Source: an uncultured Gammaproteobacteria bacterium (GTDB lineage: Bacteria > Pseudomonadota > Gammaproteobacteria > Magnimaribacterales > D2472). From it: DNA of 64,000 nucleotides. Below, one piece after another: positions 1 through 64,000 of this stretch. Position 1 is the stretch's first letter. Each line of letters starts with the position of its first letter. The stretch lies in contig CAZFYG010000004.1 in the NCBI GenBank assembly GCA_964523375.1, positions 13,652 to 77,651 on the forward strand, written 5' to 3'. Made by a program: the position numbers and the translations under genes. The notes under the pieces are model-generated. The model was not told the DNA's origin. It ran no database searches and saw only the letters and a list, made by a program, of their open reading frames with translations.

Positions 1-897
1 TTAGATGGCGAAGGTGAATCTTATCAAAGGCTTAGAGACAATATTAAAAAAGAAATGACCGTTCAAAGAGTACAAAGAGGTCGTGTTGGCTCTTCTATAA
101 ATATTACTGATAAAGAATTTGAAGCATTTCTGGCAACAGATGAATCTCTCAAGCAGCTTGAGCCTGAATTGCTTATAAGACAAATATTAGTAAAAACATC
201 AAACGAAGCAAATAAAGTTCTAGAAAAAATTAATAATAGTTTTGATTTTGAAACTCTAGCTAGAGAGCTTTCTATAAGTTCAAATGCCCTTGAAGGAGGC
301 TTGATGAATTGGCGTAAAAAATCTGACATGCCCTCTCTCTTTGCTGAAGGTCTTGAAGGGGTTGATGTTGGTCAAGTCTCGCCGCCTCTCAAAAGTGGAG
401 CGGGATATCATATTTTGAAGGTAGAAGAAAAAAGAGGTGATTTTGTTAAATATGAAGATCAATGGCTTGTAAGACATATTCTATTGATGCCATCTGAAAT
501 TAGAAGTGAAGAGGCTTCAGAGCTAGAGCTTATTGATATAAGGAACAGAGTTATAAATGGGGAAGATTTCAGCTTACTTGCTAAGGAATTTTCTGAGGAT
601 CCGGGATCAGCTCAAAAAGGTGGAGAGTTAGACTGGATGGGTAAAGGCATAACAGCAGCAGAATTTGAAGCAACTTTTACTAAAATAGAAGAAGGAGTTG
701 TATCTGAGGTTTTTCAAACTGAATTTGGGTTTCATTTTTTAGAACTCTTAAGTCAGAGAAATAAAGATATGACCAACGAGGCAATTGAAAATAGGGCCTT
801 CAATATTCTCTATTCTAGGAAATATGATGAAGAGCTTGAAAATACTTTACGGTCTATGAGAGCGGAAGCTTTTGTTGAGATAAAAGATTTAGATTGA
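1..897 (+). CDS. surA: Periplasmic chaperone/peptidyl-prolyl isomerase SurA, C-terminal part (5' end upstream of window)
   Basis: Frame 1 is open from nt 1 (LDGEGESYQRL...). Parvulin-type signatures GGLMNWRKKSDMP, GGELDWMGKG and EFGFHFLELL. Followed by pdxA-rsmA-apaH as in the E. coli surA operon. Confidence 0.85.
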   Translation, partial: LDGEGESYQRLRDNIKKEMTVQRVQRGRVGSSINITDKEFEAFLATDESLKQLEPELLIRQILVKTSNEANKVLEKINNSFDFETLARELSISSNALEGGLMNWRKKSDMPSLFAEGLEGVDVGQVSPPLKSGAGYHILKVEEKRGDFVKYEDQWLVRHILLMPSEIRSEEASELELIDIRNRVINGEDFSLLAKEFSEDPGSAQKGGELDWMGKGITAAEFEATFTKIEEGVVSEVFQTEFGFHFLELLSQRNKDMTNEAIENRAFNILYSRKYDEELENTLRSMRAEAFVEIKDLD

Positions 898-1874
898 AGA
901 GATTAATATATTCTCCTGGAGAGCCTTCTGGAATTGGAATTGATTTAATAGTTCAACTGGCAACATCTGACTTTTGGGAAAAAATAAAACATCCTATCAT
1001 TGTACTTGCAGACCCCTTGCTGCTTAAAAATAGAGCAAAAATTTTAAAAAGAAAAATTACTGTAGTAACGGTCTGTGAAGATAATTTAATTCAAAAAAAT
1101 AAGCGCGCACAAATAAAAATTATTGCTTTAGGTAAATGCAAAAACCATACTCCAGGAAAGCTATATAAGGCCAATGCATCCTACACTTTAAAAAATCTTG
1201 ATCATGGAATTAAGCTTGCCCTAGACGATAAAAATACAGCACTTGTAACTGGCCCATTAAGTAAAGAAAATATTATTAAAGTAGAAAAGGACTTTATCGG
1301 CCATACAGAAAGGATTCAGGAGCTTACTGGCAGTGATAATGTTTTGATGTTACTGGCATCCAAAAAGATAAAGGTTGCATTGGCGACCACTCATATCCCC
1401 TTAAAAGATGTGGCTGAATCTATAAATAAAAAGATGCTTAAAACCAAGATCGAGATTCTAAATAAGGAGCTAAAGACCAAGTTTGGTATCTCTAAGCCTA
1501 AAATAAAAATGCTTGGTTTAAACCCGCATGCAGGAGAAGGAGGAAAAATCGGTACTGAAGAAACAAATATTTTATATCCACTAGCCAAAGAACTTAGAGC
1601 AAAAGGTGTCAACATATCTGACCCTATTTCAGCTGACACTGCATTTACAAAAAAAAATCTTGCACAAACTGATGCATACTTTGCAATGTATCACGATCAA
1701 GCTCTTCCAGTATTGAAGGCGTTAAGCTTTGGAAGTTCCATCAATATTACTTTGGGTGTTCCTATTGTCCGTACCTCTGTAGATCATGGTGTTGCTTTAG
1801 ACATAGCAGGCACTGGAAATGCTGACCCGTCATCGCTAATTGAAGCATTTAAAAGAGCTCAGAGATTAGTCTAA
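894..1874 (+). CDS. pdxA: 4-hydroxythreonine-4-phosphate dehydrogenase PdxA
   Basis: Motifs GHTERIQE, GLNPHAGEGG, MYHDQALPVLK and RTSVDHG. TTG start overlaps the surA stop (TTGA). Confidence 0.9.
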   Translation: MKRLIYSPGEPSGIGIDLIVQLATSDFWEKIKHPIIVLADPLLLKNRAKILKRKITVVTVCEDNLIQKNKRAQIKIIALGKCKNHTPGKLYKANASYTLKNLDHGIKLALDDKNTALVTGPLSKENIIKVEKDFIGHTERIQELTGSDNVLMLLASKKIKVALATTHIPLKDVAESINKKMLKTKIEILNKELKTKFGISKPKIKMLGLNPHAGEGGKIGTEETNILYPLAKELRAKGVNISDPISADTAFTKKNLAQTDAYFAMYHDQALPVLKALSFGSSINITLGVPIVRTSVDHGVALDIAGTGNADPSSLIEAFKRAQRLV

Positions 1875-2644
1875 TGATCGATAGAAAAAAAAGGCGGCAG
1901 TTTGGCCAAAATTATTTAAAAGACCCAGCCATCTTATTTGAGATGGGTGAAGCTATAAATGTATCTAAGAATGATAGAATTTTTGAGATTGGGCCTGGCA
2001 TGGGAGCTTTAACAAATGTGATTATTAAGGATGGTGTTGAAGTGACGGCAATGGATATTGATCCTATGAATATAGAGTTCTTAGAAAAAAAAATGAAAAA
2101 AATAGGAAATATAAACTTTATATGTGGCGACATTATGAAAGCAGATCTTGAATTCATAAAAAATAGTCGCTATAGAATCATAGGAAATCTTCCATATAAT
2201 ATTTCAACACAAATAATTATTAGATTATTAGAGCTAAGTGATCACATTAAGGATATGCACTTTCTAGTACAGAAGGAAGTTGCTGAAAAAATTTGTGGTA
2301 CCTCTTCAAGTAAAAATTGGGGCAAGCTATCTATCAAAATTGGCTTATTTTTTAATAGCCAGAAACTATTCGATGTTCCTCCTGAATCCTTTGATATAAA
2401 ACCAAAGGTTGACTCAAGTTTTATAAGACTTACTCCAGTCATAGACGACTTTATAATGCCTAAAAATAAAAAAGATCTATTTAATATTATTGATATGTCA
2501 TTCTCCACAAGGCGTAAAAATATAAAAAATAATTTAAAAAAATTAAATATTGATTGGTCCTCTCTCCAGCTAGATCCTTCTGCAAGAGCTGAGGATTTAA
2601 GTATTCAAGATTTTGTTAATATAGCGCTAAGCTTAGAAAAATAG
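1874..2644 (+). CDS. rsmA: 16S rRNA (adenine1518/1519-N6)-dimethyltransferase RsmA/KsgA
   Basis: FGQNYL, SAM-binding EIGPGMGALT and GNLPYNIST. The start shares 1 nt with the pdxA stop (TAATG). Confidence 0.9.
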   Translation: MIDRKKRRQFGQNYLKDPAILFEMGEAINVSKNDRIFEIGPGMGALTNVIIKDGVEVTAMDIDPMNIEFLEKKMKKIGNINFICGDIMKADLEFIKNSRYRIIGNLPYNISTQIIIRLLELSDHIKDMHFLVQKEVAEKICGTSSSKNWGKLSIKIGLFFNSQKLFDVPPESFDIKPKVDSSFIRLTPVIDDFIMPKNKKDLFNIIDMSFSTRRKNIKNNLKKLNIDWSSLQLDPSARAEDLSIQDFVNIALSLEK

Positions 2645-3460
2645 ATGTCACATTTTGTAATAGGAGATGTTCAGGGTTGTTATGAACAACTCAATGATTT
2701 GCTATTAGTAATTGATTTTTGTCCTGATGAAGATCATATTATTTTTGCGGGCGATATGGTGAACAGGGGAGATGACTCCCTTAAGGTGCTGGATTTCTGT
2801 TTATCAAACCCCAAGAGTGTTAGTGCTGTTCTGGGAAATCATGACTTATATTTAATGTATCTTATAGAAAGTAAAGGCAACGATGATTGCCTTCAGCAAA
2901 TTTTAGAATGTGATCAATTGGAAACAATATATTCATGGCTAAAATCATGTCCTTTAATGAAATCTATCTTTATAAGTGAGTCTAAAGAAACTTTTCATAT
3001 AACACATGCTGGTATTCCCCCAGTATGGACATTGGATGAGGCAAGAAAATATTCTGACGAAATCTCAAATGAGCTTTTGCATAATCCTAAAAATATCTTA
3101 AGTAACATGTGGGGTGATCACCCCAACCTTTGGAGTAATAACTTAAGGGGGCAAGAGCGTTTTAGATTGATTATCAATTATTTCACTCGCATGCGATTTT
3201 TATTTAAAAATGGTGCCTTAGAATTAAAGACTAAAAATTTGAATGTAACTAGTGAGCTAATAAAATGGTTCGATCTTACTAAAAAAAATTTAGAAGCAAA
3301 TGAGTATATTTTGTTTGGGCACTGGGCGGCACTTATGGGCAAAACTAATTTAAACCAAGTAATTGGTTTAGATACTGGTTGTGTATGGGGTGGTGACTTA
3401 ACTGCTATTAAGCTAGAAAATAAAGAATTATATTCAGTTAAAAATAATGAAAATATATAA
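2645..3460 (+). CDS. apaH: Bis(5'-nucleosyl)-tetraphosphatase, symmetrical (ApaH)
   Basis: Metallophosphatase motifs IGDVQGC, GDMVNRGDDS and GNHDLY. Position downstream of rsmA. Confidence 0.85.
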   Translation: MSHFVIGDVQGCYEQLNDLLLVIDFCPDEDHIIFAGDMVNRGDDSLKVLDFCLSNPKSVSAVLGNHDLYLMYLIESKGNDDCLQQILECDQLETIYSWLKSCPLMKSIFISESKETFHITHAGIPPVWTLDEARKYSDEISNELLHNPKNILSNMWGDHPNLWSNNLRGQERFRLIINYFTRMRFLFKNGALELKTKNLNVTSELIKWFDLTKKNLEANEYILFGHWAALMGKTNLNQVIGLDTGCVWGGDLTAIKLENKELYSVKNNENI

Positions 3461-4469
3461 AGTAGGTGGCGCAATAAGAGATTCTTTATTAGGCAAAGAG
3501 CCTAAAGATAGCGACTGGGTAGTTGTTGGAAGCTCTCCAGAAGAAATGATTGCTAGGGGTTTTAAACCAATTGGTAAAGATTTTCCTGTATTTCTGCACC
3601 CCAAAACCAATGAAGAATATGCTCTAGCTAGAACTGAGAAAAAAACTGGTTATGGTTATAAGGGTTTTAACTTCTTTTTTGGAAAAGAAGTTACATTAGA
3701 GCAGGATTTATCTAGGAGAGATTTAACAATAAACGCTATTGCTCAGGACGAGCATGGAAATATTATTGACCCATTTAATGGAAGAGGCGATATAGCCAAA
3801 AAAGTTTTTAGACATGTATCAGATGCTTTTATAGAAGATCCTTTAAGATCATTGCGCCTAGCAAGGTTTCATTCCTATGAGCATTTAGAACAATTTACTA
3901 TCTTTAAAGATACAAAAGAAATATTGAAAAAAATTGCAAATTCAGGTGAAATTGAAAAACTGTCCCCTGATCGATTTTGGTCAGAGATTAATAAAGGTTT
4001 GTTATCTAAAAATTCAACAGCTTTTTTCAATCAAATGATTGAGTTAGACATATGTAAATATTTTATGCCTAATCTTTCAAACCCAAACTGTGGCACCTCA
4101 GATGCTCCAGATACTAAGTGGGCAGAACTTCAGAACAAAAATGATTTTCCACTTAGCAATATTCTCCCTATTCCAAATAATTTTACCCACGCAGTTAATC
4201 TGCTGGAGTTGCTAAAAAAAATTACTAAAAATACTAAAATTGATGATTTAAATAAAATAATTCAAGAAATAAATGTGTCTAGAAACAGGGAATTGATTAA
4301 TAAACTATTAGTTGTCGAGTGTTTGGCAGAGTCTAACAATTTAATTAAAAAAATTATGAGTGCTGTTCATGAGATAGACTTTTCTGTATTAAGGGATATT
4401 GAACCTAGAAAGATACAAGAGAAGAAAGATACTATGTACAATGAAATTCTTACGAGGTTCTATGAGTAA
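3447..4469 (+). CDS. cca: tRNA CCA-adding nucleotidyltransferase, short form without recognisable HD domain
   Basis: N-terminus is colinear with E. coli Cca (KVGGAIRDSLLG, DSDWVVVG, RRDLTINAIA, EDPLRSLRLARF). At 340 aa, the C-terminal third has no HD/HDxGK motif. Confidence 0.8.
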   Translation: MKIYKVGGAIRDSLLGKEPKDSDWVVVGSSPEEMIARGFKPIGKDFPVFLHPKTNEEYALARTEKKTGYGYKGFNFFFGKEVTLEQDLSRRDLTINAIAQDEHGNIIDPFNGRGDIAKKVFRHVSDAFIEDPLRSLRLARFHSYEHLEQFTIFKDTKEILKKIANSGEIEKLSPDRFWSEINKGLLSKNSTAFFNQMIELDICKYFMPNLSNPNCGTSDAPDTKWAELQNKNDFPLSNILPIPNNFTHAVNLLELLKKITKNTKIDDLNKIIQEINVSRNRELINKLLVVECLAESNNLIKKIMSAVHEIDFSVLRDIEPRKIQEKKDTMYNEILTRFYE

Positions 4470-5190
4470 AACAATTTTAATAACAGGTGCTGCAAAAAGA
4501 ATAGGTAAAGAAATTGCCCTAACTTTTTCTAATATGGGCTGGAATGTAATTATTCACTATAATTCTTCTAAACATGATGCTGAAAAATTGCAAAATGTTA
4601 TAAATAAAGTAAGCCCAAATTCTGCAAAAATAATTCAAGCTAATTTAGATATTGATGAGGATATAGATAGATTAATTATAAATAGTAAGTCTATGTTTAA
4701 TTCCTTAGATGTTTTGGTAAATAATGCATCGGCTTTCTACCCTACCCCAATTAACAATGCTTCTTTAAATGACTGGGATAAACTTGTTGGCTCGAACCTA
4801 AAAGGGCCATTATTTTTAATTAAGGGTCTTCATGAAATAATAGCTAACAATAATGGAAGTATTATTAATATAACTGATACAAATTTAACTAAAGGCGTTG
4901 CAAATTTCTCTGTATACGCAGCTGCAAAAGGTGGATTAGAATCAATTACAAAGAGTTTAGCAAGAGAGCTTGCTCCAAATATAAATGTGAACGCCATAGC
5001 TCCTGGAGCCATGCTTGAACCGCCTGATGTTATATGGAGTGATGAGAAAAAAGCCAGCGTTATAGAAAACATCCCACTTAAGCGAATGGGATCTGAAAAA
5101 GATATAGCAAATGCTGTGAAGTTTTTAGTAAAAGCTAAGTATATTACAGGGCAAACCATTAAAGTTGATGGAGGGAGGTCATTAATATGA
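4462..5190 (+). CDS. SDR-family pteridine/dihydromonapterin reductase-like protein (FolM/PTR1-like)
   Basis: ITGAAKRIG dinucleotide motif, NNASAFYPTP and catalytic YAAAKGG. I chose the MSKTIL start at 4462, which overlaps the cca stop (ATGAGTAA), over the ORF-track start at 4399. Lies in a folK/folB neighbourhood. Confidence 0.7.
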   Translation: MSKTILITGAAKRIGKEIALTFSNMGWNVIIHYNSSKHDAEKLQNVINKVSPNSAKIIQANLDIDEDIDRLIINSKSMFNSLDVLVNNASAFYPTPINNASLNDWDKLVGSNLKGPLFLIKGLHEIIANNNGSIINITDTNLTKGVANFSVYAAAKGGLESITKSLARELAPNINVNAIAPGAMLEPPDVIWSDEKKASVIENIPLKRMGSEKDIANAVKFLVKAKYITGQTIKVDGGRSLI

Positions 5191-6248
5191 CACATGATAT
5201 AGAAAATTATGACGAAATTTTTTCAGGCACCAAGCAGGTTGCAGCAAATTTAAAAATTGATTCGGAGAGGCTACAGCCATGGATTGATGCCCACGTTGAG
5301 GGAGCTGGAAGAATTAAAAGAATAGAGCAATTTAAAGGCGGTCAATCGAATCCAACCTATAAAATAACTACAGATACTAAAAGTTTAGTATTGAGAAGAA
5401 AGCCTCCAGGAAAACTACTCCCATCAGCCCATGCTGTTGATAGAGAATATAAGGTTATTTCAGCATTGTATGAAACAGATGTTCCTGTTCCTAAAACATA
5501 TGGCCTTTGTGAAGATGAAAGTGTTGCTGGAACTGCCTTTTTTGTAATGGACTTTCTTGATGGGGATATTTATTGGAATCCAATGCTTCCTTCTTTAAAA
5601 AAGGAGGATAGAATAAAAATTTATTCCAGTAAAAATAAAACACTTGCAGCACTGCATAGCGTTGATTATAAAAAAGTTGGCCTTGGTGATTATGGTAAGC
5701 CAGGAAATTATGTTTCTAGGCAGATTGCAAGATGGTCCCGTCAATACAAGGCATCAGAAACAGATAATATTGATGCTATGAATAATCTTATTAAGTGGTT
5801 GCCAGAGAATATCCCAAATGATGATGAGACTTCTATAGTGCATGGGGATTTTAGACTTGATAATATGATTTATAAAAATAATGATGTAATTGGCGTACTG
5901 GACTGGGAGCTATCTACCCTTGGGCATCCTGTAGCTGATTTTAGTTATCATTGTTTAACATGGAGAACGGAGCCAATGTACTCTGATTACCCCAAATTGA
6001 AAGAGTTGGGAATACCCAATGAAATGGAATATCGTGATATGTACTCAGAGGCAACTGGAAAAGATTTGTCCTCAAACTGGGAATTCTATATGGCTTTTAA
6101 TATTTTTAAGGTTGCTGCTATCTGTCAGGGAATACTGGGCAGGGTCAGGGACGGAACAGCTGCCAGTAAACATGCTGAAGATAGGGGCATGAAGGTTTAT
6201 CCTTTATCAGAAGGTGCTTGGTCAATTGTTGAAAAGAATTTTAAATGA
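5187..6248 (+). CDS. Phosphotransferase (APH/choline-kinase fold) family protein, substrate unknown
   Basis: Brenner motif VHGDFRLDNMI followed by GVLDWELS. ATGA overlap with the upstream SDR gene. Confidence 0.7.
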   Translation: MTHDIENYDEIFSGTKQVAANLKIDSERLQPWIDAHVEGAGRIKRIEQFKGGQSNPTYKITTDTKSLVLRRKPPGKLLPSAHAVDREYKVISALYETDVPVPKTYGLCEDESVAGTAFFVMDFLDGDIYWNPMLPSLKKEDRIKIYSSKNKTLAALHSVDYKKVGLGDYGKPGNYVSRQIARWSRQYKASETDNIDAMNNLIKWLPENIPNDDETSIVHGDFRLDNMIYKNNDVIGVLDWELSTLGHPVADFSYHCLTWRTEPMYSDYPKLKELGIPNEMEYRDMYSEATGKDLSSNWEFYMAFNIFKVAAICQGILGRVRDGTAASKHAEDRGMKVYPLSEGAWSIVEKNFK

Positions 6249-6615
6249 TCTCTTTTAGAGGCAATGAAACAAAGGTGTATTTAGAAATTTCATCGCTTTC
6301 GAAGAGGATTTGATCACCATCTAATTGAAGAACAATATCAATATCTAAAGACCTGGAGCTAAACTTTGGTTTATTCCTATCTCTTCCAGATCTATTCTCA
6401 ATATCTTTAAGTTTTTTATTAAGCTCATCAAAATTGTATTCAGAATCTCCGCTTATAACCAAATTAAGAAAGTCATCACCTTCAAAGCCGACTGATGGTG
6501 TCTGGTGAATTGTTGATGAAATAACTGAGCCAAGAATTAGATTTAGCTCACTTAATGCAAAATCAATATTTTCTTTTGGGTTTACATTGCTGCCTAATGA
6601 AAGAAAATATTTCAT
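6241..6615 (-). CDS. folK: 2-amino-4-hydroxy-6-hydroxymethyldihydropteridine diphosphokinase (HPPK), short form
   Basis: YFLSLGSNV, IHQTPSVG and RSLDIDIVL are colinear with E. coli FolK. The C-terminal tail is absent. Sits immediately downstream of folB (TAATG junction). Confidence 0.7.
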   Translation of the reverse strand: MKYFLSLGSNVNPKENIDFALSELNLILGSVISSTIHQTPSVGFEGDDFLNLVISGDSEYNFDELNKKLKDIENRSGRDRNKPKFSSRSLDIDIVLQLDGDQILFESDEISKYTFVSLPLKEII

Positions 6616-6962
6616 TATCTAAAAATTACCAACCCAACATCTTTAGCGCCTCTTAGTGCTCCAGGTTTAGATATTCTTAATCTCAATGACTCAACCTTAT
6701 AGTTATCTTTAATCAAAGCTGCTATGCCCTCTGCCAGAGATTCTTGGAGTTGAAAAGAAGACTCTTCAACAAACTTAATTACTGCTTTTGTGATAACTTT
6801 ATAATCTAGAGCGTCGTCGATTGAGTCAGATGCAGCAGCTTTTTTGCAATCAAATGGGAATTCCATGTCAATACTGACCTCTTGTTTTACTTTTCTCTCC
6901 CAATCAAATATTCCAATAATTGTTTTTACTCTTAAATCTTTTATATAAATAATATCTTTCAT
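6615..6962 (-). CDS. folB: Dihydroneopterin aldolase
   Basis: IYIKDLRVKTIIGIFDWERK is a typical FolB N-terminus. I chose the start at 6962 (MKDIIYI), which forms an ATGA overlap with the tsaD stop. Confidence 0.8.
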   Translation of the reverse strand: MKDIIYIKDLRVKTIIGIFDWERKVKQEVSIDMEFPFDCKKAAASDSIDDALDYKVITKAVIKFVEESSFQLQESLAEGIAALIKDNYKVESLRLRISKPGALRGAKDVGLVIFR

Positions 6963-7963
6963 TTTGATAGTTCCGTTAATGGCCATCTTGCTCTCACATG
7001 AGAGCTGAGGGAGTTTGCTTTGGTTCCAGATCTCAATGCGCCTAAAAATGAAATCATTGCTCCATTATCCCCGCAATACTTAAGATCAGGATAATAAACA
7101 TTTACACCCACTTTAAGCTCAAGTTCTTTAATGGATGAGCGAAGTTTTTTATTTGCTGCCACCCCTCCTGCTATTATTATATTTTCTCTTCCAGTTTGAT
7201 TAATTGTTTTGATTATTTTTTTATTAAGCACGTCGATAGCAGCTTGTTGAAAAGAGGCTGCGATGTCAGCTTTGGTTTGCTTATCAAGAGAGCCTATTTC
7301 TTGCACCTTATATAGAACTGCAGTTTTCAACCCACTAAAACTTAAATCTAAATTATTACTATGAATCATTGGTCTTGGAAAATCATAAGTAAAAGGGTCG
7401 CCGTCTTGTGCAATTTTTTCAATATGAGGGCCGCCAGGATAAGGTAAACCCAATAATTTACCAACTTTATCAAAAGCTTCACCAATAGCGTCATCAACTG
7501 ATTGTCCTAATATTTCATAATCGCCAATACTCTTAACGTCAACTATCATACTGTGACCTCCACTAACTAATAAGCAAATGTAAGGGGGTTTAATATCTTC
7601 AAACTCCATACTCGGAGAAACTAAATGCCCCTCAAGATGATTTACAGGTATTAAGGGGATATTTAAAGATAGCGCAAGTCCTTTAGCAAAACTTTCACCA
7701 ATCAATAATGCACCCAATAAACCAGGACCAGCCGTATATGCTATTTGGTCGATTGATTTCAAATCAATAGACTTTGTAGCATCTTTAAATACCTGAATTA
7801 TTTTTTTGCAGTGATCTCTTGAAGCAAGCTCTGGAACTACTCCGCCATATTCTGCATGCATTTTAATCTGACTGAACACAGATTCACCTATAATGCCCTC
7901 AACAGAATCATAAACAGCAATAGCTGTTTCGTCACATGATGTTTCAATACCTAAAGTTTTCAT
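6959..7963 (-). CDS. tsaD: tRNA N6-adenosine threonylcarbamoyltransferase TsaD
   Basis: MKTLGIETSCDETAIAVYD, SGGHSMI and YCGDNGAMI. The ATG at 7963 is preferred over the upstream TTG at 7978. Divergent from rpsU, as in many gammaproteobacteria. Confidence 0.9.
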   Translation of the reverse strand: MKTLGIETSCDETAIAVYDSVEGIIGESVFSQIKMHAEYGGVVPELASRDHCKKIIQVFKDATKSIDLKSIDQIAYTAGPGLLGALLIGESFAKGLALSLNIPLIPVNHLEGHLVSPSMEFEDIKPPYICLLVSGGHSMIVDVKSIGDYEILGQSVDDAIGEAFDKVGKLLGLPYPGGPHIEKIAQDGDPFTYDFPRPMIHSNNLDLSFSGLKTAVLYKVQEIGSLDKQTKADIAASFQQAAIDVLNKKIIKTINQTGRENIIIAGGVAANKKLRSSIKELELKVGVNVYYPDLKYCGDNGAMISFLGALRSGTKANSLSSHVRARWPLTELSK

Positions 7964-8013
7964 AAAAATGTTTTGCAAATTATCTAATTAAAGCCTAAAC
8001 TAGCGAACTTATT

Positions 8014-8229
8014 ATGCCTTCAATTATTATAAAAGAAACAGAACACTTTGATATTGGTTTAAGAAAATTTAAACGCGCTTGTGAGAAAGCAGCTATTGTT
8101 CCTGAAATAAGAGCTAGAGAATTTTATGAAAAACCAACTGAAAAAAGAAAACGTCTAATGGCAGCTGCTGTAAAAAGAGCAAGAAAGTCTAATAGAAAGT
8201 TTTCATTTTCTAGATCAAGATTTAGATAA
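8014..8229 (+). CDS. rpsU: 30S ribosomal protein S21
   Basis: 71-aa basic protein beginning MPSIIIKE...[13 protein letters not shown], typical of bS21. Confidence 0.95.
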
Positions 8230-8231
8230 TC

Positions 8232-8675
8232 TTGTCTTTACTTTCAGATATCAGGTCCGATCTCAAGCAAGCTATGCTTGATAAAAATGTTTTGGTTAGA
8301 GACACCATTCGAATGTTTCTATCCGAAGTACAAAAATTTGAAATAGATTCTAGAGAAGAAGCTAATGATGCTAAGGCTCTTCAAATCATCAATAAAATGA
8401 TTAAACAAAGGAATGATTCTATAGAACAATTCAAGAAAGGTGGAAGAGATGACCTTGTTGCGAAAGAACTGTCTGAGGTTGATGTATTAAATAAATATAA
8501 ACCAGCTCAGCTCAGTGAGGATGAGATTGTTTTAAAAGTGCGTGAGGCTATTTCTTCATCTGAAGCATCTTCGATGCAAGATATTGGAAAAGTTATGGGG
8601 TTATTAAAAAATACATTATCTGGCTCTGCTGATATGGGCTTGGTAAGTAGAGTTGTTAAAGATCAATTAAGTTAA
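8232..8675 (+). CDS. GatB/YqeY domain-containing protein
   Basis: 147 aa with the typical YqeY N-terminus (SLLSDIRSDLKQAMLDKN...RDTIRM). TTG start 2 nt after the rpsU stop. Confidence 0.75.
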   Translation: MSLLSDIRSDLKQAMLDKNVLVRDTIRMFLSEVQKFEIDSREEANDAKALQIINKMIKQRNDSIEQFKKGGRDDLVAKELSEVDVLNKYKPAQLSEDEIVLKVREAISSSEASSMQDIGKVMGLLKNTLSGSADMGLVSRVVKDQLS

Positions 8676-8691
8676 GATAAATAGATAAAAT

Positions 8692-9399
8692 ATGACAAGA
8701 CATAGCAATAGAGATCCAAGTCAGCTTCGTGAAATAAAAATAGAAACTAATATAAATATTCATGCTGAAGGTTCTGTTCTCATATCGTTTGGAAATACAA
8801 AAGTTATCTGTACGGCGACTATTGAAAATAAAGTTCCTAGATGGATGAGGAATAGTGAAGAAGGCTGGGTTACTGCAGAATATGGAATGCTTCCAAGATC
8901 AACCAATGAAAGGATGGGTAGAGAGGCTGCCAGAGGCAAGCAAAGCGGTAGAACCCAAGAAATTCAAAGATTAATTGGTAGATCTTTAAGACAAGCAGTT
9001 AACTTAAAATATATCAAAGGAAAAACTATCAACATTGATTGTGATGTCATCCAAGCAGATGGTGGAACTAGAACTGCTTCAATTACAGGCGGGTGTATTG
9101 CTCTATTCTTGGCGCTAAAAAACCATCACAATGATAATAGAGCTATAAAATCTTTTGTTGCTGCGGTCTCACTAGGTATTCTTAATAATGAAGTAATTCT
9201 AGATTTAGATTACATTGAAGATAGCTCTGCAGAGACAGATCTTAATCTAGTGATGACTGATGACCTAAACTTAATCGAGATTCAGGGAACTGGTGAAGAA
9301 AACCCCTTTACCAAAGATCAATTATCTAAAATGATTGAAGTAGGCAGTAACGCAATTGAGGAGTTAATAGTTCTACAAAAATCTAGCCTAGAGCAGTGA
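8692..9399 (+). CDS. rph: Ribonuclease PH
   Basis: HAEGSVLISFGNTKVICTA and DCDVIQADGGTRTASITG. Conserved rph-pyrE pairing. Confidence 0.9.
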   Translation: MTRHSNRDPSQLREIKIETNINIHAEGSVLISFGNTKVICTATIENKVPRWMRNSEEGWVTAEYGMLPRSTNERMGREAARGKQSGRTQEIQRLIGRSLRQAVNLKYIKGKTINIDCDVIQADGGTRTASITGGCIALFLALKNHHNDNRAIKSFVAAVSLGILNNEVILDLDYIEDSSAETDLNLVMTDDLNLIEIQGTGEENPFTKDQLSKMIEVGSNAIEELIVLQKSSLEQ

Positions 9400-10034
9400 A
9401 AGCCTATCAAGAAAAATTTCTAAAAATAGCATTATCCACCGAAGCATTGGAGTTTGGTGATTTCACTCTCAAATCAGGCAGAAAAAGCCCATATTTTTTC
9501 AATGCTGCAAAAATGCTTAAAGGTGGGAGCATATCTGAACTTGCCTTGTGTTATGTAGAAGCTATTAAAGATAGAGGTTTAGATTTTGATAGTATCTATG
9601 GTCCAGCATACAAAGGAATATTTATAGGTTCTATTGTAGCTATGCATTTTAGTCAAAGTGGAATTGAATACCCCTTATCTTTTAACAGAAAAGAAGTGAA
9701 GGATCATGGAGAAGGCGGTAACATAATTGGTCCCAAGCCAGATGGCAATATTCTTATAATTGACGATGTTTTGTCCGCTGGGACTGCTGCAAAAGAGTCT
9801 ATAGAGATTATTAAAAAAAATGGTGGAGTGCCTAAATTTTTTGTTATTGGTCTTGATAGGCAGGAAAAAGGAAGCTCTAGCCTTTCTGCAAGAGTTCAGC
9901 TAGAGAGCGCTTATGGTGTATCTGTTGTTTCAATAGTAAATTTGGATACGCTTATTTCTTTTACTAATAAAAGTTCTGAATATCAGAAATATCTAATAGA
10001 GCTTCAGAATTATAGAGAGCTTTGGGGCGCATAG
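9396..10034 (+). CDS. pyrE: Orotate phosphoribosyltransferase
   Basis: PRPP-binding loop ILIIDDVLSAGTA. GTG start overlaps the rph stop (GTGA). Confidence 0.9.
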   Translation: MKAYQEKFLKIALSTEALEFGDFTLKSGRKSPYFFNAAKMLKGGSISELALCYVEAIKDRGLDFDSIYGPAYKGIFIGSIVAMHFSQSGIEYPLSFNRKEVKDHGEGGNIIGPKPDGNILIIDDVLSAGTAAKESIEIIKKNGGVPKFFVIGLDRQEKGSSSLSARVQLESAYGVSVVSIVNLDTLISFTNKSSEYQKYLIELQNYRELWGA

Positions 10035-10035
10035 C

Positions 10036-10650
10036 ATGTTTTCTGGGATAGTTGAATGTACTGGAGAAATTTCTAAAGTTATAAATCATGGGGATGTTTT
10101 GAGTATAGAAGTTATCTGTCCTGATGGCTTTAATAAAAACTTACAAAGCGGCGCCAGTATCTCTGTAGATGGTGTTTGTTTAACATCTAAAGATAATGGA
10201 AATGAAGCACTAAAATTTGATGTTATTGGCGAAACAATTAATAGAACAAATTTTTCTACAATGATTGTTGGAAATAAGGTAAACCTAGAAAGGTCTATAA
10301 AAGCCTCCTCTGAAATTGGGGGGCACTTAATGTCTGGACATGTTCAGTGCACAGGCAAAATCATAGAAGTCAAAATAAGGGAAAATACAAGAGACATATT
10401 AATAGAAATACCAGATAGATATGCTTCATATGTTATGGAAAAAGGGTATATTGGCATTAATGGCTGTAGCCTTACTATAGGCGAGGTCATTGATAATTGC
10501 TTTTATATACACCTAATACCTGAGACTCTTAAAATTACAAACATTAGCAGGCTAAATGTTAAAGATATTGCCAATATTGAAATTGATCAAAATACAATTG
10601 CTATAGTTGATACAGTAAATAAAGTTTTATTGGCTCAAAAATCTAGCTAA
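10036..10650 (+). CDS. ribE: Riboflavin synthase (alpha chain)
   Basis: MFSGIVECTGEI plus duplicated lumazine-binding repeats (SVDGVCLT / INGCSLTIGEV). Confidence 0.85.
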   Translation: MFSGIVECTGEISKVINHGDVLSIEVICPDGFNKNLQSGASISVDGVCLTSKDNGNEALKFDVIGETINRTNFSTMIVGNKVNLERSIKASSEIGGHLMSGHVQCTGKIIEVKIRENTRDILIEIPDRYASYVMEKGYIGINGCSLTIGEVIDNCFYIHLIPETLKITNISRLNVKDIANIEIDQNTIAIVDTVNKVLLAQKSS

Positions 10651-11541
10651 AACTGCCATTCTCATAGCAACACCATTGGCAACTTGGTTTCTAATAACTG
10701 AATTTTCTGATTGATAGGCTGTTTCCGATATCTCAATATCCATGTTCACAGGCCCTGGGTGCATAATAATAGCATCGCCTCTAGCCATAGAAACTCTCTC
10801 AGTAGTAAGTTGATATAGATGCTTGTATTCATCAAGATCAAGGCTTAAATCACTTTCAAACCTCTCATGCTGAATTCTTAGGGCCATTACAACATCTGCA
10901 TCAGCAACTGCTAAATCTAGATTGGGCTCATATGACCCAATAACTGGATCCATATAGTTTGTGCACATGCTGGGATGCCCAGAAAAAGTTAGAGATTCAA
11001 TAGAAAAGTTAGAAACTCCCTCAATAAATGATTTAACAACCCTTGAATGGTCTAGGTCACCTACTACAGTTATTTTAAGTTTATCAATAGAGCCTTTTAG
11101 TTGCCTTATTGTCATAAGATCAATTAATGTTTGGGTTGGATGTGAAATGGAGCCCTCTCCAGCATTAATGAAAACCATTTCTGGTAAGTACTCAGCAAGC
11201 TCTGATATTACTGAATCAGCATGCCTGAGAACACATAAATCTACTCCCATTAATGATAATGCGTCAACTGTTTGGTATATAGATTCACCCTTTGCAACAG
11301 AAGAGTTCTCAGAATTAAAATCTATAACTGAGCAACCTAAATTCTTTCCAGCTATGTCAAAGGAACACTTGGTTCTAGTGCTTGGTTCGAAAAACATATT
11401 TGCTATAGTTTTATCGGGAAATAGATTATCTTTCTTAAATTTTCCATCAGCATCAATAAAATTTTCTGCAAAGTCTAGTAAAGAGATTAGCTCGTCTTTA
11501 TTTAAATCATTTAAACTTATTAAATTCTTAACCATTTGCAT
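10627..11541 (-). CDS. pyrB: Aspartate carbamoyltransferase catalytic subunit
   Basis: FFEPSTRTKCSF, SHPTQTLIDL and MHPGPVN. The 3' end overlaps convergent ribE by 24 nt. Confidence 0.9.
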   Translation of the reverse strand: MQMVKNLISLNDLNKDELISLLDFAENFIDADGKFKKDNLFPDKTIANMFFEPSTRTKCSFDIAGKNLGCSVIDFNSENSSVAKGESIYQTVDALSLMGVDLCVLRHADSVISELAEYLPEMVFINAGEGSISHPTQTLIDLMTIRQLKGSIDKLKITVVGDLDHSRVVKSFIEGVSNFSIESLTFSGHPSMCTNYMDPVIGSYEPNLDLAVADADVVMALRIQHERFESDLSLDLDEYKHLYQLTTERVSMARGDAIIMHPGPVNMDIEISETAYQSENSVIRNQVANGVAMRMAVLARFLSQ

Positions 11542-11914
11542 TCACCACGGCATCTATTTCAACATTTACTCCTAGAGGAAGTGCTGATATTTCAATTGTT
11601 GCTCTAGCTGGATAAGGTTCTTCAAACCTATCAACCATAACTTGATTCACTTCAGCAAAGTCACCAAGATCAGTTAAATAAATTGTAATTTTTACAATAT
11701 CAGATAAATCGCAGTCAGCTTCTTTGCAGATATTTTCAATATTATTTATAACTTGATTGGTTTGTATTTCAATTGAATCTTTTAAAACATCTCCATTTTT
11801 AGGGTTTATTGGAACCTGACCTGAGATGAATAAAAAGCCGCCAGCAAGAACTCCTTGTGAATATGGGCCAATCGCCTTTGGTGCATTTTCAGTGTAAATT
11901 ATCTTCTTTGACAT
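11528..11914 (-). CDS. ridA: RidA/YjgF family reactive-intermediate deaminase
   Basis: APKAIGPYSQGV ... ARATIEISALPLGVNVEIDAV. Confidence 0.85.
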   Translation of the reverse strand: MSKKIIYTENAPKAIGPYSQGVLAGGFLFISGQVPINPKNGDVLKDSIEIQTNQVINNIENICKEADCDLSDIVKITIYLTDLGDFAEVNQVMVDRFEEPYPARATIEISALPLGVNVEIDAVVNANG

Positions 11915-11983
11915 ATTGCATTCTCCAAAAAGTACATAAATATTTGAGCATAATACATTAATTAATTAAAGATATTTCCTTTT

Positions 11984-14173
11984 TCAACCTTCATTAATTT
12001 GTCTAGAGCAATTAGAAACAAATTTCTTTGCATTAACTTTATCTATCAAGATATTTAAATGCTTATTATCATTAATTTCAATTTCAAGCTCGATATTTGC
12101 AAATGTTGCATCTATGGCATTTGTATTAACAAATACAACATTTACGCCTTCTCTAGTAAAAATAGATAAAACATCGGAAAGAACTCCTACTTTATTTTCA
12201 GAAATTATCTTTAGTTTTGCAATATATAAATGATTATTTGTTGCAGCATCCCATAAAGCTATTTGGTATCGAGTATCTTTTGCAAGAAAAGGAACAACCT
12301 GTTTGCATATTTTATGATGAATTACTATGCCTCTTTCTGTATCGGAATGAGCAATAATTTCGTCATCTAAAATTGGCCTACAACATTTTGCAAATACAAC
12401 TGAAACGCCTTCAATTTTTTTATTAGCCAATCTTAGCGGGCTTATCTGTTGATCGCCTGAATTTTTTCTTATTTGAAGTCCTTCGTAAAACTTTTGCGCA
12501 ACAATATTCCCTGTTTTTTTCCCGAGCCCAAGATCTGTCATCAATTTTGTTAATGACGGTACTCCTATTGAGCCTAAAACTCTTTTTAATGTTGCTCCTT
12601 TGTAATCAGATAATTTTATACCTGAGCGCTTGAGCTCAGTTTCCAACATTATTTTCCCTGCCTTCCTTGCTGACGAAACCTTTTGTTTTCTTAGTCTTGC
12701 TCTAATACCACTTCTAGCCCTACTAGTTACAATAAAATTAAGCCAAGCTGGATCAATAATGACATTATTTTTTGAAGTTATAATTTCTACGGTTTGTCCG
12801 CTTTCAAGTTCGACATTGATTGGAGCCTCTTTCCTATTTACTTTACAGCCAACAATCGTATCCCCAAGATCTTTGTGAATTGCATATGCAAAATCTATTG
12901 GAGTTGCGCCTATCTTTAGTCCAAAAATATGACCTTTTGGTGTAAAAACAAAAACTCTTTCAGGCTCCAGGTCTGTTTTGATTGATTCAACAAATTCTGA
13001 AGAATCTTTAGACTCTTTATATAAATCCAATAAACCAGTTAGCCACTTTGTTGCTCTTAATTCAGTTCCTCCACTCTCTTGAGATGTCTTATATCCCCAG
13101 TGCGCAGCAATACCTCTATTAGCAGTATCAAACATACTTCTAGTTTGAATTTGAACCTCTATAGGAAAAGCGTCTAAAGCAAGCAGCCCTGTATGAAGCG
13201 CCTGATAACCATTCATTTTTGGTATAGCAATGTAGTCTTTAAATCTATTATCTATGGGGGAATAATAGTTATGAATTATCCCAAGTGCCCTGTAGCACTC
13301 ATCAACTGTATCAACGAGTATCCTAAATCCATAAACATCTAGAATCTCTGAAAATGGTTTATGTTTTGTTTTAATTTTATTATAAATACTGAATGCATTT
13401 TTTTCTCTTCCCTTCACTGCAGCTGCCTCAATACCATTATTTTTTAAGTTGGCTTTTAGTTCTTTTCTGACTTTTTCTATAATTTTTTTTCTTCCGCCAC
13501 TAGATTTTTGTATTGCAGAATCTAGCATCTCTGCCCTTAAGGGGTGAAGACATCTAAATGCTCTGTCTTCAAGTTCATTTTTAATATCAATCATTCCAAC
13601 TCTTAAGGCCAAAGGCGCAAACATTTCTAATGTCTCTTTAGATTTAATGATCTGTTTATGACGCGGCATAAAATCAATAGTTCTCATATTATGAAGCCTG
13701 TCACAAAGCTTTACCAAAATAACTCGAACGTCATTAGCCATTGCTAATGCCATTTTTTGAAAATTATTTGCATTAGTTTCAGCTTTATTTTGCATATGGA
13801 TCTTGCCTAACTTGCTTACTCCATCAACTATATTGGCAACATCTTTTCCAAAGTTTTTTTCTAAAACAGTTTTCTGGACATCGCAATCCTCGAGAACATC
13901 ATGCATAAGTGCTGCACAAATTGAATCAGGATCCATTTTAAGCTCAGCAACTATCTTTGCCACAGCAACTGGATGAGAGATATAGGCAGAGCCGTCTTTT
14001 CTTTTTTGGCCGTCATGGGCTATAAACGCAAAGGTATATGCCCTTTGAATTTTTTTTATTTCAGCATCTTTCAAATACTCTTGAACAGGCGCTAGTAAAT
14101 ATGAAGGAGCCTTGAGCAGGTCCTTGTCTGTAAAATTGGTTAAAGATTTTTTTGGGAGCTCTCGTTCTGTCAA
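11984..14173 (-). CDS. spoT: Bifunctional (p)ppGpp synthetase/hydrolase, RelA/SpoT family
   Basis: HD hydrolase motifs (YISHPVAVAKI, HDVLEDC) and synthetase region YIAIPKMNGYQALHT. C-terminal TGS/ACT-length extension. Conserved spoT-rpoZ-gmk order. Confidence 0.85.
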   Translation of the reverse strand: MTERELPKKSLTNFTDKDLLKAPSYLLAPVQEYLKDAEIKKIQRAYTFAFIAHDGQKRKDGSAYISHPVAVAKIVAELKMDPDSICAALMHDVLEDCDVQKTVLEKNFGKDVANIVDGVSKLGKIHMQNKAETNANNFQKMALAMANDVRVILVKLCDRLHNMRTIDFMPRHKQIIKSKETLEMFAPLALRVGMIDIKNELEDRAFRCLHPLRAEMLDSAIQKSSGGRKKIIEKVRKELKANLKNNGIEAAAVKGREKNAFSIYNKIKTKHKPFSEILDVYGFRILVDTVDECYRALGIIHNYYSPIDNRFKDYIAIPKMNGYQALHTGLLALDAFPIEVQIQTRSMFDTANRGIAAHWGYKTSQESGGTELRATKWLTGLLDLYKESKDSSEFVESIKTDLEPERVFVFTPKGHIFGLKIGATPIDFAYAIHKDLGDTIVGCKVNRKEAPINVELESGQTVEIITSKNNVIIDPAWLNFIVTSRARSGIRARLRKQKVSSARKAGKIMLETELKRSGIKLSDYKGATLKRVLGSIGVPSLTKLMTDLGLGKKTGNIVAQKFYEGLQIRKNSGDQQISPLRLANKKIEGVSVVFAKCCRPILDDEIIAHSDTERGIVIHHKICKQVVPFLAKDTRYQIALWDAATNNHLYIAKLKIISENKVGVLSDVLSIFTREGVNVVFVNTNAIDATFANIELEIEINDNKHLNILIDKVNAKKFVSNCSRQINEG

Positions 14174-14194
14174 TTCAGGCTCCTTTGAGTTTTA

Positions 14195-14464
14195 CTAAAT
14201 AGCTGGATCAGCCTCACCTTCTTCAGGAGCAGCAAAACCATCCATAAGCACATCTTCTTCGAGAGTTCTATCAAGAGTCTCTCTATCAATAAGTCCTTCT
14301 TCAATCTCTCTAAGTGCAACCAAGGTTGGCTTATCATTATCCCATTCAACCATAGGCTCTCTACTAGTTGTGGAAAGCTGCCTAGCTCTCTTTGATGCCA
14401 TAATAATTAGATCAAATCTACTTGGTATTTTTTCTAAACAATCTTCTACTGTAATTCTTGCCAT
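14195..14464 (-). CDS. rpoZ: DNA-directed RNA polymerase subunit omega
   Basis: [30 protein letters not shown]. Confidence 0.9.
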
Positions 14465-14501
14465 ACTTATCTCCTGATGGGGTATTCTAATTCTTTAAGC
14501 A

Positions 14502-15119
14502 CTAATAAGACAACATATCTTGTAAAATCTTTTCAATTAAATTTTTATTTAAGCTATGGTTTTTTGTAAATATAATATTCTCAAAGGTCTTAATGGCTTC
14601 CTCAACATCATCATTAACTATAACAAAATCATATTCTCCATAGTATTGGACCTCTTCACGAGCATTGGCCATTCTCTTATTAATAGCTGAATTGGTATCT
14701 GATTTTCTATCTTCTAGCCTCTTCTTGAGCTCTTTAAAGCTTGGAGGCAGAATAAATATAGATGAATTTAAGATATTAGAATTCTTTATTTGCATGAATC
14801 CTTGCACATCTATATCCAAGATAATACTTTTGCCTTGAATGAATTTATTATCAATAAATGATTTTAACGTTCCGTATCTATGATTATGGACTTGTGCGAA
14901 CTCAATAAAAGCACCTTCATCTTCCAGAGATTTGAATTTATCATCTGAGATAAATTGATAATGAACTCCGTCAACCTCTCCGTCTCTAGGTGGTCTTGTC
15001 GTTGCAGAAACAGATAACTCAAAATTGTTATTCGAAGAAAGGAATTTTTTTATTAAAGTAGATTTCCCTGCTCCTGAGGGCGCTGAAATAACAAATAGCT
15101 CTGGATGATTATTCTGCAT
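14502..15119 (-). CDS. gmk: Guanylate kinase
   Basis: P-loop SAPSGAGKSTL and TTRPPRDGEVDGVHYQF. Confidence 0.9.
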   Translation of the reverse strand: MQNNHPELFVISAPSGAGKSTLIKKFLSSNNNFELSVSATTRPPRDGEVDGVHYQFISDDKFKSLEDEGAFIEFAQVHNHRYGTLKSFIDNKFIQGKSIILDIDVQGFMQIKNSNILNSSIFILPPSFKELKKRLEDRKSDTNSAINKRMANAREEVQYYGEYDFVIVNDDVEEAIKTFENIIFTKNHSLNKNLIEKILQDMLSY

Positions 15120-15960
15120 TTTGTGCTTGCTCCCTCATCTCTTCAACTAAAAGCTTCATATTTAATGCTTTAGATTTTTGACTTGGGTCATCTAATTTGA
15201 CAGATAAGGTGCTAGTTTCCCTAAATAATTCCTGCAAAATAAAATCAATCTTTTTACCTTTACTCATCTTAGTTTTAAGCTCTTTTTCCAATGACGATAG
15301 ATGAAAAGTAATTCGCTCTTGTTCTTCTGCAACATCATGCTTAAGCAATAAAAGTGATACCTCTTGCTCAAGCCTATCTTTATCAATATTAGATATATGA
15401 TCTTTAATCTTTTTTTTAAATTTAATGTTTCTTTTCGCTATAGTGGATTGTGATTTTACTGAAATTGAATGGTTATTATTTTTAATTTTTTTAATTTTAC
15501 TTATAAATACTTTTTGTATCTTTGCGCCCTCTTCTTCCTTACTTGCTAGAAAATCAGAAAAAGCTTTCTTGAATGTGTCTTTTATATTTTTTTTATCAAC
15601 CACTGATTTATGAATGGAGTTTATAATTCCCGGTACATCTTTTACATCTCCAAATGAAAGCTCTTGTGATCTGAGGTCATCATGAGAAGCAACAAGATTT
15701 AAAAGATTCTGCAATGACTCTTCATTGATTTTATATGAAGTCTGCTGTGGCTGAGTAATTCTAAATCTCACATCGACAGAACCTCTTTTTACTCTCTTGG
15801 ATAAAGTCTCTCTAATAAATATATCAACATCACTTGGAAGATCATGCGACTTAATTGTTATATCAAGAAACCTATGATTAATTGATTTAATCTCGCAATT
15901 AATATTAATATCTCCATCAATAAACTCTGAAGATGAAAATCCTGTCATGCTAGTTATCAT
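15109..15960 (-). CDS. yicC: YicC family stress-induced protein
   Basis: The N-terminal SMTGFS motif, the length (283 aa) and the position next to gmk match YicC. Confidence 0.8.
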   Translation of the reverse strand: MITSMTGFSSSEFIDGDININCEIKSINHRFLDITIKSHDLPSDVDIFIRETLSKRVKRGSVDVRFRITQPQQTSYKINEESLQNLLNLVASHDDLRSQELSFGDVKDVPGIINSIHKSVVDKKNIKDTFKKAFSDFLASKEEEGAKIQKVFISKIKKIKNNNHSISVKSQSTIAKRNIKFKKKIKDHISNIDKDRLEQEVSLLLLKHDVAEEQERITFHLSSLEKELKTKMSKGKKIDFILQELFRETSTLSVKLDDPSQKSKALNMKLLVEEMREQAQNAE

Positions 15961-15993
15961 GAATATAATTGTATTTGGGAATTGGATTTAGGG

Positions 15994-16656
15994 CTAGTCA
16001 TTAAAACCTAAGGTAAGCAATTTTTTACCATTTAGGGACCTTGCCTTGGGGTCAAGTATCTTGTTTTCTGTGCAATGAAAGACTCCGTTAATAATATTTG
16101 TAATAAAGAAACATATGATCTTAGATGCACGATCTCTACTTAATTTATTATTAAATTTTGGTATTGATGCCCCAGGTATATATAGACCACCAAATCTTAA
16201 AATATTTAAGTTTCTTGAAATATTTTCTTTCAAAAATTCTTCATATTTTGAAATTATAAGACCTCTGAAACAGTCTGGCATAACAGGTGTATCTTCATCC
16301 AATATGCCGATCTGCTTACTTCCAAAAACTCTTGTCGATGAAACTGCTATAAACGATTCGAAGTCAATATCGCCTAAAGATGCAACAACATTCTTTGCAG
16401 CATTTTTAAAACCTTGCTGATAACCGATTTCATTCATCTCTGATGGTTTTGGAATAAATATGATTCTTTTAAAGTTTGTAATAGGTAGCTTTAATTTTTT
16501 TTCTGAAAGCCAGTCCCATTGAATATGAGTTGTATCGGCTATATTTATATTTGAAGATCTACTTACAGAAATAAAGTTATATTTTTCATGATTTAAATTT
16601 GCAACAACTCTTTGGCCAATATCGCCAAATCCTATAATTAGAATATTTTCTTTCAT
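15994..16656 (-). CDS. NAD(P)-binding Rossmann-fold protein (atypical SDR/epimerase-like), function unknown
   Basis: N-terminal ILIIGFGDIGQRV glycine-rich loop. No further motif recognised. Confidence 0.45.
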   Translation of the reverse strand: MKENILIIGFGDIGQRVVANLNHEKYNFISVSRSSNINIADTTHIQWDWLSEKKLKLPITNFKRIIFIPKPSEMNEIGYQQGFKNAAKNVVASLGDIDFESFIAVSSTRVFGSKQIGILDEDTPVMPDCFRGLIISKYEEFLKENISRNLNILRFGGLYIPGASIPKFNNKLSRDRASKIICFFITNIINGVFHCTENKILDPKARSLNGKKLLTLGFND

Positions 16657-16706
16657 CTCATGATAATAAATTAATAAGTGAATGATGCCAAAAAGAAATT
16701 ATGGAC

Positions 16707-16740
16707 AAAAAAATGGCTTAGGTATTTAATACCTAAGCCA
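16707..16740 (-). terminator. Rho-independent terminator downstream of hppA
   Basis: 10-11 bp perfect stem (ggcttaggta / tacctaagcc) with a 5-nt loop, followed on the minus strand by a T7 run (plus-strand A7 at 16707-16713). Lies 14 nt after the hppA stop. Confidence 0.65.
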
Positions 16741-16753
16741 TAATAGTATTTTT

Positions 16754-18754
16754 CTAAAAGAATATACCGTTTAGAGGCAATAAGCCTGAAATAACTAAAC
16801 TAACCATAGCCATAACATTGATCAAAATATTCATTGATGGCCCAGATGTATCTTTAAAAGGATCTCCAACTGTATCACCAACAACTGTAGCTGAGTGAGT
16901 GTCAGAACCTTTTCCACCTAAATTACCTTTTTCAACATATTTTTTGGCGTTATCCCATGCCCCACCTGCATTAGCCATAAATAAAGCTAAAGCAACGCAG
17001 CCTAAGAGACCGCCTGCTAGCATTCCACCAAGAGCTATAGCTCCTAACCCAAAACCAACTACAGCAGGCATACTCACAGCGATAACTCCTGGAAGCATCA
17101 TTTTTTTAAGTGCAGCTGTTGTAGCAATTTCTACGCATTTTTCAGAATCAGGATCAGCCTGACCTTCCATTAACCCAGGTATTTCTTTGAACTGTCTTCT
17201 AATTTCATTGATCATTTCAAAAGCAGCATCTCCAACAGCTGTCATGGTGATCGAGGCAATAAGAAATGGTATACATATTCCTATAAACATACCTACAAGA
17301 ACAATTGGATTCTCAAGTGAGAGTGAGAACGCATCTCCATATGTTGCAGAAACTTGGGCTGAGTAAGCTGAAATAATAGCCAGTGCTGCAAGAGCCGCTG
17401 CGCCAATGGCAAATCCTTTACCTATTGCAGCTGTTGTGTTTCCGAGCTCATCAAGTGAGTCTGTGATGTCTCTAACTTCCTTACCCATTCCTGACATTTC
17501 TGCAATACCGCCAGCATTATCTGCAACTGGTCCATATGCATCTATAGCCATTGTTATACCTACAGTTGCAAGCATTCCTACTGCTGCAATACCAACTCCG
17601 TATACTCCATCAACCAATGATGTGGAAGCCAATATAATCGCTGCAAGTATTAATATAGGAATAACAACTGATTGCATTCCGACAGATAAACCTGAGATCA
17701 TTACAGTAGCAGACCCTGTTTCTCCAGATTCAGCTATTTTTCTTACAGGATTGCCGCCCGTGTAATATTCTGTAATTAGACCAATAAGCACTCCGCCAAC
17801 AGCTCCGCAAACAACACACCACCACACATTTGTTTCAATGCCTTTAGAACCAATTAAGAAGTACGCCATTGCTATGAAAATTACAGGCGCCAATAGAGTT
17901 CCTGATCTTAAAGCGCTAGCTGGAGCTTTTGAAGATTGAAGTTTAACAATGAAAATACCGATAACTGAAGCCAATAGACCGATTGATGCTAATAATAATG
18001 GCAACATCATTAAGTCTGTTCTACCCATTGTGTATGCAATAGCAATCGAAGCAATCATTGATCCGCAATATGATTCAAAAATATCAGATCCCATACCAGC
18101 AACATCACCTACATTGTCACCAACGTTATCTGCGATTACACCTGGATTTCTTGGATCATCTTCTGGTATCCCAGCTTCAACTTTACCAACCAAATCAGCG
18201 CCTACATCAGCACTCTTAGTAAAAATACCTCCGCCAACTCTTGAAAATAAAGCAACTACTGATGCTCCCATTCCGAAACCTTCCAATGCATGAACACCCT
18301 GCTCATATCCATTAAAGAAATAATAAAGCCCTCCAAGACCAATGAGGCCAAGTGAGGCAACACATAGACCCATCACAGATCCACCATAAAAAGATACAGT
18401 TAATGCTGCTGCTGCTCCATCTTGTTGAGCTGCAGTTGCTGTTCTTACATTTGCTTTAGTAGCTGCATACATTCCAATAAAACCAGCTAAAGATGAGCAT
18501 AATGCTCCAACCACAACAGCTATAGCAGACTCTGTTGATAAAAATAGCTGCGCAAGGATTACTAGAGCTACTATAAATACAAGTAAATATTTGTACTCAG
18601 TTTTCATAAATGCTAATGCGCCATTATGAATCTGATCTCCAATTTTTTTAACTTTATCTTCACCATCTGGATATTTCATAACCAATTGGTACACGACAAA
18701 AGCCACGATCATTCCAACAACCCCTAGAATTGGAGCAATTAACAAACTGTTCAT
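16754..18754 (-). CDS. hppA: Membrane-bound ion-translocating pyrophosphatase (K+-dependent signature)
   Basis: [48 protein letters not shown] and [14 protein letters not shown]. The start at 18754 (MNSLLIAP) has AGAGG 7 nt upstream and is preferred over 18796. Confidence 0.9.
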
Positions 18755-18826
18755 ATTTACCTCTAAGTAAAAAAAATTAATGGTGCATTCTATCAAAAAA
18801 AAGAATGAAAAAAGAGATTTTATTAG

Positions 18827-20080
18827 CTATTTATTGAATATTTTCTTGTCTAACAAACCTTCTGATTCAGCTACAATGCATGCAACCGCAGCATCCCCTG
18901 TTACATTCACAGAAGTTCTTAGCATATCAAGAATTCTATCTACAGCTAAAATAATTCCTATTGCCTCAAGAGGTAAACCAAATTGTTGAAGAATGAGTAC
19001 TAAAGTTATCGTTCCAGCTGAGGGAACGGCAGCAGCCCCGATAGAGGCAACAACTGCTAAAATAATAACCTGTATATACTGAATTAAGGTTAAATCAATA
19101 CCAGACATTTGCGCTATAAATATAGTAGCCATACCTTGCATAATAGCTGTTCCATCCATATTTATTGTTGCTCCCACAGGAACGACAAATGAAGCTACAT
19201 TTTTATCAACACCAAGATCATTTTGAACTGTTTTAAGGGTTACAGGAATTGTTGCAGCACTGGATGATGTTGAAAATGCAAAAATAGCAACATCTTTCAT
19301 TTTTATGAAAAAAGTTTTTATGCTTATGGAAGTGAAAAGCTTAAGTAATAATGTATAAGTTATAAAGGCATGAAGTAATAACACCAATATTAGCAGAATG
19401 ACATATTTGAAAGCTTCTTGAAAAACATCAAGCCCATCAACTATTACAAATTTACCTATTAAACAGAAAACGCCAATTGGAGCAAATGAAATTATAGTTA
19501 TAACCAACTGCATAAATACTGTATTTAACTTTTCAAAAGATTCGCTAAAATTATTAGTAAGATGATTTGTCTTGTTTAGAGCTAAGCCAAATAAAATACT
19601 AAAAAAGACTACAGCGAGCATTTCGTTATTAGCCATGGCCTGAATAATATTTGATGGAAATATATTTACTATTGTCTCAAAAACACCTTGGCCAGGCGGA
19701 AGGCTTTCTGGAGCAATAGATATCTCTGAATTGTAGCCAGCCCCTGGTTTAAAAATTGACCCAATAACTAGCGAGAGGGTAACAGCTATTGCAGTTGTCG
19801 ATAGATATAAGGCGATGGTTTTTGTAGTTATCTTTCCCAAGCTGTTTAAGTTGCTTAAAGAAGAGATACCTGACACTAAAGAGAAAAAAATTAGAGGAAC
19901 TATTAGCATCTTCAGAAGGTTTATAAATATTGTACTTCCAAGCAAAAATACATACTTCTCAACAAAAGATGAAATTTGATCACCGAATAAATTAGTGTAG
20001 TAAAAAATAGCTCCCACAACAAAGCCAGCAAACATTCCAATAAGAATATTACGCGTTAGGTTGGTTGGAGCATCTATCAT
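18827..20080 (-). CDS. Dicarboxylate/amino acid:cation symporter (DAACS family)
   Basis: SSSAATIPVT, GATINMDGTA and DRILDMLRTSVNVTGDA. Confidence 0.85.
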   Translation of the reverse strand: MIDAPTNLTRNILIGMFAGFVVGAIFYYTNLFGDQISSFVEKYVFLLGSTIFINLLKMLIVPLIFFSLVSGISSLSNLNSLGKITTKTIALYLSTTAIAVTLSLVIGSIFKPGAGYNSEISIAPESLPPGQGVFETIVNIFPSNIIQAMANNEMLAVVFFSILFGLALNKTNHLTNNFSESFEKLNTVFMQLVITIISFAPIGVFCLIGKFVIVDGLDVFQEAFKYVILLILVLLLHAFITYTLLLKLFTSISIKTFFIKMKDVAIFAFSTSSSAATIPVTLKTVQNDLGVDKNVASFVVPVGATINMDGTAIMQGMATIFIAQMSGIDLTLIQYIQVIILAVVASIGAAAVPSAGTITLVLILQQFGLPLEAIGIILAVDRILDMLRTSVNVTGDAAVACIVAESEGLLDKKIFNK

Positions 20081-20250
20081 TACATCTCTATCATATCAAA
20101 ATCTTCCTTACCAACGCCACACTCAGGACATAACCAATCTTCTGGCACATCTTCCCATTTTGTTCCCGCCTCTATTCCATCTTCAGGCCAACCTAGTGCC
20201 TCATCATATATAAGCCCACATACAATGCATTCCCATTTTTTTAATTCCAT
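20080..20250 (-). CDS. Rubredoxin (56 aa; below the 60-aa cut-off of the ORF track)
   Basis: Hand translation of the minus strand gives [56 protein letters not shown]. It carries both CxxCG knuckles (CIVCG, CPECG) and the conserved aromatic residues. The TAA stop shares 1 nt with the symporter ATG (TAATG). Confidence 0.85.
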
Positions 20251-20318
20251 AATTAATATCTATTCCAAATGATGATAAAAAGTTCGGAGTATAATATCAG
20301 ATTTACTATGATTACTTA

Positions 20319-20804
20319 ATGAAACTTAAACAAATTTCTCCCTGGACCAACATAAAATCTATAGAATCTAAAGTTGATTCGTCCGTGCTGTCATGGCTTA
20401 AAGAATCAGGCCCAATAACCAAAAGAATAAAATTAGGAAAAAAGTTTGAGCTTAAATTATTAAATGATGAGCTTGATGAAATTTCAAAAGAAGAGCGATT
20501 ATTTCTTGGGTCATCCTCTAAAACTTTTAAAGTTAGAAAAGTAATACTATTTGGGGATGATGCTCCAATTGTCTTTGCCAAATCAGTGATACCAACTTTA
20601 ACTATAGATAAAGGATTGTCCTCTCTTGGCAAAATAGGCAATGCTCCACTTGGCGATATTCTTTTTACTCCTAGTGTTTTTATCAAGCTGGAAATGGTGT
20701 GCGCATCTTTTTTAAGCGAGGAAAGAAATGTTTACTGGGGTAGAAAAATTAAGTACTCGGTAAACTCTGAGCCAATTTCTGTCATGGAAGTGTTTCTGAT
20801 ATGA
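20319..20804 (+). CDS. ubiC: Chorismate pyruvate-lyase
   Basis: Colinear with E. coli UbiC (WL..SG.ITKR; VRKV.L..DD.P.VFAKSV.P; LG.APLGDILF; WGRK). ATGA-coupled to ubiA. Confidence 0.75.
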   Translation: MKLKQISPWTNIKSIESKVDSSVLSWLKESGPITKRIKLGKKFELKLLNDELDEISKEERLFLGSSSKTFKVRKVILFGDDAPIVFAKSVIPTLTIDKGLSSLGKIGNAPLGDILFTPSVFIKLEMVCASFLSEERNVYWGRKIKYSVNSEPISVMEVFLI

Positions 20805-21652
20805 AATTTCTTATGAAATACGTAAGGCTATCCAGACTCGACAAGCCTATTGGTATATATCTTTTGCTATGGCCATCTATGCTTGGCCTTTTGCTCGCAG
20901 CTGTTAACGAAGGATATATCGACTTTGAAAACTATCTAATAGTTATAGCTGGGGCAGTTCTGGTTAGGTCTTGTGGCTGTGTTATAAATGATATAAGTGA
21001 TTATAAGTTTGATAGACTGGTTGAGAGAACGAAAAATAGACCCATTGCATCTGGAGAGATTAGTCTTAAGGAGGCATGGGGGTTTTTTATTGTTCTATCT
21101 ATTGCTTCATTGAGCCTGCTATTAGTGACTCCCGCTCTTACTGTTAAATTAGCATTATCTTTTTCACTTCTTATACTACTTTACCCATTAGCCAAGCGTT
21201 TTACTAAAGCGCCTCAAGTCATCCTAGGTATAACGTTTGGGTCTGGATCAATAATATCCTACTCTCTTCAGTCAGATAGCTTCTCCTTATCTATAATTAT
21301 TTTATACGCTGGACTTGCTGCATGGATTGTTAGCTTTGATAGCATCTATGCATTAGAAGATATTGAGGATGATGCAAAAATTGGAATAAATTCTACTCCA
21401 ATTTTATGGGGCAAAAAAACAGTGCCAATTGCAAATATATTACAACTATCATTTTATGTGGCAATTGCTTTCATTGCTTACCTGAACACTTTTTCGGTTT
21501 TCTTTATAGTAATTTTTAGCTTGCTTCTTGCATTGCTTTACTTTCAAAACAAGCTTATTAAAGCAGGCAGATATATAGATGCTTTTAAATTTAATAATAA
21601 TATTGGTATTGTTTTAGTAATTAGTTTTGTTTTAGAAATATTCTTTATTTAA
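20801..21652 (+). CDS. ubiA: 4-hydroxybenzoate polyprenyltransferase
   Basis: NDISDYKFDRLVERTKNRPIASGE and a second Asp-rich motif YALEDIEDDAKIG. Polytopic membrane protein. Confidence 0.9.
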   Translation: MKFLMKYVRLSRLDKPIGIYLLLWPSMLGLLLAAVNEGYIDFENYLIVIAGAVLVRSCGCVINDISDYKFDRLVERTKNRPIASGEISLKEAWGFFIVLSIASLSLLLVTPALTVKLALSFSLLILLYPLAKRFTKAPQVILGITFGSGSIISYSLQSDSFSLSIIILYAGLAAWIVSFDSIYALEDIEDDAKIGINSTPILWGKKTVPIANILQLSFYVAIAFIAYLNTFSVFFIVIFSLLLALLYFQNKLIKAGRYIDAFKFNNNIGIVLVISFVLEIFFI

Positions 21653-22804
21653 ATGTTAGTAAAGAAAAAATTTATAGAAAAAATCTCTGATCTATCGAAT
21701 ATAGAATTTAAAAATATATCAAAAAAAAATAATTCTCCCTTCATGTCGTATGAATTTTTAGATGCGATTGAAACAAGTGGCTCTGCAAGCCCCTCATCTG
21801 GATGGCGACCCTATCATATGACCACATTTAAAAATGAAGCTCTTAATGGCTTTATGCCACTGTATCTTAAAAACAACAGTCAAGGCGAGTTTGTATTTGA
21901 CCATCAATGGTCTTATGCCCTCCAAAGAGCAAATAGGAAATATTACCCAAAATTTTTATCAGCCATACCTTTCACTCCATGCGAAACATCTAAATTAGTT
22001 GCACCTGATATGGATACTGCATCTGAAATGATTGAAACTGTTAAGGAGGAGATGACCAAGTTAAATATAGAAACATGGCATGTCTTATATCCAGACAAAC
22101 AAACAAAAAATATGCTTAAAAAAAATAATTTTATTGAGCGCTTTGATTACAGGTTTGTTTGGAATAATAGAGACTTTAAAAATTTTGATGATTTTTTAAA
22201 AATTCTAACCTCTAGACAAAGAAAGAATATTAAATCTGAAAGGGGGAAAGTTGAAAAAGAAGGTGTGACCTTTATTACAAAAGATAAGGATTCATTGAGC
22301 GAAGAAGATTGGAATATTTTCTTTAACTTCTATGCGAATACATACAACGAAAGAATGCAAAATCCCTATTTAAATATTGAGTTTTTCAAAAGAATACATC
22401 GAGATAGGGATAATCTTAATCCTGTTATTTTTTTTGCTATTAAAGATAGCAAAACTATTGCAGGTTCGCTTTGCTTTGAAGGTGACGGAATTTTATATGG
22501 AAGGCATTGGGGGTGTAGCGAAAATATACAAAATCTACATTTTGAATGCTGTTATTATCAAGGAATAAAGCACTGCATAGAAAAAAAAATTGCTCTATTT
22601 GATCCTGGAATTCAGGGTGAATACAAGATAAGGAGAGGTTTTGAACCGCGGTTGTCTAGCTCATTGCATTTTGTTCTTCATGAGGATTTTAGAGAAGCAA
22701 TTCAGGACTTTTGTACCGAAGAGAGGCGTTCTGTTGATTCTTATATGCAAGCATGCAGAGAATATACACCAATAAAAAAAGAATATAGAATCATTGAATG
22801 TTAA
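21653..22804 (+). CDS. DUF482/FemAB-like (COG3146) GNAT-fold protein
   Basis: SPFMSYEFLDAIETSGSAS..GWRPYH, YYPKFLSAIPFTP and ILYGRHWGC resemble the family as I remember it. Not verified by search. Confidence 0.55.
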   Translation: MLVKKKFIEKISDLSNIEFKNISKKNNSPFMSYEFLDAIETSGSASPSSGWRPYHMTTFKNEALNGFMPLYLKNNSQGEFVFDHQWSYALQRANRKYYPKFLSAIPFTPCETSKLVAPDMDTASEMIETVKEEMTKLNIETWHVLYPDKQTKNMLKKNNFIERFDYRFVWNNRDFKNFDDFLKILTSRQRKNIKSERGKVEKEGVTFITKDKDSLSEEDWNIFFNFYANTYNERMQNPYLNIEFFKRIHRDRDNLNPVIFFAIKDSKTIAGSLCFEGDGILYGRHWGCSENIQNLHFECCYYQGIKHCIEKKIALFDPGIQGEYKIRRGFEPRLSSSLHFVLHEDFREAIQDFCTEERRSVDSYMQACREYTPIKKEYRIIEC

Positions 22805-23244
22805 AAAACCTTCCTAAAACATCCCACAATCAGCTTGTATGTGAAGCAAATTTTTTGAGGTTGCGAAGATTGTTAAGAGGTTTTGAAGAAATAGAGTATC
22901 TTTTTGAAGGAGTTAATCCTGATTCAAGTAAACAAAATATAAGCTTTCTGATTTTAGATAAAACAAAACATACCGTAATTATCGAGGCTAAGCAGTCAAG
23001 CTTAAAACATAAGGGTATTAATAATTTTATTTGTAGAATAAGAATAAGTCTTGATGCGCGTTTGGCAGAAGCAATATCTTATCAAGGTGAAAGAGCATTA
23101 CCTGGTTTTTTAGTAAATTCACAAACACAGTCATATGACGAGAAGGAGCAGCAAAATAGATTCTTGACTGAATGGCTTGAAAGTATATTTATTACAGGAA
23201 TTGCTTCGACCAAAGAGATTGAAAATTTAATTAAGAATGACTAA
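22798..23244 (+). CDS. DUF1249 (YqiB-like) protein
   Basis: The size (148 aa) and the position immediately upstream of yqiA match the E. coli yqiB-(cpdA)-yqiA arrangement. Sequence-level assignment is from memory only. Confidence 0.45.
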   Translation: MLKNLPKTSHNQLVCEANFLRLRRLLRGFEEIEYLFEGVNPDSSKQNISFLILDKTKHTVIIEAKQSSLKHKGINNFICRIRISLDARLAEAISYQGERALPGFLVNSQTQSYDEKEQQNRFLTEWLESIFITGIASTKEIENLIKND

Positions 23245-23809
23245 AAATATTTTTTATTTTCATGGATTTAAATCATCTTCGGATTCAAATAAGGCTAAAA
23301 TTTTTAAGCGTTTTTTAAAAGATAATTCTAAAACTACAAAAATTTTCGTCCCAGATCTTAAAAATAAATTTGAAGAAGCTATCAAACAAATACAAACCCT
23401 TGTTGATGGCGCTGATGGCGAAATTATGTTTGCTGGAAGTTCCCTAGGCGGTTACTACGCAACGATTTTTGCTGAAAAATATAATTCAAAGGCTATATTA
23501 ATAAATCCAGCTGTTTACCCCCTAAAAGATTTTGAAGAACATCTTGGTGAGAATATAAATTATTCTACTGAAGATAAATTTCTTATTAAACAGAATGATA
23601 TAGATTTTCTTCGCTCTCTTTATTCTACTAAGATAAGTTCTCCAGATAATTTCCTGGTACTTCTTGAATCAGATGACGAAATTCTTAATTATCTTGAAAC
23701 AGTATCCTTTTATGAGGGATCTTATATAGATATATCATTTGGTGGAGACCACTCCTATTCATCTCTTGAAAAAAAGCTTAGCCTTATTCAATCCTTCCTA
23801 GACTTGTAA
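23237..23809 (+). CDS. yqiA: Esterase YqiA (alpha/beta hydrolase)
   Basis: FYFHGFKSSSDSNKA, nucleophile elbow GSSLGGYYA, LINPAV and C-terminal GGDHSY are colinear with E. coli YqiA. Confidence 0.7.
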   Translation: MTKNIFYFHGFKSSSDSNKAKIFKRFLKDNSKTTKIFVPDLKNKFEEAIKQIQTLVDGADGEIMFAGSSLGGYYATIFAEKYNSKAILINPAVYPLKDFEEHLGENINYSTEDKFLIKQNDIDFLRSLYSTKISSPDNFLVLLESDDEILNYLETVSFYEGSYIDISFGGDHSYSSLEKKLSLIQSFLDL

Positions 23810-23865
23810 TTTACGCACTATTATTGATCATTAAGCTTCAATTTGCTCTTATTTAGTGCATAATA

Positions 23866-23882
23866 AGCACAATTTTAGTGCA
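23866..23882. promoter_or_regulatory. Candidate NtrC (enhancer-binding protein) dyad site
   Basis: AGCACAATTTTAGTGCA fits the GCAC-N7-GTGC dyad of the enteric NtrC consensus TGCACCA-N3-TGGTGCA. It lies 18 nt upstream of the sigma-54-like element. A weaker copy, CGCACTATTATTGATCA, sits at 23814-23830. Confidence 0.4.
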
Positions 23883-23899
23883 AAAATATATAATTTATT

Positions 23900-23915
23900 T
23901 GGTATTGATATTGCA
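23900..23915 (+). promoter_or_regulatory. Candidate sigma-54 (-24/-12) promoter of glnII
   Basis: TGGTATTGATATTGCA has GG-N10-GC spacing and matches 9 of 12 specified positions of TGGCACG-N4-TTGCW. It ends 37 nt before the glnII ATG, which is preceded by an AGGAG Shine-Dalgarno. Confidence 0.5.
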
Positions 23916-23952
23916 TATTAATATTTAAGAAACATTAATTATAGGAGATAGA

Positions 23953-24933
23953 ATGACAGGTTATAAAACGTATGAGTATGTTTGGTTAGATGGCTATAAG
24001 CCAGAATCATCCATGAGAAGCAAAGTTAAGGCAACGGATGCAGACACTCCGCCTGATTGGTCCTTTGATGGATCATCAACTCAGCAAGCGGAGGGCGGAA
24101 GTTCTGATTGCTTATTAATACCAGTTCAAACATATTCAAACCCTCATGGGCACGATATAGTTATGACTCAAGTTCAGTCAGCAGATCACACTACACACCC
24201 ATCAAACTATAGAGCAGAGGCTGAGGCTTTGGTAACTGATGAGTGGTGGTTTGGGTTTGAGCAAGAATTCTTTCTTACTGATCCTGAAACTGGCGAACCA
24301 TTGGGATGGGAAAACGGAGAACCAAGAGGCCAAGGAGACTTTTATTGTGGAGTAGGTGCAGGTAATGTTGTTGGAAGAGAGATTTCTGATGCGCATCTTC
24401 AAGCCTGCCTTGATCTTGGCATCACGCTAACTGGCACAAATGCCGAAGTGGCTCTAGGTCAATGGGAGTACCAATGTCTGGGTAAAGGGATAAAGGCTGC
24501 TGATGATTTATGGGTTAGCAGGTATATGCTTTACAAGATTGCAGAAGAATTTGGAGTTGGAGTAAATATCCACCCTAAGCCTAAAACAGGTGATTGGAAT
24601 GGGTCTGGTATGCATACAAACTTTTCTAATGAGGAAATGAGATCTAACGGCTCTGAGGCTCTTTTCAATGGTATGTGTGAAAAACTTGGCAAAGTTCATG
24701 CAGATGGCATTAATGCATATGGGTCTGATAATCATATGAGACTTACAGGGCTTCATGAGACGCAAAGCATTGATCAATTTTCATATGGAGTAAGTGATAG
24801 AGGTGCTAGTATTCGTATACCGGTTTACACAGTTGAGCATAACTGGAATGGCTACCTAGAAGACAGAAGACCTGCATCAAATGCAGATCCTTATAAAATT
24901 CTTTCACATTTAGTTGGAACTCTTAATAAATAA
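23953..24933 (+). CDS. glnII: Glutamine synthetase type II (GlnII, eukaryote-like GS)
   Basis: 326 aa, colinear with rhizobial GlnII. Motifs: YEYVWLDGY, WSFDGSSTQQAEGGSSDC, FGFEQEFF, NAEVALGQWEYQ, DWNGSGMHTNFS, RLTGLHET, VSDRGASIRIP and YLEDRRPASNADPY. Confidence 0.85.
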   Translation: MTGYKTYEYVWLDGYKPESSMRSKVKATDADTPPDWSFDGSSTQQAEGGSSDCLLIPVQTYSNPHGHDIVMTQVQSADHTTHPSNYRAEAEALVTDEWWFGFEQEFFLTDPETGEPLGWENGEPRGQGDFYCGVGAGNVVGREISDAHLQACLDLGITLTGTNAEVALGQWEYQCLGKGIKAADDLWVSRYMLYKIAEEFGVGVNIHPKPKTGDWNGSGMHTNFSNEEMRSNGSEALFNGMCEKLGKVHADGINAYGSDNHMRLTGLHETQSIDQFSYGVSDRGASIRIPVYTVEHNWNGYLEDRRPASNADPYKILSHLVGTLNK

Positions 24934-24943
24934 ATCAAATTTC

Positions 24944-24972
24944 CGACTCCTCGAAAGAGGAGTCGTTTTTTT
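24944..24972 (+). terminator. Rho-independent terminator after glnII
   Basis: 9-bp perfect stem cgactcctc/gaggagtcg with a GAAA tetraloop, followed by T7. It ends 5 nt before the ntrB ATG. Confidence 0.8.
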
Positions 24973-24977
24973 CACTC

Positions 24978-26054
24978 ATGATTGATACAGAACACCTTCA
25001 TACATCAATACTTAATCAGATCTCATCTGAAATAATAATTCTTGATAAAAATCTTAACTGCCTTTGGATTAACGAGTCTGCACTTAATAATGGATGGTCT
25101 AATTGCCAAGATAGCTCTATAGGAATCCAATATCCCGAGGAGCTAAATTCTGCATTATTTAATTTGTTAAGAAAGTCTCAAGATGAGGAAAGTTCTTTTT
25201 CGAAACGTGACATGGAGATTGCTAATAAGGTTAAAGAAAAAAGAATCATAGATTTAACTGTTTCTTATAATAATGAAAATAGCCACATAATCCTTGAAGT
25301 AAAATGCGTAGATAGTATAAATAAAATAATTGATTCAACTAAAATATTTTCTACCCAAAAAATAGCTGCAAACCTTGCTAGAACACTAGCTCATGAAGTT
25401 AAAAACCCCTTATCAGGAATTAAAGGCAGCGCACAAATATTATCTAAAAAGCTTGAGGATGACTATTCAAAAAAATTCCTCAAAATAATTATTGAGGAAA
25501 CCGATAGGTTGAATGGTATCGTTACAAAAATTCTTACCCCCCCTCAGAAGCCAAACCAAGAAAAATTTAACATTCATTCAGCCTTAGAAAAGGTTTATGC
25601 GCTTGCAGATGCTGACATATCCCCAAGTTTAAAACTTAGAAGAGATTATGATCCTAGTATTCCAGAATTAATTGGAGATGAAGATTTATTTATCCAAGCA
25701 ATTTTAAATATAGTTAAAAATGCTCAACAGGCCTTGGGCGAAATGGCTAATGCAGAGATAAGAATAAAGTCCAGAGTTCAATATAGTCAACCTGTAAATG
25801 GAATAATGCATCTAACAGTTTGCTGTATTGAGATCATAGACAATGGTCCTGGCATCCCAGAAGAAATTCAAGAGCATGTATTTTTTCCTATGATCTCCTC
25901 TAAAGAAGATGGATCAGGGCTAGGCCTTTCAATAGCACAAGATATTATAAGAGTTCACGGTGGTGGCATATCTTTTACTTCAAAGCCAGGAAAGACTGCT
26001 TTTTCAATTCAAATACCATTAAATATAAAAAACATCGGAGAAGAAAGTGCATAA
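24978..26054 (+). CDS. ntrB: Nitrogen regulation sensor histidine kinase NtrB
   Basis: H-box LAHEVKNPLSGIKGSAQIL, N-box IVKNAQQAL and G-boxes DNGPGIPEE / GSGLGLSIA. Sits upstream of ntrC. Confidence 0.85.
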   Translation: MIDTEHLHTSILNQISSEIIILDKNLNCLWINESALNNGWSNCQDSSIGIQYPEELNSALFNLLRKSQDEESSFSKRDMEIANKVKEKRIIDLTVSYNNENSHIILEVKCVDSINKIIDSTKIFSTQKIAANLARTLAHEVKNPLSGIKGSAQILSKKLEDDYSKKFLKIIIEETDRLNGIVTKILTPPQKPNQEKFNIHSALEKVYALADADISPSLKLRRDYDPSIPELIGDEDLFIQAILNIVKNAQQALGEMANAEIRIKSRVQYSQPVNGIMHLTVCCIEIIDNGPGIPEEIQEHVFFPMISSKEDGSGLGLSIAQDIIRVHGGGISFTSKPGKTAFSIQIPLNIKNIGEESA

Positions 26055-27426
26055 AGTTTGGTTAGCAGATGATGATGAAGCAATTAGGATTGTGCTTGAA
26101 GAAAGTTTAAGAGATGCTGGATTTGATATAAGAACTTTTGAGACAGCAACTGATCTTATTGAAAATCTAGCAAATGAAAAGCCAGATCTAATTCTTACAG
26201 ATGTCCAGATGCCTGGCATGCATGGATATGATTTGCTTAAACACATTAATAACAACTTTTCTGATCTCCCTGTGATAATTATGACCGCTTTTGCTGACAT
26301 GCAAGCAGCTATTGATTCATATGGAAGTGGAGCTTTTGAATATATACCGAAACCATTTGATTTAAATGAAACTATTCAAATTATTAGGAGAGCTCTTGAG
26401 AAGAAACCGTCAACAAAAGGTCTTAAGTCTGCACCAAAAACCGACATAATTGGAAAAGCTCAGTCAATGCAAATAGTCTTTAGGGCTATTGGCAAGCTTT
26501 CCAATACAAATGCTACGGTTTTGGTTCAAGGTGAATCAGGGACCGGTAAAGAGTTAATTGCTAAATCACTCCATAAGAATAGTCCTCGCCATGATATGCC
26601 ATTTATTGCTTTAAATATGGCAGATATTCCAAAAGAGCTTGTTGAATCTGAGCTATTTGGTCATGAGAAAGGAGCATTCACAGGTGCTGTAGACAGAAGG
26701 CTGGGAAGATTTGAGCAAGCAAATGGAGGGACATTGTTCTTAGATGAAATTGGAGACATGCCCTTAGATTCACAAACAAGATTATTAAGGGTTCTATCTA
26801 ACAAGGAGTTTTATAGAGTTGGAGGTGATAAACCAATTAAAGTGGATGTAAGAATAATCGCTGCAACCCACCAAAATCTTCATAATCTAGTTTCACAAAC
26901 AAAATTCAGGGAGGACCTCTTCTACAGATTAAATGTAATAAAAGTTGATGTACCTCCGCTTCGTGAACGAATGGATGATATAGAAATATTAGCTAAGTAT
27001 TTTTTAAAGCAAAATTCTGACTCTCTTGGCGAAGAATTAAGGGTTCTATCGAAAGAATCTATTGAAGTGTTGCGAAAGTACAAGTGGCCTGGAAACGTAA
27101 GGCAGCTTGAAAATACATGTTATTGGTTAACACTTATGAGCCCTACACAAAATGTACAACCAGTAGATCTACCAAATGAAATTATTCAAGCAGAGCCTTA
27201 TGAAAATACTATTACGTCCAGTTGGGAAGATGGCTTTTCCTTGTGGTTAAAAAATTTAATAGAAAACAATGAAAGTGGGCTCTTGGACACTATAAATCCA
27301 AAGATTGAAAAAATGCTTATAAAGCTAGTGTTAGAGAAAACAAATGGAAAGAAGAATGATGCTGCAAATATTTTAGGCTTAGGAAGAAATACTCTTGCAA
27401 AAAAAATAAAGGAACTTGGTATATAG
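26047..27426 (+). CDS. ntrC: Nitrogen regulation response regulator NtrC (sigma-54 activator)
   Basis: Receiver domain (DDDEAIR...[11 protein letters not shown]). AAA+ domain with GESGTGKE, the GAFTGA loop (HEKGAFTGA) and FLDEIGDM. C-terminal Fis-type HTH. GTG start overlaps the ntrB end by 8 nt. Confidence 0.9.
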
Positions 27427-27429
27427 CTG

Positions 27430-27840
27430 CTAAATTAGGGGGAGGCTATTGTGTCTCCACTCAGATATTCCACCACTAAGTATTAAAGAGTTTTTAAACC
27501 CTGATTTTTGGAGCATCTCGCCAGCATTACCTGCTTGATTTCCCATTTCACAAACTAGAATTATTGATAAATTATTCTTATTGGGTAATTCATGATGTCT
27601 TTTTTCAAAATCAGCAAATGGTATATTGACAGCTCCAGCAATATGACCAGCATTAAACTCATCTGACTTTCTAATATCAACAAGCTTTGCAAGGCCTTTG
27701 TTATTAAGGTTAATTAGCTCATGGGTTGAAATTTTTTTACCACCTTTTTTTGAAAGAGAAGATAAGAAAAGACTAATAAAAATAACTAATGGAATGGTAA
27801 GAAACCACTGCTCATATAAAAATGAAAAAAACTCTAACAT
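27430..27840 (-). CDS. Membrane-anchored rhodanese-domain protein
   Basis: An N-terminal hydrophobic helix is followed by a rhodanese-like domain (DIRKSDEFNAGHIAGAVNIP; active-site-like loop CEMGNQAG). Confidence 0.65.
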   Translation of the reverse strand: MLEFFSFLYEQWFLTIPLVIFISLFLSSLSKKGGKKISTHELINLNNKGLAKLVDIRKSDEFNAGHIAGAVNIPFADFEKRHHELPNKNNLSIILVCEMGNQAGNAGEMLQKSGFKNSLILSGGISEWRHNSLPLI

Positions 27841-27893
27841 CTAACCATTATCTATTAAAATATATATAAGTTGTATCTTATTATTATTAAATT

Positions 27894-28514
27894 ATGAAAA
27901 AAAGACACCTTGTACTAGTTAGGCATGGCCAAAGTGAATGGAATGCAAAAAATTTGTTTACCGGCTGGAAGGATCCTGGTCTTACGGACGAAGGTATTAA
28001 AGAAGCCTCGGTAGCTGGAAGTTCTATAAAATCAGAAAATATTTTTTTTGATGAAATGTTCACATCAGAACTTAAACGAGCACAAATAACTGGGAAAATA
28101 ATTCTTGAAGCAGTTAATCAATTAGAAATTCCTATTAATAAAAATATAGCATTGAATGAAAGAAACTACGGGAGTCTTGCTGGCTTAAATAAAGATGATG
28201 CTAGAAAAAAATGGGGTGAAGAACAAGTTCATATATGGAGAAGGTCTTTTGACATCCCTCCTCCAGACGGGGAAAGTTTAAAGAATACTGCTGAAAGAGT
28301 TCTCCCATATTTTAACGAAGAAATTCTGCCTAAAGTTATAAATGGTTCAAATATTCTTATCGCTGCTCATGGCAACTCATTGAGGTCTCTTATAATGCAA
28401 CTAGATAATATTAGCGAGGCTGACATTGTAAATTTAGAAATACCGACAGGGGCTCCTATTAAGTATATTTTTAATGAGGATGGGTCTATTCTAGAAAAAA
28501 TAAACCTCTACTAA
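27894..28514 (+). CDS. gpmA: 2,3-bisphosphoglycerate-dependent phosphoglycerate mutase (short form)
   Basis: LVLVRHGQSEWN, catalytic RHG, and HGNSLRSL. Confidence 0.85.
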   Translation: MKKRHLVLVRHGQSEWNAKNLFTGWKDPGLTDEGIKEASVAGSSIKSENIFFDEMFTSELKRAQITGKIILEAVNQLEIPINKNIALNERNYGSLAGLNKDDARKKWGEEQVHIWRRSFDIPPPDGESLKNTAERVLPYFNEEILPKVINGSNILIAAHGNSLRSLIMQLDNISEADIVNLEIPTGAPIKYIFNEDGSILEKINLY

Positions 28515-28531
28515 AAAAAGCTTTTTTTATT

Positions 28532-29536
28532 TTGAGTAATACATTCTCCAAGAAAATAATAGATTGGTACCTTCTAAAAGGAAGAAGTGGATTGCCTTGG
28601 AGAAATGATATAACTCCATACAGGATATGGATTTCTGAAGTAATGTTGCAGCAAACTCAGGTTAAAACAGTAATACCTTACTTCAATAAATTTATATCTA
28701 AGTATCCAAATATTAAATCAATTAGCAAAGCATCTGAAGGTGATATTCTGGCATTGTGGTCGGGCCTAGGCTTTTATAGAAGAGCTCAAAATATATTTAA
28801 AGCGAAAGAAGTTATAAGCAATGATTTTGGTAATATATTTCCAAATAAATTTGAAGAAATAAATAGCCTCCCTGGCGTGGGAAAATCTACAGCCGGCGCA
28901 ATTATGGCAATTGCATACAATCAATCATATCCAATCTTAGATGCAAATGTTAAACGTGTTGTATCTAGATATTCTGGGATTAGCGCTGACTCTAAATCGC
29001 AGCTAGATAAGATGCTTTGGTTAGAATCTGCAAAGTTGAAGCCTGATAGTAGAATATTTGAATACACACAGGGAATTATGGACCTTGGTGCAACTGTATG
29101 CTCTGCAAAAAATGCGGACTGTAATATATGCCCTTTAAATAAAAAATGTAAATCAGCATTTACCATTTTTAAGAAGGAGGTAGCTCCATCCAAATCAAAA
29201 CAATTAAAGAAGGAGAAGATGCAGTTTGATCTTGCATTTACAGCGGAGAAAATGCTTTTGATCAAAAGAAATGAAAAAAGGTTTTGGCAGTCTCTATGGG
29301 TTCCGATTGAAATAAATAATGCAATCTTTATTGACCACAGTAAAGCAAAAAGTATTCGCAAGATAAATTTAACCCACAAACTATCTCATCTTGAATTATT
29401 AATTAATATCTCGCTGCTAGAGTATGAGCAGCCATTTGATGTTAAATCAAATTCTGAGTTTTGCTGGATTAATAAAAAGGATATAGATAACATTGGAGTT
29501 CCTAAACCTATAAAAGATATACTTCTAACCCTATGA
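28532..29536 (+). CDS. mutY: A/G-specific adenine DNA glycosylase
   Basis: LPWR, VSEVMLQQTQV, HhH-GPD LPGVGKSTAGAIMAIA and the 4Fe-4S cluster loop CSAKNADCNICPLNKKC. TTG start. Conserved mutY-yggX pairing. Confidence 0.85.
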   Translation: MSNTFSKKIIDWYLLKGRSGLPWRNDITPYRIWISEVMLQQTQVKTVIPYFNKFISKYPNIKSISKASEGDILALWSGLGFYRRAQNIFKAKEVISNDFGNIFPNKFEEINSLPGVGKSTAGAIMAIAYNQSYPILDANVKRVVSRYSGISADSKSQLDKMLWLESAKLKPDSRIFEYTQGIMDLGATVCSAKNADCNICPLNKKCKSAFTIFKKEVAPSKSKQLKKEKMQFDLAFTAEKMLLIKRNEKRFWQSLWVPIEINNAIFIDHSKAKSIRKINLTHKLSHLELLINISLLEYEQPFDVKSNSEFCWINKKDIDNIGVPKPIKDILLTL

Positions 29537-29802
29537 CAAAAAAAATATTCTGCAAAAAATTTAATAAGGAACTGGATGCACTATCATCACCGCCGATGCC
29601 TGGTCCTAAAGGAGCTGAATTGATGAAAACGGTTTCAGATAAAGCTTGGAAGGAATGGAGGTCGCACCAAACAACACTGATAAATGAAAAGCATCTTGAT
29701 ATGTCTAGCGCTGATGATAGAAAATGGTTAATAGATGAAATGGATAAATTTTTTAACAACGAAGACTATGAGCAGGCATCTGGGTTTAAGGCATTAACTT
29801 AA
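29533..29802 (+). CDS. yggX: Fe(2+)-trafficking protein YggX
   Basis: 89 aa: IFCKKFNKELDAL..PPMPGPKG..WKEW..HQTTLINEKHL. ATGA-coupled to mutY. Confidence 0.85.
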   Translation: MTKKIFCKKFNKELDALSSPPMPGPKGAELMKTVSDKAWKEWRSHQTTLINEKHLDMSSADDRKWLIDEMDKFFNNEDYEQASGFKALT

Positions 29803-29809
29803 TCTATTG

Positions 29810-29838
29810 ATGACATTAACTTAAAACTTTCCTATAAT
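29810..29838 (+). promoter_or_regulatory. Candidate sigma-70 promoter for tRNA-Phe
   Basis: ATGACA (29810-15), N17, then TATAAT (29833-38). The -10 element ends 15 nt before the mature tRNA 5' end. Confidence 0.45.
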
Positions 29839-29853
29839 CCCATTTCACTTATT

Positions 29854-29929
29854 GCCCAGATAGCTCAGTCGGTAGAGCAAAGGATTGAAAATCCTTGTGT
29901 CGGTGGTTCGATCCCACCTCTGGGCACCA
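29854..29929 (+). tRNA. tRNA-Phe (anticodon GAA), CCA encoded
   Basis: Hand-folded cloverleaf: acceptor GCCCAGA/TCTGGGC, D stem GCTC/GAGC, anticodon stem AAGGA/TCCTT with loop TTGAAAA, T stem GGTGG/CCACC with loop TTCGATC, and 3' ACCA. Confidence 0.95.
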
Positions 29930-29930
29930 T

Positions 29931-30134
29931 TTATTTAAACCACTTGTAAGGCTTATCCCCAGCTACTTTAAAATAGATAGCCATATTAGTTATGTGAGTT
30001 ATTATAAGGGTTAAGGAAATACCTAAAGCCCAATAAATATTTCTAAAGTTTTGATGGGCATCAACTAAAAATAATAAAGCTACTACTGATAATGTGAATA
30101 CTCCTATTGGTAAAAACGCATTTAAGTTTTTCAT
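29931..30134 (-). CDS. Small (67 aa) two-helix membrane protein, unknown function
   Basis: Two hydrophobic segments (FLPIGVFTLSVVALLFLV; WALGISLTLIITHITNMAIYF). The start forms an ATGA overlap with the ferredoxin stop, which suggests co-translation. No family recognised. Confidence 0.4.
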   Translation of the reverse strand: MKNLNAFLPIGVFTLSVVALLFLVDAHQNFRNIYWALGISLTLIITHITNMAIYFKVAGDKPYKWFK

Positions 30135-30454
30135 TTTTTCTCCTTTTTTTGATTTAAATCTATCTCTACTTCTATATCTGAAATTAACTCACTTTGGCAA
30201 GCCAATATAAAGCCCGCATCTAATTCTTCTTTTTTCAAGGTATAGCTAAAGTCGATATTAGGTTTTATCTTCCCTGAAATAATTTTACATTTGCATGTGC
30301 CGCAGCTACCCACCTTACATCTATGCGGCCAATCCACACCCTCTGATAAAGCTGAAGAGAGCAGAGTTTTGGCGGGTAAAACATCGAAGCCTATGTTGTT
30401 GCTGAGGAGTTCTGCTCTCCTGGGTACTTTCTTCTTTCTAAAAATACTAAGCAT
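30131..30454 (-). CDS. Plant-type [2Fe-2S] ferredoxin, stand-alone domain (107 aa)
   Basis: Cys ligand pattern C-x4-C-x2-C-x31-C (HRCKVGSCGTCKCKI ... ILACQ). The start lies 1 nt after the alkB-like stop. Confidence 0.8.
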   Translation of the reverse strand: MLSIFRKKKVPRRAELLSNNIGFDVLPAKTLLSSALSEGVDWPHRCKVGSCGTCKCKIISGKIKPNIDFSYTLKKEELDAGFILACQSELISDIEVEIDLNQKKEKK

Positions 30455-30455
30455 G

Positions 30456-31607
30456 TTAAGAGGCTATTGGTGCTAAAGAGGAAGTATCCTCATTAAATTT
30501 ATTCGCAATAGATCTTTCCTCTTCGGTCGCATAATTCTTATCCCAATTGTCTAGATGTTTTTGAACAAATTTTTTGAATAATGGTGGATATAAAGTTAAT
30601 ACAAAAAGAGTGAAATAACCTATTCCATAATTAGGCCCCCCTACATCATCGAGCTCCCAAAAATAAGTCTCACCTCTTACATGATGGTCGCACTGTCTTC
30701 CGATCTCAATAAAAAACCAGCTGGTAAAAACTGAATCATTATCCCATGAGTGCCTGTGCTCAACAGGCCCATCTTTTCTTATCAAACCATAGTGGCCCAT
30801 GAAATTTAAAGCTTCTAAGAGGAAGTTTGATAAAATCCAAACTGTTGCCAATGCAAGCAGTCCAATTACTCCTCCAGACCAAACAAATAGAAATATAGAA
30901 GGTAGGCTGTATAAATATCCAAGCAACCATCTGTTGTCTTTGTTTATAAAACTCTTACCTTGATTTTTAAGCTTCTTAGCTTCCATATCAAATGAAAATT
31001 TTGATTGGCCAGCATGAGAAAGCCAAGTATGTAAGTACACATTTCTTCCCCTCGGTGCTGTAGCTGGATCATCTTCGTGACCTAGGTCTAAGTGGTGATT
31101 GTATACATGAGCGTAAGTGAAATGTGACGCCCCACTTAAAGCCATAATTAATCTTGAAACAAAAAATCCCTCTTTTTTATTGTGGGATAGTTCATGCCCA
31201 TAAATAATTCCAAGCCCAGCCCATAAACCCGAAGATATAATGGCACCTATGAGATTAATGCCTGATATTCCATTTTGATATTCAATTGGTCCTAGAGATA
31301 AATTCTGCAAGATTGCTCCAGAAGTATATTGGTATAGTCTCCAAGCTAAAAAAACCTGTATGGTAACGAAGACTGGCAACATCACATACATTACAAGATA
31401 TTGAAAAAACTTAATACCATAAGAGTTTCCATTATTGTCCACCTCAGCCTTGAGATGAATATCTTTCGTTAAAGTATCTATTATGGTGTAAAGGCCAAAT
31501 AGTATTACTCCTGTCCAGGCATAAGTGCTACCAAGAAATATCCCAAAAATGGTTATTATTGATGACACTGGAACAATTAGGTACCTTGCATTTATATAAA
31601 ACTTCAT
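30456..31607 (-). CDS. AlkB-family integral-membrane di-iron hydroxylase (alkane 1-monooxygenase/XylM-like)
   Basis: His boxes HELSH and HVYNHH, the AlkB-specific NFMGHYGL motif, HRHSWD, and a third box reading RQCDHH. AAGGAG Shine-Dalgarno 8 nt upstream. Confidence 0.8.
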   Translation of the reverse strand: MKFYINARYLIVPVSSIITIFGIFLGSTYAWTGVILFGLYTIIDTLTKDIHLKAEVDNNGNSYGIKFFQYLVMYVMLPVFVTIQVFLAWRLYQYTSGAILQNLSLGPIEYQNGISGINLIGAIISSGLWAGLGIIYGHELSHNKKEGFFVSRLIMALSGASHFTYAHVYNHHLDLGHEDDPATAPRGRNVYLHTWLSHAGQSKFSFDMEAKKLKNQGKSFINKDNRWLLGYLYSLPSIFLFVWSGGVIGLLALATVWILSNFLLEALNFMGHYGLIRKDGPVEHRHSWDNDSVFTSWFFIEIGRQCDHHVRGETYFWELDDVGGPNYGIGYFTLFVLTLYPPLFKKFVQKHLDNWDKNYATEEERSIANKFNEDTSSLAPIAS

Positions 31608-31655
31608 AAGAAAATCTCCTTCTTAATAATCAATAAATCCTAGGGAATACATCTT

Positions 31656-31705
31656 CCGTTTTAGCACTTTCTTTTAAATCGCGGCAATAGGATCAAATTA
31701 CGATT
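31656..31705. repeat. Direct repeat copy 1 (50 bp, identical to copy 2)
   Basis: The sequence ccgttttagcactttcttttaaatcgcggcaataggatcaaattacgatt was read directly. The identical string recurs 107 bp downstream. Confidence 0.95.
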
Positions 31706-31762
31706 AAGCAAAACATAACAAACAAAATCAGTTTGCAGTGTTAAATCCATGGAATGGTAGTA

Positions 31763-31812
31763 CCGTTTTAGCACTTTCTTTTAAATCGCGGCAATAGGAT
31801 CAAATTACGATT
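31763..31812. repeat. Direct repeat copy 2 (50 bp, identical to copy 1)
   Basis: Same 50-mer as 31656-31705. Short flanking similarity (aaatcc..ggaat) lies just upstream of both copies. Confidence 0.95.
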
Positions 31813-31891
31813 TGAGTATTAAACTTGATAATAATATTTTTGTAAATACTAATACTTGAAAAAATATTAATTAATTTGTAAGTTACTTAAC

Positions 31892-32845
31892 ATGACCACT
31901 AAATTACAGCTCTTTCCTCACATAGAACCTTTTAATACAGGATTTTTAAATTGCTCAGAACATAATATTTATTACGAAGAGTGTGGTAACAAAAATGGAA
32001 AGCCGGTTGTATTTCTTCATGGTGGGCCGGGTGGAGGCGGAAGTGAAGATGTTAGGCGTTTTTTTAATCCAGAACATTACAGAATTATTATTTTTGATCA
32101 AAGGGGTTGTGGGCGGAGCACTCCTCATGGATGCCTAACCAATAATACAACATGGGATTTAGTATCTGACATAAATAAACTAAGGCAAAAGCTTGGAATT
32201 TCTAAATGGATGGTTTTTGGGGGATCATGGGGCTCAACATTAGCTTTGGCTTACTCTCAGTCACACCCCTCTTCAGTAAGCGAGATTGTAATTAGAGGAA
32301 TATTTATGCTCCAGCAGCACGAGCTAGATTGGTTCTATCAAGAAGGTGCAAGCAAGCTTTTTCCTGATGAATGGAAAAAATTTATTGGGGTCATTGAGGA
32401 AAGAAAAAGAGGCAATCTTATGAAAGCATATAATGAAATTTTTAATGGCTCAGATGAAAAGGCTAAACTAAGTGCTGCAGTGGCTTGGTCTAGATGGGAG
32501 GCTTCGACTAGCAAGCTTGTAAAAAATGATAGTTTAATGGATGAATTTTCTGATCCTCACTTTGCCCTTGCGTTTGCGCTAATTGAAAATCATTACTTTA
32601 TGAATAAAGGATTTTTAGAACATGAGAAGCAACTATTAGATGGTATTGAGAAAATAAGAGATATTCCAGCAGTTATAGTTCAGGGTAGATATGATGTTGT
32701 TTGCCCAATGGAAACTGCATATGAGGTTTCAAAAAGATGGCCTGAAGCTTCATTTGAAATCGCGCAGAATTCAGGACATTCTGCGTTTGAAAAAGAAATA
32801 GTTCATCTTCTAGTGTCTGCTACAAATAAATTTGCACACAATTAA
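31892..32845 (+). CDS. pip: Proline iminopeptidase
   Basis: FLHGGPGGG oxyanion region, nucleophile elbow GGSWGSTLALAY and C-terminal GHSAFE. Confidence 0.85.
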   Translation: MTTKLQLFPHIEPFNTGFLNCSEHNIYYEECGNKNGKPVVFLHGGPGGGGSEDVRRFFNPEHYRIIIFDQRGCGRSTPHGCLTNNTTWDLVSDINKLRQKLGISKWMVFGGSWGSTLALAYSQSHPSSVSEIVIRGIFMLQQHELDWFYQEGASKLFPDEWKKFIGVIEERKRGNLMKAYNEIFNGSDEKAKLSAAVAWSRWEASTSKLVKNDSLMDEFSDPHFALAFALIENHYFMNKGFLEHEKQLLDGIEKIRDIPAVIVQGRYDVVCPMETAYEVSKRWPEASFEIAQNSGHSAFEKEIVHLLVSATNKFAHN

Positions 32846-32908
32846 ATAAAAAACATTAAACACTAATAATCTCTGCTCAGCTGTATATCTGATATCATTC
32901 TTTAAGCC

Positions 32909-33649
32909 ATGTCAGAAAAAGAAAATAATCCCATTATTAATGAAGATAGAGTAGAGAGAATTCTATCTGAATACCTTGTACCAGACCAAAAGTTCAGAGA
33001 TGAAAAAATAGAAAATATGATTGTTTTTTTTGGATCTGCAAGAGCTCCATCAGAAGAAGAAGCAAGCGAGATTAAAAAAGAAAATCCAAATAATCCAAAG
33101 TTAAAATTACTTAAGTACAACAAAGCAGCAGAAGAGCTTGCATATAAATTGGCCAAGTGGAATGAAGATGTATTTAAATATAATAAATATTCAATTTGTA
33201 CTGGGGCTGGCCCAGGCATAATGATGGCTGCCAATAAAGGGGCTCACGACGCAGGCGGAAAAAGTATTGGCCTGTCCATACAACTTCCATTTGAGGACAT
33301 AGAAAATCCATATTTGAGTAAAAATCTAGATTTTGATTTTCATTATTTTTTTATGAGGAAGTTTTGGTTTGCCTATAGGGCCGAGGCTTTGATAATAATG
33401 CCTGGTGGCTTTGGTACTATGGATGAGCTGTTTGAATTACTTACCTTGATTCAATGTCAAAAAATTAAAAAAGAATTTCCTATTGTCATGTTTGGAGCTG
33501 AGTTTTGGCAAAAATTTTTAAATACTGATGTATTGCTAGAGTATGGTGTGATATCTGAAAATGATCTTGATAACCTTTTCTACACTGATCATGTTGATGA
33601 GGCTTTCGCTCATATAACTTCAAGTCTCGAAAAAAGTAAAGATTGCTGA
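32909..33649 (+). CDS. LOG-family (TIGR00730) nucleotide phosphoribohydrolase-like protein
   Basis: TGAGPGIMMAANKGA and PGGFGTMDELFE signature motifs. Confidence 0.8.
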   Translation: MSEKENNPIINEDRVERILSEYLVPDQKFRDEKIENMIVFFGSARAPSEEEASEIKKENPNNPKLKLLKYNKAAEELAYKLAKWNEDVFKYNKYSICTGAGPGIMMAANKGAHDAGGKSIGLSIQLPFEDIENPYLSKNLDFDFHYFFMRKFWFAYRAEALIIMPGGFGTMDELFELLTLIQCQKIKKEFPIVMFGAEFWQKFLNTDVLLEYGVISENDLDNLFYTDHVDEAFAHITSSLEKSKDC

Positions 33650-33663
33650 GATTACTAAATTAA

Positions 33664-34098
33664 CTAGCTCCAAAGAGTCTCAGGGTTAACCATTGTTTTA
33701 ATTTCTAGGACATTCCCGCTGGGGTCCTTGATAAAAAAAGTTTCTTGCTCTCTATCTTTGCCAACAAATCTTCTGTATGGCTTATCAAAATAATCAAAGT
33801 CTTCAGAACTCTCAATCCTATCTTTTAACGCAAAGAAATCTTCTTCAGATAGATGTACTCCAAAATGCGGAACTGAGACAGTTCCCATTTCTACATCATG
33901 CCTTTTCTTGGCAGCCAATTCATCAGGCCCATGATGTAAGGTCAATTCATTGCCCCAAAAGTTTATATCTTGCCACCTTCCTTCTTCAAAGTCTCCGGCA
34001 TCACAACCCATAAGATCGCAGTAAAAAAACTTTGATTCTTCAATGTTTTTTACAGCTATGGCTAGATGAAACCTATTTGATGTATTTAGATAATTCAT
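33664..34098 (-). CDS. VOC (glyoxalase/bleomycin-resistance/dioxygenase) family protein
   Basis: The FHLAIAVKNIEESKFFY N-terminal beta-alpha-beta-beta-beta pattern and C-terminal FIKDPSGNVLEI are typical of VOC modules. Assignment by pattern only. Confidence 0.5.
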   Translation of the reverse strand: MNYLNTSNRFHLAIAVKNIEESKFFYCDLMGCDAGDFEEGRWQDINFWGNELTLHHGPDELAAKKRHDVEMGTVSVPHFGVHLSEEDFFALKDRIESSEDFDYFDKPYRRFVGKDREQETFFIKDPSGNVLEIKTMVNPETLWS

Positions 34099-34215
34099 TG
34101 GCTAATGATAACAGTGTGCTTCTAATCTATAAACATAATGATAAAAAATAGGCTTAATTTTTAACTTTAAACCTGATAGAAAAAACATATAATAATTTTA
34201 AGGGATTATTAAGAC

Positions 34216-34713
34216 ATGTTTACAAAACCTATTTCACTTATTGGTATGGCTGGATGCGGTAAGACAACAATTGGCCAAAAACTTGCGGCAAAATATAACT
34301 TTATTTTTTGTGATACCGATATCTTGATTGAGAAAAAATTTAATGCGACTCTTCAAGACATAAAGCAAAAAAATGGATATAAATTTTTGCGAAAAGAGGA
34401 AGAAGAAATCATTCTTGAGCTTGATGATATTTATGAAGTTATTGCTACTGGAGGTAGCGCTGTTTACTCATCTAAGGCAATGAATCATCTAAAGACCCTT
34501 TCAACTATTATATTTATCAATACTCCTTTTGAAGATATAAAGAAAAGGATTGGGGATGCCGGGCACAGAGGATTTGCAATGCCAGATGGCTTTTCAATCA
34601 AGCAAGCATATGAGGAAAGACTGCCCCTGTATAATCATTTTAAAGACATATCAATAGACGGGTCATTGTCAGTCAATGAGGTTATAAGCCAAATAGAGGG
34701 CCACTGTTTTTGA
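34216..34713 (+). CDS. Shikimate kinase-like P-loop kinase
   Basis: P-loop LIGMAGCGKTTIGQ, DTDILIE, FLRKEEEEII and IATGGSAVYS are colinear with AroK. It is not next to aroB, so it may be a paralogue. Confidence 0.6.
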   Translation: MFTKPISLIGMAGCGKTTIGQKLAAKYNFIFCDTDILIEKKFNATLQDIKQKNGYKFLRKEEEEIILELDDIYEVIATGGSAVYSSKAMNHLKTLSTIIFINTPFEDIKKRIGDAGHRGFAMPDGFSIKQAYEERLPLYNHFKDISIDGSLSVNEVISQIEGHCF

Positions 34714-35384
34714 AAACACATGAGGCAATTCTGGTTGGTGCTTCAGGCTTGATAGGAAAGCACGTCAGCAGTCTATTAATAAATAATAAAACTAACCAAA
34801 TTCAGCTTAATAGAAAATCTCTTGAAGTCGTGTCAGAAGCAGTTGAAGAGGTAATAGTAGACTTAAAAGATGAAAATTCTTTTAGGGGCTTTTTAAATGC
34901 TGATTGTATCTATATTACGACAGGCACGAGACTTACCCTTATGCAGCTCGTACATATCAAAAATAAAGATAGGTTAAGCTTTTTGGAAGTTGATTTTGAA
35001 ATGCCTTTACGAATAGCAAGGGCAGCATATGAAAAAGGGGTTAAAAAAATAGCGCTTGTTTCTGCTATAGGAGCTAATAAAAAGTCTAATAACTTTTACC
35101 TTAAAACCAAAGGGATGCTTGAGGAAGAAATATTGAATGTAGGTTTTGATAAGGTTGTGATTGCTCGCCCAGGCCATCTTCTTGGAAAAAGAGATATGCC
35201 TATTGCGAGAGAGGTTAAAGCCTATGAATTAATTTTTAAAACTATGAATCCTATAATGGTCTCAGTGTTTAAGAAGTACAGAAATATAAGTGCTGAGAGT
35301 GTTGCAGCCTCGCTAGTAGCTGCTATAAATAAACCCACCATAGGATGTGATATCCTTGATTATGACGATTTTAGGAACTTTTAA
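34710..35384 (+). CDS. NAD(P)H-binding (atypical SDR, HTATIP2/YraR-like) protein
   Basis: ILVGASGLIGKHV glycine-rich loop. TTG start forms a TTGA overlap with the kinase gene. Confidence 0.5.
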   Translation: MKTHEAILVGASGLIGKHVSSLLINNKTNQIQLNRKSLEVVSEAVEEVIVDLKDENSFRGFLNADCIYITTGTRLTLMQLVHIKNKDRLSFLEVDFEMPLRIARAAYEKGVKKIALVSAIGANKKSNNFYLKTKGMLEEEILNVGFDKVVIARPGHLLGKRDMPIAREVKAYELIFKTMNPIMVSVFKKYRNISAESVAASLVAAINKPTIGCDILDYDDFRNF

Positions 35385-35421
35385 ATACTATTTTTGTCAT
35401 ATTTAATATAAGGAGTTTTTT

Positions 35422-35784
35422 ATGAATAAATTAATTGTGCCTTTTATGGTGCTAACGCTTTCAGGATCTGTTTTTGCAGATAATCACAAGTCAAACAAAG
35501 ATCTTGATGGGTCGAACATGAATCATCCTAACCACCTTCTTAATTTTAAGGAGTGCAGGGAAACTAAAGATGCTGTAGGCGTATTTCTTGCTATGGCAGA
35601 CAAGGCCTGGAAAGAAGTTGAGGAAGATATGAGCAATGAAGAAGAGTGGGCTAAAGCAAGCTTTCTTGCAAGCCAAGCTTCTCATTACTCTACTGTATAT
35701 GATGTCTGGTGCAAAGATATGGTAAACAAAAGAGTAAAAATGGGCATGGCTAAAAAAATGAAAGAGAAAAAGAAAAAAGGTTAA
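35422..35784 (+). CDS. Small secreted protein with Lys-rich C-terminus, unknown function
   Basis: AAGGAG Shine-Dalgarno 7 nt upstream. Signal peptide MNKLIVPFMVLTLSGSVFA/DN, two Cys residues, and the tail KKMKEKKKKG. No family recognised. Confidence 0.45.
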   Translation: MNKLIVPFMVLTLSGSVFADNHKSNKDLDGSNMNHPNHLLNFKECRETKDAVGVFLAMADKAWKEVEEDMSNEEEWAKASFLASQASHYSTVYDVWCKDMVNKRVKMGMAKKMKEKKKKG

Positions 35785-36005
35785 AACTTTCCTCTTTGAA
35801 ATCTCATTCTTATTGAGTAAACCCTAATAAGTGCAACAAAGGTCAAAATTGACTGAGTAAATATTGAAATAGATACAGGGTTAGACCAATGCCAATTATC
35901 TATAGTTAACCAAAGCAGGAAGGTTTGCAGTGGGAAATTTATTGCTGCCCCCATAAGAACGACTATGATTGCTTCTCTAAATGCTGTCTTTTCGGTTCTA
36001 TTCAT
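35781..36005 (-). CDS. Small (74 aa) membrane protein, unknown function
   Basis: Two hydrophobic helices. The start overlaps the ybjQ stop by 8 nt. The stop shares TTAA with the convergent secreted-protein gene. Confidence 0.35.
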   Translation of the reverse strand: MNRTEKTAFREAIIVVLMGAAINFPLQTFLLWLTIDNWHWSNPVSISIFTQSILTFVALIRVYSIRMRFQRGKF

Positions 36006-36339
36006 TTAATTTACCTTTTATTTTGATGGCTGTTCCATAAGCTAATATTTCAGATGCGCCTTTTGCAATTGACGAGGTTTGAAATCTAAAACTAACAATT
36101 GCATCAGCATTTTTTTCCTCTGCCTCCTGAAGCATTCGATCATAGGCTTGGCTTCTTGCAGATGCAAGAAGTTTTGAGTATCCGACTAATTCTCCTCCGA
36201 TTATAGTCTTAAGAGATGCAAGGAAGTCACTAAGAAAATTTCGGGACTTTACTGTGCTGCCTTGAACAATTCCAAGATGCTCTATCTCTTTATAACCTGA
36301 TATTTCATTAGAAGTTACTACTAAAAAATTTTCTCTCAT
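35998..36339 (-). CDS. ybjQ: YbjQ/UPF0145 family protein
   Basis: VVTSNEISGYKEIEHLGIVQGSTV...GGELVGYSKLL...AIVSFRF is typical of UPF0145. Confidence 0.75.
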   Translation of the reverse strand: MRENFLVVTSNEISGYKEIEHLGIVQGSTVKSRNFLSDFLASLKTIIGGELVGYSKLLASARSQAYDRMLQEAEEKNADAIVSFRFQTSSIAKGASEILAYGTAIKIKGKLNE

Positions 36340-36375
36340 GATAATTTAACTATGTTGATTTAATTTATTAATATA

Positions 36376-36708
36376 ATGCATGATCTAATAGAAACAAAGT
36401 TCTCAATTGGAATAATTGTTAAACATAAATTCCTTCACTTTAGAGGTGTGATTTTTGATGTAGATCCTGAGTTTAATAATAGTGAAGAATGGTATATGGC
36501 AATACCCGAAGAGATAAGGCCGCGGAAGGACCAGCCCTTTTATCACCTTCTTGCTGAAAATAAGGATATATTCTACATAGCCTATGTTTCGGAACAAAAT
36601 CTATTGGTTGATGCAGATAATAGCAAGTGCCGCCACCCTGATATTGATAAGATTTTTTCTCATTATGATGGGGGGAAATATATTACCTATACGAGGACAA
36701 ATAACTAA
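36376..36708 (+). CDS. hspQ: Heat-shock protein HspQ (YccV, hemimethylated-DNA-binding domain)
   Basis: FSIGIIVKHKFLHFRGVIFDVDPEF...PFYHLLAE...YVSEQNL is colinear with E. coli HspQ. Confidence 0.7.
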   Translation: MHDLIETKFSIGIIVKHKFLHFRGVIFDVDPEFNNSEEWYMAIPEEIRPRKDQPFYHLLAENKDIFYIAYVSEQNLLVDADNSKCRHPDIDKIFSHYDGGKYITYTRTNN

Positions 36709-37913
36709 ATTGAATAGTCACTGTGTGCAATTTGCACTGCTGAGATAAAAATATCCATTGCTAACTTTAAGTCAGCCTCGTTTACAAATGTTGGTGCGAT
36801 TCTAATGGTGTTATTGAGAGGATCTTTGCCATATGGAAATGTTGCTCCAGCAGGTGTTATCAAAACTCCAGCATCTTTGCATAATTCAACAACCCTGGTG
36901 GCAATTGGTTTTTTGGTTACGTAGGTAATGAAATACCCTCCAGTAGGTTTCGAGTAAGTTCCATAATCAGATGGAATCGATTCAAGTATACTGTAAACAG
37001 TCTCAAACTTTGGTCTCACAAGGTCTGCATGTTTTTTCATATGCTCAATAATTGCATCTTTATCTTTAAAGAATTCTATATGCTTTTGTTGATTTATCTT
37101 ATCCGGGCAGATAACCATGGAAGTTCGTATTCTTTTAATGAGTTCAAGATTTTTTTCAGCCGCAGCAAGAAATGAAAGCCCCCCTCCTCCAAATGTCACT
37201 TTTGAAAATGATGTAACGCATACTGCCTGATGAAGGGCATTCGATTTATCTGCTAGCTCCCATATTGAGGATTGCTTGCTTGTTGGAAGAAAATCATGAA
37301 CCAAATAAGCATTATCAAATAAAACAATAAAATCATCTGAGTAATCAGTTGTTGCCTCGAATATATCTAAAATATTTTGATCAGAGTAAACCTCACCAGA
37401 TGGATTTGAGTGCCTTGGCACACATATCATTCCAACTATATTTTTTTCTTGATTTAGAACTTTTCTGAGACTCTTAATATCAACGCCTTGCTCTGATAAA
37501 GGCACTGATATCATCTCTAACCCAAGGTCTTCAAACATTCTAAAGTGTCTATCAAAACCAGGAACAGGGCATATAAATTTTGGCTTATCTAGGTCTTTCC
37601 AAGCAATATTTTTACCAAATAAGTAATGCGATAAAAGAAATTGATATGACAGCAGAAGGCTTGATTGTTCACCTGTAATAATATTTTCCACTGGAGCATC
37701 TAACAGGTCAGACCCTAGCATTCTTGCCTCTTTAAGACCCAATGGTTCACCATAATTCCTAAGATCAACTCCGCCTGAATATGGTGCTATGTTCATAGAC
37801 AAGAGCTCATTTGAAAGATCTAATTGCTTTGATTCTGGCTTACCTCTGGTTATGTCAATATTTAAGCCTTTAGCCTTTAGTTTATTAAAATGGTTTAGAA
37901 TATGATCAGACAT
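36705..37913 (-). CDS. PLP-dependent aminotransferase (class I/II fold, aspartate-aminotransferase-like)
   Basis: GKPE..QLDL near the N-terminus, HSNPSGEVY, FDNAYLVHDF and the PLP-lysine context SFSKVTFGGGGLSF. Confidence 0.7.
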   Translation of the reverse strand: MSDHILNHFNKLKAKGLNIDITRGKPESKQLDLSNELLSMNIAPYSGGVDLRNYGEPLGLKEARMLGSDLLDAPVENIITGEQSSLLLSYQFLLSHYLFGKNIAWKDLDKPKFICPVPGFDRHFRMFEDLGLEMISVPLSEQGVDIKSLRKVLNQEKNIVGMICVPRHSNPSGEVYSDQNILDIFEATTDYSDDFIVLFDNAYLVHDFLPTSKQSSIWELADKSNALHQAVCVTSFSKVTFGGGGLSFLAAAEKNLELIKRIRTSMVICPDKINQQKHIEFFKDKDAIIEHMKKHADLVRPKFETVYSILESIPSDYGTYSKPTGGYFITYVTKKPIATRVVELCKDAGVLITPAGATFPYGKDPLNNTIRIAPTFVNEADLKLAMDIFISAVQIAHSDYSI

Positions 37914-37950
37914 AATATGTATAAGTTTTTGGTAAATTAATTAAGTAAGA

Positions 37951-39036
37951 ATGTTTCAAGATAATCTAGCTCTTTACATGACAATAATTGCAGTTGCCAT
38001 AATTATAATTGCTATTTTTTCTTTTATGTCTAAAAGAAGGAATAAATTTATTGAATTAAGTTTGACTAACCTTGCTAATAAGGTTTTAAAGGAAAATGCA
38101 GAAACCTTAAATAAAAGTAATTTTGAGAGATTGCAAGAGACACTTGCTCCATTTAAAGAACAAATTAGCCAATTAAATAATCAAATTATCGAACTTAAAA
38201 CAGAGCAAGCAAAAGCAAAAGAAAATTTCTCTCTTCAAGTTGAGAAAGTGGTTGAGCAAACAACAAAGATAAGTGTGGATGCTGATAACTTAACTAATGC
38301 GTTAAGGTCAGATTCAAAAGCGCAAGGCCAGTGGGGAGAAATGGTTCTAGAGCGGACCTTAGAAGAGTCAGGCCTTCGAAAAGGAATTGATTATGAACTA
38401 CAAAAGTCTTTTAAGGGAAAAGATGGCAAGAACTATATGCCTGATGCTGTCATCTATCTTCCTGATAATAGAAACATAATTATTGATTCAAAGGTCTCGC
38501 TTACAGCATACACAAAATATATTGACGCTACAGATGTAGACGAAGAAGAAAAAGCATTAAAAGAGCACGTAAAGTCTATAAAGGCACATATGAATGGTCT
38601 TGTGGAGAAAAGTTATGCAACGCTTGAAGGCTTAAATGCCCCTGATTATGTTTTAATATTTGTTCCGCTAGAGTCTGCGCTGTCATCAGCCTTAAAAGCT
38701 GATTGGGATATCCAAAGATTGGCAATGCAAAACCAAATGGGCTTTGTTACGCCTATAAATTTAATATCTATTTTGAGAATGGCTGAAAGTCTTTGGAAGC
38801 TAGATTCTCAAAACAAAAATGCTCAGGATATAGCAAAAAGAGCTGGGCTAATGATTGATAAATTTAACGGTCTTAAGACAGACATTAAGGATTTAAAAAG
38901 ACATTTAAATCAATCATTTTCTGCTCTAGAAGGCGCTGAAAATAAATTACTAGAAGGAAATGGCAATCTCTTCGATCAAGCTAAAAAGCTTGAAGAGCTT
39001 GGTGCAAAGGCCAAGAAGAAACTATCTGAAGATTAA
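37951..39036 (+). CDS. rmuC: DNA recombination protein RmuC
   Basis: N-terminal TM helix, long coiled coil, and the RmuC nuclease-like core (QGQWGEMVLERTLEESGL, PDAVIYLPDNRNIIIDSKVSLTAY, YVLIFVPLE). Confidence 0.85.
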   Translation: MFQDNLALYMTIIAVAIIIIAIFSFMSKRRNKFIELSLTNLANKVLKENAETLNKSNFERLQETLAPFKEQISQLNNQIIELKTEQAKAKENFSLQVEKVVEQTTKISVDADNLTNALRSDSKAQGQWGEMVLERTLEESGLRKGIDYELQKSFKGKDGKNYMPDAVIYLPDNRNIIIDSKVSLTAYTKYIDATDVDEEEKALKEHVKSIKAHMNGLVEKSYATLEGLNAPDYVLIFVPLESALSSALKADWDIQRLAMQNQMGFVTPINLISILRMAESLWKLDSQNKNAQDIAKRAGLMIDKFNGLKTDIKDLKRHLNQSFSALEGAENKLLEGNGNLFDQAKKLEELGAKAKKKLSED

Positions 39037-39920
39037 TAATAAAAGCCTCTCCACATCCTGATACCCAAGAAAAGCGAAAGCACCCATAGCAGAACTTCTG
39101 GTAAGTTTGGGTTGCTGTTGTAACCAAAAAACCCCTTTAGAAAAACACCAATACCGCCTTTGTCGTGAAGTAAGTGGGTATAACGGTTTTTATTTTCATC
39201 GTAGGTATACATAAAAGATAGGTCTTTATCAGACAGGCTCTCTTTAGGCTCTAGAATATTCCATGGTCTAAATATTTCTTTTGAATCAAAATCTTCAATA
39301 ATTTCAGACTTTACGATGTATTCTTCAACTTCATGGGTTCCATAGGCAACCATTCCTGAGGCAAGAAAGACTAGTAACAAAGTTGAGTATTTAAAAATAC
39401 TCCTAATGTCAACTTTCCGACCCTGTCTAACGATCAAGTAGCCTATAAGAATTGCAAGAAATGCTCCCATGAAAAAACCAAGATATGAGAAAGAGCCAGT
39501 TATAGAAAGGCTAGAAATTAAAAAAACTGCTGTTTCAAAACCCTCTCTAAGAATTGCAAAGAACACTACGAAGAATACTCCCCATGAGGATAATTTAATT
39601 GCTTCAAGGGTGCTTGTTTCAAGTTCGTTTTTATTTGAAACATTTTTTGAAAGCCAAAAAATTACATACCAAATTAAGATTGCTGTAATGTATAAGAATA
39701 TCCCTTCGAAAAGAGCTTTTGTTGAATCATTGCCAAGAGAGTTTTTGGCAAGTATCACAAAATATCCCACCATTATACTTGCGGCTACTGCTGCACCTAC
39801 ACCCAACCATAGCTTTGTAAAGTGTGATTTAAGGTTTGATTTTTCAAGCAATAAGTAAACAATACCAACAACTAAAGAGGCCTCTAAAACTTCTCTAAAG
39901 ACAATGATAAATTCGCTCAT
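39033..39920 (-). CDS. FTR1/EfeU-family high-affinity iron permease
   Basis: Two REXXE iron-binding motifs in TM helices (FREVLEASL and LREGFETAV). Polytopic membrane protein. Confidence 0.75.
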   Translation of the reverse strand: MSEFIIVFREVLEASLVVGIVYLLLEKSNLKSHFTKLWLGVGAAVAASIMVGYFVILAKNSLGNDSTKALFEGIFLYITAILIWYVIFWLSKNVSNKNELETSTLEAIKLSSWGVFFVVFFAILREGFETAVFLISSLSITGSFSYLGFFMGAFLAILIGYLIVRQGRKVDIRSIFKYSTLLLVFLASGMVAYGTHEVEEYIVKSEIIEDFDSKEIFRPWNILEPKESLSDKDLSFMYTYDENKNRYTHLLHDKGGIGVFLKGFFGYNSNPNLPEVLLWVLSLFLGIRMWRGFYY

Positions 39921-39951
39921 ATTTTATTAATTAAGTTAGTGTATTTATAAA

Positions 39952-39972
39952 TGTAAATGAATCTCATTTACA
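39952..39972. promoter_or_regulatory. 21-bp perfect palindrome, Fur-box-like operator candidate upstream of the FTR1 permease
   Basis: TGTAAATGA-ATC-TCATTTACA. The inner 19-mer matches 12/19 positions of GATAATGATAATCATTATC, including the AATGA-N3-TCATT core. It abuts a minus-strand TATAAA (-10-like, plus-strand 39944-39949) and lies 32 nt from the permease ATG. Confidence 0.45.
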
Positions 39973-40060
39973 AATCAATAAACGATTAAAATATTTATAT
40001 ATGTTAATCAAATTTTGAGTTTGAAAAAAATTTAGCATGTCTCTATGTCATAATATATTT

Positions 40061-41302
40061 ATGAAAAAGATTGCAGTTATCGGAGCAGGTATAGCGGGAA
40101 CAACCACCGCATATGCTCTAGTCAAAAGAGGTTTTAATGTCACAGTGATTGATTCGAGGCGTTACCCTGCGATGGCAACAAGCTATGCAAATGGAGGCCA
40201 ACTAAGTGCAAGTAATGCCGAAACTTGGAATACTCCAAAAAATATTATCAGCGGAATTAAATGGATGTTTAAAGCAGATGCACCTCTGCTTTTCAACCCA
40301 TCGCCAAATATTCAAAAATATAAATGGATGATTGGGTTTCTAGCCGAAACCCTACGAGGAACACATAAAGATAACACTCTGCATACTATTGAAATTGCAA
40401 AGAGAGCTAGAGAGATTTACTTTCAAATTGCAGATGAGGAAGGGATAGAATTTGACCTATTGAAAAAAGGAATATTAAGATTTTATGACTCTAAAAAAGA
40501 ATTCAATGACGATATTGCAAAAAAGAGCTGGATAGAACAACCTGGCATGGAGTGGGAGGTTCTTAATTCTAGTGAAGTAGAAAATCTTGAGCCCGCTTTA
40601 AAGACTGCAAATAAAAAAAATAAAATTGTTGGTGGTATTTATACAAAGTCAGATGCAAGTGGAGATATCCATAAATTTTGTATTAATCTTGAGAAAGTAT
40701 TAATAGAGAAATATGGGATTACCTCTTTAACTGATACAGACGTAACTCATGTAACTAAACAAAGAGATAAGATAGTTTTAACCAGTCGAAATGCTAATGT
40801 AATTAATAACTATGAATTTGATAATGTTGTGATTTGTGCTGGTGTGAATACTCAGCGGTTTGCAAATATGCTTGGGGATTCAATGAATGTTTATCCTGTA
40901 AAAGGCTACAGTGTGACTATTGATCTTAAGGATGAGAGCTCTAAGCTTGGCGCTCCCATGGTTTCCTTAATTGACCAACCTGTAAAGATTGTTGCTAGTC
41001 GCCTTGGTAACAAATTCAGAGTTGCTGGTACTGCAGAACTTGCAGGCATTAATACAGATATTAGACAAGATAGAATTAGGCCTTTATTGAAATGGGTAAA
41101 AGAGTTTTTTCCTGAAGTTAGTACAGAAACATATACCCCTTGGGCTGGTCTGAGACCAATGACACCAAATATGATGCCTCTGACTCATGAAAGTAAAATG
41201 TCGGGTGTATTTTACCATGCTGGTCATGGACACCTCGGGTGGACGCTAAGTGCAGCAACTGCTGAAATGGTTGCAGATAAAATAGAAAAAAAGATTAAGT
41301 AA
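40061..41302 (+). CDS. dadA: D-amino acid dehydrogenase (FAD-dependent)
   Basis: IAVIGAGIAGTTTAY, IKWMF, YPVKGYSVT, WAGLRPMTPN and GHGHLGWT are colinear with E. coli DadA. The start at 40061 (MKKIAVIG) is preferred over 40037. Confidence 0.8.
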   Translation: MKKIAVIGAGIAGTTTAYALVKRGFNVTVIDSRRYPAMATSYANGGQLSASNAETWNTPKNIISGIKWMFKADAPLLFNPSPNIQKYKWMIGFLAETLRGTHKDNTLHTIEIAKRAREIYFQIADEEGIEFDLLKKGILRFYDSKKEFNDDIAKKSWIEQPGMEWEVLNSSEVENLEPALKTANKKNKIVGGIYTKSDASGDIHKFCINLEKVLIEKYGITSLTDTDVTHVTKQRDKIVLTSRNANVINNYEFDNVVICAGVNTQRFANMLGDSMNVYPVKGYSVTIDLKDESSKLGAPMVSLIDQPVKIVASRLGNKFRVAGTAELAGINTDIRQDRIRPLLKWVKEFFPEVSTETYTPWAGLRPMTPNMMPLTHESKMSGVFYHAGHGHLGWTLSAATAEMVADKIEKKIK

Positions 41303-41951
41303 GATCTATTATCTCCCAGCCTCGTAAAATAGACTCCTTTCTTAAACTATCATCTGGGTTTACTGCAATAGGTTTTTCGACTGATTCAAGTAATGGAAGA
41401 TCATTGATTGAATCTGAATAAAAAGTTGTTTCACGAAAATCTAGCTTCCCATTATCTTGCATCCAAGATACAACCTTTTTTAATTTACCATCTCCTATAG
41501 CCGGATCCCCAAGTATTTTTCCTGTAATACTGCCATTTTTAATTTCTGGATCTGTTCCAATAATATTTTTAAAATCTAACCTAGCACCAATTCTATTTAC
41601 AAGAATTGTATTAGTTGCTGAGGCAAGAAGTAGAGTATCCCCAGCTTCATAGTGCTCATGAAGAACTCTAAGTATATAAACATTAACCATAGGCTCTATA
41701 ATTTCTTTCATGAATATATCCAAAAGCTTTTCCGCCTTTTCTTTACCCAAAATAATAAATGTACTCAAGGCAAATTCACAGTACTCATGAATATCAAGTT
41801 TTCCATTAACATACTGATCATAGAAATAATCATTTTTATTTCTATAAAAATCCCTGTCAACATGGTTATTATTTATTAAGAATTCTATCCATGAGTAATC
41901 CGAATCTCCTTTAAGGATGGTATTATCAAGATCAAATATTGTTAATTTCAT
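41295..41951 (-). CDS. HAD-IB family hydrolase (phosphoserine-phosphatase-like)
   Basis: Motif I IFDLDNTIL, and a cap-domain-containing HAD-IB layout with C-terminal YSDSINDLPLL. Confidence 0.7.
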   Translation of the reverse strand: MKLTIFDLDNTILKGDSDYSWIEFLINNNHVDRDFYRNKNDYFYDQYVNGKLDIHEYCEFALSTFIILGKEKAEKLLDIFMKEIIEPMVNVYILRVLHEHYEAGDTLLLASATNTILVNRIGARLDFKNIIGTDPEIKNGSITGKILGDPAIGDGKLKKVVSWMQDNGKLDFRETTFYSDSINDLPLLESVEKPIAVNPDDSLRKESILRGWEIIDLT

Positions 41952-41962
41952 ATAAAAATTAA

Positions 41963-42454
41963 ATGAGTGAAGAAAGTAATTATAGATTAAATGTAGGCCT
42001 AATTATTGTAAATAATTATGGCAAAGTTCTAATCTGTAAAAGAAAAAATTCTAATCAATGGCAATTTCCACAAGGTGGAATAGATAAAGGCGAATCGCCA
42101 ATAGAGGCTGCAAAAAGAGAAATTTTTGAAGAGGTTGGAATCAAGTCATCTCAAATCAGAGTTTTAGGGAAAATCAAAGATTGGGTTAAGTACGAAATAC
42201 CGAAAAAGCTTGCAAAGAAAAACTTTAAAAAGAAAGGCATAGTAGGACAAAAACAAAAATGGTTCATATTCAAAATAAAATCTAAAGCCTGTATTAGCTT
42301 TATAAATGACCCTGATAATGAGTTTGATGACTTTGCATGGGTTTCATATTGGCACCCTATCGCATTAATTGTATCTTTTAAGAAAGACGTTTATAGAAGT
42401 GTTTTAGCTGAGCTATTACCAATTTATTTTAATGAGTTTTTGGATGTTAGTTGA
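41963..42454 (+). CDS. rppH: RNA pyrophosphohydrolase RppH (NudH)
   Basis: YRLNVGLIIVN and WQFPQGGI, plus the Nudix box GGIDKGESPIEAAKREIFEEVGI. Confidence 0.85.
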   Translation: MSEESNYRLNVGLIIVNNYGKVLICKRKNSNQWQFPQGGIDKGESPIEAAKREIFEEVGIKSSQIRVLGKIKDWVKYEIPKKLAKKNFKKKGIVGQKQKWFIFKIKSKACISFINDPDNEFDDFAWVSYWHPIALIVSFKKDVYRSVLAELLPIYFNEFLDVS

Positions 42455-43241
42455 GCTTCTAGCATACCTTCTGGTAGGCTCATTTGCAGGTATTCTTGCT
42501 GGAATGTTCGGAGTTGGAGGCGGAATTATTATTGTTCCGGTCTTGGTATTTGTTTTTTCTATTTTAGGATTTGAGGATTCATATTTAGTGCATATCGCTA
42601 TTGGGACATCTTTAGCTACAATTTTTTTTACTGGTATCTCTTCTGCAAGGTCTCATTATCTAAAGGGCTCTGTTGATGCAAAAGCATTACTACCTGTTGC
42701 TATTGGAATTTCATTTGGAGCTATTCTTGGAGCATTGATTGCAAGCTCACTAAATGGGGACATGTTAAGAAAAATAATAGGTATTTTTGCTTTTCTTATT
42801 GCCACTCAAATGATATTTAATCAAAACAAAAATGTAAAAAAAAGCACTAACAAAATGGTCTCAATCATTGCTGGTATCGGAATTGGCTCAGCCTCTTCTG
42901 TGCTTGGCATAGGAGGAGGAAGCTTTACTGTCCCCTTTTTTAAATATAATGGCATTGACATGAAAACATCGATTGGGACAGCCGCAGCATGTGGAATTCC
43001 AATCGCTTTCTTTGGTTCATTATCCTTCATTGCAATTGGCTTAAATGAAGAAAACTTGCCATCTTTAGCTCTAGGCTTTATTTATATCCCTGCAATGACT
43101 TTGATCTCATTGGCTAGTGTTTTTACAGCATCAATTGGGGCTAGTATGGCACATGCGATATCGGATAAAATATTAACAATACTCTTCTCAACACTTATGA
43201 TCTTGATATCAACTTACATGTTCTTTGGTGCCGCTTCATGA
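42432..43241 (+). CDS. TauE/SafE family sulfite/anion exporter
   Basis: Polytopic, with duplicated GVGGGIIIVP / GIGGGSFTVP motifs. The exact start is uncertain (an alternative ATG lies at 42444). Confidence 0.75.
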   Translation: MSFWMLVELLAYLLVGSFAGILAGMFGVGGGIIIVPVLVFVFSILGFEDSYLVHIAIGTSLATIFFTGISSARSHYLKGSVDAKALLPVAIGISFGAILGALIASSLNGDMLRKIIGIFAFLIATQMIFNQNKNVKKSTNKMVSIIAGIGIGSASSVLGIGGGSFTVPFFKYNGIDMKTSIGTAAACGIPIAFFGSLSFIAIGLNEENLPSLALGFIYIPAMTLISLASVFTASIGASMAHAISDKILTILFSTLMILISTYMFFGAAS

Positions 43242-44032
43242 TTGTTGAGTTATCTGATTTTTTCAATAACCCAAGTATTGTTGAAATAGGCCCAATTAAA
43301 GTTCAATACTATGCTGTGACATGGTTAATGTCAGCGATCTTTATTTACTTGTATTTAAGAAATCATGAGATTATTAAAAATTTTGGCTTTTCGTTCGACA
43401 AAACAAGTGATCTTGTTTTTACATATGGCCTATTCTTTGGTGCATTTGCTGGAGGAAGAGTAGGATATATGCTTTTTTATGGCACTGATCAGCTGTTAGC
43501 AAATCCACTCTCTTTATTTTATGTTTGGCAGGGAGGGCTTAGCTTTCATGGTGGCTTATTGGGAGTAGCGCTAAGTTTTTATATTTTTTCAATCAAGAAC
43601 AATATAAGTTTTTTAAAACTGTGTGATGCTTTAACTCTATCAATGCCAATTGGGCTGGGGCTAGTGAGAATCGGGAATTTTCTTAACGGAGAGCTTTATG
43701 GAAGAGCAACAGATGGAAGCTGGGGTTTCATTTTCCCCACTGACTATCTTGGCATTCCAAGGCATCCCTCTCAATTATATGAAAGTTTGGGTGAAGGAAT
43801 AATTCTGTTTATTCTACTAAATCTCATTTATAAGAAAACAACAAGAAAAGGCATTGTATGTTCATCTTTTCTTATACTTTATGGAACAATAAGATTTATA
43901 ATTGAAAATTATAGACAACCAGATTCACATATTGGATTTCTTGCTTTTGATATGAGCATGGGGCAAATACTTTGCATACCAATGATTTTTACTGGGCTAT
44001 TAATACTTAATCACTCAAGGAAGAATGCATGA
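43238..44032 (+). CDS. lgt: Prolipoprotein diacylglyceryl transferase
   Basis: YYAVTWLM, VRIGNFLNGELYGR and HPSQLYES. Conserved lgt-thyA pairing; ATGA overlaps at both ends. Confidence 0.9.
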   Translation: MIVELSDFFNNPSIVEIGPIKVQYYAVTWLMSAIFIYLYLRNHEIIKNFGFSFDKTSDLVFTYGLFFGAFAGGRVGYMLFYGTDQLLANPLSLFYVWQGGLSFHGGLLGVALSFYIFSIKNNISFLKLCDALTLSMPIGLGLVRIGNFLNGELYGRATDGSWGFIFPTDYLGIPRHPSQLYESLGEGIILFILLNLIYKKTTRKGIVCSSFLILYGTIRFIIENYRQPDSHIGFLAFDMSMGQILCIPMIFTGLLILNHSRKNA

Positions 44033-44892
44033 AAGCATATTTAGATCTTTTAGAGCTCATTTTAGAAAATGGTGAAACTAAAGATGACAGAACAAATACA
44101 GGAACAATTTCCTCATTTGGCCATCAGCTTGCTTTTGATTTAAAAGATGGTTTTCCTGCAGTAACAACTAAATCTCTTGCCTGGAAGGGGGTAGTCTCAG
44201 AGTTATTGTGGTTTTTAGAAGGCTCAAGTGATGAAAGAAGGCTTGCTGAAATAAGATATGGCAAGCCAAGAAATGAATTAAAAGATTTATCAAAATACTC
44301 AACTATATGGACTGATAACGCAGATAATCAAGGCAAGGCCTTGGGCTATATAAATACTGAAACTATCAAAGAGCTTGGGCCTGTCTATGGATCACAATGG
44401 AGGGATTGGTCTGGCATAGATCAAGTAAAAAAACTAATTATCGATCTTCAAGACAACCCAGACAGTAGAAGACATATTTTATCTGCATGGAATGTAAGTG
44501 AGATTGACAAGATGGCCCTGCCGCCATGCCATGTTATGTCTCAGTATTATGTTAATAATGGAGTAATAAGCTGTCATATGTATCAAAGAAGCGCTGATAT
44601 GTTTCTTGGGGTCCCTTTCAATATAGCTAGTTATGCACTGTTACTTTCGATCTTAGCAAATATATTAAACCTAAAACCAGGCAGGTTTATTCACTCTTTT
44701 GGTGACGCTCATATATATAATAATTCTATAGATCAAGTTAAAGAACAATTACAAAGAGATCCAAAACCATTACCAAAATTAAGAATGCCTGCTCTGAACT
44801 CGCTTGATGATATAAAGAAATATTCTATTGAAGATTTTGTTCTTGATGGCTATGAACATCACCCACCAATAAAAGCAAAAATGGCCATTTAA
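44029..44892 (+). CDS. thyA: Thymidylate synthase (ThyA)
   Basis: DRTNTGT, catalytic LPPCHVMSQYYV and YQRSADMFLGVPFNIASYALL. Confidence 0.95.
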   Translation: MKAYLDLLELILENGETKDDRTNTGTISSFGHQLAFDLKDGFPAVTTKSLAWKGVVSELLWFLEGSSDERRLAEIRYGKPRNELKDLSKYSTIWTDNADNQGKALGYINTETIKELGPVYGSQWRDWSGIDQVKKLIIDLQDNPDSRRHILSAWNVSEIDKMALPPCHVMSQYYVNNGVISCHMYQRSADMFLGVPFNIASYALLLSILANILNLKPGRFIHSFGDAHIYNNSIDQVKEQLQRDPKPLPKLRMPALNSLDDIKKYSIEDFVLDGYEHHPPIKAKMAI

Positions 44893-44893
44893 T

Positions 44894-45379
44894 ATGATAA
44901 TAAGTCACCTAGTTGCAGTTTCAAATAATAATGTTATTGGAAAGGATAATGATCTTCCTTGGAAACTAAAAAAAGATTTGCTGCACTTTAAAAACTATAC
45001 AGTTGGAAAAACCATATTAATGGGAAGAAAAACCTTTGAATCAATTGGAAGGCCCTTACCTAACCGTAATAATTTTATAGTATCTACAACATTGCAGGAT
45101 GTTAATGGTGCTGAGGTGTTTAAGAGCCTTAACTCTGCTATTAAAAATGTTCCATCCGGAGAAGAAGTGGTGATTATAGGTGGTGGGTATCTTTTCAGAG
45201 AATCAATAGACTTTTTTAATAAATTAGTTCTCACTCAAGTTGATTGTGAGATAGATGGTGATATTTTTTATCCTGAAATTAATTTAAATCAATGGACACT
45301 GGAAGAATCTGAAGACTTTAAGAAAGATGAAGATAATGAATTTAACTTTTCAGTTAAAACATTTACTAAGAATTCTTAA
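44894..45379 (+). CDS. folA: Dihydrofolate reductase
   Basis: VAVSNNNVIGKDNDLPWKL, ILMGRKTFESIGRPLPNR and VIIGGG. Confidence 0.9.
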   Translation: MIISHLVAVSNNNVIGKDNDLPWKLKKDLLHFKNYTVGKTILMGRKTFESIGRPLPNRNNFIVSTTLQDVNGAEVFKSLNSAIKNVPSGEEVVIIGGGYLFRESIDFFNKLVLTQVDCEIDGDIFYPEINLNQWTLEESEDFKKDEDNEFNFSVKTFTKNS

Positions 45380-46772
45380 TAAACTCTCTTCTTAATTCAA
45401 GGTTTTTAACCCTTTCTGCTTCCCTATCAGTGTATCTGATCCAGTTGTTGGCTGTTGCTATTACTTGTTTATCTTTGTCTCTAGAGGCTTTTCCAAATTG
45501 TTTTTTTGCTTCATTAAACATTTGGAGTTCAAAATAGGCTTGCCCTAAAGTTAAATAGACTTGAGATACTTTTGATACTTTTCCTTTTTCTAATCCCTTT
45601 TTAATAGAATCGATGGCTAGCTCTAATTTATCTTCTGCAAGATATAAATTTCCAAGCAAAACATAGTTTTTTCCGTCTTTAGACATCTTGGCAGCTTTCT
45701 CTAAGATAGGAATAGCTGTATCTATTTCTTGAGACATTCTCCAAGCGTCTGCTAAAAGTCTTAGATTTTTTGCATTATCTTTAACTACGACAACTAAAGT
45801 TTCTTCTTTTGTCTCTTCATTGATCTTAAGAACTTTTTTTACTCTTCCTGCTTCAAGAACTTTTGCAGCCTGGTAAGGATTTTGGTTTAAAAGAAGTAGC
45901 TGGGCCAATGTGACATACTCAGTTTCTTTGTCTAGCAAATCTTTTAAATATGCTGAATTTAAGGTAACCATGAAATCTTTTTCTCTATCAAGCTGTCCGT
46001 ATGATTGGCCAAGACGAACAAAATATGCTTTCTTAGGGTATAAGTTGACCAATATTTCATATATGGCAACTTGCTTTAAAATTGCCTTCTTTGGGCCTAT
46101 TTTATTTTTTAGCTCTTCAACAGAAGCAATAACTGTCATGTACCAGTTTTCTTTAGGCTTGTAGCCCTCTTCTTCGGCAAGTGTGATTGCCTTTTCCATG
46201 TTGAGTAAAGCCTTATCGTAATCATCAAGCTGATAATACGCTCCAGCTAATATTGACCATGACTGAGCTGTGATCTTCTCTACCTGTGACATCCATTCCA
46301 AAATAAGATCAACTGCTTTTTGATGCTGTCCTTCGCTCATGTATAACTGAGCTAAATATAACAACCCCGCATTCCTTAAACCCAATGTCACTTCTGGTTC
46401 ACTTATAAGCTTGTTATAAGAATTGATAGCTAGTTGAACTTCTTCATCAACAATATAAAGATAGCCCCACGAGTTCCACACCACAGATCTATCATAGCTT
46501 TTTAAATTTTCAGCATTATCTCTTAACTCACCAAGCAATTCTTTAGCTGTATCATAGTCTGGGTCTTCTTTGCCTGTTTCTTCGTTTATTCTTTCTAGGG
46601 CCTCATATACTTTTGCCATTTTTTTAGCAGTAGATGATTGCAGTGCCCTAGCTTTTTTATACTTAATTTTTTGTTCAGACTTAGCATTAGCTGACTGAGC
46701 TAACATTTCAAAAGATACTACTGTTAAACAGAGTGATAAAAATAAAGTTTGGAAGAATTTAGTTCTAATCAT
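45366..46772 (-). CDS. Secreted TPR-repeat protein (TtpD-like, last gene of TonB2-type cluster)
   Basis: Signal peptide, then multiple TPR-like A/Y/L-pattern repeats. The start shares 1 nt with the tonB stop. Confidence 0.6.
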   Translation of the reverse strand: MIRTKFFQTLFLSLCLTVVSFEMLAQSANAKSEQKIKYKKARALQSSTAKKMAKVYEALERINEETGKEDPDYDTAKELLGELRDNAENLKSYDRSVVWNSWGYLYIVDEEVQLAINSYNKLISEPEVTLGLRNAGLLYLAQLYMSEGQHQKAVDLILEWMSQVEKITAQSWSILAGAYYQLDDYDKALLNMEKAITLAEEEGYKPKENWYMTVIASVEELKNKIGPKKAILKQVAIYEILVNLYPKKAYFVRLGQSYGQLDREKDFMVTLNSAYLKDLLDKETEYVTLAQLLLLNQNPYQAAKVLEAGRVKKVLKINEETKEETLVVVVKDNAKNLRLLADAWRMSQEIDTAIPILEKAAKMSKDGKNYVLLGNLYLAEDKLELAIDSIKKGLEKGKVSKVSQVYLTLGQAYFELQMFNEAKKQFGKASRDKDKQVIATANNWIRYTDREAERVKNLELRREFIKNS

Positions 46773-47470
46773 TAATCATCCTCAGCTAAAATAAATGTAA
46801 ATCTATGTAGAACATCCTCAACAGACGTTGCCTTGCCATCTACAACCTTTGGTTTATATTTTAGTTTAAGGGCTGCTCGTGCGGAAGCGCTATTAAAAAT
46901 GGTGCATGGTCTAAACTCTGTTTCTGGATTTTGTGGATCTCCACACATCCCTTCAACTGGAACCACATCCTCCACCGTTCCACTGTCGGTAATTGTAAAC
47001 CTAACAAGTGCGTAACCCTGAGTTCCCCTTTCTTGCGCTCTTCTAGGGTAAATAGGAGTCACTTTGAAAAGAGGTATGTACTCTCCATCTCTAAAAAAAG
47101 ACCCGCCTGTCATTTTTTGTGCCTTAGGCTTACTAATTGTTACATCTAAACCAGCTAAAGGTTGGAGATCTACATCAGGCTGGGCAATATCTTCTGGCTG
47201 CTCATCAGGCTTCTCTGGTTTATCAACCTCTGTCATGAAAGTTTCTATCTGCCTCTCTGGCATAACAATGTCGGCAAGTTTGACTGATTTATCCTCTTTT
47301 ATTCCGCTATCGCCAAGAGAAATAAGTAAGACCATTATTGAGAAAAGAACTGTGGTTATAAGGACTGAAAATCCTATCCCAGCTACCCATTTATTTGCAT
47401 TAAATGCTGATATGTATATAGCATGGAGCGCTTTCAGAGGGACTGAAAAAATCTTAAGAACTGACTGCAT
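46772..47470 (-). CDS. tonB: Energy transducer TonB
   Basis: N-terminal anchor, acidic/Pro-rich spacer (EKPDEQPEDIAQPDVDLQP) and C-terminal TonB domain (YPRRAQERGTQGYALVRFTITDSGTV). Confidence 0.8.
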   Translation of the reverse strand: MQSVLKIFSVPLKALHAIYISAFNANKWVAGIGFSVLITTVLFSIMVLLISLGDSGIKEDKSVKLADIVMPERQIETFMTEVDKPEKPDEQPEDIAQPDVDLQPLAGLDVTISKPKAQKMTGGSFFRDGEYIPLFKVTPIYPRRAQERGTQGYALVRFTITDSGTVEDVVPVEGMCGDPQNPETEFRPCTIFNSASARAALKLKYKPKVVDGKATSVEDVLHRFTFILAEDD

Positions 47471-47479
47471 ATTTTTAAT

Positions 47480-47890
47480 TTATTTTGGCTCTGAAGCTAA
47501 AGAAATTGCTGTAACTCCAGCCTCTCTTGCTCCATCCATCACTTTAATTATTGTATCAGCAACTGCTTTTTCATCTGCTTGGATTACAACTGAGCCTTGA
47601 GGATTGTCAGCTAACATTTTTACAACGTTTGCTTTTACTTGTCTCACATCGATTCTTCTTCCATCCATCCAAACCTCACCAGTAGAACCTACAGCTATAA
47701 GTATAGCGGCATTTTCTTGAGTCTCAGCCGTATCAGAATCAGGTCTATTAATCTCAAGACCTGGCTCTTTAATAAAGTTAGCTGTAACGATAAAAAAGAT
47801 AAGCATGATGAAAACCACATCAAGCATAGGCGTTAAATTTATTTCACTATCCTCTTCCTTAACTGCTGTTGTTATTGCATTTCTTCTCAT
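47480..47890 (-). CDS. exbD: Biopolymer transport protein ExbD/TolR
   Basis: INLTPMLDVVFIMLIFFIV anchor with the conserved Asp. 136 aa. Confidence 0.85.
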   Translation of the reverse strand: MRRNAITTAVKEEDSEINLTPMLDVVFIMLIFFIVTANFIKEPGLEINRPDSDTAETQENAAILIAVGSTGEVWMDGRRIDVRQVKANVVKMLADNPQGSVVIQADEKAVADTIIKVMDGAREAGVTAISLASEPK

Positions 47891-47898
47891 AAATACTC

Positions 47899-48429
47899 CT
47901 ATAGTTCTCTTTTAATTAGATTATTAAGATCTGATTCATGTTTCTCACTTGCACTAGTTAAATATATGCTTATAAAAACCCCCGAAAGTGCAACTACCAT
48001 TCCAGCCATAGTGGGAAGAGTTGCTTTAGAAACACCTCCTGCCATAGCCCTGGCATCACCACCCCCATTAAAGGCCATTACTTGGAAAACTTCTATCATT
48101 CCTGTAACAGTTCCTAAAAGACCAAAAAGCGGTGCAAGCATTACACACGTTTGTATCATGGTCATATTTTTATTTATTTGTATTTTTGCCTCAGATATTA
48201 ATTTCTCTCTTATTTGAAGGGCATGCCAAGATGTTTTATCTTTACGTGTGTTCCACTTTTCAGCAAGAGTCTTCACATAAACATTATGGCCATGTGAGAA
48301 ATACCATATTCTTTCAAATATCATGCCCCACATAAAAAATACCAATATAGCAATTAGCCAAAGCACACTTCCGCCAGCTTCCATAAAATCTCTTATGGAT
48401 GAAAGTGCTTCTACGAGTGCATATGGCAT
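47899..48429 (-). CDS. exbB: MotA/TolQ/ExbB proton-channel protein (ExbB)
   Basis: 176 aa, three TM segments, APLFGLLGTVTGMIEVF motif. Confidence 0.8.
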   Translation of the reverse strand: MPYALVEALSSIRDFMEAGGSVLWLIAILVFFMWGMIFERIWYFSHGHNVYVKTLAEKWNTRKDKTSWHALQIREKLISEAKIQINKNMTMIQTCVMLAPLFGLLGTVTGMIEVFQVMAFNGGGDARAMAGGVSKATLPTMAGMVVALSGVFISIYLTSASEKHESDLNNLIKREL

Positions 48430-48437
48430 TCTACTTC

Positions 48438-49823
48438 CTACTTAGCTTCAGAGTGTTCAGCCAAAATACCTGTACTTTGCTCTTCTAATGTACTAATTAT
48501 TCCTCTAGCAGATGATGCTGTAAAGGAATGAAGAAGAGTTGTTGGTATAGCAACTAACAAACCTAAAACTGTTGTTACAAGAGCCTGGGAAATACCTCCA
48601 GCCATAAGCTTTGGATCTCCTGTTCCATATAACGTAATCATTTGGAAAGTAACGATCATACCGGTTACGGTTCCTAGCAAGCCTGCTAGTGGTGCCACAA
48701 CAGAGATAATCCTAACTGCACCAATCCATCTTTCTATAGCTGGTCTTTCTGCCATTATTGCTTCTGCAAGTTTTAGCTCTAAAGTATCAATATCTTTTTC
48801 AAAATTATCTTGCCCAACCTTTAAAACTCTTCCAAGTGGATTTCTTGGATCAGCAGCTTTTGAGCTAGCTTGATTTTTTACAGCCCTAGCAACACCTGCA
48901 AGTTCAATAAGTTTATATATAGCTATAATAATACCAATAGTACCAACTGCAATAATTGCATATCCTACCTCTCTACCCTGTTGAGCTCTTTCAACTAAAG
49001 AAGGAGTTTGTATTAGGTTCGCTAGCAGACTGCCTCCAGTAGGACCTGTTGGGTCAATACCAAATTTAACTTGCTCTCCAGATGAAGATGCAGCGATATT
49101 TTTAGCAGTTTTTGTAAATCTTCCAGCTGGCTGTCTAGGCAAGAATGCATACTGGCCCTTAGTAGCTGAATACTCAAGGTATTTACCGTTACATACTGCA
49201 TTAAATAGACCAACTCTAACAACGTTGCATTCTGATGTTGTGCCGTCCGTATCACTTACCATTGTATTGAAACTAACTACTTGACCACTTGCAATCATTT
49301 CTCTTTGCAGCTCATACCAAAGACCTTCTATTTCTCTAATAGTAGGTAGTTCTGTTGTCTCTGACATTTTTCCTGTTAAGTCGTTAAGAAACGCAACCCT
49401 TTCTACTCCAAATTGAGCAGAGGTAAGAGAGCCTCCAAACTGAACTGCAGCCTCTCCAGCTGAACTTTGAAGATGTCCAAATAATTCGACTAAAGAACCA
49501 AGTTCTTTTTTATAAGCCTCTTCCTTAACTCTTAATGTTTCCTCATTTTTTTTGTAGTCTGCCTCGAGCTTATCAGCAATTTTTTCTTGTCTTACTAATT
49601 CTCTTTTCTCGGCAGCCAAAATTGAAGCCTGCTTATTCTTATTTGAAAGGAATTTTTTTTCTCTATCTGCATTCTCTGATTGCTCTCTTGTTTTTCCTTC
49701 TTTTACCAAGGATAGCAAAGCTTCAACAGTTGTTGGCTCTTCAACAATCACATCATCTTGTGCGAACAAAGATGAAACTAAAGAAAAAACTAGAAAAAAC
49801 GGAAGTATATTTAAATTTTTCAT
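48438..49823 (-). CDS. Large MotA/TolQ/ExbB-domain protein (TtpC-like)
   Basis: Signal peptide and periplasmic coiled coil, then a C-terminal ExbB-like channel domain (APLAGLLGTVTGMIVTFQ). Confidence 0.75.
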   Translation of the reverse strand: MKNLNILPFFLVFSLVSSLFAQDDVIVEEPTTVEALLSLVKEGKTREQSENADREKKFLSNKNKQASILAAEKRELVRQEKIADKLEADYKKNEETLRVKEEAYKKELGSLVELFGHLQSSAGEAAVQFGGSLTSAQFGVERVAFLNDLTGKMSETTELPTIREIEGLWYELQREMIASGQVVSFNTMVSDTDGTTSECNVVRVGLFNAVCNGKYLEYSATKGQYAFLPRQPAGRFTKTAKNIAASSSGEQVKFGIDPTGPTGGSLLANLIQTPSLVERAQQGREVGYAIIAVGTIGIIIAIYKLIELAGVARAVKNQASSKAADPRNPLGRVLKVGQDNFEKDIDTLELKLAEAIMAERPAIERWIGAVRIISVVAPLAGLLGTVTGMIVTFQMITLYGTGDPKLMAGGISQALVTTVLGLLVAIPTTLLHSFTASSARGIISTLEEQSTGILAEHSEAK

Positions 49824-50611
49824 TATGCCTCTCCTTTGATTACTGGCATCAACAACATATCTACTGGTGTAAGTTTTTTAGCCATTCTTATGCCGTCTCT
49901 GATTGGTTTTGTATAACTTGATGGAAGATTTTCCCATTCACCAATTTCATTATTCCAACGACCGCTAGATCTTTCATCTTTAGTCTGATAAAACATTCCC
50001 ACTCTACCTATAACAAGAATGTTAACTTCTAGATCGTTATTATTAATAGATATAGTTTGAGGGTATGTGTCAATTTTTCGCCCATACTCTGCTTCGATGT
50101 TATAGGCCTCTAGGACTTGTCTTACTTGCTCGGAAGCAGTTACTTTAGGCTTTGCTAACGATGACCTGACAACATCAATTCTATTCTGCCTTTCTTCTAA
50201 TCTAAAAGGAGTATCTAGAGATATAAAACTCTCAAGGCTTTCAAGCATTCTTTGTGCTAAAGGGGGAATCTGCCTTTGCATAACAACTACTTGTACAAGC
50301 TGATCATCAAGTTTATCCATTAGCTCAAGCTGAGCTTTTATCTGAATTCTTTTTTGTTCGTTATAAACTCTTAAGCCCTCTACTTGCTTAGAGACTGCTT
50401 TCCATTCGTTAACAATCTTATCAGTCTGCCTTTCTGTAGCATCGATTTTATCTTGAGAAGATGCAGATAACTCTTGATTCTCTCTACCAACTTTTAAAAC
50501 ACTTTCCATATTGACTGATGCAGTTGTAGCATTAGCATTTTCTTCAGAAAACGTGCTTAAAGGCAAAGAAATGATTATGCACAATTGCATAAAAAACAAT
50601 TTATTTTTCAT
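49823..50611 (-). CDS. DUF3450 periplasmic coiled-coil protein (TtpB-like)
   Basis: The start at 50611 (MKNKLFFMQL) has AGGGAG 8 nt upstream. Signal peptide and coiled-coil region. First gene of the TonB2-type cluster. Confidence 0.6.
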   Translation of the reverse strand: MKNKLFFMQLCIIISLPLSTFSEENANATTASVNMESVLKVGRENQELSASSQDKIDATERQTDKIVNEWKAVSKQVEGLRVYNEQKRIQIKAQLELMDKLDDQLVQVVVMQRQIPPLAQRMLESLESFISLDTPFRLEERQNRIDVVRSSLAKPKVTASEQVRQVLEAYNIEAEYGRKIDTYPQTISINNNDLEVNILVIGRVGMFYQTKDERSSGRWNNEIGEWENLPSSYTKPIRDGIRMAKKLTPVDMLLMPVIKGEA

Positions 50612-50630
50612 TATTGACTCCCTAAAAGTT

Positions 50631-50662
50631 TGCATATAATAACAGTCATAGCTTTATATGCA
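50631..50662. promoter_or_regulatory. 9-bp inverted repeat with embedded Fur-like box upstream of the TonB2-type operon
   Basis: TGCATATAA-N14-TTATATGCA. The 19-mer at 50635-50653 matches 11/19 of the Fur consensus. It lies 20-50 nt upstream of the first gene. AT-rich background makes chance matches likely. Confidence 0.3.
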
Positions 50663-50716
50663 AAATCTATGTGTGACTTTAATATTAAGATTTATAAATG
50701 TCATTATTTAAAACAA

Positions 50717-51565
50717 TTATAGCTTTGGAAATAACATAGGTGTTGATTTCTGATAGGTCTTATATTCTTCTAAATGACCCCATTTCTTATACCCTCTTGA
50801 TTCAAGCATTCTTACTCCGCTCACATAAACTAAAAGTATGTATGTGAAGATGGGTGAGATGAGGGTTATATATTGAAGCCCTTGTAAAGAAGAAAATGAC
50901 ATCAATGCTACGGCTAACCATAGAACTATTTCGCCAAAGTAGTTTGGATGTCTTGATTTAGCCCATAAACCAGTGGTAATAAATTTATCTCTATTCTCAG
51001 GAATTGCTCTAAATTTTGATTTTTGCTTATCAGCAACTATTTCAGTACAAAATCCATATATGAATAAACCAAGGCCTATATAAAATAATGCGTTTACAGA
51101 GACGCCTGTATCTGACGAGATAGCTGTTAAGGCACACATTGAGCATAAAGAGACCCAAAGCCCTTGAAGAGTCCATGTCATAAAAAACTGGGTTGCTGAA
51201 GGTTTGATGGTTCTGAACCTCTTATCCTCTCCATCTTTATGAACTCTCATAAACAAAAAACTTCCAAGCCTTAGCGCCCATAAACTAATGAGAAAGACTA
51301 GGGCAATGTTTGCACCATTTAAATTTGAAAAATTATTAGATGAGAAATACAAAGAAAACCACATTACTGTTAAATAAGTGATGCTGCCCATTAGGTCGTA
51401 AAATTTTTCTGTTTGAAATACGTAAGCAGGGATAAATGCAATCCATTGCATACAAAATGCAATTATTACAGCCTTAACGACCAAATCTAACCCGGTTCCA
51501 TTTGCTATAAACAATGCGACAAGGAAAACAGCTAAGGAGATTAATATATTTATAACTTTATTCAT
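50717..51565 (-). CDS. DUF1295 polytopic membrane protein (steroid-5-alpha-reductase/ICMT-like superfamily)
   Basis: C-terminal KSRHPNYFGEIVLW motif and multiple TM helices. The start at 51565 (MNKVINIL) forms an ATGA overlap with the peptidase stop. Confidence 0.65.
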   Translation of the reverse strand: MNKVINILISLAVFLVALFIANGTGLDLVVKAVIIAFCMQWIAFIPAYVFQTEKFYDLMGSITYLTVMWFSLYFSSNNFSNLNGANIALVFLISLWALRLGSFLFMRVHKDGEDKRFRTIKPSATQFFMTWTLQGLWVSLCSMCALTAISSDTGVSVNALFYIGLGLFIYGFCTEIVADKQKSKFRAIPENRDKFITTGLWAKSRHPNYFGEIVLWLAVALMSFSSLQGLQYITLISPIFTYILLVYVSGVRMLESRGYKKWGHLEEYKTYQKSTPMLFPKL

Positions 51566-53382
51566 GATTTGCTCCATCCGCATGATCTATTTTCATTTTG
51601 AATATCAAGCCAGTCTTTTAGAGGCTTATAATAATTAATTATAGACTGACCACTTAGTTCTTGGGTACCCGTTATTTCTTCAAAAGCATTCTGCCATGGG
51701 ACGCTATTTCCAAGAGCCATTGTCGATATAATTTTATCGCCAGCATCAGTATTCCCATAGATTGAACATTCATGAAGCAGCCCATCAAACCCAGACGAAT
51801 TACAAAGAGCTTCATGAAATTGATACTGCATAATTCTAGCAAGATAATATCTAGTATATGGTGTGTTGGCAGGAATATGGTATTTTGCACCTGGGTCAAA
51901 GCTCTCACTTGATCTAATATCAGGAGCTGATATTCCTTGATAGTAGTTTCTCATCTCCCACCAAGAATCATTTAAATCTTCATAAGCTGTCTCGCCTTTA
52001 AATACTCCTGCCCTCCATTTATCTAACATTAAGGCCCAAGGAACTACCACAACACCCTCTAAGGCCTGTTTCATTAAAAGGCCAATGGCATCATTTTTTG
52101 CCTCCTCTGCTTGATCTTGGCTAATAAAACCAATTTGTTTTAGGTAATCTGGAGTGATAGAAAGAGTTAATAAGTCACCAAAGGCCTCATGAAAACCATC
52201 ATTGGCTCCTGACCTGAATAGAGATGGCAAATGATTGTATGCTTGATAGTAAAAAATATGACCGAGCTCATGGTGAATTGTAGAAAAATCTTCTTCATTT
52301 TTTTCGATGCACATCTTAATTCTGAGATCATTATTTGCTGGGTCTAAGTTCCATGCAGAAGCATGACAGACAACAGATCTATCAAGTGGCTTAGTAAATA
52401 AAGACCTTTCCCAAAATGTTTCCGGTAATGATTCAAAGCCAATGGATAAAAAGAAATCCTCAGCTATCTCCACCATCTCTATTTCGCTTAGGTTTTTTTC
52501 TAATATTATGTTGGTGACATCATAAGAGCTATCGCTTGAATCTACCTCATACACAATGTCATATATATTTGACCAAGATTGGCCCCACATATTTCCTAAA
52601 AGATGAACAGGAATTGGCCCAGAAATATCAACAATATCATCGCCATATTCCTGATTCAACTTATCTCTTACATGGCAATGAAGGGCATCATAAAGAGGCT
52701 TAACATCTTCCCACACGCCATCAATACTTCTTAAAAAATCTTCAGAAGGCATGTCGTACTTGCTGAACCAAAGATCTGATAAGTCTGCAAATCCTAAATC
52801 CTGAGCGCCTTGATTTCCTATCTCAACCATTCTCATGTATGGATCTTTCATAGCCTTACCCACCTCATGCCACCCTGTCCAAGCTCTTTTTAGCTGATCT
52901 GGATTTCTAGAATTATCAATAATAGATTCAAAACCCTCAAGATCATTACATTCATTCTCAGAATAACAATATTGCCCACTTCCATACGTTGCACTTAATT
53001 TTGTTTCTATCTTCGAAAGTTCAGAAGCAAGGTTTTCATCAAAAGGCGGCGGCATAACAAAGGCTGTTTTGAGAATTTCTAACTTTCTTCTATTTTCCTC
53101 AGAAGTGACGACATCATTAAAGGCGCTTGCATCTTTTGATTTCTGTAAAGCATCTAGAGTACTTCTTTTAGAATAATCAGAAAGCACCATCTGTGAATCA
53201 TGCGTTATGAAATTTGAGCTTATCCATGACGCTGAATAAATAATTGGATTTAAAGCTTCGTTATCCTGTTCTACTTTCTCAAGAAAGCTAATAAGTTCTT
53301 CATTTTGTACAGTTTGTTCGCTTGATTTGCTACAAGAAGTTACAATTGAGAAAGTAATAATAAATATAAATAATTTTTTCAT
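51562..53382 (-). CDS. Peptidyl-dipeptidase A, M2 family (angiotensin-converting-enzyme-like), predicted lipoprotein
   Basis: Zinc motif HHELGHIFYY plus downstream HEAFGDLL (the M2 HEXXH...EAxGD pattern). The start at 53382 has GAGG upstream. The signal ends in the lipobox-like IVTSC. Confidence 0.8.
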   Translation of the reverse strand: MKKLFIFIITFSIVTSCSKSSEQTVQNEELISFLEKVEQDNEALNPIIYSASWISSNFITHDSQMVLSDYSKRSTLDALQKSKDASAFNDVVTSEENRRKLEILKTAFVMPPPFDENLASELSKIETKLSATYGSGQYCYSENECNDLEGFESIIDNSRNPDQLKRAWTGWHEVGKAMKDPYMRMVEIGNQGAQDLGFADLSDLWFSKYDMPSEDFLRSIDGVWEDVKPLYDALHCHVRDKLNQEYGDDIVDISGPIPVHLLGNMWGQSWSNIYDIVYEVDSSDSSYDVTNIILEKNLSEIEMVEIAEDFFLSIGFESLPETFWERSLFTKPLDRSVVCHASAWNLDPANNDLRIKMCIEKNEEDFSTIHHELGHIFYYQAYNHLPSLFRSGANDGFHEAFGDLLTLSITPDYLKQIGFISQDQAEEAKNDAIGLLMKQALEGVVVVPWALMLDKWRAGVFKGETAYEDLNDSWWEMRNYYQGISAPDIRSSESFDPGAKYHIPANTPYTRYYLARIMQYQFHEALCNSSGFDGLLHECSIYGNTDAGDKIISTMALGNSVPWQNAFEEITGTQELSGQSIINYYKPLKDWLDIQNENRSCGWSKS

Positions 53383-53415
53383 TCTAATGACCTCTTCAAT
53401 TAAAATAACATAACT

Positions 53416-53976
53416 ATGAAAATTTCTACAAGCCAATTTAAAAATGGAACAAAACTTTTATTAGATGGAGTTCCTTGCTCGATCGTTAACCATGAGTTCC
53501 ACAAGCCTGGTAAAGGGCAAGCTGTAATGAGAGTTAAATATAAAAATCTTATAACTGGCAACACAAATGATAAAACATTTAAATCTGGAGAATCTGTTGA
53601 AACTGCAGATATTGATCATAAAGAGATGGAGTTTTTATACTCTGATGGTAATAGCTGGCATTTTATGGATTCTATTACATATGAGCAGATAGAGATTGGT
53701 GCTGAAGTCATGAAAGATGCAAAGAAGTGGCTTGTAGGTCAAGAAATATGCGAGGTTGTTACTTGGGATGATTTACCTATTTTGGTTGAGCCACCTATAT
53801 TTGTTGAGCTCACTATATCCAGATCAGAGCCTGGTGTTAAAGGGGATACTGTTTCGGGAGCAACAAAGCCCGCAGAGCTTGAAACTGGTGTAATTGTTAA
53901 TGTTCCTTTATTTGTTAATGAGGGCGAAAAGATCAAGGTCGACACCAGGACTGAGGAATACTCTAGCCGAGCATAG
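53416..53976 (+). CDS. efp: Elongation factor P
   Basis: FKNGTKLLLDGVPCSIVNHEFHKPGKGQAVMRVKYKNL, with the modified-Lys loop KPGKG. Confidence 0.95.
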   Translation: MKISTSQFKNGTKLLLDGVPCSIVNHEFHKPGKGQAVMRVKYKNLITGNTNDKTFKSGESVETADIDHKEMEFLYSDGNSWHFMDSITYEQIEIGAEVMKDAKKWLVGQEICEVVTWDDLPILVEPPIFVELTISRSEPGVKGDTVSGATKPAELETGVIVNVPLFVNEGEKIKVDTRTEEYSSRA

Positions 53977-53980
53977 CTTC

Positions 53981-55720
53981 ATGATCAAAGAAATTAATAA
54001 GAAAATAGACTCATTTTTTGTAGATTTTTGCGACATAGCAACGCCAGAGTTAATGAGTATTCAGGCTAAATATACTACGTCAATTACTGATGATCTTTCA
54101 AAGGGACACATTACATCAAATGTTTGCATGATTGCTGCAGGTATTTTGAAGAAGAATCCGGTTATGCTTTCTAAAGAATTGGCTTCAAATCTTTCTCAAT
54201 CGTCATTTGTAGAAAGTGCTGAATCAGCTGGTCCTGGTTTTGTAAATATCAAGCTAACGAGACAAGCATTTATAAGCTCTATAAATATAGCAAATTCTAA
54301 ACTTAAGGATTATGGGAACAATAGTTTTGATGCTAAGAAAAAGATTCAAATAGAGTTTGTTTCAGCCAACCCAACTGGTCCACTGCATGTAGGGCATGGA
54401 AGAGGAGCTGCTTATGGCGATGCAATTGGAAGAATTTTAGAAGCTTGCGGTCATGAAGTTCATAAAGAGTATTATGTAAATGATGCGGGGAGACAGATTG
54501 ACATTCTAACGGCTAGTGTATACCTACGACTTGCTGATTTAAAAGATAATCAAATGCTGGAAAGCTCTTATAAAGGCGAGTATATAAAAGAAATTGCGTC
54601 TGATTTCAGTGTTAAATTTAGTAAATCTGATGTTGATATTGGGGGGATATTAAATGATATTTCTGAAAAAGATGCTGAAAAACAAATAGACGAACTTATA
54701 GGAAGAATAAAAGCTACATCAAGTTTGTGGGCAGATGTAAAGAAGCTTGCATTATCTCTTGTGCTCGATTCAATAAAAGACGATCTGCGAGATTTTGATG
54801 TTATTCATGATGATTGGTATTTTGAATCATCACTAGGCTATCTGTCCGAGGAATCATCGTCAATAAGCTTGGCAATGAAGAAATTAGAAAAAGAGGGCTT
54901 AGCATACAGAGAAAATGGAGCCCTGTGGCTAAATACATCATCTGCAAATGATGATAAAAACAGAGTTTTAATCAGGGAGGATGGTAGGCCGACCTATTTT
55001 GCATCTGATGTTGCTTATCATAAGAATAAAATCGACAGAGGTTTTGATGAGCTTATAAATGTTTGGGGTGCAGACCACCATGGGTATATAAAAAGAATAG
55101 AGGCGTCTATAGATGGGCTAGGCTTTAACAAAGATAAGCTCAATGTCCAGCTTGTTCAGTTTGCAAACCTTTTTAGAGACGGCAAAAAAGTTAAAATGTC
55201 TACACGAAGTGGAGAGTTTTATACCCTAGCAGATTTAGTAAATGAAATTGGTAAGGATGCTGCAAGGTTTTACTATTTATCTAAACAAGCCGATCAACAC
55301 CTTGACTTCGATATTGATCTTGCAAAAGCTGATAATAAAGAAAACATTTTTTATTACATTCAGTATGCACATGCAAGGATTTGCTCTCTACAAGAAAAGT
55401 ATTTAGAAATAAATGGATCTCTGCCAACTTCTGCTGAGCAAATTGAGGCAAATAAGTATATTAAGTGCGATGACATTATTCATGAAGTAAGTAAATTTCC
55501 TGGAATAGTCCAGAGATCTGCTAATAGCCTACAACCACATCTAATAATTTACTTTTTAAAGGACTTCGCTCAATCATTTCATAGTTTTTATAATGACAAT
55601 CACATTCTTTCTGATACTAAAGAGAATGCTCAATCAATAATTTTCTGTCTTAATGCTTCAAAGCAAGTTTTGGCAAACGGCCTAAGGCTTTTGGGAATTA
55701 AGCCAATTCAAAAAATGTGA
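53981..55720 (+). CDS. argS: Arginine--tRNA ligase
   Basis: HIGH-type ANPTGPLHVGHGRGAAYGD and KMSKS-type KMSTRSG. The ATG at 53981 (MIKEINKK), 4 nt after the efp stop, is preferred over the ORF-track start at 53894, which overlaps efp. Confidence 0.9.
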   Translation: MIKEINKKIDSFFVDFCDIATPELMSIQAKYTTSITDDLSKGHITSNVCMIAAGILKKNPVMLSKELASNLSQSSFVESAESAGPGFVNIKLTRQAFISSINIANSKLKDYGNNSFDAKKKIQIEFVSANPTGPLHVGHGRGAAYGDAIGRILEACGHEVHKEYYVNDAGRQIDILTASVYLRLADLKDNQMLESSYKGEYIKEIASDFSVKFSKSDVDIGGILNDISEKDAEKQIDELIGRIKATSSLWADVKKLALSLVLDSIKDDLRDFDVIHDDWYFESSLGYLSEESSSISLAMKKLEKEGLAYRENGALWLNTSSANDDKNRVLIREDGRPTYFASDVAYHKNKIDRGFDELINVWGADHHGYIKRIEASIDGLGFNKDKLNVQLVQFANLFRDGKKVKMSTRSGEFYTLADLVNEIGKDAARFYYLSKQADQHLDFDIDLAKADNKENIFYYIQYAHARICSLQEKYLEINGSLPTSAEQIEANKYIKCDDIIHEVSKFPGIVQRSANSLQPHLIIYFLKDFAQSFHSFYNDNHILSDTKENAQSIIFCLNASKQVLANGLRLLGIKPIQKM

Positions 55721-55726
55721 TCTAGC

Positions 55727-56260
55727 GTGAAAGATTATGCAAAGAGAAGAACTCAGGCAACGAAGAAAAATTTAAAGAGCAGGCCTTCATTTAAAGCAAG
55801 GCATAGTCAGGAAAAAGTTATACCTAATAGTCAATTGATGATTTTGCTAGCACTTGCATTTTTAAGTGCATTTACATCCCTTTATTACTTTAATACAGAT
55901 ATAAAGATTTTTGAGCCAAGAGAGGTAAGCAATGAAATAGAATTTAACTTTCCAATAAGGCTTCAAGAAAATGAAATATTGATTGAAATTGATGAAAGTA
56001 TGAAGAACATTTCATGCACATATTATTTACAAGTTGAAACATACGGAAGGAAAGAATTTGCAAAAGAAACACTTAAAGATGTTATGGATGACGGGGAGGC
56101 AAGTATCGATGAGGTTAATAGTGTTGCTAGGCCTGGAAAAATATTTTATCGGGTCCTTATGGGCCCCTATGAAAACAGGTCAGCTGTAAATAATTCACGA
56201 GAGAGAATAGCAAAGAAAGGATACTCACCCCTAGTAAGGCAATCATGCATCACGAAATAG
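55727..56260 (+). CDS. SPOR-domain cell-division/peptidoglycan-binding protein
   Basis: Basic N-terminus, one TM helix, and a C-terminal SPOR-like module (YYLQVETYGRKEFAKETL...YRVLMGPYENRSAVNNSRERIAKKGY). GTG start. Confidence 0.6.
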   Translation: MKDYAKRRTQATKKNLKSRPSFKARHSQEKVIPNSQLMILLALAFLSAFTSLYYFNTDIKIFEPREVSNEIEFNFPIRLQENEILIEIDESMKNISCTYYLQVETYGRKEFAKETLKDVMDDGEASIDEVNSVARPGKIFYRVLMGPYENRSAVNNSRERIAKKGYSPLVRQSCITK

Positions 56261-56934
56261 AAAAAAATATACATAACTTGCTCGAAAGTATTTCTAATCA
56301 CAGCAAGAAAAGCGAATTTAATACTAAAAATATAATAGCTGTTTCTAAAAAAAAATCATTTGAAGATATAAAGATAGCCTACTCGTATGGATTGAGGAAT
56401 TTTGGAGAAAATTATGCGCAAGAGCTTGAGAAAAAGAATGTATTAAATGAAAAAGAGGGTCTTGATTTAAAATGGCATTTTATTGGGCCTATTCAAACAA
56501 ATAAAATTAGAAGTATTGCGAAATGTGCAGCCTGGGTTCATTCTGTGAGCAGAAAAAAGGAAGTCGATATTTTGAATAAGGAATGTATTTTAGAAAATAA
56601 AATAATGGATATTCTTGTTCAGGTAAATATTTCTAACGAAATGACGAAAAGTGGCTTATTGCCAGAAGAATTATTAGATTTTTCTGAATACGTTGTTGAA
56701 GAAAAGAAAAATCTTTCACTTCGAGGCATGATGGTAATGCCTGCCCTTAACGAAGAATCATCTGAAAGAGTCAAAGTATTCAATCAATGCAAAGAGCTTC
56801 ATCAGACATTAACAAATAAATACCCATTCGCTAATATAATATCTATGGGGACTACGTCTGATTATCTAGATGCTATTGATTGTGGCTCTAGCATGATTAG
56901 AATAGGTGAATTAATTTTTGGTAAAAGATCATAA
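56245..56934 (+). CDS. yggS: PLP-homeostasis protein YggS
   Basis: AVSKKKS (PLP lysine), FGENYAQE and WHFIGPIQTNK. yggS-proC-yggT synteny. Confidence 0.8.
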   Translation: MHHEIEKNIHNLLESISNHSKKSEFNTKNIIAVSKKKSFEDIKIAYSYGLRNFGENYAQELEKKNVLNEKEGLDLKWHFIGPIQTNKIRSIAKCAAWVHSVSRKKEVDILNKECILENKIMDILVQVNISNEMTKSGLLPEELLDFSEYVVEEKKNLSLRGMMVMPALNEESSERVKVFNQCKELHQTLTNKYPFANIISMGTTSDYLDAIDCGSSMIRIGELIFGKRS

Positions 56935-57725
56935 TGGATATCTTGTTTTATGGCGGTGGAAATATAGCTCAAGCCGTTATAAAGGGTTTGATTGCATCAG
57001 GCTATGAAAAAAAACAGGTGAAGTTCCTGGACCGTAATAAATCCAACAGAAAAACTCTTAGTAGTTTTGACATTAAAGAATGTAAATCTCTTGGAATGGA
57101 AGATCATTTTGATTTAATCATCTTGTGCGTTAAGCCAAAGGATGCAATGAAGGCCGTTCAAGACATTACATCAGTAATTAAGAAACCAGCCATACTCTCT
57201 TTAGTGGCAGGGATCAGTGCAAAAAAATATCTATCTGTTTCAAAAAATATTAAGTTGATTAGAGGTATGCCAAATACATCATCAGAGTTTAAAAAAGGCA
57301 TCACAGCATTTTGTAATATAAATGCTCCAAAAAACTTATATTTCAAAACTCAAAAACTATTTTCGCGTATTGGTGTTTCAGTAAATGTAAGTTCTGAGAA
57401 AAAAATGGATGATTACACAGGGCTTGTTGGGAGCGGTCCTGCATATTTTTTTCATTTGCTTCAGGTTTATGAAAAACATCTACTAAAAATTACAGAAAAC
57501 GATAATAAATTGACTAAGCTAATAATTAGCAATCTAATGATGGGTGTAGGGAAGTCTGTTATTGGTGATAAGTCTTTAGAAGAGTTAATTTCTTCAGTTG
57601 CCTCAAAAAAAGGTACTACAGAGGCAGGTCTAAAATCTATGAAAGAAAATCAAGTATCTAGCTCATTCAATAAATCTATCAAGGCTGCTATAAAAAGATC
57701 AAAGGAGATATCTAGTGAGTTCTAG
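56934..57725 (+). CDS. proC: Pyrroline-5-carboxylate reductase
   Basis: FYGGGNIAQAVIKGL Rossmann motif and C-terminal SKKGTTEAGL. Confidence 0.85.
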   Translation: MDILFYGGGNIAQAVIKGLIASGYEKKQVKFLDRNKSNRKTLSSFDIKECKSLGMEDHFDLIILCVKPKDAMKAVQDITSVIKKPAILSLVAGISAKKYLSVSKNIKLIRGMPNTSSEFKKGITAFCNINAPKNLYFKTQKLFSRIGVSVNVSSEKKMDDYTGLVGSGPAYFFHLLQVYEKHLLKITENDNKLTKLIISNLMMGVGKSVIGDKSLEELISSVASKKGTTEAGLKSMKENQVSSSFNKSIKAAIKRSKEISSEF

Positions 57726-58242
57726 CACCATACAACTTATTGCGCTTGTAAGCGGAATGTTGAGCTATGTAGTTAATTTATATTTTATCTTCAATATACT
57801 AAGGGTTGATTACTTCAACCCTGTTGTAAAGATATTTGTAAAGATATTCAAGCCTTTATCACAACTTGCTTTTTTTATACCCAATCAGGCTATTCTCGCT
57901 TTAATTATTGCCTCTCTGTTGAAGTTTTTTGGTTTTTATATTGCTTATGGGGTGGATTATGAAATAGCCAACCTTTTAGTAATTGCCTTGCTTGCAACGC
58001 TGAATATTACACTCCAGATTATTCTTTATTCTATTATTGGAGCAGTAATAATTAGCTGGGTTGCTCAAGGAAATGATCATCCCCTGCTCAGACTAATAGA
58101 AGAGATTTCATTTAAGGTTTTAACTCCTATAAAAAACATCATTCCCGCTATGGGGGGGTTAGATATCTCACCCTTGTTTGGGTTGATACTGATCCAATAC
58201 CTTCAATCATTTATCGGAGGACTTATTCAGTCGCTGGTATGA
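57715..58242 (+). CDS. yggT: YggT family membrane protein
   Basis: GTG start with AAGGAG 8 nt upstream. Four or five hydrophobic helices. Position after proC. Confidence 0.7.
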   Translation: MSSSTIQLIALVSGMLSYVVNLYFIFNILRVDYFNPVVKIFVKIFKPLSQLAFFIPNQAILALIIASLLKFFGFYIAYGVDYEIANLLVIALLATLNITLQIILYSIIGAVIISWVAQGNDHPLLRLIEEISFKVLTPIKNIIPAMGGLDISPLFGLILIQYLQSFIGGLIQSLV

Positions 58243-59333
58243 AGGTAGCATCAAAAAAAATAAAATTTGAGAATAGCCTTAGCCTTGAATGCGGCTCAAT
58301 ACTTCCATCTTTTGAATTAATGTTTGAAACGTATGGGGAGCTAAATAAAGAAAATTCTAATGCCATATTGGTATGCCATGCATTTTCTGGTAATCATCAT
58401 GCCGCTGGCGAATCTAATACAGACTCTTCAATTGGATGGTGGGATCAAATGATCGGGCCTAATAAAGCCATTGATACAAATAAATATTTTGTTGTGTGCT
58501 CAAATAATATTGGAGGTTGTGGTGGATCTTCGGGGCCTACATCGATTAACCCCAACAATGGAGAGGTTTATGGAGCAGACTTTCCTGTTGTGTCTGTTGT
58601 TGATTGGGTGAACACTCAAAAAATATTAATGGACAATTTGAGGATCAATAAATGGGAGTTAGTTTTAGGTGGAAGTCTTGGGGGAATGCAAGCCCTTCAA
58701 TGGGCCATTTCTTACCCAGAAAATATCAATAAAGCTGGAATATTTGCTGCCGCAGCTCAAGCCAGCACACAAAATATTGCAATGAATGAGGTTGCGAGAG
58801 AGTCTATTCGAAAAGATGAGAATTTCTATAATGGGCATTATTTAAAAAATAATACAAAACCTAAGAAAGGTTTAAAAACAGCTCGAATGTTAGGCCATAT
58901 TACTTATTTATCAGAGGAGCATATGGACCTAAGGTTTGGAAGAAGGTTCCAAGATAGTGAATCGAAGGTAGCCAGAGATGTTGATTTTGAGATTGAAAAC
59001 TATCTTCAATACAAGGGTGAGAAATTCTCAGACTCTTTTGACGCAAATACATATATTTTGATGACAAAGGCTATGGATAACTTTGATCCGTCAAGCAATA
59101 AGGAAGGAGATCTTAAAAAAGCACTTATAAATATTAAATCAAAACTTTTAATCATTGGCTTTAAAACTGATTGGCTTTTCCCGCCAAAAAAAGGGAAAGA
59201 AATTCAGCTTGCAGCTATGAAGGCTGGAATAAACTCATCATTTGTTGTTTTAGATGGAAAGCATGGCCATGACAGCTTCCTTTTTATGTCGGATAGATAT
59301 TTTAAAATCATAAGATCATTTTTAGAATCCTAA
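58239..59333 (+). CDS. metX: Homoserine O-acyltransferase MetX
   Basis: ILVCHAFSGNHHAAG, nucleophile elbow GGSLGGMQALQW and GHDSFL. Followed by metW. Confidence 0.85.
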   Translation: MKVASKKIKFENSLSLECGSILPSFELMFETYGELNKENSNAILVCHAFSGNHHAAGESNTDSSIGWWDQMIGPNKAIDTNKYFVVCSNNIGGCGGSSGPTSINPNNGEVYGADFPVVSVVDWVNTQKILMDNLRINKWELVLGGSLGGMQALQWAISYPENINKAGIFAAAAQASTQNIAMNEVARESIRKDENFYNGHYLKNNTKPKKGLKTARMLGHITYLSEEHMDLRFGRRFQDSESKVARDVDFEIENYLQYKGEKFSDSFDANTYILMTKAMDNFDPSSNKEGDLKKALINIKSKLLIIGFKTDWLFPPKKGKEIQLAAMKAGINSSFVVLDGKHGHDSFLFMSDRYFKIIRSFLES

Positions 59334-59334
59334 T

Positions 59335-59922
59335 ATGCCAATTACAGAGATAATAAAGAAATGGATAACTGAGGGAGCAAATGTAATAGATTTTGGTTGT
59401 GGCGACGGGTCCCTACTATGTGATTTAAAAAATTCAAAAAACATTAATGGCTACGGTATAGAAATTGACCCTGATCAAATAGAATTATGTATAGAAAACG
59501 GAGTGTCTGTTATAGAGCAAGATATTGATCAAGGTATTCAAGACTTCTCATCTTTTAATTTTGATATTGCAATCATGGCTAGCTCAATACAGTGCCTGAA
59601 AAATCCCGATATTGCCTTAGACAAAATGCTAGATATTGCTGATTGCTGCATTGTTACTCTACCTAATTTTGGTCATTGGAAATGTAGACTAGATGTATTC
59701 TTGGGAAGAATGCCTGTTACAAAAAGCTTGCCTGTTACTTGGTACGAAACTAATAACTATCATCTTTGTACAATCAAAGACTTTGAGAGTCTTTGTAGTG
59801 AAAGAGGATTTATTTTAAATAAACGAAAATATTTAAACACAAGTTTTAAAGAAAGCTGGCTATCTTCACTCAGACCAAACCTTTTTGCCGCAGAAGGAGT
59901 GTACTTAATTGAAAAAAAATAA
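59335..59922 (+). CDS. metW: Methionine biosynthesis protein MetW
   Basis: SAM-MTase-like VIDFGCGDGSLL. Conserved metX-metW pair. Confidence 0.8.
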   Translation: MPITEIIKKWITEGANVIDFGCGDGSLLCDLKNSKNINGYGIEIDPDQIELCIENGVSVIEQDIDQGIQDFSSFNFDIAIMASSIQCLKNPDIALDKMLDIADCCIVTLPNFGHWKCRLDVFLGRMPVTKSLPVTWYETNNYHLCTIKDFESLCSERGFILNKRKYLNTSFKESWLSSLRPNLFAAEGVYLIEKK

Positions 59923-60514
59923 AGAAATATTACTTGCCTCATCTAATAAAGGGAAAATTGCAGAATTTAAGAAGATTTTTATAAATAAAAGTCTTGTCTC
60001 CCTTTCAGACCTTGGCATAGGTGATGCAATTGAAGATGGTTTGAGCTTTCTTGAAAATGCTATTAAAAAAGCAAGACATGGGGCTAAATATTCTGGTTTA
60101 TATTCTATAGCAGATGATTCTGGTCTTGTTGTTCCTAGTTTAAATTTTGAACCAGGCATATATTCTGCCAGATATGCTGGAAGTGACTCAACGGATAAGC
60201 TTAATAGGGAAAAGTTAATATCATCTATAAAAGCATGTGATAAAGATTTTTTGGATGCTTATTATGTTTGCGTCATCGTTGGCATGTTTAATGAGGGCGA
60301 TCCTATGCCTATTGTTGCGTCAGGTAGGATTCATGGGAAAGTATCTATCTACGAAAGTGGTGAAGGTGGATTTGGCTATGATAAAATTTTTTACCCGAAT
60401 GGATACTCATCCTCGATGGCTTCTATCGAAAGTGATGTTAAAAATAAAATTAGTCATAGAGGCCTGGCTGCATCAGATTTTATAAATAAATTTAATAGCA
60501 TTGAATCTGCCTGA
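59909..60514 (+). CDS. rdgB: dITP/XTP pyrophosphatase RdgB
   Basis: LASSNKGKIAEFK, GGFGYDKIFYP and KNKISHRG. TTG start with GAAGGAG upstream. Confidence 0.85.
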   Translation: MKKNKEILLASSNKGKIAEFKKIFINKSLVSLSDLGIGDAIEDGLSFLENAIKKARHGAKYSGLYSIADDSGLVVPSLNFEPGIYSARYAGSDSTDKLNREKLISSIKACDKDFLDAYYVCVIVGMFNEGDPMPIVASGRIHGKVSIYESGEGGFGYDKIFYPNGYSSSMASIESDVKNKISHRGLAASDFINKFNSIESA

Positions 60515-61625
60515 TATTCCATTAAGTCTTTATATCCACCTTCCTTGGTGTGAGAAAAAATGCCCGTATTGTGATTTTAATATTTCAACTAATAAGTCTG
60601 ATACAGATGAAGAGAATTTAATAAAGGCAATTATTTTTGATATTGAGAATTCTAAGGTTGCTATTAATAATAGAAAATTCAAATCCATTTACTTTGGAGG
60701 GGGCACTCCGTCACTTGTTAAAGGTGAGTTGATAGGCTTAATTATCAATTTTCTTAAAAAAAATGATCTTATTGAAAATAATGCAGAGGTTAGTTTTGAA
60801 TTTAACCCTCAGGAAGTATCTAAGGATTACCTTGATTGTATTGTAGGTCATGGAGTTAATAGATTATCCATAGGCGTTCAAAGCTTTGATGATAAAACTC
60901 TCTCTTCTCTTGAAAGAAACCATAACAAGAAAAGATCTCTTAAATCTATTGAGGTCATATCATTGTTAAAAGGCGTTAGGACGAGCATAGATCTGATATA
61001 TGGTGTCATGGATCAAACATTAAATTCTTTTGAAGTTGATTTAAAAACATTTAGTGAGTTTGATCTGAGCCACCTATCTTTATACCAGCTGACCATTGAA
61101 CCAAATACAATCTTTTATAAAAGAGAACTTAGAACCCCCAGTGAAGAGGTAATAGAAGACATGGAAAGATCTGCAAAAAAAATCTTAAATTCTAATGGGT
61201 ATTTTCAATATGAAGTCTCATCTTGGTCGCTAGATAATCAGAAAGGTATTCATAATATGAATTATTGGTCATATGGTGATTATCTTGGCGTTGGTCCTGG
61301 GGCGCACTCAAAGATAACATTAAGTAACGGGGTTTACCGTAGCATTAAAATGAAGAAAGTGTTGTCATATATCCAGAATCCATTAAAAAATAATGGTAAA
61401 TATGTCCCAAAAAAAGAAATTGATTTAGATCTTGCTATGAATTTTTTAAGAATTAAGGATGGTGTTAGTTTGGAAGAATTGAAAAATAATACCTACTTAG
61501 CCTCAGATAATTTTTTTAATAAAATAGAAATTGCAATTAAAAAAGGTTTAATAGAGAAAGATAGATTTAAAGCAACCGATCAAGGCTATAAGTTTCTAAA
61601 TGACACAATAAATATTTTTGGTTAA
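60501..61625 (+). CDS. hemW: Radical SAM heme chaperone HemW (HemN-like, oxygen-independent coproporphyrinogen oxidase family)
   Basis: LYIHLPWCEKKCPYCDFN (CxxxCxxC) and YFGGGTPS. TTG start. rdgB-hemW synteny. Confidence 0.85.
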   Translation: MNLPDIPLSLYIHLPWCEKKCPYCDFNISTNKSDTDEENLIKAIIFDIENSKVAINNRKFKSIYFGGGTPSLVKGELIGLIINFLKKNDLIENNAEVSFEFNPQEVSKDYLDCIVGHGVNRLSIGVQSFDDKTLSSLERNHNKKRSLKSIEVISLLKGVRTSIDLIYGVMDQTLNSFEVDLKTFSEFDLSHLSLYQLTIEPNTIFYKRELRTPSEEVIEDMERSAKKILNSNGYFQYEVSSWSLDNQKGIHNMNYWSYGDYLGVGPGAHSKITLSNGVYRSIKMKKVLSYIQNPLKNNGKYVPKKEIDLDLAMNFLRIKDGVSLEELKNNTYLASDNFFNKIEIAIKKGLIEKDRFKATDQGYKFLNDTINIFG

Positions 61626-62266
61626 ATTTTTTTTAAATTAAACTTATGGATATCCCTTCCCTCTCTAATTGCCCTGGCCTGGAATCTTGTTACAGGGAGG
61701 TTGTTGAATGGAAAATCTTCTGAGGAAATATATCCTTCTGCATCACAAATGGCTTCATATATCCCATCAGCATAGTCCTCCCAGTCAGTAGCAATATAAA
61801 GATCTCCCTCTTTCTTTAGGGAATTTCGAGCAAGTGCTAAAAAATCAGAGTTTATAAGCCTTCTCTTATGATGTTTGGCTTTCTGCCATGGATCAGGACA
61901 AATAATTAGCATGCTCTTAAATATCGGTACTTTTATTGTTTCTAACAGCTCTCTAACATCCCCGTTATGGATTCTAATATTTAATAAATTATTTTCCTTT
62001 ATTTTTCCTATTAAAGACCCTATGCCTGAAAGGTAAACTTCTGAACCAACAAATAAAGTCTCAGGATTTCCTTTTGCTATCGAAAAAATATTTTCTCCAT
62101 CACCAAAACCTATTTCTATTGTTGTAGATGTAAAATCCTCTGATATATTTTTAATATCATTGAAATCGGATACTGAAAACTTATGTAAATCTTCAATATT
62201 CTCTATTTGTTTTTTTGTGATTCTTCCTCTGCGCTTAACAAAAGACGGTAAATACTTAAAATGCAT
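61622..62266 (-). CDS. trmB: tRNA (guanine46-N7)-methyltransferase
   Basis: EIGFGDGENI and CPDPWQKAKHHKRRLI. Confidence 0.85.
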   Translation of the reverse strand: MHFKYLPSFVKRRGRITKKQIENIEDLHKFSVSDFNDIKNISEDFTSTTIEIGFGDGENIFSIAKGNPETLFVGSEVYLSGIGSLIGKIKENNLLNIRIHNGDVRELLETIKVPIFKSMLIICPDPWQKAKHHKRRLINSDFLALARNSLKKEGDLYIATDWEDYADGIYEAICDAEGYISSEDFPFNNLPVTRFQARAIREGRDIHKFNLKKI

Positions 62267-62306
62267 TTATTAATTATTTAAAGTTGGGTCTGGTTGACAG
62301 ACTATA

Positions 62307-63167
62307 TTATGCGGCTTCGCCCATAGAGGCTTTAAGTTTTTTTAGAGCTCCAGTTTCGATCTGTCTTATTCTTTCTGCAGAAACCCCATACTCATCTGCA
62401 AGCTCGTGTAATGTTGCTTTCTTATCATCAAGGTATCTTCTTAAGAGAATATCTTTGCTTCTGCCATCAAGAAGCTTCAATGCTTCCATTAGATTAGCAT
62501 TATTAACTTTTTCCACTTCCTCGTTAGCAACCATCATCTCAGGGTCATATCTTTTATCTTCAAGATACTGTGCTGGGGACATCATCTCCTCATCATCATT
62601 AGTTGATGTGGGACTATCGAATGCCGCATCTGTTGAAGAGAGCCTATTTTCCATATGCAAAACGTCTTTCACTTCAACGTTGAGGTCATTTGCTATTTTT
62701 TCTGCCTCATCTTTTGTTAACCATCCAAGTGATTTCTTTTTACTTCTTAGATTAAAGAAAAGCTTTCTCTGTGCCTTGGTTGTGGCAATTTTTACTAGTC
62801 TCCAATTTCTTAATATATATTCATGAATTTCGGCTTTAATCCAATGCACAGCAAATGAAACAACTTTCACGCCTTTGTTTGGATCAAACTTATCAACTGC
62901 TTTCATAAGGCCTACGTTTCCTTCCTGAATAATATCAGCCAATGGAAGCCCATAGCCTTGATAAGAGCGTGCAATGTGAACAACAAATCTTAAATGATGG
63001 ATAACAAGCTGCCTAGCAGCATCAAGATCGTCATCATCATAAAGCTTAAATGTAAGTTCTTGTTCTTGTTCTTTGGTCAAAATAGGAATTGCATGCACAG
63101 AAGACAAATAGGATTCTATATCCTTGCCCGGAGTGGTTAAATTAATTGGTTGTAAACTTGTTCCCAT
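62307..63167 (-). CDS. rpoH: RNA polymerase sigma-32 factor
   Basis: RpoH box TKAQRKLFFNLRS, region 2 (LRFVVHIARSY, DIIQEGNVGLMKAVDKFD) and the region 4.2 HTH (LHELADEYGVSAERIRQIE). Confidence 0.9.
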   Translation of the reverse strand: MGTSLQPINLTTPGKDIESYLSSVHAIPILTKEQEQELTFKLYDDDDLDAARQLVIHHLRFVVHIARSYQGYGLPLADIIQEGNVGLMKAVDKFDPNKGVKVVSFAVHWIKAEIHEYILRNWRLVKIATTKAQRKLFFNLRSKKKSLGWLTKDEAEKIANDLNVEVKDVLHMENRLSSTDAAFDSPTSTNDDEEMMSPAQYLEDKRYDPEMMVANEEVEKVNNANLMEALKLLDGRSKDILLRRYLDDKKATLHELADEYGVSAERIRQIETGALKKLKASMGEAA

Positions 63168-63226
63168 ATCTTATTATGCTCTATATTTATATTATATTAT
63201 ATAAATAAATTATATCGAACTAAATA

Positions 63227-64000
63227 TTATAGCAATTTTTTTGTAAATTCGCTCAAAATAGGCATATATTTATCTTTTAGATCATTGTTCCTAAATCCAA
63301 AAAAAGGTGGATTAAGAATTGAATCAGCTTTTCCGTAATCTAGATCAGTAAAATCATAAGCTTTAACTATTATCCCTCCTTTGCTTCTTAAGAATCCTTC
63401 AGCTGCAGCTATATCCCACTCAGAAGTAGGTCCAAATCTCGGGTAAAAATCCGCATCACCTGTTGCTAAAGAGCAAATTTTTAAAGAGCTTCCCTTTTCA
63501 ATTATGCTAAAACTAATGCCTTTTACCCTCAAGAAATCTAAAAAAGATTTATCTACGTCTGTTTGATGGCTCTTGCTCATAACAATCCTTAGAGAGGTAT
63601 CTGCATCAACTTCTTTTTGCTCAATTTCCGCACTATCGAATATTGACCCGCTCCAAATCTCACCACTGAATGGTGCTCCAACAATTCCAAATATTGGCTT
63701 TCCATTTCTTATTAGCCCAATATTTACAGTAAATTCTTTGGATTTATTAATAAATTCTCTAGTTCCATCTAACGGATCAACAATCCAAAAAAGTTTATGA
63801 TTATGATTTAGTAAATCATTTGAATATGTTTCCTCTGAAATAACTGGTATCTCTGGTGAAATAGCCTTTAAGGCTTTCATAATAATTTCATTAGCCGCAA
63901 GATCAGCAATGGTCACAGGAGATCCATCGCCCTTATCCTTTTTGCCCAAATTATTGCTGTGATAGATATCCATAATTTCTGAAGAAGACTTGATTACAGC
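63227..64000 (-). CDS. cysQ: 3'(2'),5'-bisphosphate nucleotidase CysQ (5' end beyond window)
   Basis: DGSPVTIADLAANEII, WIVDPLDGTREF and EWDIAAAEG. The reading frame stays open upstream of the ATG at 63973 to the window edge (..AVIKSSSEIMDIYH), matching the CysQ N-terminal region, so the gene is probably truncated by the window. Confidence 0.8.
   Translation of the reverse strand, partial: AVIKSSSEIMDIYHSNNLGKKDKGDGSPVTIADLAANEIIMKALKAISPEIPVISEETYSNDLLNHNHKLFWIVDPLDGTREFINKSKEFTVNIGLIRNGKPIFGIVGAPFSGEIWSGSIFDSAEIEQKEVDADTSLRIVMSKSHQTDVDKSFLDFLRVKGISFSIIEKGSSLKICSLATGDADFYPRFGPTSEWDIAAAEGFLRSKGGIIVKAYDFTDLDYGKADSILNPPFFGFRNNDLKDKYMPILSEFTKKLL

What the first reader, a model, noticed from the sequence alone, without database searches (positions are those of the whole stretch)
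29931..31607. AlkB-family hydroxylase operon with a stand-alone 2Fe-2S ferredoxin and a 67-aa membrane protein, abutting tRNA-Phe
Seen in sequence:
- Three minus-strand ORFs are tightly coupled. The hydroxylase stop is at 30456-58 and the ferredoxin start at 30454. The ferredoxin stop and the small-ORF start share ATGA at 30131-34.
- The last stop lies 1 nt from the 3' end of tRNA-Phe.
- The hydroxylase has AlkB hallmarks (HELSH, HVYNHH, NFMGHYGL, HRHSWD).
- Its third His box reads RQCDHH, with Gln where canonical AlkB (LQRHSDHH) has the first His.

Established knowledge:
- Canonical AlkB is fed by rubredoxin (AlkG) plus a reductase (AlkT).
- XylM/CymAa relatives use a fused ferredoxin-FNR reductase.

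Here only a 107-aa plant-type ferredoxin domain (C-x4-C-x2-C-x31-C) is present. There is no FNR module, and no reductase anywhere in the 64 kb. The only rubredoxin is 10 kb away in an unrelated operon.

Inference: this is a variant electron-transfer architecture, plus an uncharacterised small membrane subunit, retained in an otherwise stripped-down genome. The substrate is unknown.
Basis: partly seen in the sequence, partly recalled or inferred. Interest (0 to 1): 0.6.

Follow-up and report, generated by a model that had tools for sequence, protein, structure and literature searches.

The report
SAM-controlled AlkB-like oxygenase cassette
A three-gene membrane oxygenase unit that databases call an alkane hydroxylase sits behind riboswitches for the methionine-derived cofactor SAM in many abundant ocean bacteria, which points to a role in sulfur or methionine supply rather than in eating hydrocarbons.

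Summary
Three tightly coupled minus-strand genes encode an AlkB-related di-iron hydroxylase, a 2Fe-2S ferredoxin and a 67-aa two-helix membrane protein, ending next to tRNA-Phe in a SAR86-type genome. The Gln-for-His change in His box 3 is real and marks this clade.

Two identical 48-nt SAM-II-type riboswitch aptamers lie in tandem upstream of the hydroxylase.

- The cassette occurs in 56 genome loci from several phyla, with the hydroxylase 61-95% identical.
- All 53 loci that have upstream sequence carry a SAM riboswitch. It is the SAM-II-like variant in 45, SAM-I/IV in 7, and both in 1.
- In metagenomes the same aptamer variant also precedes metH, homocysteine methyltransferase genes and metY.
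- metY lies next to the cassette in 10 loci. An OmpW-type hydrophobic-solute porin follows it in 7.

The cassette therefore belongs to the methionine regulon.

Best reading: a SAM-repressed, ferredoxin-fed oxygenase that frees methanethiol or sulfide from a small hydrophobic organosulfur compound, with dimethylsulfide the leading candidate. The substrate is inferred, not shown.

This is a new variant of a known enzyme kind. Surveys currently count such "alkB" genes as marine alkane-degradation genes.

The parts
31744..31821 (-). Distal SAM-II-like riboswitch aptamer. It has P1, the AUUUG third strand, the AUUGC/GCUAAA pseudoknot, a short P3 hairpin and a P2a 3' strand.
   Evidence: Rfam SAM_alpha RF00521 scores 27.0 bits over the full model (E 2.8e-4 in the local scan), below the gathering score of 36. 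An exact 48-nt repeat of the core is shown.
31706..31735 (-). Hairpin CAAAC-UGAUUUU-GUUUG plus a U-rich tail between the two aptamers. It may be a weak intrinsic terminator serving as the expression platform of the distal aptamer.
   Evidence: It folds at -7 kcal/mol (z -1.8). The four other SAR86 tandem loci have hairpins of different sequence at the same place. The terminator scan did not call it because the stem is too A+U-rich. This part is inferred.
31636..31714 (-). Proximal SAM-II-like riboswitch aptamer. P1 starts at 31705, the P3 hairpin is GGAAG..UUCC, and the P2a 3' strand UAGGAUU lies at 31636-31642.
   Evidence: Rfam SAM_alpha scores 30.3 bits over the full model (E 3.6e-5 local, 0.0066 for the whole window).
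31616..31622 (-). Shine-Dalgarno sequence GAAGGAG of the hydroxylase gene, 8 nt before the ATG.
   Evidence: Read directly from the sequence.
30456..31607 (-). AlkB-related membrane di-iron hydroxylase, 383 aa. Eight of the nine AlkB ligand histidines are kept and Gln305 replaces the first His of box 3.
30131..30454 (-). Stand-alone plant-type [2Fe-2S] ferredoxin, 107 aa, inferred to be the dedicated electron donor.
   Evidence: Pfam Fer2 E 8.4e-15. The best NCBIfam matches are to ferredoxin domains of oxygenase reductases. It follows the hydroxylase in 53 of 56 loci, and the motif WPHxCKVGSCGTCKC...LACQS is conserved.
29931..30134 (-). 67-aa protein with two predicted transmembrane helices and the conserved motifs AH..YR and THM.NM.IYFK..G..PYKWFK. 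Inferred to be a membrane subunit of the oxygenase.
   Evidence: No family match. Present in 52 of 56 loci at 35-88% identity, and placed upstream of the hydroxylase in L028, L029 and L032.
29854..29929 (+). tRNA-Phe (GAA), a convergent neighbour that marks the end of the cassette. It is SAR86-lineage synteny, not part of the function.

Best explanation
Shown:
- The unit is a three-gene cassette spread by horizontal transfer and highly conserved: an AlkB-related membrane di-iron monooxygenase, a dedicated [2Fe-2S] ferredoxin and a small two-helix membrane protein.
- In the SAR86-type genome of this window it is preceded by two tandem SAM-II-type aptamers.
- It belongs to the SAM/methionine regulon in several phyla.

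Inferred:
- The riboswitches are OFF switches, as are all known SAM-II, SAM-V and SAM-I/IV elements. The cassette would then be made only when SAM, and hence methionine, is scarce. The distal aptamer probably acts through a weak terminator and the proximal one on translation.
- Electrons pass from NAD(P)H through a housekeeping ferredoxin reductase encoded elsewhere, then through the ferredoxin to the di-iron site.
- The enzyme hydroxylates a carbon next to sulfur in a small hydrophobic organosulfur compound. The unstable product releases methanethiol (or sulfide) plus an aldehyde.
- O-acetylhomoserine sulfhydrylase (MetY) then turns the thiol into methionine or homocysteine.
- The leading substrate candidate is dimethylsulfide (DMS -> methanethiol + formaldehyde).

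My separate estimates are: membership of the SAM/methionine regulon about 0.9, a sulfur-supplying role about 0.5, DMS specifically about 0.25.
For: Regulation:
- Two full-length SAM_alpha matches lie in the leader.
- The nucleotides that contact SAM in SAM-II/V are invariant in 47 aligned aptamers: the UUU third strand, AUUGC, and U and AAA of GCUAAA (compared with PMC6061858).
- P1 covaries, with AU<->GC in 7 sequences and AU<->UA/CG in 8. The observed covariation score was reached by 0 of 500 shuffles.
- A P2a-like pairing after an inserted hairpin is present in 101 of 107 distinct aptamers.
- All 53 genome loci with upstream sequence have a SAM riboswitch before the cassette. 45 have this SAM-II-like variant, 7 have SAM-I/IV, and L053 has a more canonical SAM-II plus SAM-I/IV. 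Four SAM-I/IV examples were scored by Rfam above its gathering score (50-64 bits against 41.1); the others were found with nhmmer.
- In 80 metagenome loci found with the exact aptamer motif, the next ORF is the hydroxylase in 34-35. It is MetH or a homocysteine S-methyltransferase-domain protein in 33 and MetY in 4.

Genomic context:
- metY lies next to the cassette in 10 of 56 loci, in two different arrangements. In Kangiella it is divergent and followed by a metX-like/homoserine dehydrogenase fusion. In eight Acidimicrobiales loci it is co-directional.
- An OmpW/AlkL-type porin follows the cassette in 7 loci. In L053 and L056 it has its own SAM-I/IV riboswitch.
- A bacterial globin gene is inserted in the operon in L047; L048 and L049 show the same gap between hydroxylase and ferredoxin.

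Enzyme:
- AlkB is the closest solved relative.
- The three genes travel together.

Ecology:
- A 2026 review states that SAR86 and SAR11 lack sulfate assimilation and depend on reduced organic sulfur. It lists only DmoA, DdhA, DsoB and Tmm as DMS-consuming enzymes (PMC13360808).
Against: - No substrate evidence exists. The link to sulfur rests on regulation and neighbourhood only.
- From my own knowledge of Pseudomonas AlkB chemistry, thioethers are oxidised mainly at sulfur, giving sulfoxides. That would not release a thiol.
- DMS crosses membranes readily, so a dedicated porin is not obviously needed.
- No formaldehyde-detoxification gene is conserved beside the cassette.
- metY and OmpW are adjacent in only a minority of loci.
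- Whether hosts such as Kangiella or Porticoccaceae lack sulfate assimilation was not tested.
- The two window aptamers score below Rfam's gathering threshold. SAM binding and the OFF direction are inferred.
- How the proximal aptamer reaches the Shine-Dalgarno sequence, 14 nt downstream of P2a, is unresolved.
- The structure model is of low confidence (pLDDT 57.6), so nothing can be said about the substrate channel.
Confidence: 0.5

Rival explanations
1. It is what the databases say: an alkane 1-monooxygenase used to grow on hydrocarbons such as cyanobacterial alkanes, with a ferredoxin in place of rubredoxin.
For: - The sequence and fold are closest to AlkB.
- JGI names close homologs alkane 1-monooxygenase.
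- OmpW-family porins include AlkL of alk operons (own knowledge), and one follows the cassette in 7 loci.
- Recent surveys count alkB genes of SAR86, Porticoccaceae and Woeseiaceae as alkane-consumption genes (PMC13488336, PMC10176705).
Against: - SAM riboswitches of two unrelated classes control the cassette in 53 of 53 loci. The same aptamer variant controls metH and metY. This has no rationale for carbon catabolism.
- No alcohol or aldehyde dehydrogenase, rubredoxin, or AlkS-type regulator is conserved nearby.
- NCBIfam has no match at all.
- One of the nine metal-ligand histidines is replaced, and conserved Glu residues of box 2 and the HYG motif are lost.
- Identity to AlkB-like relatives outside the clade is 39% or less.
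Confidence: 0.1
2. It is a SAM-sparing membrane-lipid or cofactor-modifying enzyme. When SAM is short, an O2-dependent desaturase or hydroxylase replaces or compensates for a SAM-consuming modification.
For: - The Pfam family is FA_desaturase.
- Ferredoxin-dependent acyl-lipid desaturases are well known (own knowledge).
- Gln in place of the first His of box 3 (QxxHH) is typical of front-end fatty-acid desaturases (own knowledge).
- The outgroup P0128 sits beside KAS III and MMPL genes.
- Control by an OFF switch for SAM fits induction under SAM shortage.
Against: - The protein aligns with AlkB, not desaturases, through the AlkB-specific NYxxHYGL and HSW(D/N) motifs.
- Linkage to metY, metX and a SAM-controlled OmpW porin points to uptake and assimilation, not lipid remodelling.
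- No lipid-synthesis gene is conserved next to the cassette.
- I know of no precedent for such a swap.
Confidence: 0.12
3. It is an oxidative demethylase that serves the methyl-group side of methionine synthesis, or acts on methylated osmolytes. It would release formaldehyde for the folate pool or prepare a methyl donor, rather than supply sulfur.
For: - The same riboswitch variant controls MetH and betaine-homocysteine-methyltransferase-like genes.
- Rieske oxygenases, whose best but sub-threshold NCBIfam match in L031 is GbcA, lie beside the cassette in several loci. The one in L031 has its own SAM-I/IV riboswitch.
- AlkB and the related MocD are known to demethylate ethers oxidatively (own knowledge).
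Against: - One-carbon units are normally abundant from serine and glycine, so SAM-level control would be odd.
- Quaternary amines are hydrophilic, which fits poorly with a membrane-embedded AlkB-type site and an OmpW-type porin.
- Adjacency to metY and metX points to the sulfhydrylation step.
Confidence: 0.13
4. The leader repeats are not SAM sensors. They would be a conserved leader of some other kind, or a SAM-II-derived aptamer with a changed ligand, so the methionine link would be spurious.
For: - Both window copies score below Rfam's gathering threshold (30.3 and 27 bits against 36).
- The aptamer sequence is almost invariant, so P2 offers no covariation.
- A hairpin is inserted that canonical SAM-II lacks.
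Against: - All positions that contact SAM are kept (PMC6061858).
- The variant precedes metH and metY in metagenomes.
- Other lineages place a bona fide SAM-I/IV riboswitch, scoring above threshold, before the same cassette.
- P1 covaries.
Confidence: 0.05

Closest known systems
AlkB alkane 1-monooxygenase (Pseudomonas putida GPo1 type; solved structures 8sbb and Fontimonas thermophila AlkB-AlkG 8f6t)
   Same: - Membrane di-iron enzyme of the FA_desaturase superfamily.
- Six predicted transmembrane helices.
- HELxH, HxxxHH, NxxxHYGL and xxxHH motifs.
- About 30% identity over residues 113-351.
   Different: - The first His of box 3 is Gln.
- The Glu of EHxxGHH is Ala, and the Glu of NYxEHYG is Gly.
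- The partner is a [2Fe-2S] ferredoxin, not rubredoxin.
- There is an extra conserved 67-aa membrane protein.
- Control is by SAM riboswitches, not by an alkane-responsive regulator.
- No NCBIfam match.
Ferredoxin-linked AlkB-like enzymes: XylM with XylA, and AlkB-like proteins fused to ferredoxin and FNR domains
   Same: The nearest relatives outside the clade (30-39% identity) include Fer2-hydroxylase, Fer2-FNR-hydroxylase and hydroxylase-Fer2-FNR fusions. Plant-type ferredoxin is therefore the usual donor in this branch.
   Different: - Here the ferredoxin is a separate 107-aa protein, and no FNR module is encoded in any of the 56 loci.
- Gln in box 3, the small membrane protein and the riboswitch are absent from those relatives.
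[quoted passage not shown]
   Same: - H-type pseudoknot with P1, a U-rich third strand, AUUGC/GCUAAA pairing and a P2a pairing.
- Found before methionine genes in marine bacteria.
- The tandem arrangement recalls the Pelagibacter bhmt leader (PMC2704228, PMC6061858, PMC11508383).
   Different: - A variable hairpin is inserted between the GCUAAAA strand and the P2a 3' strand, which keeps scores below the Rfam threshold.
- The two window aptamers share an identical 48-nt core rather than belonging to two classes.
- The commonest regulated gene is an oxygenase, not a methionine-synthesis enzyme.
DmoA/DmoB dimethylsulfide monooxygenase (Hyphomicrobium)
   Same: It catalyses the proposed reaction, DMS + O2 + reductant -> methanethiol + formaldehyde. 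This is a functional analogy only.
   Different: DmoA is a soluble FMNH2-dependent enzyme and is unrelated in sequence and fold. The cassette protein is a membrane di-iron enzyme. No activity data exist for the cassette.
AlkL/OmpW outer-membrane channels of alk operons
   Same: An OmpW-family gene follows the cassette in 7 loci (Pfam E 1e-39 to 1e-41). This resembles alkL beside alkB.
   Different: - In L053 and L056 the porin gene has its own SAM-I/IV riboswitch.
- It is absent from the window and from most loci.

Membership tests
AlkB alkane 1-monooxygenase family | FA_desaturase-superfamily membrane domain with significant similarity to solved AlkB | tested here: met
   Pfam PF00487 E 3.6e-22. 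8sbb_A E 1e-24 and 8f6t_A E 6e-18. 8f6t is the only significant fold hit (E 2e-5), though from a low-confidence model.
AlkB alkane 1-monooxygenase family | All nine metal-ligand histidines: HELxH, EHxxGHH, NYxEHYG and LQRHSDHH | tested here: not met
   Eight are kept. The first His of box 3 is Gln305 in every clade member and His in the other 121 nearest representatives. The Glu residues of box 2 and of the HYG motif are also replaced.
AlkB alkane 1-monooxygenase family | Rubredoxin (AlkG) plus rubredoxin reductase (AlkT) as electron donors | tested here: not met
   The conserved partner is a Fer2 ferredoxin. The only rubredoxin in the window is 10 kb away beside a symporter gene. No reductase was found.
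AlkB alkane 1-monooxygenase family | Recognised by a curated alkane monooxygenase model | tested here: not met
   No NCBIfam family matches at E <= 1.
AlkB alkane 1-monooxygenase family | Terminal hydroxylation of n-alkanes | not testable with these tools
   This needs an enzyme assay.
SAM-II riboswitch | P1 helix supported by covariation | tested here: met
   Columns 2:32 and 3:31 show changes on both sides (AU<->GC in 7, AU<->UA/CG in 8). The observed covariation score was reached by 0 of 500 shuffles, and slid controls are far lower.
SAM-II riboswitch | Triplex and pseudoknot nucleotides that contact SAM: UUU third strand, AUUGC, GCUAAA | tested here: met
   These are invariant in 47 of 47 aligned aptamers. 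They correspond to U8-U10, A18-C22 and U47-A50 of the SAM-V structure (PMC6061858).
SAM-II riboswitch | P2a pairing between the P1 loop and the sequence 3' of GCUAAA | tested here: met
   GAUCCUA pairs with UAGGAUU (Actinobacteria: GCCU with AGGC or GGGC) in 101 of 107 distinct aptamers. A variable hairpin is inserted before the 3' strand.
SAM-II riboswitch | Score above Rfam's gathering threshold | tested here: not met
   30.3 and 27.0 bits against 36. Related loci score 30-35 bits.
SAM-II riboswitch | Located upstream of methionine or SAM metabolism genes | tested here: met
   The same aptamer variant precedes metH or homocysteine methyltransferase genes (33 loci) and metY (4 loci).
SAM-II riboswitch | Selective binding of SAM over SAH | not testable with these tools
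   This needs in-line probing or ITC.
Plant-type [2Fe-2S] ferredoxin | Fer2 domain with four cluster cysteines (C-x4-C-x2-C-x~30-C) | tested here: met
   Pfam Fer2 E 8.4e-15. C46, C51, C54 and C86 are conserved in 52 orthologs.
XylM/XylA-type or fused ferredoxin-FNR AlkB systems | FNR (FAD_binding_6 + NAD_binding_1) module fused to or encoded beside the ferredoxin | tested here: not met
   It is present in the relatives P0137, P0192 and P0222. It is absent from the window cassette and is not a conserved neighbour in the 56 loci.
DmoA-type DMS monooxygenase | Flavin-dependent luciferase-like fold | tested here: not met
   The protein is FA_desaturase/AlkB-like. Any likeness would be in the reaction only.

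The most novel reading that the evidence does not exclude
The cassette is a previously unrecognised membrane-bound monooxygenase for dimethylsulfide or other methylthio-ethers. It would make methanethiol for MetY and give sulfate-non-assimilating bacterioplankton (SAR86, marine Acidimicrobiia, OCS116, Porticoccaceae and others) a route from DMS to methionine. Pelagimyophage-like viruses also carry a relative of the hydroxylase gene. If true, this would be a major missing biological DMS sink. It would also mean that part of the marine 'alkB' gene pool has been misread as alkane degradation.
Probability: 0.25. Interest if true: 0.95.

Novelty: new variant of a known kind. Interest (0 to 1): 0.8.

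Why it matters
- **Abundance and annotation.** The exact window protein occurs in 361 blocks of the public assembly collection. Its clade is found in SAR86, Porticoccaceae, Woeseiaceae, OCS116, marine Acidimicrobiales and others. Such genes are annotated as alkane 1-monooxygenase, and alkB genes of these taxa are counted in budgets of the ocean's short-term hydrocarbon cycle. Control by SAM riboswitches argues that this clade serves methionine or sulfur economy instead, so those inferences would need revision.
- **An open question becomes testable.** How do sulfate-non-assimilating bacterioplankton other than SAR11 obtain reduced sulfur, and which enzymes consume DMS in seawater? Reviews from 2026 list only DmoA, DdhA, DsoB and Tmm, and call bacterial DMS degradation poorly characterised. 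Kangiella carries the cassette and is culturable.
- **Enzymology.** This is a natural AlkB-type site with a Gln ligand, a split-off ferredoxin and an obligatory small membrane partner.
- **RNA biology.** This is a hairpin-inserted SAM-II variant, here in tandem, whose commonest target is an oxygenase.

Tried and rejected
- **Whole-leader MFE fold.** It was uninformative (z +0.35) because the structure is pseudoknotted. I used alignment-based pair counts instead.
- **Promoter and terminator scan.** It called nothing useful in the A+U-rich leader.
- **Database search with the 67-aa protein.** It returned only 3 near-identical hits. Its conservation had to be shown by tblastn on fetched loci.
- **Structure prediction.** The shallow alignment allowed (23 sequences of at least 75% identity) gave a poor model (pLDDT 57.6). 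It served only to confirm AlkB as the sole fold match, and no pocket analysis was attempted.
- **P0121 (54% identity, Gln in box 3).** Its short contig shows no riboswitch motif by eye and no ferredoxin gene. It is 66% identical to the phage-borne form.
- **P0128, the best full-length relative outside the clade (34% identity).** It lies in a lipid-type neighbourhood without a ferredoxin gene, so partner sets cannot be carried over from outgroups.
- **Mobile island at tRNA-Phe.** I rejected this as a general feature, because the tRNA adjacency is SAR86-lineage synteny only.
- **Literature.** Nine searches found no paper linking SAM riboswitches or DMS to AlkB-like genes. The library lacks most subscription journals, so prior work cannot be excluded.
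Full report
**1. What is in the window**

- Hydroxylase: 30456-31607, 383 aa.
- One base separates its stop from the ferredoxin start.
- Ferredoxin: 30131-30454, 107 aa.
- An ATGA overlap at 30131-30134 joins the ferredoxin gene to the small ORF.
- Small ORF: 29931-30134, 67 aa. Its stop lies 1 nt from the convergent tRNA-Phe at 29854-29929.

Pfam assigns FA_desaturase (E 3.6e-22) to the hydroxylase and Fer2 (E 8.4e-15) to the ferredoxin. The 67-aa protein matches nothing, and NCBIfam has no model that matches the hydroxylase at all.

The window has 34.6% G+C. Near-identical copies lie in SAR86 MAGs, and mutY-yggX gene order flanks the cassette. The rubredoxin at 20080-20250 is real but sits beside a Na:dicarboxylate symporter. 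I found no FNR-type or rubredoxin reductase in the genes within +-10 kb or in 20 further window ORFs.

**2. The enzyme and its clade**

The closest solved relatives are AlkB 8sbb (E 1e-24, residues 113-351) and the AlkB-AlkG fusion 8f6t. An AlphaFold model built from the shallow alignment I was allowed to use is poor (pLDDT 57.6). It shows six long helices in AlkB-like order, and its only significant PDB match is 8f6t (E 2e-5).

An exhaustive search of 1.84 billion cluster representatives shows that the clade is isolated. One full-length relative has 54% identity (P0121), and the rest have 39% or less.

In an alignment with 123 full-length representatives, eight of the nine AlkB ligand histidines are invariant. 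Position 305 is Gln only in the query, P0121 and P0122, and His in the other 121. All 120 close homologs and 53 of 53 genome-locus copies read (E/A)IGRQ(C/G/A)DHH. The box-3 Gln is therefore a clade signature and not a common AlkB variant.

From my own knowledge, QxxHH in the third box is typical of front-end fatty-acid desaturases, so Gln at this position has a precedent in the superfamily.

Among the relatives at 30-39% identity are fusions of the hydroxylase to Fer2 alone (P0132) and to Fer2 plus FAD_binding_6 and NAD_binding_1 (P0137, P0192, P0222). Supply by ferredoxin is thus normal for this branch. What is particular here is a free ferredoxin and no FNR module.

**3. Conservation of the three-gene unit**

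A scan of one genome per species found 56 loci with the hydroxylase at 61-95% identity. The hosts are:
- SAR86, Porticoccaceae/HTCC2207, cultured Kangiella, Woeseiaceae and Halieaceae;
- Alphaproteobacteria (OCS116, MED-G09, Rhodobiaceae, Hyphomicrobiales);
- Acidimicrobiales and Microthrix-like Actinobacteria;
- MAGs labelled Marinimicrobia and Flavobacterium.

Identity of 70-75% between phyla implies horizontal spread under strong constraint.

The ferredoxin follows the hydroxylase in 53 loci and the small ORF is present in 52. Of the four loci without a small-ORF hit, three are cut by contig ends, and only L023 has room without a hit. In L028, L029 and L032 the small ORF sits upstream of the hydroxylase instead.

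The small protein has two hydrophobic helices and the conserved motifs W-T, LY, AH..YR, WA and LL.THM.NM.IYFK..G..PYKWFK. The ferredoxin keeps WPHxCKVGSCGTCKC...LACQS. Outside these three genes the flanks differ between lineages.

**4. The leader: tandem SAM-II-type riboswitches**

The 285-nt leader contains two identical 48-nt repeats at 31656-31703 and 31763-31810, with 0 matches expected by chance. Each repeat is part of a full-length match to Rfam SAM_alpha (SAM-II), at 30.3 and 27.0 bits. This is below the gathering score of 36. The E-values are 3.6e-5 and 2.8e-4 in the local scan, and 0.0066 and 0.052 against the whole window and all families.

Across loci the element is highly conserved.
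- In a 47-sequence alignment, the positions that form the SAM pocket in the SAM-II/SAM-V fold are invariant. These are the UUU third strand, AUUGC, and U and AAA of GCUAAA (structure description in PMC6061858).
- P1 covaries, with AU<->GC in 7 sequences and AU<->UA/CG in 8. The observed covariation score was reached by 0 of 500 shuffles, and slid controls are far lower.
- The sub-threshold score has a structural explanation. A variable-length hairpin (GGAAG..UUCC in the window, much longer in Kangiella) is inserted between GCUAAAA and the strand UAGGAUU. That strand pairs with the P1-loop segment GAUCCUA. This is the P2a element of canonical SAM-II, displaced by the insert.
- The P2a pairing is present in 101 of 107 distinct aptamers. 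In Actinobacteria it changes on both sides, to GCCU with AGGC or GGGC.

**5. Why the aptamers are SAM sensors and the cassette is a methionine-regulon member**

Three independent lines support this.

(a) Riboswitch class replacement.
- Loci that lack the SAM-II-like leader have a SAM-I/IV riboswitch before the cassette. Rfam scores above its gathering score of 41.1 were obtained for L028 (58 bits), L047 (51) and L032 (50.5). L053 (64 bits) also has a more canonical SAM-II plus a terminator.
- nhmmer extends the SAM-I/IV assignment to L029 and L048-L050.
- In total, 53 of the 53 loci with upstream sequence have a SAM riboswitch before the cassette. 45 are SAM-II-like, 7 are SAM-I/IV, and 1 has both.

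(b) Shared regulon. I scanned metagenome contigs with the exact aptamer motif. The first ORF downstream is:
- the hydroxylase in 34-35 loci;
- a homocysteine S-methyltransferase-domain protein in 33, including full-length MetH (NF007024, 1972 bits against a cut-off of 1497);
- MetY in 4 (TIGR01326, 650 bits against 495).

(c) Neighbourhood.
- metY is adjacent in 10 of 56 loci, in two arrangements. In Kangiella it is divergent and followed by a metX-like/homoserine dehydrogenase fusion. In eight Acidimicrobiales loci it lies directly upstream on the same strand, with its own SAM-I/IV riboswitch detected in seven of them and a terminator (seen in the upstream sequences) before the cassette's aptamer.
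- An OmpW-family porin gene follows the cassette in five Porticoccaceae loci and in L053 and L056. In the last two it has a separate SAM-I/IV riboswitch.

**6. Mechanism**

Shown: the anatomy above.

Inferred from the behaviour of all known SAM-II, SAM-V and SAM-I/IV riboswitches: SAM binding switches expression off, so the cassette is made when SAM is low.
- The distal aptamer is followed by a hairpin and a U-rich run (31706-31735). The other four SAR86 tandem loci have hairpins of different sequence at the same place (-6 to -9 kcal/mol, z -1.4 to -2.3). This is weak evidence for termination control.
- The proximal aptamer ends 14 nt before the Shine-Dalgarno sequence, so translational control is likely, but the pairing that would mediate it is unresolved. 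In Actinobacterial loci, CCUCCUAG at the P3/P2a junction is the exact complement of the CUAGGAGG ribosome-binding site (sequences, my reading).

For the proteins I infer that a housekeeping NAD(P)H:ferredoxin reductase reduces the ferredoxin. The ferredoxin would then reduce the di-iron site of the hydroxylase, with the 67-aa protein as a membrane subunit of unknown role.

**7. What reaction?**

This is inference only. The clues point to a small hydrophobic sulfur compound that is converted into a thiol MetY can use:
- a SAM-repressed oxygenase;
- an AlkB-type intramembrane site;
- linkage to direct sulfhydrylation genes (metY, metX);
- a SAM-controlled porin for hydrophobic solutes;
- an operon-embedded globin in one lineage.

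Hydroxylation of a carbon next to sulfur gives a hemithioacetal, which falls apart to thiol plus aldehyde. For dimethylsulfide this is the DmoA reaction, yielding methanethiol and formaldehyde.

SAR86 and SAR11 are reported to lack sulfate assimilation. Reviews from 2026 list only DmoA, DdhA, DsoB and Tmm as DMS consumers and call marine DMS degradation poorly characterised (PMC13360808; PMC13352529).

Against this reading:
- Pseudomonas AlkB is known to sulfoxidise thioethers (own knowledge).
- DMS is membrane-permeant.
- No formaldehyde-handling gene is linked to the cassette.
- Linkage to metY and OmpW holds in a minority of loci only.

Other methylthio compounds, or methanethiol itself (giving sulfide), fit equally well.

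**8. Rivals**

- A true alkane hydroxylase, which is the current annotation and the assumption in surveys (PMC13488336, PMC10176705). This cannot explain SAM control by two riboswitch classes or the shared regulon.
- A SAM-sparing lipid-modifying enzyme.
- An oxidative demethylase serving the methyl side of methionine synthesis. Neighbouring Rieske oxygenases, whose best but sub-threshold NCBIfam match in L031 is GbcA, hint at this. The L031 copy has its own SAM-I/IV riboswitch.

The last two remain possible at roughly 0.1-0.15 each. That the leader is not a SAM sensor is unlikely.

**9. Novelty and verdict**

The hydroxylase is an AlkB relative, but it fails several defining AlkB features: the nine-His site, the rubredoxin partner, recognition by a curated model and the alk-type context. 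It comes with a fixed new partner set and a new regulatory context. I file it as a new variant of a known kind.

I found no paper connecting SAM riboswitches or DMS with AlkB-like genes in nine searches. The library is incomplete, so earlier work cannot be ruled out.

Interest is high for three reasons:
- The gene is very abundant in the surface ocean.
- It is currently read as a hydrocarbon-cycle marker.
- It offers a directly testable route to an open question in marine sulfur cycling, with a culturable host (Kangiella).

Noticed in passing
L181-L184 (IMG/VR viral contigs), e.g. L182 4998-6065: Four viral contigs carry a 355-aa relative of the hydroxylase. It is 55% identical to the window protein and 66% to P0121, and reads EIGRQADHH, AHCYNHH and NYLEHYGL. 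The gene lies between the major capsid gene and downstream structural-looking ORFs (not annotated) of a T4-like myovirus. That virus's capsid protein is 82% identical to that of Pelagibacter phage Mosig EXVC030M. The gene has its own promoter-like site and no riboswitch. No ferredoxin gene or small ORF lies in the held flanks, and no cultured phage has the gene. It looks like an auxiliary metabolic gene.
   Followed up: partly
L031 7726-8895 (-) with SAM-I/IV at 9328-9408 (-); related copies in L037, L122, L135; distant ones in L047-L049: In a SAR86 genome, a Rieske oxygenase with its own SAM-I/IV riboswitch fills the slot between the cassette and tRNA-Phe. Its best NCBIfam match is GbcA, far below the cut-off. 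This is a second SAM-controlled oxygenase of unknown substrate.
   Followed up: partly
L053 7778-7865 and 7905-8579; L056 961-1045 and 1088-1762: An OmpW-family outer-membrane protein gene directly after the cassette has its own SAM-I/IV riboswitch. I am not aware of a SAM-regulated porin for hydrophobic solutes.
   Followed up: partly
L047 7202-7561 (the same gap occurs in L048 and L049): A 119-aa bacterial globin gene (Pfam Bac_globin, E 9e-15) is inserted between the hydroxylase and ferredoxin genes in Rhodobiaceae-like MAGs.
   Followed up: partly
L062-L141 (metagenome loci), e.g. the ORFs after the aptamer in L085, L080 and L129: The same SAM-II-like aptamer variant precedes stand-alone proteins of 297-367 aa that have a homocysteine S-methyltransferase domain. 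They are below all NCBIfam equivalog cut-offs. They may be methyl-donor-specific homocysteine methyltransferases of marine Gammaproteobacteria.
   Followed up: partly
window 20080-20250 (-): An orphan rubredoxin gene lies between a Na:dicarboxylate symporter gene (18827-20080) and the ubiC/ubiA pair. The window holds no rubredoxin reductase and no other obvious client enzyme.
   Followed up: partly
window 27430-27840 (-): A single-domain rhodanese (sulfurtransferase) gene lies about 2 kb from the cassette, beyond mutY-yggX. The Pfam assignment comes from a near-identical contig. No link to the cassette was tested.
   Followed up: no
window 51562-53436 (-): A 624-aa peptidase M2 (angiotensin-converting-enzyme family, Pfam E 2e-198) is encoded in this streamlined bacterial genome.
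   Followed up: no
L023 6001-7110 and downstream: This is the only genome locus with room downstream that shows no ferredoxin or small-ORF hit after the hydroxylase, although the SAM-II-like leader is present. I did not examine it further.
   Followed up: no
L003 7772-8700 and L052: In some SAR86 relatives, about 1 kb holding DUF2141 and DUF2306 genes is inserted between the cassette and tRNA-Phe. This junction is therefore a variable slot.
   Followed up: partly

Follow-up and report, generated by a model that had tools for sequence, protein, structure and literature searches.

Probable tandem SAM-II-class aptamers in the 5' leader of an AlkB-like oxygenase operon of marine Gammaproteobacteria

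Genes and leader elements at the locus

In this study, we analyzed a 64-kb stretch of DNA (hereafter the window), in which a 284-bp gap (31608-31891) is bordered by ORFs on opposite strands, one on the minus strand (30456-31607) and one on the plus strand (31892-32845). A preliminary description had presented this gap as the largest in a window that is about 97% coding. Our crude gene cover gave about 96%, and the gap indeed ranked largest, followed by one of 238 nt (20081-20318), because two gaps that seemed larger were artefacts of the gene cover and hold real-looking ORFs, one EF-P-like (53416-53976) and one SDR-like (4399-5190). The two 50-mers described in the gap (31656-31705 and 31763-31812) were identical, 107 nt apart from start to start. 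A search allowing up to 3 mismatches returned 2 matches in the window and 0 in 100 shuffles. The extra similarity reported beside each copy (aaatcc..ggaat) was likewise confirmed; its minus-strand form is AUUCC..GGAUUU, and identity between the units over this segment of 22-23 nt was 61%, versus about 48% in the outer flanks. The features of the locus were as follows.

31818-31846, minus strand: sigma-70-type promoter, read by eye; -35 TTTACA (31846-31841), 17-nt spacer, -10 TTTAAT (31823-31818)
31741-31816, minus strand: upstream SAM-II-type aptamer (unit 1); perfect-repeat core 31812-31763
31710-31740, minus strand: inter-aptamer spacer; hairpin GCAAAC-UGAUUUU-GUUUGU (31736-31718) and U-rich tail UAUGUUUU (31717-31710)
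31633-31709, minus strand: downstream SAM-II-type aptamer (unit 2); core 31705-31656, GCUAAAA at 31665-31659
31605-31621, minus strand: ribosome-binding region; Shine-Dalgarno (SD) sequence AAGGAG (31621-31616), spacer AUUUUCUU, AUG (31607-31605)
30456-31607, minus strand: gene 1, 383-aa membrane di-iron oxygenase of the FA_desaturase/AlkB family (Pfam PF00487, E = 3.6e-22)
30131-30454, minus strand: gene 2, 107-aa 2Fe-2S ferredoxin (Pfam PF00111, E = 8.4e-15)
29931-30134, minus strand: gene 3, 67-aa protein with two hydrophobic segments; homologue in the cassette in nearly all loci

Gene 1, named 'alkane 1-monooxygenase' or 'fatty acid desaturase' in the source records, had AlkB as its best solved relative (8SBB, E = 9.8e-25), and its histidine boxes HELSH, HVYNHH, GHYG, and DHH were invariant. 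Gene 2, the presumed electron donor, follows gene 1 in nearly all of the 55 loci compared. Gene 3 had no match in Pfam or NCBIfam, and its homologue comes first in the cassette in three loci (L029, L030, and L033).

The order of elements in unit 1 was P1 5' strand AAUCGU, triplex strand AAUUUG, link AUCC, P2 strand UUGC, and P1 3' strand GCGAUU, followed by an A-rich joiner and GCUAAAACGG. Each 50-mer thus spans a complete SAM-II-class aptamer core, from the P1 5' strand through GCUAAAACGG. Beyond this point, unit 1 carries a degenerate hairpin, UUCC (31754-31751)/GGAUU (31748-31744). On the 3' side of unit 2 lie a P3 hairpin, GGAA (31657-31654)/UUCC (31647-31644), with a predicted energy of -3.5 kcal/mol, and then a distal element, GGAUU (31640-31636). 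RNAfold gave -9.1 kcal/mol for the stretch beyond GCUAAAACGG of unit 1, which includes a second small hairpin. By folding prediction, the spacer hairpin with its U-rich tail could serve unit 1 as a weak terminator or as an insulating hairpin; the hairpin after unit 1 failed our terminator scan. Every tandem locus has a hairpin at the spacer position, with differing sequences, and in the type-C tandems it stands without a U-tract.

From this promoter, transcription is predicted to begin close to the first base of P1 in the upstream aptamer. An automated scan rejected the promoter because it demands an A at position 2 of the -10 box. The arrangement TTTACA-17-TTTAAT recurred, equally far from P1, in every tandem SAR86 locus and in many further lineages, and the promoter scored at least 9/12 in 23 of 50 loci. 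The inter-aptamer spacer contained no comparable promoter. We therefore infer that the two aptamers form one 5' leader, co-transcribed from a single promoter. The preliminary description had seen neither a hairpin nor a promoter in the repeat unit. This held for the strand and span that it covered; both are present on the minus strand, and they were overlooked because the element reads on that strand and the promoter lies outside the repeat unit. Its suggestion that a small RNA or leader element is duplicated here was right in kind: the 5' leader of the hydroxylase operon carries two riboswitch aptamers.

The GGAG of the SD sequence was conserved in all loci. Its complementarity to UUCC, the 3' strand of P3, spans 4 bp here and at most 8-14 bp in Porticoccaceae and Acidimicrobiia. 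Several other candidate elements were rejected. The A-rich joiner AAGAAAGU could form 8 bp with the SD-AUG spacer AUUUUCUU in the window, but no covariation between the two was seen among the loci, and this pairing was judged a low-complexity coincidence. An antiterminator for unit 1, formed by the aptamer 3' strand and the spacer hairpin, reached just 4 bp (AGUG:CACU), and the variants in locus L001 were not compensatory. A 9-codon uORF at 31652-31623 (AUG UAU UCC CUA GGA UUU AUU GAU UAU UAA) occurs only in type-A tandem loci. A CRISPR-like mini-array (50-nt repeat, 57-nt 'spacer', plus-strand start GTTTTAG) was set aside in view of the minus-strand Rfam match and the single-copy orthologues.

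Aptamer class, covariation, and spread across lineages

The SAM-II riboswitch is Rfam family RF00521, SAM_alpha (Corbino 2005; structure in Gilbert 2008; both as cited in PMC6061858). This model aligned with unit 1 at 31821-31747 over its complete positions 1-79 (27.0 bits, E = 5.7e-4) and with unit 2 at 31714-31640 over all 79 positions (30.3 bits, E = 7.2e-5). Both scores lie below the gathering threshold of 36 bits, and therefore both copies would normally be left unannotated; an orthologous copy (L025) scored 37.2 bits, above this cut-off. With a custom covariance model, R1, unit 1 scored 87.3 bits and unit 2 scored 92.8 bits. The R1 search found 2 sites in the window, 107 nt apart, and its other hits, in 55 loci, were only upstream of the cassette; no copy was found elsewhere in about 415 kb of related loci. 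These results indicate with high probability that the repeat consists of two tandem SAM-II-class aptamers in a minus-strand 5' leader ahead of the oxygenase operon.

Covariation analysis, which the preliminary description had proposed, was run on the orthologous leaders and showed compensatory changes in P1, with changes on both sides in 5 of its 6 pairs. In P1, 97.4% of cells were paired, counted in an alignment fitted to a model containing P1 and P3, which favors those two helices. Pair 6-33 was AU in 47 sequences, GC in 9, and UA in 1, and was never unpaired, and in L054 the whole P1 stem was swapped (GCACC/GGUGC). Overall, 95.8% of cells were paired, compared to 25-54% when the partners were slid, and none of 500 shuffles reached the observed covariation score. 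The P3 base also covaried (GGAA/UUCC, GGGA/UCCC, GGAG/CUCC, and CGGA/UCCG), with variable P3 length. The loop link had a proximal partner (UCC:GGA, 3 bp, 96.5% paired) and a distal partner (GAUCC:GGAUY, 5 bp, 96.8% paired); both of these candidate P2a partners carried a U-A to C-G swap in Acidimicrobiia, and the distal one was kept even in loci without a long SD sequestor.

The P2 pseudoknot UUGC:GC-U-AA was paired in 99.1% of cells with invariant columns. Since its pairs never vary, P2 is compatible with the fold without covariation support. A first assignment, in which the loop UUUG formed a Watson-Crick helix with CUAAA, was discarded, as PMC6061858 shows the U-run to be the third strand of a triplex and P2 to be UUGC:GC-U-AA. 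The columns UUU (triplex strand), UUG(C), and GCUAAAA were invariant in 55 sequences. When the roles of the pocket nucleotides were taken from the SAM-V/SAM-II structures (PMC6061858), every SAM-pocket nucleotide was invariant.

The window copies share with SAM-II the H-type pseudoknot layout, the end-to-end alignment with the Rfam model, the blocks (G/A)AUUUG, UUGC, A-rich joiner, and GCUAAA with its bulged U, and a 2-nt distance from GCUAAA to the P2a strand. They differ from the SAM-II consensus in an AU-rich P1, a loop 4 nt shorter, a conserved P3 hairpin and a second loop-complementary element, GGAUY, after the aptamer, and a sequence almost frozen across phyla. Whereas SAM-II controls metA, metX, metY, and metZ, an AlkB-like oxygenase cassette forms the cargo here, and most hosts lie outside the Alphaproteobacteria. 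SAM-V (RF01826; metY, bhmT, and mmuM of Pelagibacter) resembles the present element in its ligand pocket and marine setting, and probably in its translational control. However, in SAM-V the P1 3' strand is separated from the P2 ascending strand by the P3 hairpin, and the SD sequence comes immediately after P2 (PMC6061858), whereas here the joiner UAAAAGAAAGU is an unstructured, A-rich 11-nt segment, the extra hairpin comes after P2, and the SD sequence lies about 35 nt past GCUAAAA.

Tandem SAM-II/SAM-V and SAM-II/SAM-II riboswitches have been described as 'bi-mechanism' or 'pseudo-cooperative' (Poiata 2009, as cited; Sherlock et al. 2022, PMC9481103). Of tandem SAM-II doublets with mixed terminator/RBS platforms, 44 examples are documented (PMC9481103), and the present loci may be among them. 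Like these systems, the window has a leader that combines two same-ligand aptamers: a hairpin and a U-rich stretch come after the upstream aptamer, the downstream aptamer is near the RBS, and the hosts are marine, genome-streamlined, and dependent on reduced sulfur. In contrast to them, the two aptamers here have the same sequence and do not belong to two classes, any upstream terminator is at best weak, and the SD sequence is about 35 nt past the aptamer, not inside P2a. The RNA element itself is ordinary, an unannotated, sub-threshold tandem riboswitch of the SAM-II type. Tandem SAM-II is already documented; the cargo is the interesting part.

In most of the 55 loci, which represent at least 5 phyla, the core of about 47 nt is found some 100 nt ahead of the same gene. 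Carriers of the core were SAR86, Porticoccaceae, Kangiella, Woeseiaceae, Alphaproteobacteria, Acidimicrobiia, Marinimicrobia, and one Flavobacterium MAG, with locus GC from 29 to 57%. Most lineages have a single copy, and the doublet was limited to one SAR86 subclade. The core was 93% identical across phyla, while the adjacent coding DNA was 69% identical. In type-C relatives, the upstream copy has diverged and is structurally intact, with a compensatory P1 change. The preliminary description had offered recent duplication or constraint as the origin of the identity. The identity rates mainly point to constraint, and the duplication looks old, with the cores homogenized later. We attribute the perfect identity to very strong purifying selection, with gene conversion as a probable aid; this is how a 'perfect repeat' can come about in AT-rich DNA.

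Proposed switch mechanism and alternative explanations

To our knowledge, all characterized SAM-II and SAM-V switches are OFF switches. In the mechanism proposed here, each aptamer would fold as an H-type pseudoknot, with P1 formed by AAUCGU/GCGAUU, AAUUUG in the groove of P2, and P2 formed by UUGC with GC-U-AA; the bulged U and U:A.U triples would make up the SAM pocket. With ample SAM, both aptamers would be bound and the operon would be turned down; when SAM is scarce, with methionine or reduced sulfur short, the operon would be expressed. The platform of unit 2 is most likely translational. The GGA right after GCUAAAAC may alternate between the loop UCC, forming a short SAM-stabilized P2a likened to that of translational SAM-II and SAM-V switches, and UUCC, forming hairpin P3. 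The pyrimidine strand UUCC freed from P3, with GGAUU beside it, could then pair with the Shine-Dalgarno region. Unit 1 would be a second, independent SAM checkpoint and may act via the weak hairpin and U-rich tract; either way, its presence should sharpen or deepen repression.

The P3 3' strand and GGAUY formed a helix of -9 to -17 kcal/mol with the SD sequence in 16 loci. In the clade of the window, the anti-SD:SD pairing was about 4 bp, and the predicted SD accessibility was 0.38 in the free state and 0.65 in the simulated bound state, showing no fall. Removal of the aptamer through the proximal GGA in silico left the mean SD accessibility without a drop on average (0.13 vs 0.13), and this in-silico test therefore does not separate OFF from ON.

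The best-surviving alternative is a SAM-responsive ON switch, in which SAM would stabilize a compact fold whose P3 and distal GAUCC:GGAUY pairing hold the pyrimidine anti-SD strand, leaving the SD sequence free only in the SAM-bound state; the cassette would then have a SAM-consuming or SAM-surplus function. The retention of the distal pairing irrespective of a long SD sequestor is in line with this. The SD-sequestering helix of Porticoccaceae and Acidimicrobiia is also predicted to dominate without ligand, which would leave its opening to ligand binding; nearest-neighbor energies favor this helix even in the free state, and an ON switch is thus thermodynamically plausible. On the other hand, a riboswitch plus terminator precedes the orthologous cassettes in L029 and L054, which is a classic OFF design, the GGA lies 2 nt after GCUAAA, the exact canonical SAM-II P2a spacing (Rfam alignment; PMC6061858), and the adjoining SAM-repressed metY suits repression. 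We consider the ON switch unlikely.

Riboswitch variants with altered specificity have precedents. A SAM-II-fold variant with a changed ligand, such as SAH, MTA, a sulfonium such as DMSP, or an oxygenase product, would account for the unusual cargo and the sub-threshold Rfam scores. It would agree with a cargo atypical for SAM-II and with a subfamily marked by a near-invariant sequence of its own and an additional hairpin on the 3' side. However, all pocket nucleotides known from structures of SAM-II and of SAM-V are invariant, and the same cassette stands elsewhere behind bona fide SAM-I/IV aptamers of unrelated fold and the same ligand, so that we regard a changed ligand as very unlikely. 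These SAM-I/IV riboswitches lend indirect support to SAM as the selective ligand. The analysis shows the fold class of the aptamer, its conservation and position, and the place of the cassette in the SAM regulon; that SAM is bound, that the switch is of the OFF type, and how the two expression platforms work are inferred.

The option placed first in the preliminary description was a duplicated DNA operator or activator array, bound by a transcription factor for the oxygenase operon or the divergent pip. Two identical sites 107 bp apart, about 10 helical turns, in a divergent promoter region would suit such an array. However, most lineages have a single copy, one strand shows compensatory substitutions in an RNA helix, and the element lies downstream of a conserved promoter, inside the transcript. 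Moreover, its distance to the cassette start is fixed whatever lies upstream (metY, a terminator, or a tRNA), and the 50-mer showed no dyad symmetry. An operator is thus hardly credible. A dispersed REP/MITE-like repeat or a neutral, recent, functionless duplication, which the perfect identity of two AT-rich 50-mers might suggest, is refuted by the copy number (2 in 64 kb, and only cassette-proximal copies in about 415 kb of related loci), by the conservation of the core relative to coding DNA, and by the diverged, structurally intact type-C copy.

Cassette neighborhood and a possible role in sulfur supply

The cassette adjoins riboswitch-controlled metY in 10 loci; such adjacency occurs in Acidimicrobiia and Kangiella. 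In some lineages, it is followed by an OmpW-type outer-membrane protein, once with its own SAM-I/IV riboswitch. Upstream of the cassette, L029 has a SAM-I/IV aptamer with a terminator, L033 has a SAM-I/IV aptamer, and in L054 a SAM-II-like aptamer scoring 35.2 bits with a terminator of -16 kcal/mol precedes a SAM-I/IV aptamer. The SAM-I/IV aptamers before orthologous cassettes scored 50-64 bits, above the gathering threshold. A SAM-V-like element spotted by eye in L033 (3694-3752) was dropped, as Rfam was empty there even at E up to 10. Since the cassettes of other lineages stand behind SAM-I/IV, some with terminators, the cassette appears to be SAM-repressed. The riboswitch serves as a built-in functional annotation; it assigns the cassette to the regulon for SAM/methionine in SAR86, Porticoccaceae, marine Acidimicrobiia, Alphaproteobacteria, and others. 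None of the regulated genes is a known methionine/SAM gene, and our search of the available literature on the cassette with SAM riboswitches, SAR86, DMS, or AlkB-like enzymes found no earlier description.

AlkL of the alk system belongs to the OmpW family, and the OmpW-type protein after the cassette in some lineages is a point of likeness to that system. Gene 1 likewise shares its family and histidine boxes with the AlkB/AlkG alkane 1-monooxygenase (PDB 8SBB, 8F6T; E = 1e-24). In contrast to AlkB/AlkG, the partner here is a 2Fe-2S ferredoxin rather than a rubredoxin, an extra conserved 67-aa membrane protein is present, the cassette has no alkane-catabolic neighbors, and control is by a SAM riboswitch rather than by an AlkS-type alkane sensor.

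SAR86 cannot assimilate sulfate, and streamlined marine genomes lean on riboswitches. As a tentative proposal to which we give low confidence, the cassette could be a previously unrecognized, SAM-repressed organosulfur-scavenging module, widespread in marine bacterioplankton, rather than one for alkane catabolism. It would oxidize a small hydrophobic methyl-sulfur compound to yield methanethiol or sulfide, which MetY would convert to methionine or homocysteine. The simplest guess for the substrate would be dimethylsulfide (DMS), with DMS + O2 + 2e- giving methanethiol and formaldehyde. Points compatible with such a module were the three kinds of SAM riboswitch in at least 5 phyla, the metY adjacency, the OmpW-type channel, and the lack of sulfate assimilation in SAR86.

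The 'alkane 1-monooxygenase' cassette is abundant, highly conserved, and horizontally spread. Our results suggest that this abundant marine 'alkane hydroxylase' gene set may really serve sulfur/methionine supply, and they advise caution against treating these genes as alkane-degradation markers in ocean metagenomics. They also provide a directly testable hypothesis for reduced-sulfur acquisition in organisms unable to use sulfate. Kangiella sp. HZ709, an apparent isolate with the complete riboswitch-cassette arrangement, could be used for experiments on it. If the organosulfur proposal is true, many marine 'alkB' markers of the hydrocarbon cycle would be misassigned, and a missing gene for bacterial consumption of DMS and methyl-sulfur compounds would be identified.

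The direct repeat and its match to SAM-II

The two 50-mers at 31656-31705 and 31763-31812 were identical and spaced 107 nt apart, as the preliminary description had stated. With up to three mismatches allowed, only these two matches were found in the window, and 0 in 100 shuffles. The extra similarity noticed beside each copy was also present as AUUCC..GGAUUU on the minus strand, with 61% identity in this segment versus about 48% further out. The repeat lies in a 284-bp gap. A crude gene cover (coding share about 96%) gave two seemingly larger gaps, both occupied by real-looking ORFs (EF-P-like, 53416-53976; SDR-like, 4399-5190), so that the 284-bp gap is the window's largest, as had been claimed. 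In the second-largest ORF-free gap of this cover (20081-20318, 238 nt), Rfam at gathering thresholds gave nothing.

Features in and around the gap
29854-29929, plus: tRNA-Phe (GAA), directly past the end of the minus-strand operon; its site is taken by an OmpW-family gene in other lineages
30456-31607, minus: gene 1, oxygenase, 383 aa, FA_desaturase family (PF00487)
Minus: gene 2, 107-aa 2Fe-2S ferredoxin
Minus: gene 3, 67-aa hydrophobic protein without known family
31623-31652, minus: 9-codon uORF (AUG UAU UCC CUA GGA UUU AUU GAU UAU UAA)
31633-31709, minus: unit 2, predicted gene-proximal aptamer
31741-31816, minus: unit 1, predicted upstream aptamer
31892-32845, plus: prolyl aminopeptidase gene

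A permissive Rfam scan was performed over 31400-32100. RF00521 (SAM-II) matched both copies on the minus strand over model positions 1-79 of 79 (downstream copy, 31714-31640, 30.3 bits, E = 7e-5; upstream copy, 31821-31747, 27.0 bits, E = 6e-4). Both are under the curated cut-off of 36, and a standard Rfam scan of the window therefore yields a tRNA alone. The minus-strand reading of the 50-mer, AAUCGUAAUUUGAUCCUAUUGCCGCGAUUUAAAAGAAAGUGCUAAAACGG, was mapped on the architecture that Huang and Lilley (PMC6061858) give for SAM-II/SAM-V.

Elements of the 50-mer on the SAM-II/SAM-V architecture
P1 5' strand: AAUCGU
Triplex third strand: AAUUUG
Link: AUCC(UA)
P2 descending strand: UUGC
P1 3' strand: GCGAUU
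A-rich joiner: UAAAAGAAAGU
P2 ascending strand: GC-U-AAA, the bulged U being the partner of the SAM adenine
P2a strand, start: AC-GG

This element-by-element mapping indicates that the extent of the perfect repeat is that of the aptamer. These results suggest that the window very probably carries a tandem SAM-II-type riboswitch, which fits the leader element that had been among the proposed explanations. As an RNA it belongs to an already known kind and its novelty is modest. The prolyl aminopeptidase gene across the gap has no connection with it. A SAM-V identity was ruled out, since in SAM-V the hairpin lies on the opposite side of P2 and the Shine-Dalgarno (SD) sequence abuts P2, unlike in the window element.

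Conservation and history of the tandem

We compared 55 genomic loci encoding oxygenases 67-95% identical, from SAR86, Porticoccaceae, Kangiella, Woeseiaceae, several Alphaproteobacteria, Acidimicrobiia, Marinimicrobia and one Flavobacterium MAG. The three-gene cassette was kept in essentially all of them, and in most a near-identical 47-nt core preceded the first cassette gene by about 100 nt, in loci of 29% to 57% GC. Across phyla, the core showed 93% identity to the window copy versus 69% for the gene's first 600 nt. A covariance model from these loci found two sites only in the window and cassette-proximal sites only elsewhere (479 kb). The element is therefore locus-specific, and the dispersed repeat that had been proposed was not borne out, no such copies appearing in the related loci. 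The remaining options of the preliminary description, such as an operator or activator array, were refuted as well.

Pair counts in the model alignment showed compensatory changes in five of the six P1 pairs (for one pair, AU 47, GC 9, UA 1, unpaired 0). Overall, 95.8% of cells were paired versus 25-54% with partners slid by 1-3 columns, and the observed covariation score was reached in 0 of 500 shuffles. No variation was seen in the P2 pairs or in any pocket nucleotide; these positions fit the fold and contribute no covariation. One orthologue (L025) scored above the Rfam SAM_alpha cut-off. In one MAG (L053:4001-5072) the oxygenase gene seems disrupted, with one 426-nt ORF (4362-4787) alone matching and a spurious weak model match inside the gene; the upstream aptamer is intact. 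A pseudogene or an error of assembly would account for this.

Two aptamers were present in 6/55 genome loci, only in the closest SAR86 relatives, and a tandem-specific pattern search gave 13 further tandem loci from metagenomes. A promoter, TTTACA-17-TTTAAT, was conserved in every tandem locus that came from a genome assembly, and it recurred in many lineages with a single aptamer. It stops 7 nt short of the TCG in the upstream aptamer's P1, which would place both aptamers in one leader. The upstream and downstream cores of 20 tandem loci were then compared.

Tandem types
Type A (window, L057, L058, L064/L065, L067): cores identical
Type A' (L001, L063): cores identical; same U-to-A change in both copies at a freely variable site
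Type A'' (L002, L056): cores one difference apart
Type B (L005, L059): cores identical; spacer different
Type C (L003, L004, L052, L060-L062, L066, L068): cores 6-8 differences apart; these include a compensatory switch from A-U to G-C in P1

The spacer motif GAUUU(U)GUUUGU was common to types A and C, which argues for a single old duplication, after which the cores would have been homogenised in some lineages. Most of the 'perfect' identity is accounted for by purifying selection alone, and gene conversion between cores, with few independent events behind it, is suggested. The preliminary description had offered recent duplication or constraint; constraint is supported by the difference between core and gene, and recency does not agree with the shared spacer motif.

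Ligand, switch direction and expression platform

Cassettes without the SAM-II-type motif were preceded by a different SAM riboswitch class above the Rfam cut-off. SAM-I/IV lay ahead of the cassette in L029, L033 and L054, followed in L029 by a textbook terminator (stem + T9). In the SAR86-like genome L054, a SAM-II-like aptamer that scored 35.2 bits and had a wholly different P1 (GCACC/GGUGC) and a terminator (-16 kcal/mol, U8) preceded SAM-I/IV and then the cassette (3754-3953). A heterologous tandem of this kind was listed by Sherlock et al. 2022 (PMC9481103). A second SAM-I/IV aptamer (L054:5777-5868) precedes the OmpW-family gene just past the cassette, so that about 2 kb holds three SAM riboswitches. 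In addition, metY adjoined the cassette in 8/8 Acidimicrobiia loci and two Kangiella loci, each time under a SAM-I or SAM-I/IV riboswitch of its own. The unchanged pocket nucleotides, the other SAM classes and the metY neighbour together point to SAM as ligand and to repression. The standard OFF design uses a terminator-type platform, and as such platforms occur at orthologous cassettes, we took the cassette to be SAM-repressed. The window tandem riboswitch is most likely an OFF switch.

In eight Acidimicrobiia loci (L028, L034, L035, L040, L043, L046, L047, L055; ~3840-3890) the aptamer begins right after a GC-rich terminator-like hairpin behind metY. No promoter-like sequence was seen between them, so the cassette may be expressed by read-through of the SAM-I/IV-controlled metY transcript. 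If so, its expression would pass through two successive SAM riboswitches that differ in class. Between the SAM-I/IV aptamer and the small membrane ORF of L033 (3694-3752), a SAM-V-like pseudoknot was seen by eye (GGGU..GAUUUAU..UUGCC..ACCC, hairpin UGAUACGUAUCA, then GGCUAAAAC abutting the SD AUGGAG); this candidate had no Rfam match, even at E up to 10.

In every gene-proximal copy a P3 hairpin followed GCUAAAAC. Its base covaried (GGAA/UUCC, GGGA/UCCC, GGAG/CUCC, CGGA/UCCG) and its length was variable, with a long insertion in Kangiella. Three Kangiella loci (L010, L015, L051; ~3925-3965) had an extra stem-loop of about 25 nt in P3 (GGAAAAUAAAUAAUUC..GAAUUCAUAUUUCC), indicating that insertions are tolerated there. 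The P3 of unit 1 was degenerate and followed by a hairpin with a U-rich tail, which does not pass the terminator scan. A near-invariant GGAUY lay 3' of P3 (GGGC or AGGC in Acidimicrobiia). The loop link GAUCC (GCCUG in Acidimicrobiia) had two possible partners, GGA at the P3 start in the canonical P2a position (3 bp, 96.5% paired) and the distal GGAUY (5 bp, 96.8% paired), with the same U-A to C-G swap in both pairings. A long helix between the SD region and the P3 3' strand plus GGAUY was seen in Porticoccaceae, Woeseiaceae and Acidimicrobiia, at -9 to -17 kcal/mol; one such helix joins CCUCCUAG and CUAGGAGG.

We favour a two-state model. Without SAM, P3 and the distal pairing would keep the pyrimidine strand and leave the SD free. 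With SAM, the short proximal P2a would form, P3 would open and its 3' strand would pair with the SD. Translational SAM-II and SAM-V switches likewise have a short proximal P2a in the SAM-bound state. In the window's own clade, anti-SD:SD pairing is about 4 bp only, and an SD accessibility calculation left the SAM-free and SAM-bound states unseparated. The terminators at orthologous cassettes point to repression, and we consider an ON switch, in which SAM would activate the cassette, unlikely. The 9-codon uORF begins within the P3 loop of unit 2 and stops just before the SD; it was confined to type A, A' and A'' loci.

The cassette and its possible function

The nearest solved relatives of the gene 1 oxygenase were AlkB structures (8SBB, E = 1e-24), and its histidine boxes were conserved. 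It is plentiful in marine metagenomes, with source names 'alkane 1-monooxygenase' or 'fatty acid desaturase'. In a 2025 preprint, marine alkB genes were counted as markers of alkane consumption, among them the genes from SAR86, Porticoccaceae and Actinobacteriota. Our literature search found no paper tying the cassette to SAM control. Sulfate uptake and assimilatory reduction have been reported to be missing from SAR86 (PMC3358033). In this study, metY adjoined the cassette in two unrelated lineages, and an OmpW-family outer-membrane channel gene followed it in Porticoccaceae and in L054, where the channel gene has its own SAM-I/IV riboswitch. A reasonable reading is that the oxygenase would act on an organosulfur compound that is small and hydrophobic, e.g. 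DMS, freeing methanethiol or sulfide to feed MetY. The riboswitch is a worthwhile lead on the function of this abundant marine 'alkB-like' cassette.
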